Shown here: piece by piece, positions 1-64,000 of the stretch
How positions within the stretch are numbered: position 1 is the first letter of the stretch
Layout: each line of letters starts with the position of its first letter
Assembly (NCBI GenBank): GCA_965218585.1
Contig: CBDCLE010000003.1
Location: forward strand, 96,001 to 160,000
DNA: 64,000 nt
DNA from: Terriglobia bacterium
Lineage (GTDB): Bacteria; Acidobacteriota; Terriglobia; 20CM-2-55-15
Reading direction: 5' to 3'
The notes under the pieces: model-generated
The model's database searches: none
Told to the model about the DNA's origin: nothing
What the model saw: only the letters and a program-made list of their open reading frames with translations
Made by a program: the position numbers and the translations under genes

Positions 1-142
1 GCACACGGTCCAACTCGGGTCTCAGCTCCTCGAAGAGCGAAGAGCCTGTACATGCATCGGTGCTTTCGAATCGGGCCAGATCCGCAAAGTAAGTTTGGAG
101 ATTATGGTCCAGTGGAGACCGTGGGAGCGCGGATGTCGTCAT
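1..142 (-). CDS. Possible 5' part of a hypothetical protein running off the window edge (MTTSALPRSPLDHNLQTYFADLARF...)
   Basis: Open frame from ATG at 142 to position 1, divergent from the DUF1538 operon; no recognisable motif. Confidence 0.3.
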   Translation of the reverse strand, partial: MTTSALPRSPLDHNLQTYFADLARFESTDACTGSSLFEELRPELDRV

Positions 143-436
143 AGGCGTTTGGAACTCAGCCTGCTGCTGTCTGCTGATAACTCTTCCATTACAGTCGTCG
201 TGATACCTGCCTGGTCCCGAAAGACTACATTAACAATGGTTTCAACGCATGTGAAGACACTAACCGGTGTTCGTAAATGCGTTTCGACAGGTTCGACACT
301 CTACCCTTGATCCTGAACGGCATGGGTGTGATGCTGTAGCCCGCTTGCAATCCACCACAGCTGCCCGCGCGGTGATTTTCAGGTAGACTAACGGGCAATC
401 CGAGGAAGCGATAACAGCGATGATAGGGAAGGCCGC

Positions 437-2216
437 ATGACCCAACACATTCGGTTCGGGAGCTTTAACCGTGAACTGAACATCCAGCTGGACCAGATCA
501 GCTATAACGAGATGATCCCGACCGTCACCTACGATGCGGCCGGCAACGAACTCCCTCAAAAACCTGAAGCGCTCTCACTCGGTGCAGGAGATGTCTATCG
601 TCTACTGCGCCCCTATCTTTCTGTCAGGTTCATCGATCAGTTCAAGGCGGTGATGCCGCTAACCAACCTTGTATCTGGTGTTGTTCCAGCTTTTCATTCT
701 GCGACAGGCGGTGCAGGATGCCTGGGTTATTTCGGTCGGCCTGCTCGCAGTCGTCATGGGTTTGATGCTGTTTATGGAGGGGTTAAAGGTCGGTTTGATG
801 CCATTCGGGGAAACGCTCGGCATTTCGCTGCCAGCCAAGGCAACGCTCGCCACCGTAGTGCCTGTCGTGTTTCTGCTGGGCATAGGCGTCACGTTTGCGG
901 AACCTGCGATTGGCGCGCTACAGACAGCGGGCTCACTGGTCAGTGTGTCCCAGGCGCCCTATCTCTACACATTGCTGACGGACTGGGCAGGTGCGCTTGT
1001 ACTCGCGGTTGGTATCGGCGTCGGACTTGCCGCCGTGCTCGGCACGATCCGCTTCATCTTCGGATGGAGCCTGAAACCCCTGATCTACGTCACGCTTGCA
1101 CCGGTTTTGGCGATCAGCGCCTACATGGCGCTCGATCCGGAATTGTGCAAGGTTCTCGGCCTTGCTTTCGATTCTGGCGCGGTGACCACGGGACCCGTCA
1201 CCGTACCGCTGGTTTTGTCCCTGGGGATCGGCATTGCCCATGCGGCGGGCAAGGGAACGGACTCGTTGTCCGGCTTCAGTATCGTCACGCTCGCATCTCT
1301 CTTCCCCATTATCGCAGTGATGGGGCTCACGCTTTATGTTGCCGGGCAGACAGACCCGGAATCGATCCTCGCCGCCGCAAACGAAGTCCAGGCCGAAATG
1401 GGTGAGCTGTCCTGGTATCAATTGACGCCGGCTTTGGAGATCATTGGCGGCATCCGCGCCATCGTCCCGCTGGTGGTTTTTCTTTTGCTGGTGCTGCTCG
1501 TGCTGCTCAGGGAGCGGTTACCCAACCCGAAAATCATTGGATTCGGCATTCTGCTCTGTGTGCTCGGTATGTGTATCTTCAATCTGGGCCTAGGTTATGG
1601 TCTTTCGAAATTGGGTGGACAGAGCGGAGGGTTGGTTCCCGCGGCGTTTACAAGCATACAGGGCGTGGACGGTTCGCCTTTGTATTTCCTGGCACTGGGA
1701 CTCGGCATTGCCATCGGCTTTGCCTGGCTCCTGGGCTTTGGAGCCACGTTGGCAGAACCTGCGCTGAACGCATTGGGCATCACAGTTGAGAACCTCACCA
1801 ACGGGTCCTTCAGGAAGTCGACGCTGATGTATGCGGTGTCTGTCGGTGTGGGCTTTGGTGTCGCAATCGGCGTAGCGAAGATCATATTTGACATTCCAAT
1901 GGCGTGGCTTTTGATTCCGGGTTACTTGATCGCGGCTGGATTGACCGCCTTATCGAGTGAAGAGTTCGTCAATATCGCCTGGGACAGTGCAGGCGTCACG
2001 ACAGGGCCCGTGACGGTCCCTTTGGTTCTGGCGATGGGACTCGGGTTTGGCAATGCACTCGGGGCAATTGAAGGATTCGGCATCCTGTCCATGGCGTCGA
2101 TCGGTCCCATCATTGCAGTTCTTTCAACCGGTCTCTATATTCGCTGGAAAATTGCCCGAAGGCATGCAAGAGCTGAAGCGGAAGACTACGAGGAACCCAC
2201 GGGTGCCATGGTATGA
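437..2216 (+). pseudogene. DUF1538-family membrane protein with two fused repeats, frameshifted by a 4-bp AACC duplication at 661-668
   Basis: Two internal repeats, each with AEP and DS(G/A)xVTTGPVTVPLVL. Removing one AACC joins ORF 437 to ORF 669: ...KAVMPLTLYLVLFQLFILRQ. The 669..2216 part (TTG start) might still be expressed. Confidence 0.75.
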
Positions 2217-2590
2217 CTAGAGAATTTACGATACTCACAGATGTTTCAATGATCACGTGCATCGTCCAGCGCGGGAAAGCGGACCGCGTCATCCAGGCCG
2301 CCCAAGATGCCGGGGCACAGGGTGCGACGGTCTATTATGGTTACGGCAGCAGCGTTCGTGAGCGGTTGGGGATTCTCGGGCTCGCGATCGACGTCGAAAA
2401 AGAAATCATCGTGACACTGGTTGCCGATGATCAGGTCCATCGTATTTTTGAGCGGATGTACTTCGCGGCTGAACTAGACGTACCTGGGAACGGCATTATC
2501 TATGTCACCAAACTCGATAAAGCCGCCACATACATCCCCAAGGAAATTATCGAGCGCGTAAACGCCAAGGTATCGGAGTCGGCCCGGTGA
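2213..2590 (+). CDS. PII-like signal transduction protein
   Basis: ITCIVQRG...GAQGAT...EKE...G.GIIYV PII-fold pattern; ATGA overlap with the upstream gene. Confidence 0.85.
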   Translation: MTREFTILTDVSMITCIVQRGKADRVIQAAQDAGAQGATVYYGYGSSVRERLGILGLAIDVEKEIIVTLVADDQVHRIFERMYFAAELDVPGNGIIYVTKLDKAATYIPKEIIERVNAKVSESAR

Positions 2591-2931
2591 AGGGCATTAT
2601 CGAAAATGCCAGACTGATTACCTGCATCCTGCCAAAAGGAAAGGCGCAGCTCGTCCAGAAGGCGTTGGTCGAAGAAAAGGGATTGCACACTGCCAATTTT
2701 CACCATGGTCGTGGTGTTGGCCGCTTTTCACCCTTGACAGCCAGGGGTATGGGTGAGCAACAGGAAAGGGAGATTCTTGAAGTCAACGTGGCCGCCGACA
2801 GGGCCGACGACCTATTCGAGTTCATGTTCTTCAAGGGCGAAATGGACCAGCCTCACGGCGGCATCATTTTCATGACCACCCTAGTCAATGGCATGGGCAT
2901 GGGGGTGCCGGACCTGTCGGGCGAAGGGTGA
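2587..2931 (+). CDS. Second PII-like protein
   Basis: LITCILPKG...GRGVGR...E.EILEV...GGIIFM; GTGA overlap with the previous gene. Confidence 0.75.
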   Translation: MKGIIENARLITCILPKGKAQLVQKALVEEKGLHTANFHHGRGVGRFSPLTARGMGEQQEREILEVNVAADRADDLFEFMFFKGEMDQPHGGIIFMTTLVNGMGMGVPDLSGEG

Positions 2932-3031
2932 ACGCTCTCATCGGGCGCGTCCGGACGCGTTTGCAACTGGCGCCGGCCGTGCCGCAGATCCGTTAACCTG
3001 TGGTTCCACGCGAAGGAGGTATTGGAGACTC

Positions 3032-5554
3032 ATGGAACTGGACCTGGGATCCGTCGTACTTCTGCTCGCGGGACTCCTTTTCGCCTCCGCGCTGATATCG
3101 CTTTTTGCAAGCCGCACAGCGTTTCCATATACGGTCCTTCTGGTTGTCTTCGGCTTCGCTCTCCGCTTGATGTTCGCCGAGTGGGAAGGATTTGAGTATC
3201 TCGAATCGGAAATCGCCACCGAAGTCGTGTTCTTTGTTTTCCTCCCCACGCTACTGTTTGAATCCTCGTTCAATCTCGACTCCAAGCTTCTTTTCCGGAA
3301 CATCGTCCCTGTCCTGACGCTCGCGATCCCTGCTTTTCTCCTTTCGACGGCGATCGTTGGCTATCTCGGATCCTGGGCACTCGGCATACCGCTGGTGACC
3401 GCCCTCCTTTTCGGAGCTCTTATCTCGGCTACCGACCCTGTGGCCGTCGTGGCTCTGTTCAAGGAACTGGGCGCTCCAAAGCGGCTGATGGTGTTAGTCG
3501 AAGGTGAAAGCCTATTTAACGACGCCACAGCGATCGTCCTGTTCAACGTTCTGCTGGGAATCGCAGTGGGTGGAGCGGCGGCAACCTTATCACTGACTTC
3601 AGCTATCCTGAATTTCTTTGTCGTTTTTCTGGGTGGGATTGTCGTCGGCGCCGTTATAGCGTTTACCTTTGCCGAGATCCTGTCGATGGTACGCGACAAC
3701 GAGCTCGTCGAAATCACGCTCACGACAATAGTCGCGTACATGTCGTTCATAGTGGCCGAACACTATCTTCATGTTTCCGGTGTGATGGCAACCGGGGCGG
3801 CGGGAGTCATTCTTGGGGGTTGGGGACGCACGAAGATTTCCCCGTCCGTCGGTCATTTTATGCATTCGTTCTGGGAGTATCTGTCGTTCGTCGCCAATTC
3901 ACTGATTTTCCTCCTCGTGGGTCTGGCGCTGAGTCCGGCCCTGATCCGTGAGTTCCTTTTCGCGGTGCTCCTGGCAATACCGATCGTGTACTTTTCCCGC
4001 GCTTTGAGCATTGCGATCGCAGTTCCCCTGGTTAATCGAACACGGATGATCGAGCCGATCGATATGCGCTATCGGCTGGTCATGTACTGGGGGGGCCTGA
4101 GGGGAGCGCTTGCGCTGGCACTGGCCCTGAGTTTGCCGCCGGACTTCGCAGCCAAGGAGTTGATCCTGGTTTCAGCGATGGGCGTGGTCATGGCAACGCT
4201 ACTCGTTAACGCAGTGACAATCGGACCGCTTCTTCGATTACTTGGCTTCGACCGCCTCTCGCCGGCCGAACTATTCGCCCGCTTCGAAAGCCTCCTGATG
4301 CTGAAGCGTGACACGCGTTCGAAGCTCGGCCGCTTCGGGGAAGAAAGAGCAATCGCGCCCAGCATCGTTGACAAGGTCCGAATGAGTTACCTGAACCGCG
4401 AATCACAGATAGAAACTGAACGCGAAACGTCCATGTCCGGGGACGGGCAACTCAGCAACCGGGATCAGTTGGAAGTAGTTTCACACCAGGCACTGTGTAT
4501 CGAGAAACAGCATTACTGGGAGGAGTTCGCTGAGGGTCACCTCCGCGAACAGGCCTACAAGCAACTCATCCAGGATGTGGATTACCAGGCCGATCACGTC
4601 AAGGCATACGGTGAATTCCCTGAGACGTTTGAAGAGGCCGGCACACGAGAAAGTCCACTGGACTACGTCCTCTACAAACTGGGAATCTTCAGCCACTACC
4701 TTCAGACGCGCAAAGTGGGGGAGATGGCCGACCGTTTCGAACAGAACAGCGCGAAAGCCGCAGGTGCCCGCTCGGTTGCATCTTTACTGGACCGGTTGCA
4801 CAAGGAAGAAACTATCGACGAAGACGCCTACCGAGCGGTCCGAAACTATTACCAGTTCCGTCACGACAAGGCACAACGCGAGCTATCATCGATGGCCGCC
4901 GACTATCCCGAATACGTCGAACGGACCCAGGAATTTCTGCTGACCCGTAGTTGTCTCCATAACGAAGAAGCCACACTGCAAATGTTGAGAGACCTGGGAC
5001 TCGTTCCGGATAAAGTCTATTTACAACATAAGGAAGAGATCGCGGATGGATTTGCCCGCCTTCGCAATCGGCCCGTTGAAAATCTTCAGCTTGACCCCGC
5101 CTCGTTGCTGGCGCAGATTCCTCTGTTCGAACACTGCTCCGAAGATGATCTCGCCCGAGTCGCCCAGCTTCTCGAGTCGGAGTCGTTTGCAGAGGGCGAC
5201 CGGATCGTACGCCAGGGCGAGTCCGGTGATTCGATGTATGTCATCGCCCGGGGCGCAGTAAAGGTACTCAAAGAAATCGATAATCAGCAACCCGACCTGC
5301 TGGCGATCCTTGTTGCAGGAGGATTTTTCGGAGAGATCGCTTTGCTCGGCGAGTCCCCAAGAACTGCAAGCGTCAGGGCCGCAAGCCCGTGTACAATGCT
5401 GCGACTGCGGCGGCGTAATCTCGAAACACTGATGACTTTGTCTCCAGACATCAAGCGATCCGTTCAAAGAGCCTACAAGGAACGCCTGGCGGCGTTGGAA
5501 TCTCTCACGACCGAGGAATCCGCACCCGGAGCGAGCGAAGCCTCTCCGGCATAA
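3032..5554 (+). CDS. CPA1 Na+/H+ antiporter with C-terminal cyclic-nucleotide-binding domain
   Basis: ATDPVAV, GESLFND and GLRGA CPA1 motifs; C-terminal QGESGDSMYVI..G..FFGEIALL...PRTASV cNMP motif; GGAG upstream of ATG 3032. Confidence 0.9.
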   Translation: MELDLGSVVLLLAGLLFASALISLFASRTAFPYTVLLVVFGFALRLMFAEWEGFEYLESEIATEVVFFVFLPTLLFESSFNLDSKLLFRNIVPVLTLAIPAFLLSTAIVGYLGSWALGIPLVTALLFGALISATDPVAVVALFKELGAPKRLMVLVEGESLFNDATAIVLFNVLLGIAVGGAAATLSLTSAILNFFVVFLGGIVVGAVIAFTFAEILSMVRDNELVEITLTTIVAYMSFIVAEHYLHVSGVMATGAAGVILGGWGRTKISPSVGHFMHSFWEYLSFVANSLIFLLVGLALSPALIREFLFAVLLAIPIVYFSRALSIAIAVPLVNRTRMIEPIDMRYRLVMYWGGLRGALALALALSLPPDFAAKELILVSAMGVVMATLLVNAVTIGPLLRLLGFDRLSPAELFARFESLLMLKRDTRSKLGRFGEERAIAPSIVDKVRMSYLNRESQIETERETSMSGDGQLSNRDQLEVVSHQALCIEKQHYWEEFAEGHLREQAYKQLIQDVDYQADHVKAYGEFPETFEEAGTRESPLDYVLYKLGIFSHYLQTRKVGEMADRFEQNSAKAAGARSVASLLDRLHKEETIDEDAYRAVRNYYQFRHDKAQRELSSMAADYPEYVERTQEFLLTRSCLHNEEATLQMLRDLGLVPDKVYLQHKEEIADGFARLRNRPVENLQLDPASLLAQIPLFEHCSEDDLARVAQLLESESFAEGDRIVRQGESGDSMYVIARGAVKVLKEIDNQQPDLLAILVAGGFFGEIALLGESPRTASVRAASPCTMLRLRRRNLETLMTLSPDIKRSVQRAYKERLAALESLTTEESAPGASEASPA

Positions 5555-5566
5555 CAGGAGTCATCG

Positions 5567-7243
5567 ATGGACATCTTTAACGCATTCCTGACCGTAATGA
5601 ACAACATCCTCTGGCACAACGTGGTGCTCTTCGCCATCCTCGGTCTTGGACTCCTGTTGCTCGTCTGGACGAAGTTCGCTCCGATCGTCGCGCTTACTCA
5701 CGGCGTCGCCATTATCCGAGGCAAGTTCGACGACAAGGATGACCCGGGCGCCATCAGTCACTTCCAGGCTCTCTCGGCAGCACTGTCGGCCACTGTCGGG
5801 CTCGGAAATATCGGGGGCGTAGCGCTGGCCATCTCTCTGGGGGGGCCGGGTGCTGTGTTCTGGATGTGGGTTGTTGGGCTGGCGGGAATGGCCATCAAGA
5901 CGACGGAAGTCACCCAGTCCATGCTCTACCGGAACACGACCGATCCGGACAATCCACACGGCGGACCCATGTTCGTCGTCAGCCGTGGCCTCGCCGAGAT
6001 GAATCCTGCCTGGAAGAGCTTGGGCCGGTGGGTAGGCTACATCTTCTGCGTCACACTGATGGTCTCCACGGTGACCGGCGGCAATATGTTCCAGGCCTGG
6101 AACGTGGGCAACGTCACCGCGTTGAACTTTGGAGTTCCGTCGCTGTTAACGGGACTTATCCTCGCAATCATCACGGGACTTGTCATTATCGGAGGGATCA
6201 AGAGAATCGGAGCCGTCGCCGGAAAACTCGTGCCCTTCATGTGTGGCCTGTATCTGCTGGCATCGGTATACGTGTTGATTCTGAACTTCAGCGCGATTCC
6301 GGGACTGTTTCGAATGATCGTCGTTTCTGCGTTCAGCCCGGTCGAGGCACAGGGTGCGTTCATAGGTGGCACATTTGGTTACGCGTTCCTCCTGGGGATG
6401 CGGAGGGCTCTCTTCTCAAACGAAGCGGGGCAGGGTTCAGCGCCGATCGCCCATTCGGCGGCTCGAACGAACGAACCGGTTCGTGAGGGTATCGTGGCAG
6501 GCCTGGAACCTTTTATCGATACGATCGTCGTATGCACCCTCACGGCGCTCGTCATCCTGGCCAGTGGGGCATGGAACCGGGCACCTGAAACACAGTTTGA
6601 AACGCCGCCCGAAATCGTTGAAGTCTCGCCGGGAGAGTGGGCGATCGAGGGTTCAGAAATCGACCCGAATTTCGACTGGCAGGCAGGACAGAGGTTGTTT
6701 CTCATCCTCGAAACAGGAAGACAGAACGAGCAGACCGGTACAACCCTCGACCAAATGACCGGAGTTGTCGTTGCTTCCGGCGATGGTTTTGACGTTGAAT
6801 GGGACTCTTGGACAGGGACCGGAACCCCTACGCTGCCTGGACCCGGCATCCATCTGAACTATACGGGCGCCAGCCTCACGAGCCTCGCGTTCGACCGAGT
6901 CCAGCCCGGATTGGGCCGCTGGCTGGTGACTCTCGCTTCCTGGCTGTTCGCAATATCGACAATGATCTCCTGGAGTTACTACGGAGAACAGGGCATCGTC
7001 TTCATGTTTGGCGCCAAATGGGTACGCACGTACAAATTCATCTATTGTCTGCTGATTATCGTCGCCGCCTCGGGCTTCATCACGACCGACCAGCAACTGG
7101 ACGGCCTGACCGGGACCGGTACCGGCGTCATGTTGTTCGCGAACATCCCGATCATCCTGCTCTTCAGCCGCAAAGCGATGTCGGAGTACCACGAATATGT
7201 CCGTCGCCTGCGGTCCGGGGAAATGCGACCTAACGTCTCCTGA
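5567..7243 (+). CDS. Alanine/glycine:cation symporter (AGCS) family transporter
   Basis: ATVGLGNIGGVA, GGPGAVFWMW, FSNEAGQGSAPIAH and FIDTIVVCT motifs; SD AGGAG. Confidence 0.92.
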   Translation: MDIFNAFLTVMNNILWHNVVLFAILGLGLLLLVWTKFAPIVALTHGVAIIRGKFDDKDDPGAISHFQALSAALSATVGLGNIGGVALAISLGGPGAVFWMWVVGLAGMAIKTTEVTQSMLYRNTTDPDNPHGGPMFVVSRGLAEMNPAWKSLGRWVGYIFCVTLMVSTVTGGNMFQAWNVGNVTALNFGVPSLLTGLILAIITGLVIIGGIKRIGAVAGKLVPFMCGLYLLASVYVLILNFSAIPGLFRMIVVSAFSPVEAQGAFIGGTFGYAFLLGMRRALFSNEAGQGSAPIAHSAARTNEPVREGIVAGLEPFIDTIVVCTLTALVILASGAWNRAPETQFETPPEIVEVSPGEWAIEGSEIDPNFDWQAGQRLFLILETGRQNEQTGTTLDQMTGVVVASGDGFDVEWDSWTGTGTPTLPGPGIHLNYTGASLTSLAFDRVQPGLGRWLVTLASWLFAISTMISWSYYGEQGIVFMFGAKWVRTYKFIYCLLIIVAASGFITTDQQLDGLTGTGTGVMLFANIPIILLFSRKAMSEYHEYVRRLRSGEMRPNVS

Positions 7244-7288
7244 CTGGACCTCACGCCGCCGGCAATTGAGGCGCGCCTCGTCTTTTGA

Positions 7289-8845
7289 ATGATCTTTCGC
7301 AGTCCTCATTCTGAAGTCACGATACCTGACGTCTCGTTGGGAGAACTCCTTCTAACCAGGGCCGCTGGGTTCGGAGACAAGCTGGCTCTCATCGACGGGC
7401 CTACAGGCAGAAGCTATACCTTCACCAAATTTGTGTCCTTCGTGAAACGGATAGCCGCAAGTCTGGCTGAGATGGGTTTTAAGAAAGGGGACGTGCTGGC
7501 GCTGATGTGCCCCAACTGTCCCGAGTATGGGATGGTGTTTGTGGCGACAGCGCTGTTGGGCGGGGTCACGACACCGCTCAATCCGATGTCGACGACCATC
7601 GAGTTGGACACGCAGGCCAGTGATTGCGGGGCCCAGTATCTGTTCACGACTCCGGAAATCCTGGATCGCCTGGAAGGGAGTTCGGCGACGGATTGGAAAA
7701 ATATCATCGTAATTGGCAGCGCTCGAGGAACCACACCGTTTGAAAGGCTGCTGGAATCTAAGACCGAACCTCCCCATATCCAAATAGATTCCACAGAAGA
7801 CAACGTCGTTCTTCCGTATTCCAGTGGAACGACGGGGATTTCAAAAGGCGTCGTACTGACGCACCGGAACCTCGTCGCCAATCTTCGGCAGATCGCCAAC
7901 GGGATTTTCACAGAAGATGCTGTCATTGCTGGCCTCCCCCCGTTTTTTCATATCTACGGCCTCACGGTTGTTCTGCTACTGGGTCTATACCGCGGAGCGA
8001 CAAACGTCATTCTGCCGCGATTCGAAATGACGTCCTTCGTGGATAGCGTCGAGCGGTACGGCATAACACATGCCAACCTCGTTCCGCCCCTGATCCTGGC
8101 GCTCGCAAACCATGCTGGAGTGGAACCGAAACGACTGGCGAGCCTCGGAACTGTTCAGAGTGGAGCTGCACCGCTATCTCCGAATACTGCTCGGTCGTTC
8201 GGGGATCGCTTCGGGTGCCGTGTGCTACAAGGATATGGTTTGACCGAAACCAGCCCCGTCACCCACCTTGCACCACTGGTTTCGGTGGACATTCCTATCG
8301 AATCAATCGGACCGCCGGTTCCCAACACCGAATGCCGGATCGTGGACGTCGACACGGGAAGCGAGCTTGGAGCCGATCAACGAGGAGAGCTCTACATAAG
8401 GGGTCCTCAGGTCATGCGCGGCTATCTGAACGATGCCGAGAAGACTGCTGGGATGATCGATTCCGAAGGCTGGCTCCAGACAGGAGACATGGCCTATGCA
8501 GACGAGCGAGGAAATTTCTATATCGTCGACCGTATCAAGGAACTCATCAAATACAAGGCCTACCCGATCGCTCCCGCCGAACTTGAAACCGTCCTTCTTG
8601 CTCACCCCTTGGTCAAAGACGCGGCCGTCGTGCCTGTTCCCGACCAAACCGCGGGCCAGATACCCAAAGCATTCGTCGTTGGTGATGAGTCCCTGGAGCC
8701 GATCGAATTGATGGCATGGGTCGGAGAACGCGTGTCCCCACATAAGAGGATCCGCAAAGTCGAGTTCATCGATGCGATCCCGAGATCGGCATCGGGAAAG
8801 ATCTTACGGCGTGTTTTAGTGGAGAGAGAAGGGACGGCATCGTAG
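7289..8845 (+). CDS. Acyl-CoA synthetase, 4-coumarate--CoA ligase-like
   Basis: YSSGTTGISKG, QGYGLTE, TGD, DRIKELIK and PRSASGKILR ANL motifs. Confidence 0.88.
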   Translation: MIFRSPHSEVTIPDVSLGELLLTRAAGFGDKLALIDGPTGRSYTFTKFVSFVKRIAASLAEMGFKKGDVLALMCPNCPEYGMVFVATALLGGVTTPLNPMSTTIELDTQASDCGAQYLFTTPEILDRLEGSSATDWKNIIVIGSARGTTPFERLLESKTEPPHIQIDSTEDNVVLPYSSGTTGISKGVVLTHRNLVANLRQIANGIFTEDAVIAGLPPFFHIYGLTVVLLLGLYRGATNVILPRFEMTSFVDSVERYGITHANLVPPLILALANHAGVEPKRLASLGTVQSGAAPLSPNTARSFGDRFGCRVLQGYGLTETSPVTHLAPLVSVDIPIESIGPPVPNTECRIVDVDTGSELGADQRGELYIRGPQVMRGYLNDAEKTAGMIDSEGWLQTGDMAYADERGNFYIVDRIKELIKYKAYPIAPAELETVLLAHPLVKDAAVVPVPDQTAGQIPKAFVVGDESLEPIELMAWVGERVSPHKRIRKVEFIDAIPRSASGKILRRVLVEREGTAS

Positions 8846-8856
8846 AACGACCCCGC

Positions 8857-10224
8857 TCAACGTTCGATAGCCGGGATCTGCTCCAGCAATCTCTAATCCC
8901 TTGTGCCGAGTGCACCAACAATTCCGAGCGGCATGTTCGAACTGATTCGAACGTAGCCCGATTGGAGAGTTTCAGGCACAACCGCGGTGTGCTGCCTGCG
9001 CGGCGACAGGGACAAATCTTCCGCGTTCAGGACGGTACCGTCGGATTGAACAACCTCGATCGTGACGTCGGCCTGAACGGCCAGCAGTTCGTTGGGATTG
9101 GCCATGGCGAGTCCCGAATAATAGGTGTTCCCACCTAACGCCAGCGGAAGAACCCACGGGCCCGTCGACGCCGGACCTATCGGGTACACCATGGATGACT
9201 CGGTGAAAGTTCCCTGACCAATGCTGGCGACTTCGAGGCTGCCGATCAGAGAAACAGTCTGGCCTCCGGTCTCACGAAGCCTAATGTAGCCGTCTACAAC
9301 GGGAGCAGGAAAAACAGCGATCCTCACAACACCGAACAGTTCCTGAACGTCGTTTCGAATCCCTTCACCCGGTCCCAGTGTTCTCCGAACGAGTTCGCCC
9401 ACGACGCCTCCGGATCCGTCTTCGGCGATGAGCTCGACAGTGATGGTTCCGTCTGTTGGATTGACGAGATTGAGTGTGGATCGATAGCCTCCCCCGAAGA
9501 CAAAGAACGGAGCCAGATACGTGCTTGTGGGATCCGGGACGGGTTCAGCACTGAGAATATTCCCGAACAGTGGTGTCTCCACCCTCTGCCACGCGACGAT
9601 TTCAGCGCCGGAACTCAAACGAAGGTACCCTTCGAATACCCGACCGCCCGCTCCGTTGTCGGGCAGGACATCGCGGAAGATATCTGAAATCCTCAACGTG
9701 ACACTCCTGTTGGCGGCGAGCGTCACAGCAAAGCTCCCTCGGGAAACGCCGTCGAGGCCGATCAGTTCCAGCGTCACACCGGCAGGAAGAAACCCTCCCG
9801 GCCTCACGAGCGTGACAAGCGTATCGGTGTGGCCCAGCTCTCTGAAACCTGTATCGATCCGTACGTCGGACAGCAGAAGCGTAGTAGCTGGTGCAAGAGG
9901 TTTTGCGATTGCCAACCGATCCGGATCTCCGTGAGCCAAAACAACGTCAACACCGGAAGCTGCAGAATCCACGCGGACCCAGCCCGAATCCGGACGCTCT
10001 GCACCGGAAAGAATTTATTCCAGCAGTAGCGCCCTTTGCTCGCCAGGCGACAGGGAGACCTGCCCGCTGGAAACAACACCCGTATCACCGTCGGTCGCCG
10101 AGACCTCAACGATGGCTGCTGACTCCGCTGAATTAACGAAGGAAAGCCCGATGTAGTCGTTGGGTCCTCGGTCGAAGAGCGGTAAAAAGCTCTGAAGAAG
10201 TACTGTAAGGAAAAGCGCGTTCAT
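8857..10224 (-). pseudogene. Secreted repeat-domain hypothetical protein with an in-frame TAA (10015-10017) and probably a second premature TAG (8893-8895)
   Basis: ORFs 10015..10224 and 8893..9972 share one frame (...RALLLE*ILSGAERPDSGWVRVDS...). After the TAG the frame continues RLLEQIPAIER to a TGA at 8857. Confidence 0.65.
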
Positions 10225-10357
10225 CCCTCTTGATGTCCCCTGATCATAGCCCTACCGCGAATGTCACAACGATATAGACGCTTGGAAAGCCATAGGGTTT
10301 ATCCTGACACTGAATTCTCGGTTTGTGCCGGCATCGGCATGAAAGGCGTCAAGCAGA

Positions 10358-11125
10358 GTGCAAACCACTCCGGATCGGGTCACATTCGAAGAATGGTTTT
10401 CGTTACTGTGGGAAAGGCACACGGCTGATCTGACCTTCCAGGAAATCCGAAAGGCCATTCAGGCCTTATCGCAAGGCTACGTCGAGACGAGGAGAAAGCG
10501 CATCTCGTCAGCGCTCGGAAGCGCAGGGAAGCGCGCTGGGTTTGCCGTCTTTTACGGACCGCTGCACTTCCTTTTGCTCCGCAGGATCTGCCAGGAACTC
10601 GAGGTCTCGCATCGCTCCTGCAATGAAATCATCGATCTGGGGTGCGGCACGGGTGTCGGTGGCGCAGCCTGGGCGATTGACGACTCCGGTGATCCCTCGA
10701 TCCTGGGAATCGATCGCAATTCCTGGGCCGCGGGGGAAGCCGAATGGACTTATCGTGCGCTGGGACTCCGAGGAAAAACCCGGACAGCGGACGTCAACCG
10801 AGTTCTCCTGCCCGGACCCGGTTCCGGCATTGTAGGGGCCTACACAGTCAATGAACTGAGTTCCGACGACAGAGACAAGCTCCTGAAAACTCTGATGGAA
10901 GCAGCATCGAGGGGTTCCAGCGTCCTGGTCGTCGAACCTATAGCCCGGCGATTGACTCCCTGGTGGAACGGTTGGGTTCCGTCATTCCTGGCTGCTGGAG
11001 GCCGATCCGACGACTGGCGCTTCGAGGTGACGTTGCCCGAGCGTCTGAAGCTCATGGACAAGGCCGCCGGACTCGATCACCGTGAGCTGACCGGCCGATC
11101 TCTCTGGCTGCCCGGATCCATTTAG
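10358..11125 (+). CDS. Class I SAM-dependent methyltransferase
   Basis: IIDLGCGTGVG motif I, ILGID motif II, VLVVEP. Confidence 0.85.
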   Translation: MQTTPDRVTFEEWFSLLWERHTADLTFQEIRKAIQALSQGYVETRRKRISSALGSAGKRAGFAVFYGPLHFLLLRRICQELEVSHRSCNEIIDLGCGTGVGGAAWAIDDSGDPSILGIDRNSWAAGEAEWTYRALGLRGKTRTADVNRVLLPGPGSGIVGAYTVNELSSDDRDKLLKTLMEAASRGSSVLVVEPIARRLTPWWNGWVPSFLAAGGRSDDWRFEVTLPERLKLMDKAAGLDHRELTGRSLWLPGSI

Positions 11126-11232
11126 AACGCTTACAGAAAACTCCGTGCACCCGTTGATTCGATTCGTTGATCTTTACTGTCCCATTGGATACCCTTGCCC
11201 TCTCTAAACACGACTTATTGGAGGGTGAACAG

Positions 11233-12813
11233 ATGAGATTCAGGTGGATTCTGACAGTAGTCGTCGGCATGACCCTACTCGCCGCATGTGCGTCGGAGCC
11301 GGCAGTTGGCCCCGAAGCCGGCCAGACCTTGCTCGACGAAGTCGCCGAATCAATAGGCGGATGGGACACTCTGTCGGCGATCGAACGGCAGGAATTCATT
11401 ACTCAAGGTAATGATTTCGACCCGCACCAAGCTCCCGAGCCAGGAGCAGTACTTCAGTTCAACGGTTTTGGGCAGACAACGATGATCGACTATGGAGGGC
11501 CCTCGATACGCATCGAGTTCGATGCGGAAAGGACGTATCCGGGCCCGGCTCCGGTGGTCTTCACCGAAGTCATCGATGGTGACACAGGCGCTCTGCTTGG
11601 AGTAGACGATGACGGTGAACTCTCAGCCAGCCGGATGCAGGGTAGCCGCGTGGCCGCGCGACTCCGAGACTATAACCGCCTTCCAAGACAGTTGCCTTTC
11701 GTTGCCCGTGGGGCTTCGGATCTGACCCGCGCTGAGGATCGAAATGTCGACGGCCAAACCTACGAGGTTCTGCAATACACGGACGGAAACAACCCGGTAG
11801 AGATCCTTGTCGATGGCTTCACAAAGCTTCCCGCCAGCGTCATCTATACGGAGACGGATCCGCTGATCGCCGATTACGAGAACGCGATCGTCTACCTCGA
11901 CTGGAGAGATACCCAGGTCTTCACTGACGCGGACGAACCCCTCGAGGCGCGGATGCCCTTCGGTCAGATAGTGACGCTGAACGGGGAAACCTTGCGTGAG
12001 GAAGCTTACAGAAACGTCATCAACAACGGCACTTTTACCGACGGTGCCTTCGACATTCCCCAAGACGTGCGTGATACAGACGAGCCCGGTGAACGCATCG
12101 TGTCGCAGTGGGTCCTACGGCGGGCTCATATGGGACTTGGAGGACAGGCCTGGGGAGACCCCGAACCCAACGTTACGGCCGACGAGGTTGCACCGGGTGT
12201 TTTACACATTCGCGGGGGGAGCCATCACAGCATGGCTGTTGAGATGGAAGATCATGTAATCGTAATCGAGGCGCCGTTGCTGGAGGAGCGCTCCGACGCG
12301 GTGATAAGCCTGATCGAGGAGGAATTCCCTGACAAGCCGATCCGCTACGTCGTAACAACTCATTTTCACGTTGACCATAGCGGTGGCATCCGGACCTACG
12401 CGTCGAAGAACGCCACCGTGGTCGTTCATGAAAGCATCGTTCCGTTTATCACGTCTGCGCTTGAAAGCCCCGGAAACATCCGGCCCGATATGCTCGCCCA
12501 ATCCGGAGTGACGCCAACGGTTGAAGGTGTCGCCGAGTCGATGGATCTGACCGACGGCAACCGCACCGTTCAGATCTGGAACGTTCCTAACGAACATGCG
12601 TTGGGTATGGTGATGGCCTATCTTCCGAACGAAAGGATCGCTTTTGTCAGCGACTTGTACTCTCCACCGGCGGCGCCACAAGAAGACAACGCCAACGCGC
12701 GAGCTTTTTATGACGCAGTGATCAACGCGGGACTGGAGGTTGATCAGGTCGTCGGAGGGCACGGGGGCCCGGCCGGATCGTTCCAGGTTCTGGCCAACGT
12801 CTTCGGTAACTGA
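11233..12813 (+). CDS. MBL-fold metallo-hydrolase lipoprotein
   Basis: Lipobox LAAC; THFHVDH zinc motif, distal EH, SD and GGHG; GAGG upstream. Confidence 0.85.
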   Translation: MRFRWILTVVVGMTLLAACASEPAVGPEAGQTLLDEVAESIGGWDTLSAIERQEFITQGNDFDPHQAPEPGAVLQFNGFGQTTMIDYGGPSIRIEFDAERTYPGPAPVVFTEVIDGDTGALLGVDDDGELSASRMQGSRVAARLRDYNRLPRQLPFVARGASDLTRAEDRNVDGQTYEVLQYTDGNNPVEILVDGFTKLPASVIYTETDPLIADYENAIVYLDWRDTQVFTDADEPLEARMPFGQIVTLNGETLREEAYRNVINNGTFTDGAFDIPQDVRDTDEPGERIVSQWVLRRAHMGLGGQAWGDPEPNVTADEVAPGVLHIRGGSHHSMAVEMEDHVIVIEAPLLEERSDAVISLIEEEFPDKPIRYVVTTHFHVDHSGGIRTYASKNATVVVHESIVPFITSALESPGNIRPDMLAQSGVTPTVEGVAESMDLTDGNRTVQIWNVPNEHALGMVMAYLPNERIAFVSDLYSPPAAPQEDNANARAFYDAVINAGLEVDQVVGGHGGPAGSFQVLANVFGN

Positions 12814-12840
12814 TTTTTATCGCCATAGGTTTAGACAGAA

Positions 12841-12869
12841 ACTAGAGGGCGCCTTCGGGCGTCCTTAGT
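12841..12869. terminator. GC-rich hairpin with UUCG tetraloop, probable terminator or processing stem
   Basis: ACTAGAGGGCGCC-TTCG-GGCGTCCTTAGT, just downstream of the MBL gene; weak U-tract. Confidence 0.55.
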
Positions 12870-12947
12870 CGCTCAATGGCTGGTGTTCGGCTACTGTCAG
12901 CTGGTAGCATAATTGGATACGTCGAGCAGCAGTGGAGGAATGACTCT

Positions 12948-13997
12948 ATGAACCGAGGAATCGCAAAGTCTGTCGTCGCAATAGCTGTGGCACTGCTCGT
13001 TCAGCCGATAGCGGAGGCCCAGTCCAACGAAGCGCTGGCGATTATCGACGGCCTGTCCTTCAGTGAAGCCGATGTACGGGCCACTGCCGCCGATGAGCTT
13101 GAGAGGCTCGAAACACGGCGATTGCAGTTTGAAGCCACCTCCAAGGCGGAAGAACATCAAGTCATCGAGGAGGCACTCAACGGAATGATCGCGGATCGAC
13201 TTCTGACAAGGGAAGCCACAGATCGTGGCCTTTCGGTCGAAGACCTTCTTGCGACGGAAGTTACAGCAAACATACCGCTCCCGGCCGAAGAAGAAGTACA
13301 GAACGTCTACAACCTCAATCGTGAGCAACTGTCCGGAGTCCCCTTTGAAGTGGGCATGGGGCAGGTCCGGGATTTCCTCCGTCAGCGAGGCTATGATCAA
13401 ACCCTTGAGAATTACGTCCGAGACCTGCGCGAGCAGTATGGTGTCCAGTCTTTTCTGGGTCCGTATCGAGTCGACGTTGAAACGGAAGGCCACCCCGGGG
13501 TCGGGTCCTTCGATGCTCCCATCACAATCGTAGAGTTTTCAGACTTTGAGTGCCCGTTCTGCCGGCAGACCGAACCAGTCCTCAAACAGATCCAGGAAGA
13601 ATATGGCGATCAGGTAAGGTTCGTTTACAGGCAGTTTCCCCTCAACGATATCCATCCACGAGCCCAGAAGGCCGCCGAGGCATCCTTGTGCGCGGATGAG
13701 CAAGGGCAGTTCTGGAATATGCATGATGCCTTGTTCCTTGAACCGGTCGAACTGGAAGTGGCGAGCCTCAAGGCCAAAGCCGTTGGAGTCGGCTTGGATG
13801 CAGAAGCTTTCAATGAATGTCTCGACTCGGCCAGGTATGCGGTCCGCGTCGATGACGACGTCAGGGACGGTGTGCGGGCGGGCGTGACCGGCACCCCGAT
13901 GGTTTTTATCAACGGTCGTCCGGTTTCGGGCGCGCAGCCGTTTGAGTCCTACGTCGCGATTATCGATGACGAACTGGAACTCGACTCCCAAGAATAG
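12948..13997 (+). CDS. DsbA-family thioredoxin-domain protein with SurA-like N-terminal region
   Basis: Signal peptide; EFSDFECPFC active site; GVTGTP cis-Pro loop; GGAGG upstream. Confidence 0.88.
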   Translation: MNRGIAKSVVAIAVALLVQPIAEAQSNEALAIIDGLSFSEADVRATAADELERLETRRLQFEATSKAEEHQVIEEALNGMIADRLLTREATDRGLSVEDLLATEVTANIPLPAEEEVQNVYNLNREQLSGVPFEVGMGQVRDFLRQRGYDQTLENYVRDLREQYGVQSFLGPYRVDVETEGHPGVGSFDAPITIVEFSDFECPFCRQTEPVLKQIQEEYGDQVRFVYRQFPLNDIHPRAQKAAEASLCADEQGQFWNMHDALFLEPVELEVASLKAKAVGVGLDAEAFNECLDSARYAVRVDDDVRDGVRAGVTGTPMVFINGRPVSGAQPFESYVAIIDDELELDSQE

Positions 13998-14051
13998 CGA
14001 CAGCGGCAGAGGAAGGTGACCGCGTCTTCCTCCAATCCTTTCTACGGAACC

Positions 14052-14633
14052 TCAGATCTCGCTCTCTTCGATCCATCGGTCCACCTCGGGACCCCGATAG
14101 TTTTCCAATCGGTCGAGCAGCTCCCCTCCGTTTCCAGCCACGGTCATCATGTCCCGATTCTTCTGTGCTATGAAGTTTTCCCCAACGGCATGGTCAAGGA
14201 ATTCAAGGAGACGATCGTAGTAGCCTTCGACGTTGAGCAGACCGCAGGGCTTTCGGTGTATACCCAACTGAGCCCAGGTCCAGATCTCAAGTAGTTCTTC
14301 GAGCGTGCCCAACCCTCCTGGCAACGCTATGAACGCGTCGGCAAGGTGCGCCATCTGAGCCTTCCGATCGTGCATGGAACCGACCACGCGGAGTTCGGAC
14401 AGGCCCGAGTGCGCCACCTCGCGGTCCACCAGGGGTCGTGGAATGACTCCGATGACGTGCCCTCCGCCCTCCAGCACGGTGTCAGCCAGCAAACCCATCA
14501 AGCCAACCGCGCCGCCGCCGTAAACCAGACCGAGGTCTCTCGAGATAAGGACAGCTCCCAGCGCGCGGGCAGCGTCCCCGTACTCGGAAAGCACACCCGG
14601 GCTCGACCCTGCGAATACACAGACCCGCTTCAC
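14052..14633 (-). CDS. LOG-family nucleotide phosphoribohydrolase (TIGR00730-like)
   Basis: LVYGGG..GLMG, MHDRK and PGGLGTLEE motifs. Confidence 0.92.
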   Translation of the reverse strand: MKRVCVFAGSSPGVLSEYGDAARALGAVLISRDLGLVYGGGAVGLMGLLADTVLEGGGHVIGVIPRPLVDREVAHSGLSELRVVGSMHDRKAQMAHLADAFIALPGGLGTLEELLEIWTWAQLGIHRKPCGLLNVEGYYDRLLEFLDHAVGENFIAQKNRDMMTVAGNGGELLDRLENYRGPEVDRWIEESEI

Positions 14634-15022
14634 TACGAGCGACCCAGTCCGTAGCCTATCCAGACGGCAAGCAATCCCGCTACGACGTGCAGGACGACAT
14701 TGAGTACGGCGCGGGAGGCATCGGCCTCTCTCACCAGCGCAAGAGTTTCATAGCCAAACGCTGAGAAAGTCGTAAAACCACCCAGGATTCCTATGAAGAG
14801 AAACAAACGAAGCTCGGTTCCGATCAGCTGCCGTGAGTCCCCCAATCCCCCGAGAACGCCAATGACGAAGCAGCCAACGACGTTGACCAATAGCGTCCCG
14901 TAGGGAAGGGTTGGGGATGGGAAAAGCCTATACGCAAGCCCACCGGCGCCGAACCGGGCGATGGACCCGAGAAACCCGCCAGCGCCGACCAGAAGCGAAT
15001 GCCACAACCAATTCGTGCTCAA
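14633..15022 (-). CDS. crcB: Fluoride efflux channel Fluc/CrcB
   Basis: GG.LGSIARF, PYGTLLVN and GILGGFTTFSAF signature; four TM segments. Confidence 0.95.
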   Translation of the reverse strand: MSTNWLWHSLLVGAGGFLGSIARFGAGGLAYRLFPSPTLPYGTLLVNVVGCFVIGVLGGLGDSRQLIGTELRLFLFIGILGGFTTFSAFGYETLALVREADASRAVLNVVLHVVAGLLAVWIGYGLGRS

Positions 15023-15051
15023 TCAATCCACCCTGTCTAGATGATTCGCTT

Positions 15052-15417
15052 CTATTCCGAATCCCGATGAACCGTGTCGGGCGAAAACGCGGGCAAACAA
15101 ACAGCTATGTACCGGGCGCCACCCGTTTCCGGACTGCTGTAACGGACCCATTCCCCGGGGCGCGCGACAACGGCCTGGCCGGCCCTCACATCGAGTTGTC
15201 CGCCTTCAAACTCAACCCGCAGCATGCCCTCGAGGACGAGAGTTATTTCTTCGAACTCCGGCTTCTGTCCGGGCTCGACCCATCCTTCGGGGGAAACCAT
15301 GCGCGCCACACTGGCTCCTTCGTGCCCTGAATTGACACGGCCGGCATACTCCTCGATGCGCTTGGGCTTGTTCCCTGCAGCATGAATAATTGTCGGTTTC
15401 TCTATCAGCTCCGGCAT
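15052..15417 (-). CDS. Cupin-domain protein (EutQ-like)
   Basis: GWVEPGQKPEFEE..VLEG.L.V and GQAV...GEWVRY cupin motifs. Confidence 0.8.
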   Translation of the reverse strand: MPELIEKPTIIHAAGNKPKRIEEYAGRVNSGHEGASVARMVSPEGWVEPGQKPEFEEITLVLEGMLRVEFEGGQLDVRAGQAVVARPGEWVRYSSPETGGARYIAVCLPAFSPDTVHRDSE

Positions 15418-15429
15418 TCGCCCGAATCC

Positions 15430-16236
15430 TCAAAAAGGTTTGTCTCCGTCAAGGACACGTCCGATTCCACCCAGGACCGATCCTTCACCCACGGACCGTC
15501 CGCCCCGTGAGGGCACTGCCGAAACAATACGGTTGGCTAGTCGGCTTAAAGGCAGCGACTGCAGCCAAACGTGTCCCGGCCCCTTCAGCGTCGCAAAGAA
15601 CAGGCCTTCGCCGCCGAACAGGGCGGACTTGATTCCTCCGACAAGCTGAATGTCGTAATTTACTGTTGCCTGGAATCCCACGATGCACCCTGTGTCGACT
15701 CGAAGTGTTTCACCCGCCGCCAGCTGCCTTTCGTAGAGCGTCCCCCCTGCGTGAACAAAGGTCCATCCATCGTCGTCCAGCCGTTGCATGATAAACCCCT
15801 CGCCACCGAACAAGCCGGCGCCGAGCTTTCGCTGAAACGCTATGCCGATGGAAACCCCCTTTGCCGCCGCCAGGAAGGAATCCTTCTGCGTTATGAGCTG
15901 GCCACCGATCTTGGCCAGATGGATCGGGATGATCTTGCCTGGATAAGGAGCTCCGAAAGCCACCCTCTTCTTTCCACCACCGCCATTCATGAAGACGGTC
16001 ATAAACAGAGATTCCCCAGTCAGAAGCCGTTTACCGGCCCCGACCAGCGAACCCAGAACACCACCGCCGTCGGATGGAGACCCGTCGCCGAATACGGTTT
16101 CCATCTCGATCCCGTCGTCCATGTACATCATGCCTCCGGCCTCGGCAACCGTCGCCTCCCCAGGATCGAGCTCCACCTCGACAAACTGCATATCGTCTCC
16201 GTAAATCTTGTAGTCGACCTCGTGCATCGTAGCCAT
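15430..16236 (-). CDS. TIGR00266/AIM24-family protein
   Basis: AEAGGMM, GESLF, FGGEGF and LFGGEGLF..GPG.VWLQSLP repeats; SD AGGAGG. Confidence 0.9.
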   Translation of the reverse strand: MATMHEVDYKIYGDDMQFVEVELDPGEATVAEAGGMMYMDDGIEMETVFGDGSPSDGGGVLGSLVGAGKRLLTGESLFMTVFMNGGGGKKRVAFGAPYPGKIIPIHLAKIGGQLITQKDSFLAAAKGVSIGIAFQRKLGAGLFGGEGFIMQRLDDDGWTFVHAGGTLYERQLAAGETLRVDTGCIVGFQATVNYDIQLVGGIKSALFGGEGLFFATLKGPGHVWLQSLPLSRLANRIVSAVPSRGGRSVGEGSVLGGIGRVLDGDKPF

Positions 16237-16277
16237 GGTTCCTCCTTTCCTCGGAACAATATACGGAATACTGTCCG

Positions 16278-17219
16278 CTAAACGTTCCCTGTCAGTGCCC
16301 GGACATGAGCATGTACCGCACCACCCAGGTTGTCGAGGTTGTATCCACCTTCCAACATGGCGATGAGACGATTCGAACAGTGACGTTCCGCTATGCCCAT
16401 CAATTCCTTCGTCATCTCCGCAAAATCGGCATCTTCAAGCATCAGTTGCCCCAGGGGATCTTCGATCCGCGAGTCAAAGCCAGCCGAAATGATGATCAGG
16501 TCGGGCTGAAACTGAGCTTCGATACGACCCAGGGCCCCACTGAAAGCTTCTCGGTGATCCGACGCGGCAGTCCCGGATCGCAGAGGCACGTTGAGCGTTG
16601 CGCCCCGTCCAGCGCCGCTCCCCACCTCTGTCCCCGCTCCCGTTCCTGGATAGAACGGATATTGGTGCGTCGAAAAATAGAAAACGTCAGGATCGTCATA
16701 GAATATTTCCTGCGTGCCGTTGCCATGGTGCACGTCCCAATCCACGACGAGGATCCGCTCCAAGCCATAGCGTGCCTGAGCATACCGGGCAGCAATCGCA
16801 GCGTTGTTGAACAGGCAGAACCCCATGGCGAACTCGGGCCTGGCATGATGCCCAGGCGGACGAACGGCAGCAAACACGTTGTCCGCTTCTCCGGTAACGA
16901 CCTGATCGACACCGCGGAGTCCTGCCCCGACCGCCAGTCGCGCCACGTCAAAAGACGCTGGGCTGATAACGGTGTCGGGATCGAGCCGATCATGACCTTC
17001 ACTGCTGGCCTCTCGAACAAGTTCGAACAACGCTGAGGAATGGCACCGCGTAATGTCCTGTTCTGAAGCCTGAACGGGCTGGACGTGTCGGAGCTGGGAC
17101 CACAACTCCCGGTCACCCTCCAGGCTGGCCTGGATAGCCTCCAGCCGCCGGGAAGTTTCCGGATGGTATCCGGTGTCGTGTTCCAGAAAACGCGGATCGT
17201 AAATGAGAGCAGTGGCCAT
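16278..17219 (-). CDS. Histone deacetylase-family protein
   Basis: HPE, RPPGHHA, GFCLFNN, DWDVHHGNGT, SAGFD and LEGGY motifs. Confidence 0.93.
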   Translation of the reverse strand: MATALIYDPRFLEHDTGYHPETSRRLEAIQASLEGDRELWSQLRHVQPVQASEQDITRCHSSALFELVREASSEGHDRLDPDTVISPASFDVARLAVGAGLRGVDQVVTGEADNVFAAVRPPGHHARPEFAMGFCLFNNAAIAARYAQARYGLERILVVDWDVHHGNGTQEIFYDDPDVFYFSTHQYPFYPGTGAGTEVGSGAGRGATLNVPLRSGTAASDHREAFSGALGRIEAQFQPDLIIISAGFDSRIEDPLGQLMLEDADFAEMTKELMGIAERHCSNRLIAMLEGGYNLDNLGGAVHAHVRALTGNV

Positions 17220-17232
17220 GGTCCGCAGAAGA

Positions 17233-17799
17233 CTAAACAGCAGGTTGGGTACCCGACAACAGGTCTGTTGCAGTAAAAATCGGATAGAAAGGATAACGGG
17301 AACGGATCGCCTCAGTTCCACCCTCTTCTCGGTCCACTACAACCATCGTCGCGGCGACCTTATACCCCTCGGCTTCTACCTTCTCACAGGCTTCAAGGAT
17401 GGATCCGCCGCTGGTACATACGTCGTCGACGATGATGACAGGCGAACCTGGTGATCCCGACCATCCTTCTATCTGTCGCTTGGCCCCATGCTTCTTTGCT
17501 TCCTTACGGACGATAAAAGCGGGAAGGGGCGTTTTCTCAACTTCGCTGACAACCGCAACGGCTGCTGCAATCGGGTCGGCTCCGAGAGTCAGACCCCCGA
17601 TCGCTTCGGCTTTGATTCCGTTCTCGCGAATTGCACGGAGCATCAGCCGGGCCGTGAGCAATGCTCCGCGGGGATTGAGCGTCGTGGTCCGGCAGTCCAG
17701 GTAGTAGGAGGATTTCTTTCCCGAGGTGAGCACGAACTCACCCAATCGGAGCGATTGTTCGCGGATTACCTCAAGCAGACCCTGTCGATCCTGATCCAT
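17233..17799 (-). CDS. pyrE: Orotate phosphoribosyltransferase
   Basis: FVLTSGKKSSYYLD, VRKEAKKHG and PRPP motif IIVDDVCTSGGS. Confidence 0.93.
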   Translation of the reverse strand: MDQDRQGLLEVIREQSLRLGEFVLTSGKKSSYYLDCRTTTLNPRGALLTARLMLRAIRENGIKAEAIGGLTLGADPIAAAVAVVSEVEKTPLPAFIVRKEAKKHGAKRQIEGWSGSPGSPVIIVDDVCTSGGSILEACEKVEAEGYKVAATMVVVDREEGGTEAIRSRYPFYPIFTATDLLSGTQPAV

Positions 17800-17890
17800 G
17801 CGGCGAGAGTATATCACCCAGTAATGACTGTTCTTATGGCCTCAAGGTTTGTGCGCCGACGGAGAGTGGGCCGGTAAAGAAAGGCGTGGT

Positions 17891-18565
17891 CTATTCAGCG
17901 TAGAGAGCTCGGAGTGCCTCGGTATCGCTCTCTGAGAGCCCGGAATGGAACCTGATGTCGCTTCTCGATTCCAGTTGCCTGCGGTAGCGCATAAAATACT
18001 CGGTCAAGTTCCCTCCGAACCCAAAAGAGTACATGATATCGGCGAACTGGTCGGTGTGGCCCAGCCCGACGGCATGCCCCAGCTCGTGAACACAGGTCAG
18101 ATAGACGATCGTGTCGCGGAGAAGCTCGTCCTTTTCGGCCCGGGCTCCAAGTTCCCGGCTCAGTTGCAAGACGCCAGGCATTACATAGACGAAAGCACCC
18201 GGCTTACCGTTGACCCGAATGTGTTGAGTTTCACCGAAGAGTCCCTGGTCGGCCGTCACCCAGATGAGTCGGACGAGTGTCCCGTTCTCGGTATCTGATT
18301 CCACGAAGTTCAGCCGGCCGCCGCTTTCACGCGACCAGGCGCCAAAAGCCTCCCGGGCAAGGTCCCGATCTGCAGGCTCATAACCGGGAATATCACTGCC
18401 ATCGGCAATGAAGTAGGGAATCGGTTCACTCGCATCCAAGGGGTCGTACCCCTGGAATAACACTTGACGCCCTAGGCCGCTCCCTGTCAGAACGAGCCCC
18501 GCCCCGAGGGCGGCCGCCACGCCTAAGACGATTGCTCCAAACAGGTTTCCCGTCACATGGCCCAT
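17891..18565 (-). CDS. Matrixin (M10-like) zinc metalloprotease, membrane-anchored or secreted
   Basis: HELGHAVGLGH and Met-turn DIMY; N-terminal hydrophobic segment; start uncertain. Confidence 0.8.
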   Translation of the reverse strand: MGHVTGNLFGAIVLGVAAALGAGLVLTGSGLGRQVLFQGYDPLDASEPIPYFIADGSDIPGYEPADRDLAREAFGAWSRESGGRLNFVESDTENGTLVRLIWVTADQGLFGETQHIRVNGKPGAFVYVMPGVLQLSRELGARAEKDELLRDTIVYLTCVHELGHAVGLGHTDQFADIMYSFGFGGNLTEYFMRYRRQLESRSDIRFHSGLSESDTEALRALYAE

Positions 18566-18808
18566 ATCGGCGAAAGTATACCACCCACCCAGTTGGAGAA
18601 ATAGAACGACCGGGCCGCCCCAGAAGTGAGTATTTTTCAATAAAGCGCCGCGCTGGAAGATCCTCTGGTGAAATCAAGCTGACAGTTATGGTACAAAAGA
18701 GTTTAGCTTTCTGAACGTCCCGGTCTTAAGCATGTCCGACACGCCAACCTGTGACTACTGCGGCACGCCCAAGGCCATCCTTCAACCCCAAACAACGGAC
18801 AAAAATGC

Positions 18809-20365
18809 ATGAGTGATTCAGTTCTTCTGCGTCGAGTGCGCAATATCTATCGTAATCTGCCGACCGCGGCCAACTATGAACACATCATTCGTCGGGGTGA
18901 AGCCCGAGTGGCACACCGGGGCCCTATTGTGGCTCATACCGGAGCCCGGACTGGCCGTTCTCCAAAAGACAAATTCATCACGATGGAACCCTCATGCGCA
19001 GACAAGGTCTGGTGGGGCGAAGTCAATCAGCCGTTCTTGACAGAGCGTTTTGACACCTTGCTTCACAGGGTCGAAGGATATCTCCAGGGCAGGGACGTCT
19101 ACGTTCAGGATTGTTATGTGGGAGCCGATCCCGACTACCGCATGCCGATCGAGGTGATTACAGAAGAGGCCTGGCAGGGCCAGTTTGCGCGGAATCTCTT
19201 CCCGAAGCGAACATCGGGAGAGCCCGCCGAGTTCACCATTATCAGCCTGCCTAACTTCCATGCGATACCCGACTTCGACGGAACGAGTTCGGAAGCATTC
19301 GTTCTCATGAACTTTGCCAAGAAGATGGTCCTGATCGCGGGAACAGCTTATGCCGGCGAGATCAAGAAGTCTGCTTTCACGATCATGAACTATCTGATGC
19401 CATCAAAGAACGTGTTTCCCATGCATTGCTCGGCAAATATCGGCAAGAACGGAGAGACGGCGATTCTGTTCGGTCTTTCCGGAACGGGCAAAACGACACT
19501 GTCCGCAGACCCGGAGCGGCAGTTGATCGGAGACGACGAGCACGGGTGGAGTGACAACGGCCTGTTCAATTTCGAAAGCGGTTGCTACGCCAAGGTGATC
19601 CGGCTTTCCCGCGACGCGGAACCCGATATCTACCGCGCTACGGAACGCTTCGGAACTGTTCTGGAGAACGTCGTCCTCGACGAAGATACGCGGACCCTGG
19701 ACCTGGATGATGACTCGATTACGGAAAATACGCGAGCGGCGTACCCCCTTACCTATATCAGGAACAGCGAACCGAGTGGTTTAGGCGGGCACCCAAAGAA
19801 CATCATCATGCTGACGGCGGATGCTTTCGGAGTTCTTCCTCCGATTGCGCGCCTGACACCTGAGCAGGCTATGTATCACTTCATTTCCGGATACACCGCC
19901 AAGGTTGCCGGAACCGAAGCTGGAATGGGGAAGGACCCGCAGGCAACGTTCAGCACCTGTTTCGGCGCGCCGTTCATGGTGTTGCATCCGACTGTTTATG
20001 CAAACTTGCTGCAGGATCGGATGGAAGAACACAAGTCTGACTGTTGGCTCATCAACACCGGTTGGACCGGCGGCCCTTATGGCGTGGGTAGCCGCATGAA
20101 GATAGCCCACACGCGCGCGATGGTCAGTGCCGCTCTCGATGGAACTCTGAAAGACGTTCCAACCGAGACAGATCCGATCTTCAATCTCCAGATTCTGACA
20201 TCCTGTCCGGGGGTTCCCGAAGAAGTCCTGAATCCCCGAAATACCTGGGACGACCCGGAGGCCTATGATGCCAAGGCCCGGGATCTGGCGAATCGATTCA
20301 AAGAGAACTTCCGGATATTCGCAGACGACATGGCTGAAGAGGTCGTGGCAGCCGGTCCGCAGTAG
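18809..20365 (+). CDS. pckA: Phosphoenolpyruvate carboxykinase (ATP)
   Basis: TGRSPKDK, YAGEIKK, GLSGTGKTTLS, IGDDEHGW and ENTRAAYP motifs. Confidence 0.97.
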   Translation: MSDSVLLRRVRNIYRNLPTAANYEHIIRRGEARVAHRGPIVAHTGARTGRSPKDKFITMEPSCADKVWWGEVNQPFLTERFDTLLHRVEGYLQGRDVYVQDCYVGADPDYRMPIEVITEEAWQGQFARNLFPKRTSGEPAEFTIISLPNFHAIPDFDGTSSEAFVLMNFAKKMVLIAGTAYAGEIKKSAFTIMNYLMPSKNVFPMHCSANIGKNGETAILFGLSGTGKTTLSADPERQLIGDDEHGWSDNGLFNFESGCYAKVIRLSRDAEPDIYRATERFGTVLENVVLDEDTRTLDLDDDSITENTRAAYPLTYIRNSEPSGLGGHPKNIIMLTADAFGVLPPIARLTPEQAMYHFISGYTAKVAGTEAGMGKDPQATFSTCFGAPFMVLHPTVYANLLQDRMEEHKSDCWLINTGWTGGPYGVGSRMKIAHTRAMVSAALDGTLKDVPTETDPIFNLQILTSCPGVPEEVLNPRNTWDDPEAYDAKARDLANRFKENFRIFADDMAEEVVAAGPQ

Positions 20366-20381
20366 AGTAGACGGCTAGCGC

Positions 20382-21146
20382 ATGCTCGAAGGTAAGACTG
20401 GCCTGATCATGGGCGTCGCCAACAAGCGGAGCATCGCTTGGGGTGTCGCCCAAGCTGCAGAACAGGCCGGAGCCCGGCTGGTTTTGACCTATCAGAATGA
20501 GCGGTTGGGCGAAAACGTCCGGAAACTCGCTCCTGAACTGAACGATCCCCTCCTCTTGCCCTGCGATGTCGGAATCGACGATGAGATTGATCGCCTCATG
20601 GAGAGCATCCAAAAGGACGTCGGGGGACTGGACTTTCTCGTCCACGCTCTCGCTTTCGCTCCCCGGGAGGCTCTGACCGGGTCGTTCCTGAACACCTCGC
20701 GAGAAGCTTTCGGAATCGCCCTGGACGTCAGCGCTTATTCTCTGGTGGCGCTGGCTCGCCGGGCAGCTCTTTTGATGAAAGACCGTAGCGGCTCCATCAT
20801 GACGATCACATATCTGGGCAGTGAGCGCGTGGTCCCGGGCTACAACGTCATGGGAGTCGCCAAGGCTGCACTGGAAGCTTCAGTCCGCTACCTGGCGAAC
20901 GATCTTGGGCCGGAGGGTATTCGGGTCAATGCGATCTCGGCCGGACCGATCCGAACACTGGCGTCCTCGGCTGTCTCCGGCATTTCCGGCATGGTCAAAA
21001 TGCACACCGAAAAGGCCCCTCTCCGGCGGCCCACCGAAACGAGTGAAGTCGGAGACACAGCTGTTTTTCTGGCGAGCTCGATGTCCCGTGGAACAACAGG
21101 TGAGGTCATCTACGTCGATGGCGGGTACAACGTTCTCGGTGCGTGA
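20382..21146 (+). CDS. fabI: Enoyl-ACP reductase
   Basis: GVANKRSIAWG, YNVMGVAKAALE and ISAGPIRTLA motifs. Confidence 0.96.
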   Translation: MLEGKTGLIMGVANKRSIAWGVAQAAEQAGARLVLTYQNERLGENVRKLAPELNDPLLLPCDVGIDDEIDRLMESIQKDVGGLDFLVHALAFAPREALTGSFLNTSREAFGIALDVSAYSLVALARRAALLMKDRSGSIMTITYLGSERVVPGYNVMGVAKAALEASVRYLANDLGPEGIRVNAISAGPIRTLASSAVSGISGMVKMHTEKAPLRRPTETSEVGDTAVFLASSMSRGTTGEVIYVDGGYNVLGA

Positions 21147-21152
21147 TGGAAC

Positions 21153-22298
21153 TCACCAACTGACGCGAAGACCTGTCGTGGCGGAAACGCCAGAATACGC
21201 CCCGCCGTCATTGGCACTGTCGGTCATTTCTCCGAACTGCACGCCACTTTGAAGCTTCAGCTTGTGGCCGTAGAAATAGTAATTGACCCCCAGATAAGCC
21301 TCGTTGTATTCGTCGCCCCGGCCCGAGGTCGCCCGGTTTTCGTACCTGCCTAGCCTGACTCCGTTCGGATTCTCGCTTCCGAGGTATGTGTAGCGGCCGA
21401 CGACCTGGAACCTGCGGGTCACGTTGAAGAACGGCATGGTCATCACACCCCACAGATCGCTTTGCCCCAGGTAACCCGATCCCGTGCTGAGATCCGCTCG
21501 AAAACCCCACCTGTTGTCTTCAAATTTAAAATTGACAGAGGTCACGTGTTGAAGCTGTCTAGTGCCGCTGTTGTCCGGATCCGGATTCTGATAGACGTAA
21601 TTGCCGGCCAGCAGAGCTTCGCTCACTCCCAGCGAGTCTCGAAAATCGTAGCCGATGACGACAAGGCCAAAATAGCTTCCGTTGAATCTGCCGAACTCGC
21701 GGTTTGCTTCGCCTGCGGAGTAGGCACCGACTTGATAGATCCAATTCGAAAGTTCGCCCGATACGCTGACACCGGACATGTACTCCCGGGTAAACCACAT
21801 GTTGTTGGCCAGGTTGCTGCGGTCGATGGTCAGAAGTTCCTTTGATGACGTCGAACCTTCCATTGTGAAGCCGACGCTTTGCTTGCCGAAGGTCAGCGCC
21901 ATCCCCTCACTTCGGCTCCACTCCAGATAAAAGTCTGTAAGCCCCATGTAAAACGGATCTGTTTCCTGTGGGTTGAAAGCCGCTTCTGTGTGAAGCGTGA
22001 ACTGGTTCAGGAAAGTCGATTTAACACCAAGGCGGAAACGGCGGACATTCCATTCCTGGTGCGATGATCGATCTCCGTTAACCGCTGCATATTCGTATTG
22101 GAACCGTCCGCTGAAAAGCACGCTTTGGAGCACGGAGTTGTCTTCATTTTCGTACCACTCGGCGAATCTCCAGATGTTGTCGTAGACGGACGGTGCATCT
22201 TCGGTAGGAGACTGAACCGGCGCCGCACGCGATTCGAAAGGTGCGACACAAGTGAGCAGTATCGCGACAATGAAATTTGAGGATGTCGATCTGATCAA
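21153..22298 (-). CDS. OprO/OprP-like phosphate-selective porin
   Basis: Signal peptide, SGRFQ..RRFRLG, TSSKELLTIDRS, GVNYY, terminal aromatic residue (W). Confidence 0.75.
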   Translation of the reverse strand: MIRSTSSNFIVAILLTCVAPFESRAAPVQSPTEDAPSVYDNIWRFAEWYENEDNSVLQSVLFSGRFQYEYAAVNGDRSSHQEWNVRRFRLGVKSTFLNQFTLHTEAAFNPQETDPFYMGLTDFYLEWSRSEGMALTFGKQSVGFTMEGSTSSKELLTIDRSNLANNMWFTREYMSGVSVSGELSNWIYQVGAYSAGEANREFGRFNGSYFGLVVIGYDFRDSLGVSEALLAGNYVYQNPDPDNSGTRQLQHVTSVNFKFEDNRWGFRADLSTGSGYLGQSDLWGVMTMPFFNVTRRFQVVGRYTYLGSENPNGVRLGRYENRATSGRGDEYNEAYLGVNYYFYGHKLKLQSGVQFGEMTDSANDGGAYSGVSATTGLRVSW

Positions 22299-22452
22299 AG
22301 CGCCTCTTTCAATTCGTTCAATGTACGCCTTATCTCACAGTGTGTTCGGTCGAGGCCCAGTTTAGGGCTCTCCGCGTTCTATGGGGTGCTAAAAGTCTCA
22401 GCCTGAATTCAGGGACGGAAATCGAGTCAGCCACAGGCCCCGGGAGGGATGC

Positions 22453-23460
22453 CTATTCAGCGATTTGCAGGACCTTCTCCTCGCCCTGGATCGGGAGGGA
22501 TGCCGTCATTTCCTGGGGCGCCCGCCAGTGGTCGATCACAGACACTTTCTGAACACAACCGATCGTGCATCGAGGCGCACATGGCTTCTTTGTGTAGAAC
22601 TCCCGATGAACATCATCAGCCGTGTAGTCAGCAAGCGGAATTCCTGGAAAACCACGCTGCTGTGAGCAGTAGTGGACGAGGCCGTCCTCGCAGATATAAA
22701 GAAACCGTGCGCCGGCGCGGCAATGCCAGTCGTTCGGCTTCCCCTTGGCAAGATTCTCCTGGAACCAGTTCAGGCGAGTGTAGCTCTGGCTGCCGTAACT
22801 GCGAATCTTTCGATAGACACGCTCTTCTCTACGGTCGAGAGGTTTCACCTGCCCTGAGCCGTCATGAATAATTCCTAACGACGTCGAGAATCCCAGATGC
22901 CGCGCCAACTCCGTAATGTGAAGAGCGTCTTCCGGCGTCTTGATACCGCCGCCGATCACGGAGTTGATGTTCACATCGAAATCGGAGTACTCGGCGAGAT
23001 ACTGGAGTTTCAGTTCCAGAACTTTCAGGCTCTTCATCGAGACTTCATCGGGTTCGATGTTGTCGATGCTGATCTGTAGATATTCCAGACCTGCATCATT
23101 GAGTGCTTTGATCTTGTCTGGCACCAGAAGATAACCGTTGGTGATCAATCCGGCAATCATGTCCCGGCCGCGAATCCTCGCGATGATCTTCTCGATCTCC
23201 GGATGCATCAGGGGTTCACCGCCGCTGATCGTAATGATAGACGTCCCCAGTTCCGCTAGCTTGTCGAGTCGACGGTACATCTCTTCGGTAGGAACCGGAG
23301 GCGAATGATCGTCGTATTCATTGCAATAGGCACATGCCAGATTACACCGCCGCATCGGAATGATGTGAGCCAGGAGAGGATGGCGTGTGGAGGCCAATCC
23401 ACGTGCAATCATCTGCGTTTCACGCCACCTGAGCCGGAGCCTGTTTTTCCTCTTTATCAT
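22453..23460 (-). CDS. Radical SAM protein with C-terminal Cys cluster
   Basis: [22 protein letters not shown]; C-terminal CRAG...CAPRCTIGC; start uncertain. Confidence 0.88.
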
Positions 23461-23560
23461 CAAAACACCCGGGAAAATCCAATCGCGTGAAGTCTTCCGT
23501 AAGATATCACATCGATACACTTGGCTAGTGCCCGGGGACAGCGTAGATAATAGAACTCTC

Positions 23561-25702
23561 ATGGAATTCCGATTCCAATGGAAATTTCGTCTGGACGTCG
23601 AACCCGACCGACTATGGCGATACATTGCTGACACAGGTAGTTTGAACGAAGCTGCCGGACTGCCTGAATGGAAACTTCAATACATCCCGGAAGACGATGG
23701 CGGTTCCCGACAAACAGCAGAAACGCGCTATATGGGGTGGCGCATCCGCTGGGACGAACACCCCTTCGAATGGGTGGAAGGCAGAAGCTACGAGGTCCTT
23801 CGCGTCTATCACAATGGGCCTGTGCGTTCGTTCCGGTTGGCCGTCCAGCTTTCACCTCTGGACGGCGGATCGCTTCTGGTAGAGGACATGGTTGTCGAAC
23901 CTCGGTGGCTTGTTCTGGCGCCGGCGATCTACTGGGATCTCGGGTACCGCTCTCGCAAGCGTTTTGGACGTGTCTATAGGAAGATCGAAAACTTTCTGAA
24001 GGGTCAGACTGCAGCGCCCTTCCCTGTGCGGCATCCGAATACGGTCGCAGATGATCGCCTGCACCGACTCGAGAAACGTCTTAATGGTGTCGAGGGCGGA
24101 GAGTATCTCCCCAACCTTCTGAACGCTCTCAAAACATATTCCGATCAAGAACTGCACCGGCTGCGCGCTTTTGCCTTCGCCGACGAATGGGGTGCCGACC
24201 GGGTGCAGACCCTGAAACTGTTTCTGCACGCGGGGGTGGCAGGGCTACTGGATGTCTCCTGGGACGTCATATGTCCGAGTTGCCGTGGAGCAAAGATGCG
24301 AGTCGGGAAACTTCGGGATCTTCGGACCGAAGCGCATTGCGACGCATGCAACATCCGCTACTCCACCGATTTCGCAGAGTCGGTAGAGATCACTTTTCTT
24401 CCAAGTTCAGGAATCCGGAAAGTCGAGATGAACGACTATTGCAGCGGTGGTCCAATGAGGGCCCCCCACGTCGTCGTACAACAGCAGATTCCGCCTGGAG
24501 AAACCCGAACGATACCGCTCAGACTCAAGCCGTGGCAGTACAGGCTACGTTCCCTGAAACTCCCAAGCCACAGCATGCTCAAGGTCGGAAGCGAACTCGG
24601 GGGAAATGAACTGAAAGCAACGCTGGGAGTAGCGGGAATAGCACCAGAGGAAACTACTCTTGGCGAGGACTTCACGTTGGCGATCCGGAACGGAACGGAA
24701 AAGACCCACACAGTGATGCTCGAAAGGACCTCGGAACAGGAACAGGCAACCTCTGCAGCATTCGTGACCACAATGCCGGAGTTCCGCAACCTGTTCTCGT
24801 CTGAGGTCCTGGCTCCTGACACGCAGGTCCGTGCCGGAACGATCTGCCTGATGTTTACGGATCTGAGGGGATCGACTTCCATGTATGAGGAAATCGGCGA
24901 CACCGCGGCGTACGCTCGCGTACGCGAACACTTTGAAATATTGCGGGACGTGGTCGGGAGCTACGAGGGAACATTCGTCAAAACGATCGGGGATGCTCTC
25001 ATGGCCGCTTTTAGCGATCCGGCCAAAGGACTGGGTGCGGCGTTTGACATGCACGAACGGATGCGACTAGAAAACAAGACACACAGTCCGGCCCTAACGC
25101 TCAAGATCGGTCTCCACCAGGGTCCCTGTTTCGCAGTAAATACGAATGAGAACCTGGACTATTTCGGAACAACTGTCAACATAGCGGCACGCGTTCAAAA
25201 GGAGAGCCAGGGAGGAGACGTTGTGGTGACCGACGAACTTTTCCACGACCACGCAGCGCAAGAACTATTGCTGGAGCGCGTCCATGCTTACCAGCCGCTG
25301 GAGATTGAAATTCGCGGCCTTCGAGGAACCCCTTGGGCCGATGGGGATTGGGGTCGATCTCTTTGTCACTCGTCGGTCACGATGAGAAAGCATCGATCCT
25401 TCCTCGCTCCTCAACCTCGACCGCAAGACCCATCGGCGCCACTGGCGATACCTCTGTTACAGGCCACTAGTCTTCCAGAAGACTGCCTTCGGTATCGTAG
25501 ATCTCTACCGGTCCATACTGCTCCAGTATCGACTGGATCTGGCTCGCATCCCCGACGACGACGATCTGCATCGCTTCGGGATCCAGATACTTCTCTGCCA
25601 TACTCTGAACCGTTTCGGAAGTCACAGCCATCACCCGTTCCGGATACCTATCCCAGTAGTCCCGTGCAAAGCCATAGATCTCGCGCGTCGTCGAATAACT
25701 GA
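23561..25702 (+). CDS. SRPBCC + DUF5939-like + class III adenylate/guanylate cyclase; native C-terminus apparently lost after ~25330
   Basis: CPSCRG..HCDAC zinc-ribbon; [16 protein letters not shown] and [13 protein letters not shown] motifs. The tail after EIRGLRGT is not protein-like and overlaps the convergent gene by 236 nt. Confidence 0.8.
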
Positions 25703-26939
25703 GGAGGCTCGTGGGGCGTTCCAGCGAGAGGGCAAAACGGGCCACGAGGGACCGCTTTACCTCCTCGAGTTCGACCTCGGGCACAGCTTGGTCCTTCATT
25801 CGTTCCAGTTCATAGAAAAACTCAGTCATCGCGCCTTCTGTGACTTCGGTGCGCACATCGGCCGATGCCCGCCAGGCTCCCGGATACTTCAGAGCCGAGA
25901 AGAAACTGTAGGCTCCATAGGTATAGCCCTTTTCCTCACGGAGGTTGATGAACAGGCGAGAAGAGGGACCTCCACCCAACACCTGATTCATGACCGTCAG
26001 TGGAATGTAGTCAGGATGCCGGCGGTCCAGTGCCAGAGTCCCCATATAGATCGTCGCCTGGGCGGAGTCCGGTCGATCAACGAGAAAGATCCGACCAAGG
26101 GCCGGCGTTTCCGGATCCGGGGGCAACTCTACAACGTAGTCGGTCCGTTCCCAGTCCTCCAGCCACTCGTTCAAATCCGAGAAAATGTCCTGGGCGTCAA
26201 CGTCTCCGGCAATACTGAGAACGGAGTTCTGAGGTGCATAGCGCTCCCGATGCCAGCGAGCGAGAATCTCGGTCGACATAGCATCAAGGGAATCCTCTGT
26301 GGCCGATCGCGTCGCTGCGGGATGGTCGCCGAACACGGCCGCACTGAATCGCTCGTTTGCCAGAAATCCGGAGCGGGTACGCTGCTGACGAAGCCCTGCT
26401 ATCTCTTCCTCGCGGATCCGCTCAAATTCCGGTTCAGGAAAGGTGGGATTCAGCAAAACGTCGCGCATGATCTCGAACCAATCTTCCATATTGCGGCTTA
26501 AGCCCGACGCACTCACACTGGTCGCCTCGGAACCGAAGTTCGACGAACTGTTAAGGTTCGCTCCGAGCCGGGCAACCTCTTCAAGGATTTCACCGTTGGA
26601 TCGCGTTGTGGTACCTTCGCGCAACATCCTGGCTGTCATGTCCGCTACACCGGCAAGTTCGCTGGATTCATAGAGGGGGCCTGCCCCGCCGATGGTAAGC
26701 TGCATGGTCACAATCGGCGAGCGGTCGTCTTCGAGAACAAGCACTCGTAACCCGTTGTCCAGCGTGGTCTCGACCGCGCGCGGAAGCGTCACCTGGAGTA
26801 CATCGTTGGAAACAGGTGCCAGATTCTTGCGGACGATAGAGGATGAATCAGGAGCCGCAATGTCCTGGGCACCGGCAACGGTATGCACGCCGCAGATTAA
26901 CGCAAGAACGAGAGAAAGTTTTCCAATCTGAGGCCTCAC
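25467..26939 (-). CDS. M16 peptidase family, non-catalytic subunit
   Basis: LDNGLRV, SRLFINLREEKGYTYG; no HxxEH motif. Confidence 0.88.
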   Translation of the reverse strand: MRPQIGKLSLVLALICGVHTVAGAQDIAAPDSSSIVRKNLAPVSNDVLQVTLPRAVETTLDNGLRVLVLEDDRSPIVTMQLTIGGAGPLYESSELAGVADMTARMLREGTTTRSNGEILEEVARLGANLNSSSNFGSEATSVSASGLSRNMEDWFEIMRDVLLNPTFPEPEFERIREEEIAGLRQQRTRSGFLANERFSAAVFGDHPAATRSATEDSLDAMSTEILARWHRERYAPQNSVLSIAGDVDAQDIFSDLNEWLEDWERTDYVVELPPDPETPALGRIFLVDRPDSAQATIYMGTLALDRRHPDYIPLTVMNQVLGGGPSSRLFINLREEKGYTYGAYSFFSALKYPGAWRASADVRTEVTEGAMTEFFYELERMKDQAVPEVELEEVKRSLVARFALSLERPTSLLSYSTTREIYGFARDYWDRYPERVMAVTSETVQSMAEKYLDPEAMQIVVVGDASQIQSILEQYGPVEIYDTEGSLLED

Positions 26940-28294
26940 TGTCCACCTCCGCGTGCCGGCCGCTGCTCCCTAGTCTGCGGCAGAGTCGTTACGACTGTCC
27001 GGTTGGTTTCTCTTAGATAAATGTCCGCCCCGGATCGAATCTGCTGCTTCGAAACGCGATCGTACTTCTCCTGGAAGGTGTTGATCAGATCAGGATCGTT
27101 ATAGAAGACGGTGTTCTCGGCCAACGCATTGGCCCTGGCGCGCGTGGACTGCAAGCGCTGAGCGTTCTGCCGTTCGATCTGAGTGATGACCTTTTCCATC
27201 TCCCAATCCTCTACAAGGTCTGTCTTCAGCGTTTCGATTTCCCGATAGATAGCAGCTTCAAGGTCTTCGAGTTCGACACCTGGCCTCGGCGTCGCAGAAA
27301 TCGAAAACAAGGATGGACCGCGGCGTTCACCGAGGCCTGCGCGAACGTTGAGCGCCAACTGATCTTCCTGGACGAGTCTCTGGTACAGACGTCCTGACCG
27401 ACCGCCTCCCAGGATGTCTCCCAACACCGCCAGGATGTACCAGTCACCCGTATTCCCTTCTGGAGCCTTGAAGGCGATATCCAGCCGAGGCAGCCGGGCA
27501 AACTGGTCGGCGATAGTGACACGCTTTTCCTCTGTCTGCTCTGGCTCGACGATAAACATTTCAGGTGGTGTGAGCTGATCTGGGATGTCACCGAAGTATT
27601 GCTCGATCTTTGCCAGTGCTTCCTCTGCGTCGAAATCTCCGACGAGGGCCAGAACAGCATTGTTGGGAGCGTAGTACTGCCTGAAGAAGTCCTCTACGTC
27701 GACTAGCGTCGCGGCATCCAGGTCGTCCATGGAACCAATCGTGGAATGGCTGTAAGCAAACGATTCATACGCTGTCTCGTTAACTGTTAAAAACGTTCGA
27801 CCGTACGGGGCATTGTCAATTCCAAGCCGGCGCTCCTCCTTCACGGTCTGCCGCTGGTTCTCAAGATTCGCCTCGGAAATGTCGAGGGATCTCATCCGGT
27901 CGGCCTCCAGGAACAGGCCCAGGTCGAGTTGGTTCGCGGGCAGCGTTTCGAAATAATTCGTTCGGTCCGAGCTGGTCGTACCGTTCATGCTCCCGCCGTT
28001 GTTCTGGATCAAAATAAAATGCTCACCCTTGCCGACGTTCTCCGAGCCCTGGAACATCATGTGTTCAAACAGATGCGCAAATCCCGTCTTCCCCTGGCGT
28101 TCGTTGCGGGACCCCACATCGTAGACAACACAGATGGAGTAGGTCGGAGCGGAATGATCCTCCGAAAGGATCACCCTGAGCCCGTTATCCAAACGGAAGA
28201 TTTCGAAAGGAACCTCGGACTGGGCATCCGCAGGCCCGGCCCAAAGAATCAATAGAAGCGCTGTCAGCGAGGAGACAAACGTCTTTCTCAGCAT
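26936..28294 (-). CDS. M16 (insulinase) zinc peptidase, catalytic subunit
   Basis: GFAHLFEHMMF inverzincin motif, NGTT..DRTNY, VKEERR; signal peptide. Confidence 0.92.
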   Translation of the reverse strand: MLRKTFVSSLTALLLILWAGPADAQSEVPFEIFRLDNGLRVILSEDHSAPTYSICVVYDVGSRNERQGKTGFAHLFEHMMFQGSENVGKGEHFILIQNNGGSMNGTTSSDRTNYFETLPANQLDLGLFLEADRMRSLDISEANLENQRQTVKEERRLGIDNAPYGRTFLTVNETAYESFAYSHSTIGSMDDLDAATLVDVEDFFRQYYAPNNAVLALVGDFDAEEALAKIEQYFGDIPDQLTPPEMFIVEPEQTEEKRVTIADQFARLPRLDIAFKAPEGNTGDWYILAVLGDILGGGRSGRLYQRLVQEDQLALNVRAGLGERRGPSLFSISATPRPGVELEDLEAAIYREIETLKTDLVEDWEMEKVITQIERQNAQRLQSTRARANALAENTVFYNDPDLINTFQEKYDRVSKQQIRSGADIYLRETNRTVVTTLPQTREQRPARGGGQ

Positions 28295-28393
28295 ACTTTC
28301 ACCTCAGAAGTGACGGGAATTCGCCCTAAGGATGTAGTCTATGCGACCTGCTTCATCCGTTCCACCCATTCTGCACGCTTCCTTGAGGTGGCG

Positions 28394-29617
28394 TTACTGG
28401 GGTAAGGTGCGGCCCTGCGCAAAATCAGTCTGACCCTGAAAAACGCGCAGTCCGAATTCAGGCATGATCGAAAAGATGTGATCAAAGATATCGGACTGGA
28501 TGCCTTCGTACTCTGCCCAGGCGGTCACGTTCGTAAAGACGTACAACTCGACGGGCAGACCTTCTGACGTGGGCGAGAGCTGGCGCACGATCAGTGTCAT
28601 GTTCTGGTGAATCTTAGGGTGCTGCCGCAAATAAGCAGCTAGGTAGGCACGCAATGTTCCGACATTGGTCAACCGACGCGCATTCACGATCAGATTGGGA
28701 TCATCCTGAAAGGTTTTATTGAAGTCACGGACCTCTTGCCTCTTCTCACGCACATAGTCCTGCAGAATGGCAAAGTTTTCGATCCTGTCCAGATCTGCTT
28801 CGGTCAGAAAGTGGATCGAATTCATGTCAACGAAGAAGGAGCGCTTGATCCGGCGGCCACCGGACTCCTGCATGCCGCGCCAGTTCTTGAAAGGCTGTTC
28901 GATCAGCTTGTGCGTTGGAACGGCGGTGATCGTCTTATCGAAGTTCTGAATCTTGACGGTATGAAGAGTCAACTCGATCACGTCACCGTCCGCACCATAC
29001 TGCGGCATTTCGATCCAATCTCCGACCCGCACCATGTCGTAGCTGGCCATCTGAAGGCTGGCGACGAATGAGAGGATCGTGTCCCTGAAAACCAGCAGGA
29101 GGACGGCGGTGATCGCCCCGATCCCACTCAACAGGAGCAGAGGGTCTCGCCCCGTCAGAGTGGCAATGAAAAGGACGCCACCGATGACGTAGATGGCAAT
29201 CTTGCTCACCTGAACATAGGCTTCAATCGGCCGGCCCTCTGCGATCGAACTAGAGGAGTAGGTCCTGCCGACAGCGGTCAGAAAGGCCGCCAACGCTGAG
29301 ACACCAACCAGAACCATTGCGGCAGCGGCCGCGCGTTCGACCAGTGTGTCAACCCCTTGGGGTACATCGGGTATGAACCCGATGCCGAAGTAAACGACTA
29401 AAGCTGGCGCCAGGTGCGCCACGCGCCCGAATACATTGAATTCGAGAAGAATGTCGTCGAACTGGAAGGCAGTCTCTTGGGCAACACGACGGACAGTCGT
29501 CAGAATGATGCTTTTTGTGATTCGGTCCGCCAGATAGGCGAACAGCATCACGACTACAATTCCAATCGCGGTTGCTAGGATCGGGTATTGATTCAGAAAC
29601 TCGAGCGCACTCGACAT
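28394..29617 (-). CDS. MscS-family mechanosensitive channel (YbdG/MscM-like)
   Basis: GDWIEMP.YGADGDV, KIQNFDKT, FKNWRGM..SGGRRIKRS and YEGIQSDIFDH motifs. Confidence 0.92.
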   Translation of the reverse strand: MSSALEFLNQYPILATAIGIVVVMLFAYLADRITKSIILTTVRRVAQETAFQFDDILLEFNVFGRVAHLAPALVVYFGIGFIPDVPQGVDTLVERAAAAAMVLVGVSALAAFLTAVGRTYSSSSIAEGRPIEAYVQVSKIAIYVIGGVLFIATLTGRDPLLLLSGIGAITAVLLLVFRDTILSFVASLQMASYDMVRVGDWIEMPQYGADGDVIELTLHTVKIQNFDKTITAVPTHKLIEQPFKNWRGMQESGGRRIKRSFFVDMNSIHFLTEADLDRIENFAILQDYVREKRQEVRDFNKTFQDDPNLIVNARRLTNVGTLRAYLAAYLRQHPKIHQNMTLIVRQLSPTSEGLPVELYVFTNVTAWAEYEGIQSDIFDHIFSIMPEFGLRVFQGQTDFAQGRTLPQ

Positions 29618-29757
29618 GTCGTCATCTTACACGTAAGGAAGTGGCGAGTTAAGCGTGATAATCGCCATTCGTTCTGATGAAACATTTCGGCCAAACCGGA
29701 ATTGTTTCAGGGGGAAGGAGGAAATGACTGATAGGCGGCGATAATCGAGACCAACTA

Positions 29758-31458
29758 TCAGCGTGCCATTCTCGATCGATTATCGTCCTGTTTCTTCAGT
29801 TGCGATTTGAGCTTGTACATGCGTCGATCTGCCACAGCAGTAACATCGGTCAGCGTGCTACCGTCTTCCGGTGCCGAGGCAACACCACAGCTGACTCCGA
29901 AGCCCAGTTCACGATACGTTTCAAAGCTAGCATCCCCATCGACCAACCGCTGAAACTCCCCTGCGGATGGAAACACGGATCTTAGGTGAGAGGCTAGGCG
30001 CACCAGAACGTCATCGCCGGCCTGATGTCCGAACGTATCGTTGACAGCCTTGAAGGAGTCCAGGTCCAACAACACAATTGAGAAAGATTCCTCCGAGGAA
30101 TCCTTAAACGACCTCTCCAGCGCTCGCCGATTCGCCAGTCCCGTCAGTCGATCAGAAATCGCATCCTGATGTGCGACTTCGATCATACGGGCCTTGTGAA
30201 GACTGCCCGCGATTCGGTCGGCCGTCGCCGTGGCATAGCGAACCTCATCATCGCCGAATTCGGCATCGCGATATAGCGACAGGACTGCCAGTACCCGCCC
30301 GTCGAACATCACAGGAGCGGCCACGACTTTCAATCCTTCGAATCGCCCGGAATCCACAGCAAGGTTCACGCAGGGGCTCTGTTCAGCAGCGACCCAACCG
30401 GCGACTCCTGCTCCGAAGGGGAGTACGCCATGGGGTTCTTCGTTCCTGGAATACGAAACCAATTGGTCGCTGTTGACCGACCAGAGAACCACCGTACTCG
30501 ATTCAACATGTTCTTCAAGCATGCCGGCGACTACGGAAGCAATGTCTTCAACAGAGGACAATCCGCTGATTGCTTCGGAAAGCGTATCCAGGAAATGTAC
30601 TTCCGACGCAGCCTTTTCTATGTCGGAATAGGCGCTCGGTCTGTATTCTTCCGGCCTCCCCTCCGAACCCTCGGTGACATCAAGATAGACGTGTTTCCAA
30701 TGAGCCACGATGTCTGGATCAAAAAGGGTACCGGATCCCTTTTCGAGCATCGTCATGGCTTGTTCTGCCGTCACCGACAGGTTCCCATGACGAGACATGA
30801 AGCTTTCGTAGGAATCAACGATCGCGATCACCCGGGCTGCGATGGGAATTGAGGTGCCTCGGAGTCCTTCCGGGTAACCCGAGCCACCGTATCGTTCGTG
30901 ATGGTACCGAACCGCGTCTGATCCCGGATATGAAAACTTGATGTTGGATATGATCTCTCCCCCGATTTCGGGATGGAGGCGCATCTTAGTCATTTCCTCA
31001 GGTGTCAGAGATCCTCTCTTCCTGAGGATGTAGTCCGGTACGGCCAGTTTTCCAATGTTGTGCAGGAGGGCGGCGGCGGCAATCCCATCCACTTCATCAT
31101 CTTCAAGATTCATTTCACGGACCAGTGCTCTCGCGTAGGCCTGAACTCGAACAACGTGGCCCTGGTTCTGATCCTTGGCATCGATGGCCAGGACGAGCGT
31201 TTCCAAGGTTGATTCGTGTAGCTCGGCCATGACTTCGGCATGCCGCTTCTTGCTTTCAAGCTGTTCGGTATAGGCTCGGTGAGCCCGGAAGTTCATGTAG
31301 AGAAGAGGCAGCAAGGGAACCAACGCACCCAAGGCTGCGTAGGCCAACGTGACATCGTAGACGAGTGCGCCTACACCCACGGGGAATCCCATCGCCACGC
31401 AGAGCAGAACCACTGACCGGAGCAGGGACAGGCTGGTATATGAGGAGTCTTTTCTCAA
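29758..31458 (-). CDS. Membrane HD-GYP + GAF + GGDEF protein with degenerate or deleted catalytic motifs
   Basis: LHNIGK (HD to HN), HHER..GSGYP, GAF region, DRLTGLANRR, DLDSFKAVNDTFGH.AGD; the GGDEF motif itself is absent near 29961. Confidence 0.8.
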   Translation of the reverse strand: MRKDSSYTSLSLLRSVVLLCVAMGFPVGVGALVYDVTLAYAALGALVPLLPLLYMNFRAHRAYTEQLESKKRHAEVMAELHESTLETLVLAIDAKDQNQGHVVRVQAYARALVREMNLEDDEVDGIAAAALLHNIGKLAVPDYILRKRGSLTPEEMTKMRLHPEIGGEIISNIKFSYPGSDAVRYHHERYGGSGYPEGLRGTSIPIAARVIAIVDSYESFMSRHGNLSVTAEQAMTMLEKGSGTLFDPDIVAHWKHVYLDVTEGSEGRPEEYRPSAYSDIEKAASEVHFLDTLSEAISGLSSVEDIASVVAGMLEEHVESSTVVLWSVNSDQLVSYSRNEEPHGVLPFGAGVAGWVAAEQSPCVNLAVDSGRFEGLKVVAAPVMFDGRVLAVLSLYRDAEFGDDEVRYATATADRIAGSLHKARMIEVAHQDAISDRLTGLANRRALERSFKDSSEESFSIVLLDLDSFKAVNDTFGHQAGDDVLVRLASHLRSVFPSAGEFQRLVDGDASFETYRELGFGVSCGVASAPEDGSTLTDVTAVADRRMYKLKSQLKKQDDNRSRMAR

Positions 31459-31622
31459 GGCGGACTAGTCTCCCATCATTTAACTTATCGGCCGGAGACA
31501 CATCATCCTTAATACGCTATAAGGAAGGACGCCCCTTTGTCGGCTGTTGCCAGGAGGAAAATCTCCCGACAACAACCCATTCAACGTAGCTGCGTTGAAT
31601 TCAAAGACAAAGGAGCACGTAA

Positions 31623-32684
31623 ATGAAACAGGCCAAGTATATCGGCATGGATGTGCACCAGGCAACGACGGTGGTGATGGTCTTAAACGCAGACGGCAAA
31701 CTGGTCTGGGAAAAGATCGTAGAGACCCAGGCCGGGCCAATCATTGATTTGCTGGAGAGTCTGAGTGGTGAGCTGCACGTGACGTTTGAAGAAACCACGC
31801 AGGCCGAATGGCTCTACAACGTGGTCCGGGGATATGTGAGCGAAGTGATCGTGTGTGATCCCAGACGGAACAAACTGCTCAGTGACGGGTCCAAGACCGA
31901 CCGGGTGGATGCCCTGAAACTGGCCGAGCTGCTCCGGGCCGGATGGCTGCGGTCGGTCTACCACGGGCACGATGCGACGCGGACGTTGAAAGAACTGGTC
32001 CGCGGATATGAGACCTTGACCCTGGATACGCAGCGGACGATGGTTCGGATCAAGGCAATGTATCGAGGACGTGGGATCCGGACGCCGGGCCACGGCGTCT
32101 ACCTCCCATCGCAGCGGGAACACTGGATCGAACAGCTCGCCAATACCGGTGCACGGCGGCGTACCGGATGGTTGTATGAGGAGCTGGATCATCTGAGAGG
32201 GTTAAGAAAAAAAGCGAAGCTGGCGATGTTAACCGAGAGCTGCAAGCATCGTGCGGTGGGGATATTGCAGACGATTCCCCAGTTGGGACCGATACGTTGC
32301 GCCTTGATTGTAGCGACGGGGGACACCCCGCATCGATTTCGAACCAAACGCCAGCTCTGGAACTACAGCGGTCTGGCCGTGGCAATGCACATGAGTGCGG
32401 AGTATGAGCAGGAAGGGAGTCGTGTGGTACGTCGTCGAAAGCCGATCGCCACGCGGGGACTGAACCGCAACGGCAACCGACGTTTGAAAGATGTGTTCAT
32501 CGGGGCGGCGACCGGAGGCATGGGGGCCGAACCTTGGAAAAGCTACCTGGAGGGGCTCCAGAAAGACGGCAAGCGTAAGGAGATGGCTCGGCTGACACTG
32601 GCGAGGAAGATTGCAGCGACCGCACTGAAGATGTGGAAGAAAGGAGACACGTTTAACGCAAAGAAACTGAACTTGGCGACATAG
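31623..32684 (+). CDS. IS110-family transposase/recombinase
   Basis: IGMDVH, FEE, KTDRVDA (DEDD); IPQLGP, RF....LWNYSGL..HMS and GNRRLK motifs; SD AAGGAG. Confidence 0.93.
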   Translation: MKQAKYIGMDVHQATTVVMVLNADGKLVWEKIVETQAGPIIDLLESLSGELHVTFEETTQAEWLYNVVRGYVSEVIVCDPRRNKLLSDGSKTDRVDALKLAELLRAGWLRSVYHGHDATRTLKELVRGYETLTLDTQRTMVRIKAMYRGRGIRTPGHGVYLPSQREHWIEQLANTGARRRTGWLYEELDHLRGLRKKAKLAMLTESCKHRAVGILQTIPQLGPIRCALIVATGDTPHRFRTKRQLWNYSGLAVAMHMSAEYEQEGSRVVRRRKPIATRGLNRNGNRRLKDVFIGAATGGMGAEPWKSYLEGLQKDGKRKEMARLTLARKIAATALKMWKKGDTFNAKKLNLAT

Positions 32685-33065
32685 CCGTTTCCAGACTTCT
32701 GCCGACAGCGCGAGGCATTCGACCGCTCGTCGTCGGTGAGGCGTCGGAACGGTAGGGTCGAGGGTGAGGATCCGATACGCGGTTGGCACACAGCGCTTGC
32801 TGAAGGCCCATGTAATACTCTATCCCCCCTCGCACGACCTGGAAAAGCGATAGCCCTCGAGGCTCAGATAGAACCGTGGTCGGCAATCACGACCCCTTTG
32901 CGCTTTTCAGTTTCTCGAAACCACACCACGTTGTGATGAGTGATCGACTTCTCTGCGATGCCGGATCAACAGTTCGTCTCAACGGAGACAGGGGCTGGCT
33001 GCCACGACAGTGTTGGGTCCGGTGGTCCGCTCGGCGGGGACGTGTTTCTCTTGACAGCCCCTTCC
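32685..33065 (+). ncRNA. Candidate bridge/seek RNA region of the IS110
   Basis: ~380-nt non-coding arm after the transposase, with hairpins (e.g. GTCTC-AACG-GAGAC) and ATAGAACCG (32868-32876) identical to the right junction (33066-33074). Confidence 0.4.
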
Positions 33066-34877
33066 ATAGAACCGCGTATCTCCCTGTGCGTATTCGGCTT
33101 CGATGAGGCCATCCCTCCTCGCGCCGGTAGGGGCGAGGAAGACAAAGTCATCGATGTCGTAGTAGAAGAGATTGATCTCTCCCTGAAGGCGGTTCCTCCG
33201 GTGCCGCAGCGCGAAGTCAAAGCCGTGGCTTCGCTCCCTGCCCAGCGTCGGGTTTCCAATCTCGAAAGTCAGGTTCCCAACATGAGGACCGAAATTGTAA
33301 AGTTCTTCCATTGCCGGGGCCCGGAACGAGTCGGTGTAGTTGGCGACAAACGCCCCGCCGTCCCATAGGTCGAACCGCGCGCCTATACCGGCAGAGAAGC
33401 CCGTAAAGTCGATGTCCCGTGCCGCGGTGTTGCCGACCGGCTCGAAGTTGTTGTGTTCCAGGCGTCCCCCCAACTGCAGGCGGACCCGATCAAAACTCAG
33501 TTCTTCAAGCCCGAACACGGCGAACGCTTCTTGATCGACCGGAGGGGACAGAGCCTCTTCGCCCCTTGTTTCGAAGTCACGGGTCAGTCCCCAGAAACCG
33601 AAGCTGCCCGAGAGGTGATCGCCGCTTCCCTGAGTGAACACACCTCTGTAGACGAACTGTTGATTCTCAAACGTTGTGCCGATCTCCTGCACGCCGTCAT
33701 CGAAGATCTCCAGTTCGTCGTGATTCCAGTCCGAATAATTGAGCGAGAGTTCGAAAGAGTCGACGATCGACCCAAGGTTTCTCAGCCCCGTAGTCAGCCG
33801 GATTCCGTGCTGCCGGAACGCAACTTTCACAGCGTCCACAGCTTTCCCGGTTTCTCCTCCGCCTTCGAAAGTGTGCGCGAACGGAATGCCGTAGCGGCCG
33901 TCGTTACCCTGGTACCCAACGCTGGCAAATGCCTTTTCTCCGAACCAGCCGAGACCGACCGATCCATTGCTGATTCGGCTCATCGAGTTGTGGATCACGC
34001 CGATCGGGGTTTCGTAATCGTCCGTACGCTGCCCTCCGCCTCCCAACCACAGAAGCCATCCGCCAGCCCCGTACTCGGTCGTGAAACTGCCACCCGCCTG
34101 CTCGTTCGCCGAGCCCGCCGATGACGAGATCTGCCCGCGCAGGCCTTCGTAGGGTTGTTCCAGGAAGCTCTCGTGGGTGCTGATCGCATTGACGACGCCA
34201 CCGATGGTGTTGCTTCCGTACAGGAGCGTAGCCGGTCCCTTGACGACTTCAATGCGTTCGACGCTCCCCCCATCGATGGGTTCTCCGTGGTCGCCTGACT
34301 GCGACGCCAGCGACCCGATGCGCATTCCGTCCTGCATCACCAGTACGCGATCGCCATCGAACCCTCGAACCACCGGCCGGGAGTTGCCCGCTCCGAAGCT
34401 GCGCTTTCGGACGCCCAGTTCTCCATCGAGCATTTCTCCAAGAGATGTCGCCATCACCTCGGACAGATCGAACGAGTCCAAAGTTGTCACCGACGGGATT
34501 GCCTGGAACGTTGTTTCCTGGCGGCCCTGTGCCGTGACCGTGATTTCCTGACGCAGAGGAGAGATTCGCAGCCGGATGTCGAGTGTCGCCCTCGCGCCTC
34601 CGACCACTTCGACAAACTGCGTTTCCGAGTCGAGGGCCGACTGGAAGGCGAGGACCTCGTACACGCCCGCCGGTACGTCTTCAAATCGGTATTGACCGGT
34701 TTCGTCCGTTTCAGTCGTTACGCCCAGTTCCACCAGTAGCACAGTGGCCCGGTGGACAACTTCATCGGCCGAAAGCCTGACCCTTCCTTCAATGGATCCG
34801 GATTCTTGTGCCCAGCCCGGCCCGGGCACAGTTACCAACACGAAAAGGGCCACTAATGGAAAGTAAAAACGCTTCAC
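33064..34877 (-). pseudogene. TonB-dependent receptor (ZnuD-like metal uptake) with N-terminal carboxypeptidase-regulatory-like domain, 3'-truncated at the IS110
   Basis: SD GGAGG plus GTG 34877; signal peptide; EITVTA TonB box; SRPVVRGFDGDRV, DHG and IEVVKGPATLLYG plug motifs. The barrel stops at QGDTRFYG and reads into the IS; no terminal Phe strand. Confidence 0.85.
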
Positions 34878-34881
34878 CGGT

Positions 34882-34950
34882 TCCTCCGCAGACATTGACG
34901 CTATCTGCGACCGAACGAATCAGATTTTTTCTTTGAAACAGTCGGAGGAG
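34882..34950 (-). promoter_or_regulatory. Anti-SD/SD pairing between the uORF stop and the receptor RBS
   Basis: mRNA UCCUCCG (34949-34943) complements CGGAGGA (34888-34882); internal hairpin CGCAGAUA/UGUCUGCG (34909-34887) overlaps the SD edge. Confidence 0.55.
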
Positions 34951-35292
34951 TCAGGCCCTTGGCGGGCCCCGGCCTAAGACGTTGGAGGCGTAACTGGTGA
35001 TCAGTGTGTCGGAAAAGGAGGCCTTGGTTGCACATGCCTGGCTATTGGCAGAACTGGAACTCAAAAGCCTGAACTGTGCGAAGGCGCTCGAATGCGGGCA
35101 TGCATGGGAAGCGTGTCCATCAACGCGGTTGTAGGATGCGTGGACGACTTCTCCCGTGCCGCTGTGCTGATGCGATGCGGAAAAGTCCTCCTCGAGGGGA
35201 TGGAACACTTCCAGCGCCCACTGGAAACTGAATCCAAGAAGGAGAGGCAATAGCAGAAGAGCTATTATTTTCTTATGGTCACGCCTCAGCAT
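34951..35292 (-). CDS. His-rich DUF2946/CruR-like leader protein with C-terminal RGPP motif (113 aa)
   Basis: Basic N-terminus plus hydrophobic segment, 7 His in residues 31-67 including HxxHxCPH, ends LGRGPPRA*; immediately upstream of the TonB receptor. Confidence 0.7.
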   Translation of the reverse strand: MLRRDHKKIIALLLLPLLLGFSFQWALEVFHPLEEDFSASHQHSGTGEVVHASYNRVDGHASHACPHSSAFAQFRLLSSSSANSQACATKASFSDTLITSYASNVLGRGPPRA

Positions 35293-35396
35293 TGTTATTA
35301 GAAAGTATACGGAAATCCCGTATTGAACAGTATGTTTTGTTACAGAGTGGTGTCGGTCTGCGGAGGGCAATGCTCGGGGTAAGAATCGGCTGAAAG

Positions 35397-35433
35397 CTAA
35401 AGAAGGCATGGCGGCTGGGCCACCATGCCTTCG
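35397..35433 (-). terminator. Intrinsic terminator of the RRM gene
   Basis: GAAGGCATGGTG-loop-CGCCATGCCTTC followed by TTT on the minus strand. Confidence 0.75.
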
Positions 35434-35447
35434 ATTCGGAAACGATT

Positions 35448-35756
35448 TTAGTACCGGCCGTATCCGCCACGGCCGCCGCCACCGCCGCGGCCACCGCCAC
35501 CGCCTCTGTCTACCTGAGGCCGAGCCTCGTTGACAGTCAGGGGGCGTCCTTCAAGATCTTTTCCGTTAAATTCGTTGATCGCCTTTTCGGCCTCTTCGTC
35601 ACCCATTTCAATGAAGCCGAAGCCTCGTGACCGTCCTGTGTCGCGGTCGGTGATGATTCGGACTGATTCTACGGCTCCAACTTGACCGAACATGTCGGAG
35701 AGGTCGTCTTCCGTCGTCTGGAAGGGCAGGTTTCCAACGTACAGTTTCTTTGTCAT
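35448..35756 (-). CDS. RRM RNA-binding protein with Gly-rich tail
   Basis: RNP2 LYVGNL, RNP1 RGFGFIEM, GGGRGG tail; SD AAGGA. Confidence 0.95.
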   Translation of the reverse strand: MTKKLYVGNLPFQTTEDDLSDMFGQVGAVESVRIITDRDTGRSRGFGFIEMGDEEAEKAINEFNGKDLEGRPLTVNEARPQVDRGGGGGRGGGGGRGGYGRY

Positions 35757-36080
35757 GCTTTTTCCTTGAGGTTAGCTGTAGGGAACTTCCAGGGCTTTGC
35801 GGGAAAGACTATGGTCAACTTGCAGAATCCAACTACTTTCCGAACAGAGGCACGGGGGCTCCAAAACAGGGATTATCATCAATTACTTACACGTTCAGTA
35901 TAGGGGTACTTACGCTCGTGTCAATTGTTTGTGACCTCCCGGGATTATTCATTTAAGGGGACATAGTGCTCAATCCCCGCATCGATCTTTTGAGACCTCG
36001 CCACTGGGAATTCGGGGAGTCCCCCTAATTCCCCCCACGATTCGCCGCGTTAATCGCGGCTCTGAGGGCAAGAATCGCTC

Positions 36081-36110
36081 TTGACAAGGGGCCCGTCACG
36101 AGGCGAGAAT
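36081..36110 (+). promoter_or_regulatory. Sigma70-type promoter
   Basis: TTGACA-N18-GAGAAT, pointing toward the porin/ApbE operon. Confidence 0.6.
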
Positions 36111-36119
36111 CAAATTCAT

Positions 36120-36146
36120 AATTGAAAATGATTTTCACTTTCAATT
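36120..36146. promoter_or_regulatory. Fur-family operator
   Basis: AATTGAAAATGATTTTCACTTTCAATT dyad; perfect 7-1-7 TGAAAAT-G-ATTTTCA at 36123-36137 plus a second overlapping 7-1-7 offset by 6 nt, just downstream of the -10. Confidence 0.75.
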
Positions 36147-36170
36147 AGTATTTCGAGTCTAATTGGGTAG

Positions 36171-37636
36171 TACTACTATGTTACAAACGGTCTATTTTAT
36201 GTTAGCATCCGGTCATGAGCGCCAAATCGAAGGCGCCAGGCACTCAGGAAAAACGTTTTGCGGCCTATTTGGAACGCCTGGCGTCGGCCGCAGGACACGC
36301 CGATCGTCATGAACCGTTGAAGTCGTACTGCACCGGGTTGTTGCTGCCGATCAAACGTAAGAGTGTGGAGCCGATGGCTGCACGATTGGCTCCGGATAAT
36401 GTACGCCGAATGCACCAGTCGCTACATCATCTGGTCGCGGATGCGCCCTGGGACGATGCGGCTCTGTTGGCAGAAGTTCGACAGTACGCGCTGGGGGCGA
36501 TGGAAGCCAACGGTCCGATTGAAGCCTGGATTGTCGACGACACCGGATTCGTGAAAAAGGGGACCCACTCGGTGGGTGTGGCCCGGCAATACTGTGGACA
36601 GGTCGGCAAACCAGAACTGCCGGGTGGCGGTGAGCCTGTCGGTGGCGACAGCGAAATCCAGCTTGCCGGTGGCATGGCGACTCTACCTCCCCGAGACCTG
36701 GGCGAAGGATCCGGAACGTCGAAGCAAAGCCGCTATTCCCGAAGACGTTCGATTTCAAACTAAACCTCAAATTGCTTTGGAACAAATCCGGCAGGCCGTC
36801 GATGACGGCATTGCTCCGACACCGGTTCTGGGCGATACGGCCTACGGCAACAACTACAAGTTCCGGCACGGCATCACCGAACTCGGACTTAGCTACGTCC
36901 TAGGGGTGCAAGGCACCACGACCGTGTGGAAACCGGGCCAGGGTCCCTTGCCGCCGAAATCCTTGACCGGCCGCGGACGGACACCGACCCGCATGCAGCG
37001 CAACAAGAAACATCAACCGGTTTCGGTCAAGCAACTGGCCCTCTCGTTGTCTCCCCAGCGTTGGAAGAACGTCTCCTGGCGCGAAGGCACCTCCGAGACC
37101 CTGCGTTCCCGTTTCGCCGCAGTTCGCATTCGTCCCGCTCATCTGGATCACGAGCGCCACTCGCCGCATCCGAAAGAGTGGTTGTTGGTCGAGTGGCCCA
37201 AGACCGCATCCGAACCGATCCGGTACTGGCTCTCCACTCTTGGGGCCCATACCTCGCTTTCCGATCTGGCCGGTCAGGCCAAACAGCGCTGGATCATCGA
37301 ACGCGACTATCAGGAACTCAAGCAGGAACTCGGTCTGGGACACTACGAAGGTCGCGGCTGGCGTGGATTTCACCATCATGGCACCTTATGTATTGCCTCT
37401 TATGGGTTCCTGGTCGCCGAGCGGAGCCGTTTTTCCCCCTCTGCATTTGTCGAGCATGTTGGACTATCCGTCCCCAAACTCCCCAAACACTTCAAACCCC
37501 GCGGAACCCCGGATCCGGCCCGAACGACATAACCCCTGCTCGATTGCCACGCTTCGCATTCGCATCGCCCGCTTCCTGATTCAGCAGCTTCCTCGTTGTC
37601 CGTTCTGTGGACCGCTTCGTTTGTAACACAGTAGTA
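36171..37636 (+). mobile_element. IS701-family insertion sequence
   Basis: 19-bp IRs TACTACT(A/G)TGTTACAAACG; 4-bp GTAG duplication at 36167-36170 and 37637-37640. Confidence 0.9.
36215..37532 (+). pseudogene. IS701 DDE transposase, frameshifted at ~36611
   Basis: RKSVEPMA, IVDDTGF.KKG.HSVGVARQYCG then a frame change to NCRVAVSLS; later GDTAYG and RW.IE..YQELKQELGL. Confidence 0.85.
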
Positions 37637-37836
37637 GTAGGTAAGCCATCGTAATCAACAGATTGTGAGCGTTCCCAAGAGGTAGGGTGGGACGCGCCGG
37701 ATGGTCCCGGCGCATCCCTGGCGTAAAACTGTGCTGTTCGTTGCTAAACACCGGTTGCAGTATAAGTTCCGTCGCTCGGACGAGTCAACTCATCCTGCCC
37801 CCTGGTTCGATAACCACGCTGAGGTGAGGGGTCGAG

Positions 37837-39150
37837 ATGAGAAGTAAAGCGGTACAGAGAATTGTTGGAGCGATCGTTCTTGGTCTCGTGTCGAGTGTGA
37901 TGGCGATGGCATCTCCGGCACCAGCTGCCCAAAGGTCTGCGGCAGAGATCGAGGCCCGGATCGAGGAACTGAGTCGCCAGGTACAGGTATTGGCGGCCGA
38001 GATGGAGCGGCTTCGCAGCGGCGAATCTGATGTCGAAATCGAAGTTTCAGACGACGAGGCGAGGCAACTCGGCCTCGGGAGTGCTGCGGCTTCGGTTTAC
38101 CGGCAAGACCAGGGCGTTTCCATTGCCGGTTACGGCGAGATGCTCTATGAGAACTTCGCCAACAAGAATGAAAGCGGTGCCAGTGTAAATAAAGGGACCC
38201 AACGGGATTTTCTGAGGGCCGTCACTTATTTCGGTTACCGCTTTAACGACAAGTTTCTATTCAACTCGGAAATCGAAGTTGAGCATGCGAATGAAATCGG
38301 CGTCGAATTTGCTTATGTCGACTACCTGGCACATCCCGCACTCACGTTGCGCGGGGGTTTATTGCTGATTCCTATGGGATTGACCAACGAGTTTCATGAA
38401 CCGAACGCCTTCCTCAGTGCAAGGCGCACGGAGACCGAGAGCCGACTTTTGCCATCCACTTGGAGAGAGAACGGGTTTGGTGTCGTGGGCAGGGCTGGAA
38501 AGTTCAACTATCGGGCCTACGTCGTGAACGGCCTGGATGCAGGCGGTTTCAGCGCGAACGGTCTTCGCGGTGGCCGTCAGAAGGGATCGAAGTCGCAGTT
38601 CACAGATGCCGCCTTCGCGGGCCGGCTGGATGTGACGCCTGTTCCCGGCGTTTTCATTGGCGGGTCCTTCTATACGGGAGATTCGAACCAGGGACAGTTC
38701 TCCTCTAGCGGGGAAAGCTTTTCAGTCCGTACTCGGATGGTGGAAGTCCATGGGCAGGCGCAGTTGAGGGGATTCGATTTTCGTGGCTTGTATGCGCGTT
38801 CGGTTATAGACAATGCCGACCTGCTGAACAATGCACGGTCTCTCACAGGTACGAGCGGTGTGGGCGAGGTCCAGGAGGGCGGTTATTTGCAGTTCGGCTA
38901 CAACCTTTTTTCTCAGGTTCGGCCGGATGTCGCCCTGACGCCTTTTTACAGATTCGAATCGCTGGATACTCAGGCTCGCGTTGCCTCAGGGTCCTTGAAG
39001 GACGCGACCATGGATCGCGTGTTTCACACACTGGGTCTTTCGTTTGCCCCTATTCAGAACGTTGTCGTGAAAGCAGATTACCAGTTTGTGGCCAACGACG
39101 GTACGAGCGGAGTCGATCAGTTCAATGTCGCGCTTGGATATAGCTTCTAG
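37837..39150 (+). CDS. Outer-membrane porin-like beta-barrel with N-terminal coiled coil
   Basis: Signal peptide, coiled coil, SIAGYGE, NSEIEVEH..EFAYVDY, NEFHEP, LRGGRQKG, terminal YSF. Confidence 0.8.
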   Translation: MRSKAVQRIVGAIVLGLVSSVMAMASPAPAAQRSAAEIEARIEELSRQVQVLAAEMERLRSGESDVEIEVSDDEARQLGLGSAAASVYRQDQGVSIAGYGEMLYENFANKNESGASVNKGTQRDFLRAVTYFGYRFNDKFLFNSEIEVEHANEIGVEFAYVDYLAHPALTLRGGLLLIPMGLTNEFHEPNAFLSARRTETESRLLPSTWRENGFGVVGRAGKFNYRAYVVNGLDAGGFSANGLRGGRQKGSKSQFTDAAFAGRLDVTPVPGVFIGGSFYTGDSNQGQFSSSGESFSVRTRMVEVHGQAQLRGFDFRGLYARSVIDNADLLNNARSLTGTSGVGEVQEGGYLQFGYNLFSQVRPDVALTPFYRFESLDTQARVASGSLKDATMDRVFHTLGLSFAPIQNVVVKADYQFVANDGTSGVDQFNVALGYSF

Positions 39151-39661
39151 CCTTTCGTTGGCGCTGGTGTTTGGTTTTTCCCTCACCGGTATTGCAGAGG
39201 CGCAGACGACACGGGAGGAAGCACTTGCACAGGCTTTTCCCGGAGCCGACATCCGCGCTGAACGTGTCTTCCTGACCCAAGCCCAGCGAAGCGCGGCCGA
39301 AACAGAGTCTGGGGTAGAGGTCCCGTCTTTGCTGATTGCCCGATACGTTGCAACAGAAGGCGGAGATTCGGTGGGCAGTGCGTATGTGGATACCCATGTC
39401 GTGAGAACCAAGAATGAAAGCCTGCTGGTCAGCCTGGACACCGAGGGACAGGTGAAGCGGATAGAAGTCACAGCTTTCCTGGAGCCTCCCGATTATATGG
39501 CGCCTAGCGCCTGGCTGGCCCAATACGAAGGACAGGTCCTCACCGAGGAACTGAATTTGAACCGGACCATCCGGCCTATAGCCGGCGCGACTTTGACGGC
39601 GATCGCAACGACCGAGGCGGTTCGACGAGTTTTAGCCATCGATCGAGTTTTGAACCAATAG
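39125..39661 (+). CDS. Periplasmic FMN-binding-domain protein (ApbE substrate candidate)
   Basis: Signal peptide; F.EP..Y...WL.Q..G and IAGATLT flavinylation-type motif. Confidence 0.78.
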   Translation: MSRLDIASSLSLALVFGFSLTGIAEAQTTREEALAQAFPGADIRAERVFLTQAQRSAAETESGVEVPSLLIARYVATEGGDSVGSAYVDTHVVRTKNESLLVSLDTEGQVKRIEVTAFLEPPDYMAPSAWLAQYEGQVLTEELNLNRTIRPIAGATLTAIATTEAVRRVLAIDRVLNQ

Positions 39662-40022
39662 ATCTGAGAAAATACGATGAGACCCTGGGAGATCTGGTTG
39701 TCCCACATTTCTACGCTTCTGGTAACGGTGAGCGGAGTGGCTTATCTCTGGATGAAATACTTCATGGAGACCGCCGATCCCTTTGCCATCGTCAATCATC
39801 CGTGGCAGTCCGCGATGCTCAGCCTGCACGTTCTGGTGGCTCCCGCCCTGGTGTTCGTTGTCGGGCTCATGGTTCAGTCCCACATCCAGAAGAAGCTTCG
39901 GAGCGGTACGAATTCGAATCGCAGTTCGGGTCTTGTCTCGATGGTCACGATGCCGGTGATGATCGCTTCGGGATACATGCTGCAGGTCGTGACTGCGCCT
40001 CTATTGGCAAGTATCACGCTAG

Positions 40023-41572
40023 GAGCCTGCGCCGTAGGAAGTGAATGAGATAATAGTGTCGCAGTTAGGAGGAGAATGCGATGCCGACGACGTTTCGCCC
40101 GTACCAGCCGGAGCAGGGGTTGCTGCTGGCGCCGGATATACGGGATTGGTTGCCGGAGGGGCACTTGGCACACCATGTGAGCGATCTGGTGGACGGATTG
40201 GACTTGACGGCGTTTTACGCGCCTTACGAGGGGGACGGTCGTCGCAAGTCGCCGTATGAGCCGCGGATGATGGCGAAGGTGCTGATCTACGGGTACGCGA
40301 CGGGGGTGTTTTCGTCCCGAGGGCTGGCGCGGAAGCTGGAGGAGGACGTGGCATTTCGGGTGTTGGCGGCGGGGAATTTTCCGAGCCATCGGACGATTTG
40401 CGAGTTTCGCCGGCGTCATTTGTCGGATTTCAAGGCGCTGTTTGTGGAGGTGGTCGGTCTGGCGCGCGAGACCGGGGTTGGGAACTTCGGCAAGTTGTCG
40501 ATCGACGGGACGAAGGTTCGAGCCAATGCCAGCAAGCGCAAGGCGATGAGTTACGGTCGGATGCAGGAGGAGGAGCGGCGCCTGGAGGGCGAGATCGAAG
40601 CGTTGCTGTCGCGCGCGCGGGAGACCGATGCGGCGGAGGACGCGCGTTTCGGGGAGGCGCATCGCGGCGATGAGTTACCCGAGGAGTTGCGCCGCCGGGA
40701 GGATCGGCTGGCGGCGATCCGGGCGGCCAGGGCGCGATTGGAGGCCAGGCAACGGGAGGCCGACGAGGCGCGGGGACGCGAGCCCGGTTCGAAGCGCAAC
40801 CGGAAGAGCGGGCGGCCCTACAAGCGGGAATACGGCGAGCCGGACGAGAAGGCGCAGGACAACTTCACCGATCCCGAAAGCCGGATCATGAAGACCTCAT
40901 CGGAGGGTTTTCAGCAGTGCTACAACGCGCAGGTGGCGGTGGAGGGAGAGAAGCAGTTGATCGTCGCCACCGAGGTGTCGTCGAACGCCAGCGACCAGGG
41001 TCGGCTGGTCCCGTTGGTGGACGAGGTGGAGGCCACCCATGGGGAACGGCCCGAGACGGTGCTGGCGGATGCGGGCTACTGCAACGAGGACGACCTGGAG
41101 GCGCTGGAGGCGCGCGGCGTGGACGGCTATGTGGCCTTGGGCCGGGAGGGCCGGCGCGCGGTCGCGGTAGACGCCGCCAGGCATCCGGCGAAGGCCCGCA
41201 TGGCCGAGAAGCTGTCGATGGAGGCGGGACGGGTGCAGTACGCCCAGCGCAAATGGCTGTCGGAGGCGCCCAACGGGTGGATCAAGGAGGTGCTCGGCTT
41301 CCGCCGATTCAGCCTGCGCGGCCTGAACAAGGTCCAGGGCGAGTGGAACTTGGTGTGTCTGGCATTGAACGTCAAGCGGATGCAGGGGCTTCAGGCAGCC
41401 TGATGACAGGGATACCGCCCGCAAATCAGGCCGAACGAGGGTCGATTCAAGCACCCGTGGCGCACCCATCGGCGCCTCGTCGTCCAAAACGCCCATTCCC
41501 CGGTCACCGATACCGATCAATCGCCATATCGCGAAATTCGCCGAGTCGAAAATCGTCCTACGGCGCAGGCTC
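40023..41572 (+). mobile_element. IS1182-family insertion sequence, apparently intact
   Basis: Perfect IRs GAGCCTGCGCCGTAGGA; CTAG duplication at 40019-40022 and 41573-41576. Confidence 0.93.
40081..41403 (+). CDS. IS1182 transposase
   Basis: WLPEGHLA, SIDGTKVRANAS, NFTDPESRIM, YNAQ and LADAGY motifs. Confidence 0.95.
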   Translation: MPTTFRPYQPEQGLLLAPDIRDWLPEGHLAHHVSDLVDGLDLTAFYAPYEGDGRRKSPYEPRMMAKVLIYGYATGVFSSRGLARKLEEDVAFRVLAAGNFPSHRTICEFRRRHLSDFKALFVEVVGLARETGVGNFGKLSIDGTKVRANASKRKAMSYGRMQEEERRLEGEIEALLSRARETDAAEDARFGEAHRGDELPEELRRREDRLAAIRAARARLEARQREADEARGREPGSKRNRKSGRPYKREYGEPDEKAQDNFTDPESRIMKTSSEGFQQCYNAQVAVEGEKQLIVATEVSSNASDQGRLVPLVDEVEATHGERPETVLADAGYCNEDDLEALEARGVDGYVALGREGRRAVAVDAARHPAKARMAEKLSMEAGRVQYAQRKWLSEAPNGWIKEVLGFRRFSLRGLNKVQGEWNLVCLALNVKRMQGLQAA

Positions 41573-41703
41573 CTAGGGCTTCATCTGGTGTCCTCTTCGA
41601 TCTTTGTGACTACCTACCTCGCCCATCAGGTCGTCAGCTACCGACTTGCCAGACGGTCGGAGCTTGGGGGCCAACCCGGAGTTTTTGCCTGAAAACAGGT
41701 CGC

Positions 41704-42714
41704 GTGAAGGCTCTGCTCCTGATTCCCGCCGTCTGTTTCGCGCTTGTTGCCGAGTGTTTCGCCTGGCCCGCCCCCGCGCCGGTCCAGGTGCGCCGGGACG
41801 TTTACCTGATGGGAACAAGGGCCTCGCTCGAGGCCTACGCTCCGGATCGCCAGTCGGGACTCAACCGGATTGAAAGTTTCCTCCGCATTCTAGAAAACAC
41901 CGACGAAGAGTTGAGCACCTGGAAGGCAGACAGTGTGATCAGTCGTCTCAACCGGCACCCTCTAGGTGAGAGCTTCGGGCTCAGTGCCTCATTGTGCGAT
42001 CTCTTCCCCAGACTTAAGACGTGGACTGATCGAACAGGCGGTGCCTTCGATCCTGGGGTTGGAACTCTCGTAGAAGCCTGGGGTCTTAACAGCGGAGGTC
42101 GACGGCCAACCGAGGGAGAACTTCGGAATGCGCTCGAGACTACGGGTTTCGGGAACCTTTCTCTGGACGCCGAGGCCTGTCTTGCCACCAGGGATCGAGC
42201 AGTGTTGATCGACGTGGGAGCGTTCGGGAAAGGCGATGCTCTGGACCGTGTCAGGGATTACTCAGTTGATGCCGGCTTCGATAGTTGGATGATCGATCTC
42301 GGAGGGCAGATCATGGTTCGGGGTGCGGGACCGGATAGAGGCGGATGGAGGGTTGACGTGGCACATCCCCTAAACCGGACCCAATCAGTCCTGACGATTC
42401 AGCTCAGGGAAGGCTCACTCGCAACTAGTGGTGGGTCGGAACGCGATATCGGAACAGGCGAGACACGCATCGGTCACATACTGAATCCCGAAACCGGGCA
42501 TCCCATCCGGACAAGCGCCACCGTTACGGTGTGGCACGAGCGGGCCCTGGTTGCCGATATCCTTTCGACCGCTCTCTACGTGATGGGTGTGGATAAAGGC
42601 CTTGCCTGGGCCGAGACGCACGGTATTGCGGCAATTTTTCTGATACCTGACGATTCGGGACAGGTTGAAGTTCGTGCCACTTCGTTGTTTGAAGAAACGT
42701 TTCTCGAAAACTAG
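41704..42714 (+). CDS. apbE: FAD:protein FMN transferase
   Basis: MGT, S.ISRLN, GAFDP.VG, D.GA.GKG, LATSG..ER, HILNP.TG and ADILSTA motifs. Confidence 0.92.
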   Translation: MKALLLIPAVCFALVAECFAWPAPAPVQVRRDVYLMGTRASLEAYAPDRQSGLNRIESFLRILENTDEELSTWKADSVISRLNRHPLGESFGLSASLCDLFPRLKTWTDRTGGAFDPGVGTLVEAWGLNSGGRRPTEGELRNALETTGFGNLSLDAEACLATRDRAVLIDVGAFGKGDALDRVRDYSVDAGFDSWMIDLGGQIMVRGAGPDRGGWRVDVAHPLNRTQSVLTIQLREGSLATSGGSERDIGTGETRIGHILNPETGHPIRTSATVTVWHERALVADILSTALYVMGVDKGLAWAETHGIAAIFLIPDDSGQVEVRATSLFEETFLEN

Positions 42715-42960
42715 TTCTTGGGGGTCCCACGCTTTGGGTGAGATTCCACCCTTCGGGCAAGAAGTCGGATTACGCTCGGTCGTTCAAACGGCCATCCTGG
42801 CCGGGTCTTCTATTTAAGAGCAGGGCGTCCCTCGCAATCTTCCTGATTGCGAGGCCTTTCCCACATACCGTTTGGTTCGAGCAGACCCTGGAGGATCCGC
42901 ACCGGTCCTCCGGTGCGGATGGACAACAAGGCGCGAGGCGTCAGTGGTCAGCCCAACCCA

Positions 42961-43647
42961 CTAAACCGCCGCATACGCTCTTTCTGCCCCTTCAAACCGA
43001 CTGTTGCACGCATCCCAGTTCACGTTCCTCATAAACGCGTCGACATATTGGGCGGCAGCAGACCCATAGTCCATATGATAGGAGTGCTCGAACATGTCAT
43101 TGACGAGCACGGGTCGTCCAAAGCCAACATTGTCGGTGTGGTCGAACGCGATGTAATTGTGCAGGCGTCCGTCGTTGAAGTTGAAGTTGAGGATGGCCCA
43201 TCCGCTGCCGCCGCCCAGTGAAGCAGAGACCGCACGGAATTCTGTCTCCCAGGCGGAGAAGCTTCCGAAGTCCCGGGCGATTGCGTCTTCGAGTCCACCG
43301 GAGGCTTGTCCGTCGCCACCGAGAGTCTCGAAGTACTCTTCGTGCAGGATCACAGCGTTTGTTGCGGTCAACTCCTCCATCTTCAGTCCTTTTCTCAGGA
43401 ACCCCGGGGCGTCTGCTGGCAATCCGGCCAGTTCGGATTCGACTGCAGCCAAGCGGCGGAACGCACCACTGTAGTTGTTGCCGTGATGGGAAGTGATGAC
43501 CCTTTCCGAAATACCGTCCAGGCTGTTCGGTGCGAACGGAAGCGGTTTCAGCTGTCGCCCGCCCTGCTCCTGCGCACGAGCTTCGGTGGCGGCGGCGCCC
43601 ATGGCAGCTGTCGCGAACAATGTTGTTAGGACCTCTCGTCTGTTCAT
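42961..43647 (-). CDS. Fe/Mn superoxide dismutase family (ChrC-like), Tat-exported
   Basis: NRREVL Tat motif; HH.NNY, LHE.YF, GSGW and DMFEHSY ligand motifs. Confidence 0.88.
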   Translation of the reverse strand: MNRREVLTTLFATAAMGAAATEARAQEQGGRQLKPLPFAPNSLDGISERVITSHHGNNYSGAFRRLAAVESELAGLPADAPGFLRKGLKMEELTATNAVILHEEYFETLGGDGQASGGLEDAIARDFGSFSAWETEFRAVSASLGGGSGWAILNFNFNDGRLHNYIAFDHTDNVGFGRPVLVNDMFEHSYHMDYGSAAAQYVDAFMRNVNWDACNSRFEGAERAYAAV

Positions 43648-43831
43648 CGTTTCTCCTTTCTGGATTCGAACACGCTACATCCGGAGCGATTCAAAGACAA
43701 CTAAACAAGTCTGGGTAACAGGAAGGACTGGCCGAAAGAGTTTCAGCTTACGAATGGCCTTGGATCGATTATGAACGGGTTTTTAGTTATATATGTGCTT
43801 ATAGAGCGCATCTGCGGGGTCCCAGAAGCCA

Positions 43832-44141
43832 TCACCGTGATAGCGCATACTCGTAGCTAACCTGCGTGAAGCAGTCCAGGTCCGACACCGGGCTGCAGTT
43901 GAACACCCGGACGCCACTGTTGGCCAGTTGGCGCGCGCCGTATTCCAGCATCCGCGCCATCTTCGGGAATTCGGTGTTTTCGTGGTCCCGGGAATGGAAA
44001 TCTGCTCCGAAGAAGTGCGTCTGCTTCTCCTTGTGCTTCAGGTCCAGACCGAGATAAACGACTTCGGTGAAACCCATATTATACGGCCAGTTGCAGAGAG
44101 AAATACGCAACGGTATAACCGGAGTGTATCCCCTCGGCCAG
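43832..44141 (-). pseudogene. C-terminal remnant of a DUF115/MptE-like (Maf/glycosyltransferase-related) protein
   Basis: LAEGIHSGYTVAYFSLQLAV-(+1 frameshift at ~44080)-YMGFTEVVYLGLD...VFNCS; the 5' part is missing. Confidence 0.65.
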
Positions 44142-44202
44142 CCGGCCGGATTATTGTAAACAAATGACAAGACCCTATGCGATAGAGGCTGGAGGGAGCG
44201 GG

Positions 44203-46392
44203 CTAGAAACTGATGAGATTGGTTACCTTGACGATCAGCGCGCGCTGGACGAGCTGACCCCGGTCGGTGTCCCGGATGTCATTGTAGACGATGAATATGT
44301 CGCTCAGCGGACGATAGGTGAAACGGAACCGGATGTTGGAACTCACCTGCTGCCGATCCGCGTTGTATTGAACGAACGCATTGAAAAAAGTGTACGGCGA
44401 AAAAGCATAGTCGAAACGTGAGGCCAACAGGTCGGTCGTGAACTTACCGTTGGGAAGATCGACGCGGTTGTGGCTGTAATCGAGGGCGATCCTGAGATTG
44501 GGACTGGCCTTCACATCGACTCCACCACTGAACGATTTTCGATCCCCGTTCCAGAACTCTCCCCATTCATAGCTGGCGCTTCCGCTGAGCCTGTCGCTGG
44601 TATCGGTGTTGACCCTTGCAGAATAACGTCGGTACGTGTAATCACCGTCCGCAATCTGAATGTCGGGGCGGATATCGAACGGGTCCGTCAGTCGATCAAA
44701 AGTTTCACTTATGCTGAAAATGATGGATCCGCTGTCCCGCCACCGAACGCCCACGCTGGCGAACTGTTCCCGCGTTTCTATCTGTTGGGTTGTGCCGTTT
44801 TTGTAATAGTCCCAGCTGGCTCCGAAGACCAGGTTCCGAATAGCCTCACTACTCTCGACGAGCGGATTGAATCCAAATTCGCCGTTATAGTGCGTGTTGT
44901 CTCGGCGGCGGATGAAGCCGACTTCGGGATTGAAATTGGTCCCGACCTCGTTGTAGCCGCCCCTTATCGACAGTTCGGTGTCGCTCCATGCTGCCTGGAA
45001 CTGCCGCGCCTGATCCCGGCCGTTTAACCCCGGCGTATCGCTCCGCAGGATGAACGAGTCGAAACCCAACCGGTTGCCGTAGAACAGGAAGTGAGCGTCG
45101 GCGCCATATACTCGGTTGTAATCCCCGTCGACTGTGGAGTCGCGGTTGGCGAGCAAAGTTCCCACCCATGAATTCGTCAGAAAATTCCGTTTGACGCGTC
45201 CGACGAGATAGTTGTTTGAAGGCGTGGTGTCCTTGCTTTCGGTCTTCATTTCCAGGAAACCCACGTCCCAGCGTCCGACCTGTCCGGTCACGCGCGCCCC
45301 GCCGACGATGGGGATGGGAGTCCCGCCGGGGCCGAGACCGATCCGCCGACTGAAGAACGGCACCAGGTTGCCGCGATTTCCCCCGGCGCCGAACGTGAAA
45401 GTCCCCGAGTTCTCCAGAAAAAATTCCCTTTTCTCCGGGAAGAAGAGATTGAACCGGGTTAGGTTGACTTGTTGCGTGTCGACTTCCACCTGCGCGAAGT
45501 CGGTTCGGTACGTGGCATCCACCGTCAGGGATTGGTTGAGGCTGTACTTCAGATCCAAGCCACCGTCGTAGTCCTGATCAGTTCGGTTTGCGGAGTTACC
45601 CATCGAGGGTGTCGTCGTGAATCCCATAGTGGCAAAGGGTTTGACCCGGATGTTGCGCCCCTGCCGGATACCCTCGAGCCCGGTCAAGGTCCCGGCCAGG
45701 GAAACCCGTGTTGCTCTGAATCGACGGGGAACCGGCGACCACGTGCTCTCTTCGCTCAAGCCATTGACCTTGCGGGTCATGTTGAGGCCCCACTCCTGCG
45801 ACTCGGACTGCGAAAACCGGAGTGTCTTGAAGGGGACGACGAATTCCGCAGTCCACACACCATCTCCGCGAACTACCTTTACATCCCAGACACCGTCCCA
45901 ATCCTGATTTATCTCGCCGTCGTTGGAGATCTGGCCGTCGCGTCTGCCACCGACTGGATTCGTCCCAAACATGAATGCTGAACGGTTGTCATTGAGGCTG
46001 TCGATAATCAGGCTGACATTGTCGTTCTGTTGAAATCCGAAGTCCTCCCGCATGTCGCTGAAAGTCAGTCGATCCATATTCGGATCGTAAGAGTGATAGC
46101 CGGCGTAGAGATTCTCGCCGTCATAGAGGAAGCGCGCTTCGGTAACTACACCGGCAGGAAATCCCGTGTTGGGGAGGACCTGAAGGAAGTCCGTCGCCGG
46201 TTCGGCCAGTTCCCACACGGCTTCGTCGAGAAGACCATCAACAGTAATTTCGTCGTCGATCCGGACGGCGTAAACGATCTTCGTATCCCGGAGCGTGTCG
46301 TACTCGGATTCGGGGATGGGTTCGACATCCTGGGCGAGCAACGGAAGTGTGGTGGCTATCAGGGTCACGAGGACCGTCGTGAGATGTTTCAT
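44203..46392 (-). CDS. CBM9-like/DUF5916 outer-membrane protein
   Basis: VDGLLDEAVW, WDGVW, WTAEFVVPFKTLRF, DFAQVEVD..NLTRF.LFFPEKR.FFLE and FFSRRIG motifs; terminal F. Confidence 0.85.
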   Translation of the reverse strand: MKHLTTVLVTLIATTLPLLAQDVEPIPESEYDTLRDTKIVYAVRIDDEITVDGLLDEAVWELAEPATDFLQVLPNTGFPAGVVTEARFLYDGENLYAGYHSYDPNMDRLTFSDMREDFGFQQNDNVSLIIDSLNDNRSAFMFGTNPVGGRRDGQISNDGEINQDWDGVWDVKVVRGDGVWTAEFVVPFKTLRFSQSESQEWGLNMTRKVNGLSEESTWSPVPRRFRATRVSLAGTLTGLEGIRQGRNIRVKPFATMGFTTTPSMGNSANRTDQDYDGGLDLKYSLNQSLTVDATYRTDFAQVEVDTQQVNLTRFNLFFPEKREFFLENSGTFTFGAGGNRGNLVPFFSRRIGLGPGGTPIPIVGGARVTGQVGRWDVGFLEMKTESKDTTPSNNYLVGRVKRNFLTNSWVGTLLANRDSTVDGDYNRVYGADAHFLFYGNRLGFDSFILRSDTPGLNGRDQARQFQAAWSDTELSIRGGYNEVGTNFNPEVGFIRRRDNTHYNGEFGFNPLVESSEAIRNLVFGASWDYYKNGTTQQIETREQFASVGVRWRDSGSIIFSISETFDRLTDPFDIRPDIQIADGDYTYRRYSARVNTDTSDRLSGSASYEWGEFWNGDRKSFSGGVDVKASPNLRIALDYSHNRVDLPNGKFTTDLLASRFDYAFSPYTFFNAFVQYNADRQQVSSNIRFRFTYRPLSDIFIVYNDIRDTDRGQLVQRALIVKVTNLISF

Positions 46393-46582
46393 CAGCGTGT
46401 GTGATCGGGTCAAAAAACAAGGGCGCCGTTGCTCCTTCCTCTTGAAGCGCGACGCCCCTCTTAAAACAGAATCTCCATTATGCAGGAAACATGGTCTGAC
46501 GTGCAAAACGCGGATTTGAGACGATGGATTCCCTGTCGGAGTATGAACGTAGAACCGTTTATCGGCAGATGGTTTGCCGGAC

Positions 46583-47335
46583 TTATCGGGCCGAGCAGGG
46601 TGTTGGATTCCACCCCGAGTCGTCGGATTGCTTTCTGAACTGTGTGCTCGTGATGAAAGGCGGGCTCAGATATACGGGATCGACGACTTCCGTCACCACT
46701 ACGATCCACTGCTCGCCAGCGGGAGTCGTGATCAAGTCGTAGTATTCCGTTACGACGGCGTTTTCACTGTAGGGAACCCCGTTCTTGCGCAGGTATCCCT
46801 CCTGCATCCCGGTCGTAACGACTTTCAAATTGCCTTTTCGAGGGCCTCCCCGGCCGGTATTCGCGTATTCCCACTCGGCTACGGAATGTCCTTGCCGGTT
46901 ACGCTCTCCGGTCGGTGCCTCGGATTCTCCGAAATGGAAGAGCCGGGTCTGCATCCCCGCGTCCGTGTCGATCCGCAGCGTGTTCGCGTCTTCCCAGCCG
47001 ATGTTGAGGCGCCCGGGGATCCGCATGATGGCCGCAGCGCCATACGCCTTGCACTCGTTACCCGCAGCTTCGTCGGCGGCCGGATCCCAGGCATCGGCTA
47101 CGCTACGCCCCTCGGGGGTGAGAGGAACGGATTCATAGTAGCCTTTGGGTGGCGTCACCATTCGGACGCGCCAGTCTTCAGTGACGATCGAGACCCAATA
47201 TCCGGTGAGATCGATCGCTGCAGCGTCCTCGGCCGTCTGAGATTGGGCCTTAAGGTCAACGGGGTAGGTGAGCAACAGGGCCGTGGTGGCGATAACGCCG
47301 AGGCCAGTGTGTCGCAATAGCGTCTGGTAGTTCAT
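46583..47335 (-). CDS. Secreted hypothetical protein (DxxGxW / paired-Cys family)
   Basis: Signal peptide; DLTGYW, ECKAYG, GHSVAEW, DPVYL..PF, C-terminal PC. Confidence 0.75.
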   Translation of the reverse strand: MNYQTLLRHTGLGVIATTALLLTYPVDLKAQSQTAEDAAAIDLTGYWVSIVTEDWRVRMVTPPKGYYESVPLTPEGRSVADAWDPAADEAAGNECKAYGAAAIMRIPGRLNIGWEDANTLRIDTDAGMQTRLFHFGESEAPTGERNRQGHSVAEWEYANTGRGGPRKGNLKVVTTGMQEGYLRKNGVPYSENAVVTEYYDLITTPAGEQWIVVVTEVVDPVYLSPPFITSTQFRKQSDDSGWNPTPCSAR

Positions 47336-47372
47336 TGTCTTCCGAGCAACGTGTTTCTCCCACGCATCTCGA

Positions 47373-47768
47373 TCAGTCGACGACTTCACCAGGACGCGTG
47401 CCCCACCCGAATCCATCTGCCGTTCGGTGGAGCGTGTTCATTTTCACTCTGTAGTCGGTGACCGTGCGCGAAGGATTCCCTGTGATAACCACCTCGTCAC
47501 CGACTTTAAACGTGCTGCGCGTCACGCCTTGTCCTCTGAGTTGGGAGGCGCCTCCCCACTCCACAGCCCAACGCTGCAACTGACCATCGGAATCCTGCGC
47601 CTCGATATGAACGAAGGCATGTGGATTGCGAAACATGAACCGGACCAATCGTCCCTCGAGTGTTACAACCCTTTCCTGATCATAGGTGGCCGAAAGAGAG
47701 TGGTGGGCGTGGGCCCCAACTCCAAACAGAAACATTCCGATCAGAGTCAGAGACAATCTGATTTTCAT
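47373..47768 (-). CDS. DUF6152-like secreted protein
   Basis: AHA|HHS mature N-terminus, NPH, W.VE and GD.V.ITGNP motifs. Confidence 0.75.
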   Translation of the reverse strand: MKIRLSLTLIGMFLFGVGAHAHHSLSATYDQERVVTLEGRLVRFMFRNPHAFVHIEAQDSDGQLQRWAVEWGGASQLRGQGVTRSTFKVGDEVVITGNPSRTVTDYRVKMNTLHRTADGFGWGTRPGEVVD

Positions 47769-47828
47769 GGCGTTTTCTCCCAAAAAGCGTTGATCATCTC
47801 ATCGTTCAGAAACACCGTCGTCCGGAAT

Positions 47829-48941
47829 CTAATTGGCCGACGGCAGGCTTTCATATACTGCCGTAAGAAACATATCCCTCGTCCTTGTGTTCGAACCGTA
47901 TCGTCCGTCGTAGTCCATCGTTGGATTGGCCGCCAAGACTTCTTCCAGGGTCATCCCCTTCTGAATCATGTCCTGGATCCGATCACGGATGATCGACATC
48001 ATATTGCGATAATTGGCTACATCGGCCACGTCACTGAGCCGTCCATGACCCGGAATGATCATCGTTCCGCCCTGCGATCTGAATTCCGCGTATGCCACGT
48101 CGAGAATGCGATTGAGTCCGTCAACGATACCCTGAATCGTGCCGCCATTCTCGATGTCTATCACCGGATAACTGAGCGTCGAATACACGTCACCCGTGGC
48201 GATCACGTCGGAATATCGGAACCAGACCATGGTGTCGCCGTCGGTGCTCGCTGCAGGCAGGTGAAACAGTTGTACGCCCTCACCGTTAAAGAATTGCGTG
48301 AGTTTATAAGACGGGTTCAGATATGTCTCGGTCGGCAACGCATCGCTGGAAATCGGAAGCTCGCTCATTCTCCAGAAGACGTTGTCATGGGCCAGTATGG
48401 CTGCGCCTTCCCCAGAGTCGGCAATCGTTCTGGTCACGTTTCCGCCTGTAAACGTAGTGCCGGCCAGGCTCACTATTTCATTTCCACCGGCATGGTCTGG
48501 ATCCATGCTCGTGTTGATGATGTAACGGATCGGCTTGGCCGGGCTCCGCGAGATCGTCGCTCCGTTGAAGCCCGGACCGGACCACCCGAACGGACTCAGG
48601 ACGCCGGCACAATTTGACCCGACACAAGCTGACGCCGGAATGGGCGAAGCGTTTACGGCGGCGACCAACTGCTGGACTGTTGCTACAAGCCGGTCCGCCA
48701 ACCGCGCAGATCCGGTGTCAACCAACAACGCGCCGTCCCTACCCGCGGAGACGGCGACATTACTACCGCCGTTGACGACCATATAGATGTTGCCGCGAAC
48801 CGGCAGGACATTGATTGCCGGAAGGCCGGCATCTTGAGTTCCCCGGGCCAGAGTCGGCCCGAATCCAGTGGCGGCAGTGATGAGGATGATGAGGAGTATC
48901 ACCCCGAGGGCCATCGCGCTCTGAGAGATGTTTTTAGTCAT
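47829..48941 (-). CDS. Secreted MBL-fold (cyclase-like) protein with degenerate metal motif
   Basis: LLVDTG, YIINTSMDPDHAGGN, STDGD, ATGD and IIPGHG motifs. Confidence 0.8.
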   Translation of the reverse strand: MTKNISQSAMALGVILLIILITAATGFGPTLARGTQDAGLPAINVLPVRGNIYMVVNGGSNVAVSAGRDGALLVDTGSARLADRLVATVQQLVAAVNASPIPASACVGSNCAGVLSPFGWSGPGFNGATISRSPAKPIRYIINTSMDPDHAGGNEIVSLAGTTFTGGNVTRTIADSGEGAAILAHDNVFWRMSELPISSDALPTETYLNPSYKLTQFFNGEGVQLFHLPAASTDGDTMVWFRYSDVIATGDVYSTLSYPVIDIENGGTIQGIVDGLNRILDVAYAEFRSQGGTMIIPGHGRLSDVADVANYRNMMSIIRDRIQDMIQKGMTLEEVLAANPTMDYDGRYGSNTRTRDMFLTAVYESLPSAN

Positions 48942-48962
48942 AACTGCCAGGGAATTTCCGTT

Positions 48963-49844
48963 TTAGTTTGTGCCGGTGTCTATTTCGGCCTGGTACTCGG
49001 GATATAAAGTTTTCCCGTATCCTCGGGCCGCTTCGACGGGTATCCCGAACTGAGCCGTCCACTCCGTCAGATATAAGTTTTCGCCCGGCAGGAAGTGCGG
49101 CACGTCGGGAGTGATGTTTTCACCCTCGACAACGGTGCAGGGGTAGTAGGTCAACTCCGAGTGCACATTCAGGGCGTAATTGATCGAAAAGATGTACGGT
49201 TCTTCCAGATACGTGGGTTCATCGATAATTCCGACGACCGTGAGAATATCCCCGTGCCGCGTCAGGTATTCGGTGACCTTCACCTGATCGGTGAACTTCA
49301 AGCCGTTGCGTCTGAAATAACTTTCTTTGAGATGAGTCGTCGTGACGACCAGAGTGTTCCCGTCCCACTCGCCAGTTGAGAAACCCTCCCAGGTATGTGC
49401 GGCATAGTCCGGAGGATGCGGGCGTCCATCCATGTATATTGTCCGGTCCATCGATCGGACCCAGTTGACGTGATAGGCGACGAGTCCCCGAGTAACGGGA
49501 TCGATTTCCTTGCTGATTCGCACTTCTCCCAAGGCGCGCCACACGTACGGGGTGGGGTGGGGCCGACATTGAAATTCCGGCAATCCCCAATCCGAAACGT
49601 CCGCCGTGTCTGCCCTCATTCGGCCTGCTTCAGTGAGCGCAAGTCCCAGGTAGTCACCGGGTGCCGGCCCGCCGCACTGCGGGGACGGGCAAGGACCGTT
49701 CGTCCTGTCCCATGCGTCCTCGTGGACTCGATCGTCCCACTCCCCGGAGAAATCGGTAGTTTGACCGAGGCCCGGCATAACGACGAGAAGGATCGTCAGT
49801 AACGACAAAGGCCCGACGATTCTGAGGTGTTGGACGGAATCCAT
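48963..49844 (-). CDS. Secreted hypothetical protein, paralogue of 46583..47335
   Basis: DFSGEW, QCRPHP, RTIYMDGRPHP, GFSTGEWDGNTLVV and C-terminal YPC; SD AGGAGG. Confidence 0.78.
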   Translation of the reverse strand: MDSVQHLRIVGPLSLLTILLVVMPGLGQTTDFSGEWDDRVHEDAWDRTNGPCPSPQCGGPAPGDYLGLALTEAGRMRADTADVSDWGLPEFQCRPHPTPYVWRALGEVRISKEIDPVTRGLVAYHVNWVRSMDRTIYMDGRPHPPDYAAHTWEGFSTGEWDGNTLVVTTTHLKESYFRRNGLKFTDQVKVTEYLTRHGDILTVVGIIDEPTYLEEPYIFSINYALNVHSELTYYPCTVVEGENITPDVPHFLPGENLYLTEWTAQFGIPVEAARGYGKTLYPEYQAEIDTGTN

Positions 49845-50174
49845 GGCCCCTCCTATATAATAGACAAGTGGCGCTACTCAGATTCATGGCAGAGGCACAC
49901 AGATCGGCCCGAAACGGAGCGCTAACCCACACGTCGCAATGTCTTTAAAGCGAATATCGACGCCAGTCTAACAAACCAACTTGTGTTGTCAATTTATTCG
50001 GGTCGAGGCCTCTGTCCGGAGAACTTCTTAGCGGATGAAACGTGATGTCTCTTGAAGGGACTCGGATTACCCGACCGAGGACAGTTCTTGTACCATACAA
50101 GATTCTTCTGTAGGCGTGGGTGTCGCTAGGCACGCCGCACAAACTCTTGTTCCGGGAATCTTTGAGGCTATTGG

Positions 50175-51584
50175 ATGACCAGCGCACTTCGGCAAAAGCT
50201 GGACGCGGGTGAGTTCTGCCACATCGTGGAACTCGTCGCGAGTAAGCGGATCACCGAAGAACGGCTTCTCGAGATCTCTAGCGCATTGGCCGGACTGAAT
50301 GCCGTTGACGCCGCGGGTGTTACCAGTTATGCCGGTGGAGGAGGCGGTCAGGATCCGGTTCGGATTGCAGCGGGTGCGAAGGCACACGGCCTGACGCCTA
50401 ACCTGCACCTGACCTGCGTCTACCAGGATCGGGCCGGGCTACGACAGACGCTCGAAGAGCTCCATCGCTTCGAAATCCACGACGTCTTAGCTCTCACCGG
50501 CGACTACCCGAAGCAGCACGAAGAAAGAGCGATCTTCGATCTAGATTCGGTCGCGCTTGTGTCCATGATGAAGAACATGCGAGACGACGGGATGCCGTTT
50601 TCGATTTCCGTTGCGGTGTCGCCGTTCAAGTACAACGAACCGGACTGTTTGTACCAGTACATCAAGCTGGAAAAGAAATTCGCCGCGGGTGCGGACTTTG
50701 CGATCACGCAGATCGGCTACGACGCGGCCAAGTTTCGCGAGCTCAAGCAGTATCTGGATGAGCGCGGGATATCCAAACCGGTAGTCGGCAATGTGTATGT
50801 GTTGGGTAAGCGTGCGGCCGAGCTCATGTCCGAGGGTCGACCGCCCGGATGCTGGATTTCGCCCGAACTGGCCGAACGAGTCAAAGAAGAGGTAGCGACC
50901 GAAGACAAGGGGAAGGCCGCCAGACTTGAGCGCGCGGCACGCACTGTTGCCGTCCTGAGGGGCCTTGGTTACGCCGGTGCCTACGTCGGCGGAACACACG
51001 ACGTCGATCAGATCCGATGGATCATATCCAGAGGAGAGGAGCTTGCTCCGCGTTGGGAAGAGTTTGCCGAAGAACTGACCCATGCCCCAGAGAACGCGTT
51101 CTATATCTACAACTCGCCGAAAGGTACACCGAAGCGGCTTGGCTTGATTCCCAACATGCTGAACCTAGCGGGAAAGATGTTCCCGGTCCGGACTGAAACC
51201 GTGTGGCGGAAGCTTCTTCGCCGCATATCCGGTTGGATCGAGGGCCGGCCGTTCGTCGAGAGCGTCGTGGAAAAATTCGAGACGGCGGTGAAGGTCCCGA
51301 TGTTCGGCTGCAAATCGTGTGGCAACTGTGTCCTGGGCGACATGGAATACGTGTGTCCCGAGACCTGCCCCAAGCAGATACGGAACGGACCCTGCGGTGG
51401 TACAGCCAGCGGCCAGTGCGAGGTCATTCCCGAACAAGCCTGCATCTGGGTGGGTGTCTATGAGCGGGCTAAGTCGGGAGACGAACTGGAATCACTCAAG
51501 GTCTATATCCCATCCCCAGACCGGACGTTAAAAGGGACAAGCTCTTGGGTGAACTACTTCCTCGACCGGGACGTCCGGCCTTAA
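50175..51584 (+). CDS. metF: Methylenetetrahydrofolate reductase with fused C-terminal Cys-rich MetV-like domain
   Basis: HLTC, LALTGD, DLDSV, K..AGADF.ITQ; C-terminal C..CG.C.L......CP..CPK..RNGPCGG...CEV....C.W. Confidence 0.85.
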   Translation: MTSALRQKLDAGEFCHIVELVASKRITEERLLEISSALAGLNAVDAAGVTSYAGGGGGQDPVRIAAGAKAHGLTPNLHLTCVYQDRAGLRQTLEELHRFEIHDVLALTGDYPKQHEERAIFDLDSVALVSMMKNMRDDGMPFSISVAVSPFKYNEPDCLYQYIKLEKKFAAGADFAITQIGYDAAKFRELKQYLDERGISKPVVGNVYVLGKRAAELMSEGRPPGCWISPELAERVKEEVATEDKGKAARLERAARTVAVLRGLGYAGAYVGGTHDVDQIRWIISRGEELAPRWEEFAEELTHAPENAFYIYNSPKGTPKRLGLIPNMLNLAGKMFPVRTETVWRKLLRRISGWIEGRPFVESVVEKFETAVKVPMFGCKSCGNCVLGDMEYVCPETCPKQIRNGPCGGTASGQCEVIPEQACIWVGVYERAKSGDELESLKVYIPSPDRTLKGTSSWVNYFLDRDVRP

Positions 51585-51588
51585 CTAG

Positions 51589-52400
51589 GGCGTGCTAACA
51601 CTAATGAGCATGAATGTTTTATAATCAGGCATGGAGATCACACAGGAGCAGTATTGTCGCATCGAGCCGGAACTGCCGCGTCAGCGGGGCAACGTCAGTC
51701 TTTCGAACCTGACGGTCTTGAACGCCATTTTGTATGTGGCTGAGCAGGGCTGCAAGTGGCGCGGTCTGCCCAAGCGCTTTGGCAACTGGCACACCATCTA
51801 CACCCGGATGAACCGCTGGTCCAAGAACGGGGTGCTCGACGCCGTCTTCGAAAAACTCCAGCGCGAGCAACTGGTGCGCATCCGGGTGGAAGCCGTTTCG
51901 ATGGACTCGACCATTGTGAAGGTGCATCCCGACGGCACGGGAGCGTTAAAAAAAACGGTCCGCAAGCGATCGGCAAATCCCGCGGTGGATGGACCACCAA
52001 GATTCATCTGGTTGCCGCGAATGCTCGAACGGCGATAACGTTTGCGCTCTCGCCCGGCCAAGCGCACGACGCCCCGCAGGGCCGCGATCTGCTCGCCGGC
52101 CTGGGGCCGTTGCCCGCGCCGCTGCCGCTGCTGATGGACCGTGCCTACCAGGACGACCAGACCCGCCAATTGGCTCTGGATTTTGGGTGGATTCCCGTCG
52201 TGCCGCCCAAGCGCAACCGCCTGGAGCCGTGGGAATACGACCGCGTGCTCTACCGCCGCAGGAACGAAGTCGAGAGGCTCTTCCGCCGACTCAAGGGTTT
52301 TCGGCGTATCTTCTCCCGTTTCGATAAACTCGACGTCATGTTCCTCGCCTTCCTTCACTTCGCACTCATCGTCGAGGCACTACGTTAGTGTTAACACGCT
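51589..52400 (+). mobile_element. IS5-family (IS427-like) insertion sequence
   Basis: IRs GGCGTGCTAACACTAA / AGCGTGTTAACACTAA; CTAG duplication at 51585-51588 and 52401-52404. Confidence 0.92.
51631..52388 (+). CDS. IS5 transposase expressed via a -1 frameshift at the A8 tract (51948-51955)
   Basis: orfA GCKWRGLP..FG.W..MDST; orfB IGKSRGGWTTKIH, MDRAY, RNEVERLF.RLK. Confidence 0.9.
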
Positions 52401-52404
52401 CTAG

Positions 52405-53778
52405 CTATTTGGGGCGATATGCCGTGCGCGCAACCTCCGCGTAAGGGGCGGGTGCAACAATCGCCTTGATCTCGGTCTGGACGTGACGCTCGACTGTCGG
52501 TTTGGACGTCCCGCGATCTTCTTCGCCCCAGACAAGCGTGACCTCGGTGCCCGGCTCGCTGTGAGCGATGTCGATACTTGCCAGAGAGATCATCGCCCGT
52601 TCGTTGTAGGTGTACCCCGTGTAGGTGGAAACACCCACCATCTCACCGTCCTTCAACACCTTGTCAAATGGGAGGGTCGCATAGTTGGCCAACGGCAGAT
52701 CGATGTGTTTGGCGGTGTCGCCATCATTGAATAAAGATCTGAAAACGCCGGCCACGGCATCGCCGCTCCAGACGAGGGTCGCTTTCTTCCGCCGCGGGTT
52801 TTCGGCGATCTTCTCGAGGGCCTCCCTTCCGAGAAAATCGTGATCGAACCGGACGAAGCGTCCATAGTCCAAATCGTACGGCGTCAGGTAGTAGTCGGTG
52901 ATGTCATCGGAGACCAGGCTCCCACCCAAAGACGCCATGCATTCGTAGCTGTCTGGCTTCAACCACTCGCGGTAGGGTTTCATTACTTCGCTGTCATAAA
53001 CAGCGGGACACGGAGACGGGATCCAACCTGATACCAACGCGGTGGTCGAGTAGGCCTTCGCGCCCACCTGTCGAATCCCGTATTCCTGGCCGGCTTCAAG
53101 AATGGCGTCGCGGATCGCATCCCCGTCTTCCCAAGGACCCCAGAGTTCCCACCCGGGCTGTCCGACCATCCCGTGACGCAACGCACGCACTTCGCGGCCG
53201 GCAATCGTGAACCTGTCCATATGGAAGAACTTGATATCGGGCGTGGACTTTCCCGTCGCCTTCTCCATTACGGTTACAGCATGAGGGCCCTGAACCTGGT
53301 AGCGGTAAACCAGTCGCCTGCCTTTCTTGTTCACAAAGGAGCGGTCGTCTCTCTCGGTTGTCACATCGTACCCACCGGTGTCAACGTTGTACTGCACCCA
53401 GTTGTGAGCGGGAGGCCGGCCGACGATATCTATTTTGTTTTCTTCCAGAACGAAGAGAATGGCATCGCCAATCAGGTAACCCCGTTCGTCGCAGGCGACG
53501 AATTGTTTCCCCCTGTCGGGTCTGAAATTCTTGACCGTGTTGACGCCGAGGTCGGAGAGCAACCTGACGACGTCGGGGCCTTCGACGTAAAGTTCCGTCA
53601 TATGGTGCGACTGGTCGAACAAGGCGCAGCTCTCATTCCAAGAACGCTGTTCATCTCTCCAGTTCGTGAACTCGGGAGGGACCACCGGGAACGCGTAGGG
53701 TCCGATCTGCGAATTGCGTAACAACCTGACGGGATTCCCGACGGCTTGTAACGCTTCCTCCAAGTTTCGATAGCTCAT
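52405..53778 (-). CDS. THF-dependent aryl O-demethylase (LigM/DesA-like aminomethyltransferase family)
   Basis: EFTNWRDEQ..W...LFDQSHHM, GDAILF, YRYQVQGP, RHGM.G..G.E.WGP, GWIPSP and FDHDF.GR motifs. Confidence 0.88.
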   Translation of the reverse strand: MSYRNLEEALQAVGNPVRLLRNSQIGPYAFPVVPPEFTNWRDEQRSWNESCALFDQSHHMTELYVEGPDVVRLLSDLGVNTVKNFRPDRGKQFVACDERGYLIGDAILFVLEENKIDIVGRPPAHNWVQYNVDTGGYDVTTERDDRSFVNKKGRRLVYRYQVQGPHAVTVMEKATGKSTPDIKFFHMDRFTIAGREVRALRHGMVGQPGWELWGPWEDGDAIRDAILEAGQEYGIRQVGAKAYSTTALVSGWIPSPCPAVYDSEVMKPYREWLKPDSYECMASLGGSLVSDDITDYYLTPYDLDYGRFVRFDHDFLGREALEKIAENPRRKKATLVWSGDAVAGVFRSLFNDGDTAKHIDLPLANYATLPFDKVLKDGEMVGVSTYTGYTYNERAMISLASIDIAHSEPGTEVTLVWGEEDRGTSKPTVERHVQTEIKAIVAPAPYAEVARTAYRPK

Positions 53779-53909
53779 AACTGCCGGCAACCTCCTACGA
53801 ACAAGAAGCTCTATTCTAGCGCCGCGTATTCTAACATCGCTGGGGGTAGTAGCGAATGCCCGGTCCGACGGGGACCAGAACAGAGCGGGTGTCCTGCTAT
53901 TAATCAGGC

Positions 53910-55298
53910 ATGATCAGGTACACACGCGCAGACACTCCGATGTCTCGGGAAAAGATGTTTGTCGGGCTGGGAATTGTCGCAGTTCTAGCCCTCCTGTTAG
54001 TTGTCGGGTTGAGTTTTCGGCGGCTGGAAGGTCGGGAACCGACGATCGTGTTCGACAGCGAATTCGAAGCACTCGGTCGGTCCCCGTCACTCGGCCTTAC
54101 CGTCGAAGACTTAGGAACCGGTCTCAGGCAGGTGAGCATCGTTCTCAATCAGGGAAACACGGAACTCGTCCTGGCCGAGGAATCCTTCGACAAATCTGCG
54201 GATACGCGTGTCCGGATATACGACGTCGGGAAACTCATCGACGAAACCTACGACGCTCAGGCTGGCCCGGCGAGCCTCAGAGTTTCGGCATCCGACCATT
54301 CGTTTCGTAGCTTCTTTAGCGGAAACCGGTCGGAGCTGACACGGGAATTCGAATTCGACCTATACCCCCCGAGTCTGGAAGTTCTTTCAGGCCTGCACTA
54401 CATCAACCAGGGTGGGTCCGAGGCCGTTGTCTACAGGGTATCGGAGGACGCCGTGGTTTCAGGTGTCCAGGTCGGTCCGCATTTCTTCTCCGGATACCCC
54501 CTCGATTCTGTGGATCCGGATCTTCGTTTTTCACTATTCGCGTTTGCGTACGATCTGGCTCCAGACACGCCTGTCCGGTTGATGGCCAGAGACGGGGCGG
54601 GGAACGAAGCACTGACCGATGTCGGACACCGGCTGACGCGACGTGAGTTCCGCAACCGGGAGATCGTCCTCTCAGACAGCTTTCTGAACATGGTCGTGCC
54701 CGAGATCATGAGCCGTACCCCTGAGGTTCGCGACCAAGGAACGCTCATCGACACGTACGTCGAGATCAACAGCAATCTTCGTGATGCCAACCACTCATCG
54801 CTTGCCGAACTCTCGATGCAGTCTGAGGCAGAGTTTCTCTGGGACGGGGCGTTCACCCAGCTCAGCAACTCGCAGGTGGAGTCTTTCTTTGCGGACCGGC
54901 GTACCTATATGTATGACGGCGAAGAAGTCGACCAACAGGATCACGTCGGCTTCGACCTTTCCGTCGTTCAGCGTTATCCGATCGAAGCGGCCAATTCGGG
55001 ACGCGTCATGCTGGCCGAGTACTTCGGTATATACGGCAACACGGTCCTCATCGACCACGGGACAGGACTGGTTTCGCTTTACGCACACATGAGTAGCATC
55101 GATGTAGAGACCGGGCAGATGGTTGGCAAGGGGCAGATTCTGGGGCGTAGCGGCGCAACAGGCCTTGCCGGAGGCGACCACCTGCACTTTGGACTGTTTC
55201 TGCACGGCGTTCCGGTCAACCCGATCGAATGGTGGGATCCCAACTGGGTCGAGGACCATGTTCTGGAGCGGTTGGCGTCCCCGCTTCCATCTGAGTAA
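53910..55298 (+). CDS. M23-family metallopeptidase
   Basis: N-terminal TM; HVGFD, YGN.V.IDHG, YAH and HLHF motifs. Confidence 0.9.
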   Translation: MIRYTRADTPMSREKMFVGLGIVAVLALLLVVGLSFRRLEGREPTIVFDSEFEALGRSPSLGLTVEDLGTGLRQVSIVLNQGNTELVLAEESFDKSADTRVRIYDVGKLIDETYDAQAGPASLRVSASDHSFRSFFSGNRSELTREFEFDLYPPSLEVLSGLHYINQGGSEAVVYRVSEDAVVSGVQVGPHFFSGYPLDSVDPDLRFSLFAFAYDLAPDTPVRLMARDGAGNEALTDVGHRLTRREFRNREIVLSDSFLNMVVPEIMSRTPEVRDQGTLIDTYVEINSNLRDANHSSLAELSMQSEAEFLWDGAFTQLSNSQVESFFADRRTYMYDGEEVDQQDHVGFDLSVVQRYPIEAANSGRVMLAEYFGIYGNTVLIDHGTGLVSLYAHMSSIDVETGQMVGKGQILGRSGATGLAGGDHLHFGLFLHGVPVNPIEWWDPNWVEDHVLERLASPLPSE

Positions 55299-55343
55299 CG
55301 GCTGGCACGTCCGCGTAACAATCGGGCTCCGGGAACTGATAAA

Positions 55344-56864
55344 ATGGATCCCATGAATACAGACACTTTTCGCGAGAACATACTGGAGCTTCTGCGGCGC
55401 ACTTCCGCCTTCTTACCTCCAGATATCCAGAACGTGATCGACCTCCAGCGCAAACTGGAAGTCTCGGGATCCAAAGCCGACTTCGCCCTGGAACTGGTAG
55501 CTCAGAACATCGGATTGGCGAAGGCCAGATCCCTCCCGATCTGCCAGGACACCGGGACGATCAACTTCTATATCAAGACGCCTATCGGTGTGGACCAGCT
55601 CGAACTGGCCGATCTCTGCCGCGAAGCGGTCCAGGAGGCGACCGCTGTGGGTTACCTGCGGCAAAACTCTGTGGACAGCGTGGACGGCAAGAACACCGGA
55701 GACAATCTTGGTCCCGGAAGTCCCGTGTTTCATTGGGAACAGACCCGCGACGCGGACATCGATATCCGCCTGATCCTCAAGGGTGGCGGCTGCGAGAACA
55801 TGAGTGCCCAGTACAGCCTACCTGCGGAGATCCAGGGCAAGCGAGTTAACCGCGATATGGAAGGCGTGCGCGCCTGTATTCTTGACGCGGTCTGGAACGC
55901 TCAGGGCAAGGGGTGTGGCCCCGGGTTCCTTGGAGTCGCCATCGGCGGTGACCGGGCCTCGGGTTATGAATTTGCGAAGCACCAACTGCTGCGTTCGATC
56001 GATGACTCCAGTCCCGATCCCCTCCTGGCCGAACTGGAGGGCGTGATCATGAAAGAGGCCAACACACTCGACATCGGCCCGATGGGTTTTGCCGGAAAGT
56101 TTACTGTTGGGTGCTGCAAGGTCGGGAAGCTCAACCGCCTGCCGGCGTCTTTCTTTGTGACGATCGCTTACATGTGCTGGGCCTACCGTCGCCGCGGCGT
56201 CGTGATGGACGTCGAAGGCAATATCAGAGACTGGCTCTACACCGAGGAACACGAGTTCGAGACCCAGGAGCCGATGCCGGATCTGACCCTTCCTGAAGGG
56301 GAAACGGTTCGACTGGAGACACCCTTGAGCGAAGCCGATGTCCGGGGTCTTAAGGTCGGTGATGTAGTCCTGCTCAACGGAATCGTGTTCACGGGACGGG
56401 ATGCCGTCCACAAGTATCTCCATGAAGGCGGAGAACTGGATGTTATCCAGAACGGTGTCATCTACCACTGCGGACCTGTCGTTCTCGAGAAAGACGGTGA
56501 ACACAAGATAATGGCCGCCGGCCCGACGACATCGATCCGCGAAGAACCTTACCAGGCCGATATCATCGAGAAGTTCGGCATCAAGGCCGTGATTGGTAAG
56601 GGTGGCATGGGCGCGAGGACCCAGAAGGCTTGTCAGGAACACGGTGCCGTGTACCTCCATGCCATCGGCGGCGCAGCGCAGATCTACGCGCAGTGCATCA
56701 AAAAGGTCTTGAGTGTCCGGCTTGAAGAGTTCGGCAGTCCCGAAGCGGTGTGGGAACTGGAAGTCGAGAACTTTCCGGCCGTCGTCACGATCGACAGCCA
56801 TGGCAACAACCTGCAGCAGGTCGTCGCCGACAGATCGCAGGCGCTCTTGGTAACAGCGCTTTAA
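55344..56864 (+). CDS. Class I Fe-S fumarate hydratase (fused alpha/beta)
   Basis: PICQDTG, KGGGCEN, GRDA.H, GPTTSIR, IGKGG and IDSHGN motifs. Confidence 0.92.
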   Translation: MDPMNTDTFRENILELLRRTSAFLPPDIQNVIDLQRKLEVSGSKADFALELVAQNIGLAKARSLPICQDTGTINFYIKTPIGVDQLELADLCREAVQEATAVGYLRQNSVDSVDGKNTGDNLGPGSPVFHWEQTRDADIDIRLILKGGGCENMSAQYSLPAEIQGKRVNRDMEGVRACILDAVWNAQGKGCGPGFLGVAIGGDRASGYEFAKHQLLRSIDDSSPDPLLAELEGVIMKEANTLDIGPMGFAGKFTVGCCKVGKLNRLPASFFVTIAYMCWAYRRRGVVMDVEGNIRDWLYTEEHEFETQEPMPDLTLPEGETVRLETPLSEADVRGLKVGDVVLLNGIVFTGRDAVHKYLHEGGELDVIQNGVIYHCGPVVLEKDGEHKIMAAGPTTSIREEPYQADIIEKFGIKAVIGKGGMGARTQKACQEHGAVYLHAIGGAAQIYAQCIKKVLSVRLEEFGSPEAVWELEVENFPAVVTIDSHGNNLQQVVADRSQALLVTAL

Positions 56865-56904
56865 AAAGGGGACAGTGAGCTAATTCGCTGCTCTGTAGAT
56901 TTCT

Positions 56905-56960
56905 GTAGGTGCGGTCTATGACCGCACAAACATTGAACGGGCGCTCATAGAGCGCCCTAC
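56905..56960. repeat. REP doublet (REPIN-like) with GTAG feet
   Basis: GTAGGTGCGGTCTATGACCGCAC-N11-GGGCGCTCATAGAGCGCCCTAC between convergent genes. Confidence 0.75.
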
Positions 56961-56970
56961 AGAAGAATCC

Positions 56971-57717
56971 TCAATCCAGTCTGACACCCACCTTGCCATC
57001 CGCGTCCACGAAATTCCGATTGTTTTCCTGGCAGATATATTCGGCGATTGTCCAGTCGCGGTGCCGCGCCAGGTTGCTGACGGTGACCCAGGGGCTGTTG
57101 AGGGCTTCCGGATCTGTGACGGTGGTTTCGATTTGCATCGTGTCCGGGTCGGCCAGGCGGAAGCGTTCGACAATCTTCATGTTTCCGCTATGTGGCAGGT
57201 TCGGTGAGATCTCGGTCAGGGGTGTAAACCCGACGCTCTCCACGATCAGCGTGTCTTCTTCCCAGCGCCCGACCGACGTTCCGAAGAAATTCTCGTCAGG
57301 GTCCTCCGGCAGCGCGCGCCCGTCGGTGTATATGTGGCGGACCTGCGTGTAGACTTCGAGGACGATCGTCACCTTATTCGGAGTGAGCAGAAACTCCATG
57401 GGATACGGTTGTCCCATGATGCGCGGCATCCCGGGAGGTAGACAGTTGGTCGTTTGGGCATCTTCCGCCCCACGTTCCAGGATCATGTCCCGGATTGCCG
57501 CATACTCGGATGTAGGCGAGAGCTCGGTCCCGCCGCCGCCTCCTCCAAAGCTGCGTTCCCAGACCCCGCTGAAGTCGGGCAGTTCAGCAAGCGCGGCCCA
57601 GTCTGCAGCGGTGGGCGAGGGCATCGTTGGTGATTGTGCCCCTGCGACAGGCGTAAGCGTTGTCGCAGCCAACCAGACCGCTACGAAGCCAAAAAGAGTC
57701 TTTCGAATGATCTTCAT
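56971..57717 (-). CDS. Secreted hypothetical protein, third paralogue of the DxxGxW / paired-Cys family
   Basis: PDFSGVW, NCLPPGMP, RHIYTDGR, GTSVGRWEEDTLIV and EYICQENN motifs. Confidence 0.8.
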   Translation of the reverse strand: MKIIRKTLFGFVAVWLAATTLTPVAGAQSPTMPSPTAADWAALAELPDFSGVWERSFGGGGGGTELSPTSEYAAIRDMILERGAEDAQTTNCLPPGMPRIMGQPYPMEFLLTPNKVTIVLEVYTQVRHIYTDGRALPEDPDENFFGTSVGRWEEDTLIVESVGFTPLTEISPNLPHSGNMKIVERFRLADPDTMQIETTVTDPEALNSPWVTVSNLARHRDWTIAEYICQENNRNFVDADGKVGVRLD

Positions 57718-57790
57718 CCCTACCCTCCGGCGCCCAAATTTCCTGGATTTCGCCTGCTTCGGGGAAGTCTTGAAGATGGAGACAATATTG

Positions 57791-59185
57791 TCAAGCTGAA
57801 TGGGAGCGTGAATGCCCTTCCTCTTCCAATGCCCGGACAAAACTCTTTCGCCAGTTGTTGATGTCGTTTGACCGGAGGACGGCGATCATATCTGCATACC
57901 GCTCCCGGCGTTCCTCCACCGGCATCTCGATTGCTTTTCGAATACCGTCGGCCATGCCGTCCCGATCGTAGGGGTTGACCAGGATAGCGGCGCTGAGCTC
58001 CCTTGCGGCTCCAGCCAGCTCGGACAGGACGAGTATGCCAGGGTCTTCCGGATCCTGGCTGGCCACGTACTCCTTAGCGACCAGGTTCATCCCGTCTCGG
58101 ATAGGCGTGACCAGACCGACGCTCGCCAGCCGGTAGAGAGACATCAGAACCGGCCGGTCGTAGAGTTTGTTCAGATACCGAATCGGAACCCAATCGATGT
58201 CGGCAAAGCGACCGTTGATGTTGCCCGAAGCCTGCTCAAGGTTTTCCCGGATTCGGTCATAAGTCCGGACACCCGTCCTTGTAGGTGGCGCAATCTGAAG
58301 GAGCGAAACACGCCCCCGCAGCCCCAGATTGTTCATCAGCAGGTTTTCGAAAGCGCGGAACCGCAGCTCGAGCCCCTTGCTGTAGTCGAGCCGGTCGACG
58401 CCGATAATCAGACGCCGATCGCCCACGCTCTTAGCGAGTCGGCGGACTTGGGAGTGTTCCATATTTTCCCCGGCCAAAGACTGACAGGCATCCACATCGA
58501 TGCTGATCGGAAACACCCCGGCACGAAACGTGCGTCCGAAGGCGGTAACACGACCATCGCCGAGAACAGCGCCACCGATCTCCGGCTGCGTGAGGCAATC
58601 CTGGAACGATGCCAGATCCCTGTCGGTCTGAAAGCCGACGACGTCATAACCGACCAGAGCCTCGAGGATCTCCCGGTAGCAGGGCAGGGCATGGATGACG
58701 TCGAAGTTGGGAAACGGCACGTGCAGAAAGAAACCGATCGGTTGTGTCACGCCCCTCTGACGTAACTCTTTACCCAGTGGTATCAGATGATAGTCGTGGA
58801 CCCAGACCACGTCATCCGGTGTGAGGAAGGGCACGAGCCTCTCAGCAAAGAGTGTGTTTACGCGGCAATAGGCGTCGTACTGGAGCTGGTCGTACTTGAG
58901 GTAGCCGAGCATGAAATGGAGCAGGGGCCAGAGCGTGTCGTTGCCGAAACCGTTGTAATACTCTTCGAAATCCTCCGCGTTCACGTCTGTCGTGACGATC
59001 TGAACGTTGCCGGATTTTGTCACCTTGGGTTCGGTGGGCTGGTCTGCGGTCGTTTCACCACTCCACCCGAACCAGACGCCGCCGTGATCTTCCAGCGCTG
59101 ACCAGAGCGCGACGGCCAGGCCCCCGGAGGTCTTGCCCTGCTTCGGTTCGGCGACGCGATTGGATACAGCGACGAGTCGGCTCAT
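57791..59185 (-). CDS. otsA: Trehalose-6-phosphate synthase
   Basis: [30 protein letters not shown] and [11 protein letters not shown] motifs. Confidence 0.96.
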
Positions 59186-59198
59186 CGGGCTTCATCCC

Positions 59199-60989
59199 TC
59201 ATAGGGCTTCGTCCCAAGACTGGCTCAGGCGCATGGCTGCGGTGATCACGCCGACCATGCTGTAGGTTTGCGGAAAGTTCCCCCAGAGTTCGCCGCTTTC
59301 CGGGTCCAGGTCCTCTGACAGCAGTCCGAGTGAGTTCCTTCGATTGAGCATATTCGAAAACAATTCCCGCGCTTCATCTTTGCGTCCCACAGCAGCCAGG
59401 GCATTGATGTACCAGAACGTGCAGATGTTGAACGCCGTCTCGGGTGTACCGAAATCGTCCGAGCTGGTATAGCGAAAGACGTAGGAGCCTTGCTTTAACT
59501 CGTTCTCCACGGCCGCTAGCGTTGCCGCAAACTTCGGGTCTCCTGCCCGGACGAAGCCCAGATCCGCAAGCGTCAGTAGGCTCGCATCCAGCTGATCGCC
59601 CCCAAAGGTGGCCACGAAGCTCCCTCGTTCTTTGCTCCATGCCTGGTCCATGATCGTTTCCCGAATCCTGTTTGCGCGATCTCTCCAGTAATCAGCGCGT
59701 TCGGATAGTTCCAAATGCGCTGCGATCCGTGAGAGCCGATCACAGGCGGCCCAGCAGATGACGCTCGAATAGGTGTGCACCTCGCTCCGGCCGCGATACT
59801 CCCAGGGGCCGGCGTCGGGTTGATCGAACACCTCGGCGGCCCGATGTCCGAGAGATTCAAGGCGTTCGAACTCACGCCGACCCCCGCTTTGGACCAACCG
59901 CCGGTCGAAGAAACTCTGCGTTGCCGCAAGGACCGTCGCACCATAGACGTCGTTCTGGCGTTGCGTGTAGGCGTCATTGCCCACGCGGACCGGCCCCATC
60001 CCCCGATATCCCTCCAACGAAGTCACGGTCTTTTCCGTCAGGTCCGATTCGCCCGAGATCCCATAGACGGGTTGCAGATGGTTGCTGTCCCCGTGTTCGG
60101 CGACGAGATTGAAAATGTAAGACAGGAACTGCTGCATCGTCTTGGTCGCGCCCAGGCTGTTCAGTGCCTGCACCGTGTAATAGCTGTCGCGGAGCCAGCA
60201 ATACCGATAGTCCCAGTTGCGGCCGCTTTCTGGCGCTTCCGGTATCGAGGTCGTCAGCGCGGCCAGGACCGCACCGGTGTCTTCATACGTGCAGAGTTTC
60301 AACGTGATGGCCGCACGAATCACCTCTCTCTGCCACTCGAACGGGATCGACAGCGCGCGGGTCCAGTTTTCCCAGTAGGCCTTCGTCTCCCCGTACATCT
60401 CCCGGCTGACCTTGTCCGGACCCTCGGGAATGGATTCGTCCGGACCGAGGAGGAGCGTGATCGGCTTTTCCAACACGATCACGCGTTCCTCGAGCAGCGC
60501 CGCCAGGGGTGCGTTCGTCGTGAGCCGGATCGTGTAGCGCCCGTTGCTGAACCGGATATGATTGCTGCCGTGGGCCACGTCGGGTTTCCGGCTCCCGTAA
60601 TCGGCGGCGGGCCGCAGGCGGATTCGAAGAGCGGGTGTGCCACTGACCGGCGCAATGTGACGCACGACCATGATCGGATGAAAGCTGCGGCCGAGGTTCT
60701 GGTACCGCGGCGCAAGATCGGTAATCCGGACGCTCCCTCCGGAGGCGTCATGTAAGGTCGTTCGGAGGATTGCCGTATTGTCGATGTAGGCCTGCTCGGA
60801 GCGGTCGAAATCCTGGACGTCGACGGCGAAGAAACCGGTGTCATCGGATTTGTCCTCCGACTTAAGAAGCGAACAGAAGAAAGGATCGCTGTCGACGCGA
60901 GGAAAGCTCCCCCAGACATACCGCCCCACCGAATCCACCAGAACGGCGATCTGGCAATTGCCAATGACTCCAAGCTCCAAACTGCTCAT
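59199..60989 (-). CDS. Glycoside hydrolase family 15 (trehalase-like)
   Basis: IGNC, TTSIPE...RNWDYRYCWLRD, VRVGN.A..Q.Q.DVYG, WE.R and GNFPQ motifs. Confidence 0.93.
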   Translation of the reverse strand: MSSLELGVIGNCQIAVLVDSVGRYVWGSFPRVDSDPFFCSLLKSEDKSDDTGFFAVDVQDFDRSEQAYIDNTAILRTTLHDASGGSVRITDLAPRYQNLGRSFHPIMVVRHIAPVSGTPALRIRLRPAADYGSRKPDVAHGSNHIRFSNGRYTIRLTTNAPLAALLEERVIVLEKPITLLLGPDESIPEGPDKVSREMYGETKAYWENWTRALSIPFEWQREVIRAAITLKLCTYEDTGAVLAALTTSIPEAPESGRNWDYRYCWLRDSYYTVQALNSLGATKTMQQFLSYIFNLVAEHGDSNHLQPVYGISGESDLTEKTVTSLEGYRGMGPVRVGNDAYTQRQNDVYGATVLAATQSFFDRRLVQSGGRREFERLESLGHRAAEVFDQPDAGPWEYRGRSEVHTYSSVICWAACDRLSRIAAHLELSERADYWRDRANRIRETIMDQAWSKERGSFVATFGGDQLDASLLTLADLGFVRAGDPKFAATLAAVENELKQGSYVFRYTSSDDFGTPETAFNICTFWYINALAAVGRKDEARELFSNMLNRRNSLGLLSEDLDPESGELWGNFPQTYSMVGVITAAMRLSQSWDEAL

Positions 60990-61729
60990 AGCTCTACCAG
61001 TTTCTCGAGCCAGCTCAATACTGCATCCACATCGGTGAGTCGGGACCTCGCCACACTTTCGCCCGAGTTCACCTTGACCGACACACCACCCAGTTCGTTC
61101 ACAGTCCGAAAACCGTCCTCGTCGGTGGCGTCGTCGCCAATAAAGACAGGAGTTCGACCCACGAACGGTGCCTCGGCCATGAACGCCACTATAGCGCTAC
61201 CCTTGTCGCCCCCCGACGGCTTGATCTCGACGACCATGTTCCCGCAGATGACCTGCAGGTCGGATCCCAACCCGGCCAGGACCGATCGAACCTCGCCGAT
61301 CACCGCCTTTTCCAGTTCCGGCCTCTTCCGATAATGGAGGGCGAGAGTCAGTCCCTTGTGTTCGAGCAACGTCTCCGGGTTCCTCTCGACGAAGCCCCGC
61401 AAGGCCCGCTCGATTTCTCCAAATACTGCGCCCTCCACTGGCGTCCGCGTGACCTGTCCACCCGAATCGCGCCGCTCGAGTCCATGGACCGCGGCCAGGG
61501 GAAACTTCAGTGGCGCCAGTAACCGGTCCAGATCCTCCATCGTCCGTCCGCTGACCAGGGCGATCGCCCCACCGGTCACGTCATTCAACCGGACAAGCAA
61601 ATCGCGGACTCTTTCAGAGACCTCCACGCCCCCCGGTTCGTCCGCAAAATCCAGGAGCGTCCCGTCCAGGTCCAGAAAAAGCGCCGGCCGGTCGGGCCAG
61701 GCTGGCACGCTATCGTCAATCACGTGCAT
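60986..61729 (-). CDS. otsB: Trehalose-6-phosphate phosphatase
   Basis: FLDLDGTL, VSGR, HG.E, ALHYR, DKG and GDD.TDEDGF HAD motifs; start approximate. Confidence 0.93.
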   Translation of the reverse strand: MHVIDDSVPAWPDRPALFLDLDGTLLDFADEPGGVEVSERVRDLLVRLNDVTGGAIALVSGRTMEDLDRLLAPLKFPLAAVHGLERRDSGGQVTRTPVEGAVFGEIERALRGFVERNPETLLEHKGLTLALHYRKRPELEKAVIGEVRSVLAGLGSDLQVICGNMVVEIKPSGGDKGSAIVAFMAEAPFVGRTPVFIGDDATDEDGFRTVNELGGVSVKVNSGESVARSRLTDVDAVLSWLEKLVEL

Positions 61730-61746
61730 ACGATACAACATCACCT

Positions 61747-61872
61747 GTAGGGGCGGTCTATGACCGCCCGAGATTAACGTGCGGTCGGCATGGGGGGACC
61801 GTCCGTAGGACGGTGGGCCCGATGCCAATAAATGCCAGGGTCGCCACTTTGAAGGGCGACCACCGCACCTAC
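61747..61872. repeat. REP doublet whose second REP is interrupted by a 75-bp structured insert
   Basis: GTAGGGGCGGTCTATGACCGCCC (61747-61769); GTGCGGTC (61779-61786) ... ACCGCACCTAC (61862-61872). Confidence 0.65.
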
Positions 61873-61892
61873 AGTTATATTCTGAATCTGTG

Positions 61893-62474
61893 ATGTCCAC
61901 CGATCTGGAGAGGGTCAAGCCGAGGTTGTTATCGGTCTCCGCAATTGGAGTCATCCTCGCCCTGACCGCCATCCTCCTCCGCGTCCAGGGCCGACTCTGG
62001 ATATGTGCCTGCGGTGAAGTCTATCTGTGGTCGGGCGAGATCCAGAGCCAGCACAACTCCCAGCACTTTTTCGATCCCTACACCTTCACCCATGTGCTCC
62101 ATGGCCTGGCGATCTTCTGGATCCTGCTCCCGTTGATCTCGCGTGTCCGGATTGAATACCTGATGGGACTGGCCGTCCTGATGGAGTCGGCCTGGGAAGT
62201 CTTCGAAAACTCGGCCTTTGTCATCAACCGTTACCGGGAGGCGACGATCGCGCTGGGGTATGAGGGCGACACGGTCATCAACGCCCTGTCCGACATCGCG
62301 GTCTGTGCGGGAGGCTTTGGTATGGCGACGTACCTGAGATGGAAAAAATCTATAGCCCTCTTCGCTGTAACCGAGCTCCTGTTGATCGCCTGGATCCGGG
62401 ACAGTCTTTTGCTGAACATCGTGATGCTCATCTATCCGTTTGAGGTGATCCGGGTGTGGCAGATGGGGGCTTAG
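61893..62474 (+). CDS. DUF2585-family membrane protein
   Basis: GR.WICACG.V.LW, NSQH..D.YT..H..HG, WE..EN..F.I.RYR, Y.GD and RD.L.LN..ML motifs. Confidence 0.88.
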   Translation: MSTDLERVKPRLLSVSAIGVILALTAILLRVQGRLWICACGEVYLWSGEIQSQHNSQHFFDPYTFTHVLHGLAIFWILLPLISRVRIEYLMGLAVLMESAWEVFENSAFVINRYREATIALGYEGDTVINALSDIAVCAGGFGMATYLRWKKSIALFAVTELLLIAWIRDSLLLNIVMLIYPFEVIRVWQMGA

Positions 62475-63540
62475 GAGCCTGTCTGGCCGTGCTCCGGTCG
62501 GGCTTCGGAACGTAGGGCGTGATCCCGGCGGCTTCGCAGTCCTCAATGTCTTCGATCTTGTAGTAGCCTCGGTCCGCGACCGCGTCGATCTCGTCGACAG
62601 CCAAGTTCTCCCGAGCCGCTGTAGCCGTCTCCGCGAGCAGACCGAGGTCCGAGACCTTGCTATGGACCTGCTGTTCGGCGATCAGGTTGTGCTTGGTGTC
62701 GACAGCGATCTGGACGTTGTAGCCCACTCCGACCCGTGTCCCGGAATGCATTGACCGGGAGTCCGGATCCGTAAGCGACAGCTGGGCTTTTCCGGTATCG
62801 TCCAGCGTCTGCCGATGCCCCTCCAAGGTCTCCTTCCTCTTACGGATCGATGCGATCTTCTCCTGAAGATCCGCCACGGCAGCCGCTCTGCCGCCGGCAT
62901 CATCCGCGTCGGCCTCGTTCACCTGGTCGAGGTAGCGGTCGAGTCGGTCGTCGATACGCTGCAGGTCCGTCTTCAGCTTGGCCCGCGTGAAGTTGCGGTC
63001 CCGGTGGTTCACCGCCTTGATGCGCGTGCCGTCCACGGCGATCAACTCCCGCCCGTACAGGTCGAGTTCCCGGCACAACCGCACGAACTGCCGAAACACC
63101 GCCCGGAACGCATGCCGATTGTCGCGCCGGAAGTCGGCGATCGTCTTGAAGTCGGGCTTCAGCTGGCGTAGCAGCCAGATCGCCTCGAGGTTGCGATGCG
63201 TCTCTGTCTCCAGCCTGCGGCTCGACCGAATACGATTCAGATACCCGTAGATATACAGCTTCAGCAGATCCGCGGGATCGTAGCCTGGACGGCCCTTGTC
63301 GTTGGGCCGAACGCGCTGGAATCCAGCCGCCTCAAGGTCGAGGCCGTCGACGAATGCATCAATGAAACGGACCGGGTTGTCCGGTCCCACGTAGTCGTCC
63401 ACAGCATCGGGCAGAAGCAGAAGCTGGGAACGGTCTTCACCGGTGATATGTGCCATGACACATTTTACCAACCGCCATGGGGACCCCGAAGCCAGTTCAC
63501 CGACTCCCGCCCGACTGTCGCCGACTTTTCACACAGTCTG
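62475..63540 (-). mobile_element. Truncated IS1182-family element
   Basis: Left end CAGACTGTGTGAAAAGTC at 63540; matching right IR not found; the transposase breaks at ~62484 next to TTAG-GAGCCTG. Confidence 0.8.
62484..63456 (-). pseudogene. IS1182 transposase, C-terminally truncated
   Basis: GRPGYDP..LLKLYIYGY, PDFKTIADFR, AVDGT, SLTDPDSR, GYNVQ and ADRGY motifs; ends at PKPDRSTAR without the C-terminal DDE part. Confidence 0.88.
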
Positions 63541-63827
63541 GGACGTTTGCCGGTCAGGCCACGATGGACATTTTCAATGGTGTTCCGAGCGGCCGGGCCC
63601 GGCGAGCGTGTCCGGCTGCGCTCTGGCCCATAGCACGCCGCAAGCTGACACAGCTCAATCGTGTTCGGGATCTTCAGGAGCTGGCCGTGCCACCGGGCAA
63701 CCGCCTGGAACGACTGGCGGGCAAACGCCGAGGCCAATACAGCATCCGAATCAATGAACAGTATCGGGTGTGCTTTTTCTGGGAGGACGGTTATGCCGAC
63801 AAGGTCGAAGTCACCGACTGCCACTAA
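63541..63827 (+). pseudogene. higB: HigB-type (RelE superfamily) toxin lacking its native start codon
   Basis: TF....T.DIF.G, ARRKL..L, L.VPPGNRLE.L.G...GQYSIRIN.QYRVCF.W; the IS1182 end sits where the first codons should be; terminal DCH instead of DYH. Confidence 0.85.
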
Positions 63828-63849
63828 ACGTCGGTCTGGCAATAAGCAG

Positions 63850-64000
63850 TTGGCGCGGCGCCCACTGCCCACCCATGTGCCTCCGACGCACCCGGGCGAA
63901 ATGCTTCTCGAGGAGTTTCTCAAGCCGCTCGGCGTATCCCAATCTGCATTTGCCATTCGTCTGGGCGTATCCTTCCCTCGTCTGAATGAGATCGTTCGTG
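63850..64000 (+). CDS. higA: HigA-family antitoxin (partial, runs off the window)
   Basis: PPTHPGEMLLEEFLKPLGVSQSAFAIRLGVSFPRLNEIVR HTH signature downstream of higB. Confidence 0.9.
   Translation, partial: MARRPLPTHVPPTHPGEMLLEEFLKPLGVSQSAFAIRLGVSFPRLNEIVR

Follow-up and report, generated by a model that had tools for sequence, protein, structure and literature searches.

The leader ORF, the receptor gene and the insertion element

The window analysed here, a stretch of 64,000 nucleotides from a Terriglobia bacterium, carries on its complementary strand an open reading frame of 113 amino acids (henceforth the leader), whose stop lies 73 nt ahead of the GTG start of a ZnuD-like TonB-dependent receptor gene interrupted by an IS110-family element (Table 1). 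The initial annotation had described this ORF as ending in RGPP-RA-stop and having 7 His in residues 31-67, and the sequence confirmed both, with His at positions 6, 31, 41, 43, 51, 60, 63 and 67 and Cys at positions 65 and 87. The N-terminus has a basic start followed by a hydrophobic stretch, as judged by hydropathy only. A Ser/Ala linker of about 40 residues had also been described; the 40 residues between H67 and R108 include 11 Ser and 7 Ala, and the length is conserved in the family but the Ser/Ala make-up is not. No family assignment was found for the leader in Pfam and NCBIfam scans, and a protein-language-model search returned unnamed clusters at 0.96-0.97 and, at rank 20, one DUF2946-named cluster that is to be taken as a lead only. 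An ATCUN site in the leader was considered and dropped in view of signal peptidase rules, as it would require cleavage after Glu28. On searching the genome of the window for leader-like architectures with R[GA]PP, 1 was found, against 1, 0, 0, 0, 0 and 0 matches for six control motifs. This single-genome count is weak, and it is the conservation of the leader that carries the case.

Table 1. Features of the leader-receptor locus (positions in the window).
Feature	Position	Strand	Remarks
IS110-family element, ~1555 nt	31514..33078	+	transposase 31623-32684; interrupts receptor near 33079; 16 copies in the genome
ZnuD-like TonB-dependent receptor, 5′ part, about 600 codons	33080..34877	-	GTG start 34877; carries D196, H197, E388, H532
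Ribosome-binding site of receptor, CGGAGGA	34882..34888	-	complementary to UCCUCCG; before GTG 34877
Local hairpin	34888..34908	-	34908-34902 with 34888-34894; 3′ arm extends into the start of the SD region; remains in stall model
Anti-SD, UCCUCCG, window-specific	34943..34949	-	+17 to +23 from first base of the P-site codon Pro110
C-over-G-rich stretch at leader end, possible Rho loading site	34945..35060	-	C 0.40, G 0.22 in best tabulated 78-nt window
Leader ORF, candidate arrest peptide, 113 aa	34951..35292	-	ends RGPP-RA-stop; conserved family; third-position differences dominate
R108-G-P-P, predicted arrest motif	34960..34971	-	Pro110 codon 34965-34963, expected P-site codon by analogy with the CruR toeprint (PMC12992588)
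H60-x-x-H63-x-C65-x-H67, candidate metal ligands	35092..35115	-	C65 invariant; H63, H67 at least 90% conserved
E28-x-x-H31-P32-x-x-E35, candidate metal ligands	35188..35211	-	E28/H31/P32 in at least 90% of 47; E35 invariant in 22 closer sequences
Hydrophobic segment, residues ~9-26 (signal peptide or anchor)	35215..35268	-	15-residue hydropathy up to 2.7; helix 4-34 with high pLDDT
-10-like hexamer, TATACT	35304..35309	-	11 nt before leader ATG; no SD there

The best solved match of an intact receptor relative was ZnuD of Neisseria meningitidis (PDB 4rdr; PMC4557270) with E = 3e-34, the next match having 2e-18. The four high-affinity zinc ligands reported for ZnuD, Asp99, His100, Glu340 and His499 (PMC4557270), correspond to positions in the solved chain at a constant offset of 14, and are matched in the alignment by D196, H197, E388 and H532 of the window receptor. 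These ligands are kept in 46/46, 46/46, 44/44 and 41/41 of the receptors covering each site, whether a leader precedes them or not. In NCBIfam the ZnuD family NF038289 was the best family, with 184.7 bits for the window piece and 193-222 bits for three intact relatives, though far below the cut-off of 950; the TonB-copper family scored 64-80 bits as against 193-222. The proposal of a ZnuD-like receptor as the target is thus borne out by the best solved relative and the four aligned ligands. It may be noted that ZnuD is under Zur transcriptional control, and that the receptor here differs from it also in having an N-terminal carboxypeptidase-regulatory-like domain.

The receptor frame continues into the insertion element to a stop at 32979. 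Its last 139 residues were found on the same contig about 57 kb away (G000:C3:72206-72622, plus strand), as a piece that is 85% identical to an intact homolog and adjoins an oppositely oriented IS110 copy. The simplest reading of this arrangement would be an IS insertion followed by an inversion of ~57 kb between two IS copies, and a misjoin of the assembly at the IS repeats is a possible alternative cause. Among the matches listed for contigs of four sequencing runs, none showed an intact receptor junction; one run contig matches 33049-34341 without differences and barely reaches the IS. No second receptor of the same family was found in the assembly (95% complete), and the leader switch in the window has no intact target. 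The receptor had been called IS-truncated, of which the interruption by the IS holds but not the simple truncation, since the gene is split and its end lies elsewhere on the contig.

Conservation of the leader and the genes it precedes

A leader profile built from 22 leaders gave 57 representatives (50% identity) among 1.84 billion proteins. Of these, 46 were aligned with the window protein (n = 47), and the remaining 11, being fragments or long forms, were not included; several of them stop short of the C-terminal motif. At a mean column identity of 24%, residues F21, C65, R108, P110 and P111 are invariant in the 47 aligned leaders, and E28, H31, P32, H63 and H67 are conserved in at least 90% of them. 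The R(G/A/S)PP motif is present 2-8 residues ahead of the stop in all 47 cases (RGPP in 29, RAPP in 16 and RSPP in 2). The distance from the Cys to the Arg is 43 residues in 44 of the 47, as opposed to the distance from E28 to the Arg that varies from 74 to 90; a kept spacing is favoured by the profile search itself, and the contrast of the two distances serves as an internal control. For the check proposed in the initial annotation, namely whether the hydrophobic N-terminus, the His cluster and R(A/G)PP are conserved at fixed spacing upstream of homologous receptors, the 47 aligned sequences support a conserved leader of arrest type with fixed spacing. A CxxC motif occurs in 2 of the 47, and the window leader has C-P-H-S. 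Leader copies from the same genus differ mostly at third codon positions (for example 30/18/57 by codon position).

In 24 of 28 loci of the family, a hexamer of the form TAnnnT is present 6-13 nt before the leader start, compared with 151 of 5000 internal ATGs, and Shine-Dalgarno (SD) words are nearly absent before the leader starts. From the closeness of the hexamer to the start and this near-absence of SD words, the leader mRNA is probably near-leaderless. The leader family belongs to Acidobacteriota-type genomes, and close relatives of the receptor are from Terriglobia and other Acidobacteriota records.

Leader-first genome searches gave hits in 13 of 401 genomes of the phylum and 14 of 35 genomes of the order, in 29 distinct places, one of which (L057, E = 0.005) was dropped as spurious. 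In 25 of the remaining 28 places the leader is present before a ZnuD-like receptor, in 2 before an operon of porin-like/ZnuA/ZnuB type and in 1 before a histidine kinase. The operon, found in 2 genomes, has a porin-like gene, then a ZnuA-family protein and then an ABC-3 permease. In NCBIfam its ABC genes match best to AztC and AztB, two zinc families, with scores below the cut-off, and manganese families come next; the ZnuA-type binding protein, scanned for one genome of the two, has MntC as its second match. Receptor-first searches gave 35 distinct receptor loci, with an ExxHP/HxxHxCxH leader in 14, another R(G/A/S)PP leader of CxxC or HHHH type in 6 and no leader in 12; of the other three, 1 has an apparently frameshifted CxxC leader and 2 could not be judged. 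On comparing the profile of the leader family with one CxxC-type leader, only the RGPP end matched (probability 8.9%). Since leaders of CxxC and HHHH type are also found ahead of this receptor family, the ligand type alone does not fix the metal. An Rfam scan of 20 loci, 11 of them receptor loci that have no leader, gave 0 matches at the gathering score, so that no riboswitch alternative was found in these; as stated in PMC9426467, no riboswitch has been described for zinc or copper.

Pairing of the receptor ribosome-binding site

The complementarity of UCCUCCG to the CGGAGGA site of the receptor, and a second hairpin touching the SD, had both been read from the sequence and are both present in the MFE fold of the window copy (z = -2.3; 5 of 200 shuffles as good), in which an outer stem also pairs the codons before RGPP with the receptor start codon. 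None of 95 control gene pairs from the same genome had a perfect anti-SD of at least 7 bp near the upstream stop. The further claim was that a ribosome stalled at RGPP covers the anti-SD behind the stop codon and so frees the receptor site. A stalled ribosome covers the mRNA to about +13 to +16, which places the anti-SD at or beyond the leading edge, and with the local hairpin staying in place this geometry is weak for the window copy. When the stall was modelled, the cost of opening the RBS in the window fell from 17.4 to 15.3-16.4 kcal/mol only. A first stall model that allowed pairing across the ribosome had given no opening (17.4 to 17.6-17.7) and was set aside; forbidding such pairs changed little. 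Synonymous recoding of the last codons of the window copy gave no pairing signal either (fraction 0.65). The UCCUCCG behind the stop was also rejected as a conserved element, as three same-genus relatives are without it and have CCUCC/CCCC in the Pro-Pro codons instead.

For the family, the RNA analysis covered 28 of 31 loci, after dropping L003 (another family), L024 (a gap of 217 nt) and L073 (an unrelated downstream gene). The gap from leader to target is 61-85 nt in these 28. The place of the anti-SD varies between the Pro-Pro codons and the last two or three codons, and bases after the stop are used solely in the window among the genus copies. The pairing is specific to the partner: each 5′ arm pairs with its own SD region at -17.4 kcal/mol as against -13.6 ± 0.75 when partners are swapped (none of 7459 derangements of 10 group representatives did as well), and upstream control arms pair at -11.3 to -13.1 kcal/mol. 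Against synonymous recodings, the natural last codons gave better pairing in 17 of 28 loci (10% level). The RNAalifold consensus of 12 related loci has 5 bp, CCUCU with GGAGG, which are mostly invariant, one pair being changed on both sides.

To model the stall, all RNA as far as +12 to +24 relative to the P-site codon was taken away. The mean RBS opening cost over the 28 loci, which are partly kin and hence not independent, fell from 13.1 to 8.6-9.3 kcal/mol (a fall of 3.8-4.5), whereas in the 95 control pairs, which are rough ORF calls in one genome, it fell from 8.5 to 7.8-8.0 (0.4-0.7). A fall of at least 3 kcal/mol was obtained in 13-17 of the 28 loci and 10-12 of the 95 controls. On this modelling and comparison we consider the SD helix likely to be a real output in the family, and the proposed anti-SD switch freed by a stall would thus be right in kind for the family though weak for the window copy. 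With the receptor split by IS110 and the RNA switch drifted, the window copy is likely to exemplify the switch poorly or to be dead. The split also makes it a poor test object, and intact relatives such as L018, L019, L044 and L051 would serve better.

Known arrest leaders and the metal probably sensed

The layout of the locus is that of CruR (Bp2923, DUF2946/PF11162), which precedes the TonB transporter BfrG in Bordetella pertussis (PMC9426467) and for which arrest has been shown (PMC12992588). In both, the small ORF is the first gene of a metal-import operon, has an export signal (here a candidate one, judged by hydropathy), a C-terminal RAPP/RGPP and a C-over-G stretch at its end, and precedes a TonB receptor. 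The spacing between metal motif and arrest motif is also fixed in both: 45 residues lie between the motifs in CruR, where 5 additional residues spoil control (PMC9426467), and 42 between C65 and R108 here. CruR needs no signal, as described in PMC9426467. The window family differs from CruR in having ExxHP and HxxHxCxH in place of CxxC, ZnuD-like and ZnuA/ZnuB-type targets instead of copper genes, a short gap, an SD-sequestering helix, a probably near-leaderless start and hosts of Acidobacteriota type. At the gathering score, PF11162 matched neither the window protein nor any of 22 close relatives nor any other protein of the genome, and of the 47 aligned leaders 3 matched weakly (best 21.5 bits, cut-off 23.7); the leader is thus not DUF2946, by score or by CxxC.

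In its RNA output the leader would resemble CutF, which precedes the multicopper oxidase gene cutO in Rhodobacter capsulatus and was described together with 29 clusters of CutF-like leaders, TonB genes being among the neighbours (PMC9973294). CutF stalling has been shown (bioRxiv 10.1101/2025.02.05.636593), and CutF senses in the periplasm (PMC9973294, bioRxiv 10.1101/2025.02.05.636593). Shared with it are an exported nascent sensor, the export being predicted here, and, in the modelling of the family, a stall that would open a stem-loop over the downstream SD, though barely in the window copy. However, CutF has CxxxC and PPP, and copper induces its stall to switch a detoxifying enzyme on; with an importer downstream of the leader in the window family, metal should instead release the stall. 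By the rules given for CutF-like leaders in PMC9973294, the window leader has 113 aa (limit below 150), PP at 110-111 within the last 15 residues, a same-strand gene at 73 nt (limit 1000) and a signal by hydropathy only. The His-only clusters 14 and 17 of that list precede HupE/UreJ genes, with Ni/Co proposed (PMC9973294). Compared by their description there, these resemble the window family in being His-rich with a C-terminal proline motif and a non-copper metal proposed, and differ in having no Cys and HupE/UreJ downstream. Small ORFs with RAPP/RGPP upstream of TonB-dependent receptors were found throughout Gram-negative bacteria (PMC12992588, Fig. 4), and the window locus fits the definition given there (below 300 aa, C-terminal RGPP, signal sequence, TonB receptor downstream); no split of the class by sensor motif or metal was found there, and the word zinc is absent from the main text of that paper. 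His-only CutF-like leaders (PMC9973294) and RAPP/RGPP leaders before TonB receptors (PMC12992588) are already published, and the present family appears to be a further sensor variant of this known class, for which zinc is the best guess.

Taken together, we hold it somewhat more probable than not that the ORF encodes an arrest leader which acts in cis, responds to metal and works like CruR, most likely for zinc. That it is a regulatory arrest leader appears highly probable and that its arrest responds to metal quite probable, while zinc as the main metal is modestly favoured. The near-leaderless mRNA, suggested by the promoter-like hexamer, would be translated until a stall occurs, Pro110 then being in the P site, as expected from RAPP/RGPP experiments on other proteins; in the CruR toeprint the P and A sites hold the third and fourth motif residues (PMC12992588). 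A ribosome stalled there would, in most members of the family, occupy the very codons at the leader's end whose alternative partner is the SD, so that the importer would be made when metal is scarce; the helix of these codons and the SD is shown by comparison, and the effect of the stall on it is modelled. With a spacer of 43 residues, H-x-x-H-x-C-x-H would come to lie immediately beyond the exit tunnel. The distance of C65 from the P site is 45 residues, roughly a few more than the tunnel accommodates, and hence the candidate metal site may be located at the mouth of the tunnel or within the translocon. A divalent metal bound there, probably by E-x-x-H-P-x-x-E too, may fold or pull the chain and release the stall, upon which the helix would reform and import would be off, perhaps aided by Rho.

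The same kind of arrest leader may instead sense Mn, Fe, Ni, Co or Cu, which we regard as unlikely though to be taken seriously. A mixed Glu/His/Cys ligand set is not zinc-specific, ZnuA-family proteins also bind Mn and Fe, and the downstream binding protein matches MntC and other Mn/Fe binding proteins as well. Those class members that have been tested by experiment sense copper, His-only CutF-like leaders are linked to Ni/Co genes (PMC9973294), and CxxC leaders are present before the same receptor family. Against these stand three different downstream proteins whose best matches are zinc-uptake families (ZnuD, AztC and AztB), the four invariant ZnuD ligands with the low TonB-copper scores, and the rarity of CxxC in the family. 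The initial annotation had argued from His ligands in place of CxxC, together with the ZnuD-like receptor, to Zn/Ni/Co rather than Cu; the ligand argument is unsafe by itself, because CxxC leaders also precede the same receptors. Zinc remains the preferred metal.

The main output of such a leader could also be Rho-dependent transcription termination as in CruR, with the SD helix secondary, and this would suit the window copy, in which the SD stays closed in the model. A rho gene is present in the genome, and a C-over-G bubble rises above the own receptor coding sequence in 27 of 28 loci (mean C-G 0.24 as against 0.09-0.10, the controls having 0.10). Yet synonymous recoding, with 0.17 as against 0.22 for the real codons, accounts for most of this bubble (12 of 28 loci at the 10% level), the gaps of 61-85 nt are short beside the 162 nt of cruR-bfrG, and the SD pairing is partner-specific, which makes Rho as the main output improbable; the two outputs can coexist. 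Least probable of all is that the protein serves as a small metal chaperone that is exported, or that it monitors secretion, its stall being released by export alone: the hydrophobic N-terminal segment, a weak match to the LpqS model (E = 0.055) and the discovery of RAPP/RGPP leaders as secretion monitors (PMC12992588) point that way, but a chaperone needs no invariant C-terminal R-x-P-P, fixed spacer or SD helix and would hardly be modelled as mostly unfolded beyond two helices (pTM 0.35, low confidence there), and a pure secretion monitor has no need of a conserved His/Cys/Glu set or a tie to metal importers.

Returning to the metal-responsive arrest leader, its fullest form would be a zinc-sensing switch on a near-leaderless mRNA, with a His/Cys/Glu site spaced 43 residues from the RGPP stall, exerting translational control of outer-membrane and ABC zinc import in Acidobacteriota and possibly replacing Zur, with sensor modules (ExxHP/HxxHxCxH, CxxC and HHHH) swapped before one receptor family; as a whole we put this a little short of even. 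Control of zinc uptake in bacteria is known as transcriptional, through Zur, and the genome of the window has two Fur-family proteins, resembling Fur and PerR. No zinc-responsive arrest leader was found in the literature searched, although the supplements of PMC9973294 (Fig. S6/File S1) and of the bioRxiv paper and the source data of PMC12992588 may list members of the present family, and metal sensing by arrest peptides has in the literature found so far been shown for copper only. The invariant ligand set, the 43-residue ruler and the zinc-type targets make zinc sensing by a nascent chain, and the side of the membrane on which it would occur, directly testable. If true, the sensor modules swapped before one receptor family would be a natural series for the study of metal discrimination by nascent chains.

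Outer stem and immediate surroundings of the leader

In the window, an outer RNA stem was found in which 34983-34969 is paired with 34880-34868, so that the codons lying 6-8 positions upstream of the expected stall site in the leader (the His-rich ORF ending in RGPP-RA-stop) are the partners of the start codon and first codons of the ZnuD-like receptor. The same stem was seen in several relatives (L001, L014, L015, L018 and L066). Assembled contigs of sequencing run X2, coming from a second, diverged strain or species, span the leader and the receptor start (window 34410-35323), and a leader protein with 92% identity is recorded as P0004. The RRM protein gene listed in the table was not seen upstream of the leader in the relatives compared for gene context.

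Features around the leader, in its genome (G000) and in related loci
Feature	Location	Strand	Remark
IS110-family element	window 31514-33078		16 places in G000
Small RRM RNA-binding protein, Gly/Arg tail	window 35448-35756	-	directly upstream of leader
DDE transposase, split over two frames	window 36215-37532		IS element
Second transposase-like ORF	window 40081-41403		IS element
Fur-family gene	G000:C5:171138-171494		one of only two in genome
Fur-family gene	G000:C10:90472-90804		one of only two in genome
Porin-like protein, ~460 aa	L074:11244-12617		between leader and ZnuA/ABC-3 genes
Porin-like protein, ~460 aa	L075:10576-11964		between leader and ZnuA/ABC-3 genes

Insertion elements and Fur-family regulators

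Insertions are abundant in this part of the window, where a porin/FMN-binding/ApbE gene cluster (37837-42714) is interrupted by the second transposase-like ORF. The 16 IS110-family copies of G000 have in common flanks close to TACGCG-GT-AT, with the GT core at both junctions, a pattern that would be expected for a bridge-RNA-guided target. On contig C3, what appears to be a 57-kb inversion lies between two inverted copies of the element. Fur and PerR were the best models for the two Fur-family genes of this genome, and no match to a Zur model was found at E 1e-15.

Variant leaders, other downstream genes and possible swapping of sensor modules

Upstream of RGPP, the leader of L072 (G001:C6, near 353849-354124) carries a frameshift, and the shifted frame crosses the intergenic region to a stop inside the first codons of the receptor; this is either a natural constitutive variant or an assembly indel. 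Near oriented position 1336 of L026, the N-terminus of a CxxC leader of the L022 type and the receptor seem to share one reading frame, as though a deletion had joined them.

Family leaders are also found before other genes. In the two leader-ZnuA/ABC-3 loci the permease has a C-terminal HEAT-repeat domain, and the intervening porin-like protein has no Pfam or NCBIfam match. One further family leader is followed, 167 nt 3′ of it, by a membrane histidine kinase and not a metal importer (L073/L076:4242-6092). At least two further R(G/A/S)PP leader types stand 5′ of the ZnuD-like receptor family, namely CxxC (L022, L032, L033, L036, L041) and HHHH-F-P (L003, L025), with a Pfam match in none of the six leaders of these types that were scanned. 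Since several leader types thus precede one receptor family, swapping of sensor modules is suggested.
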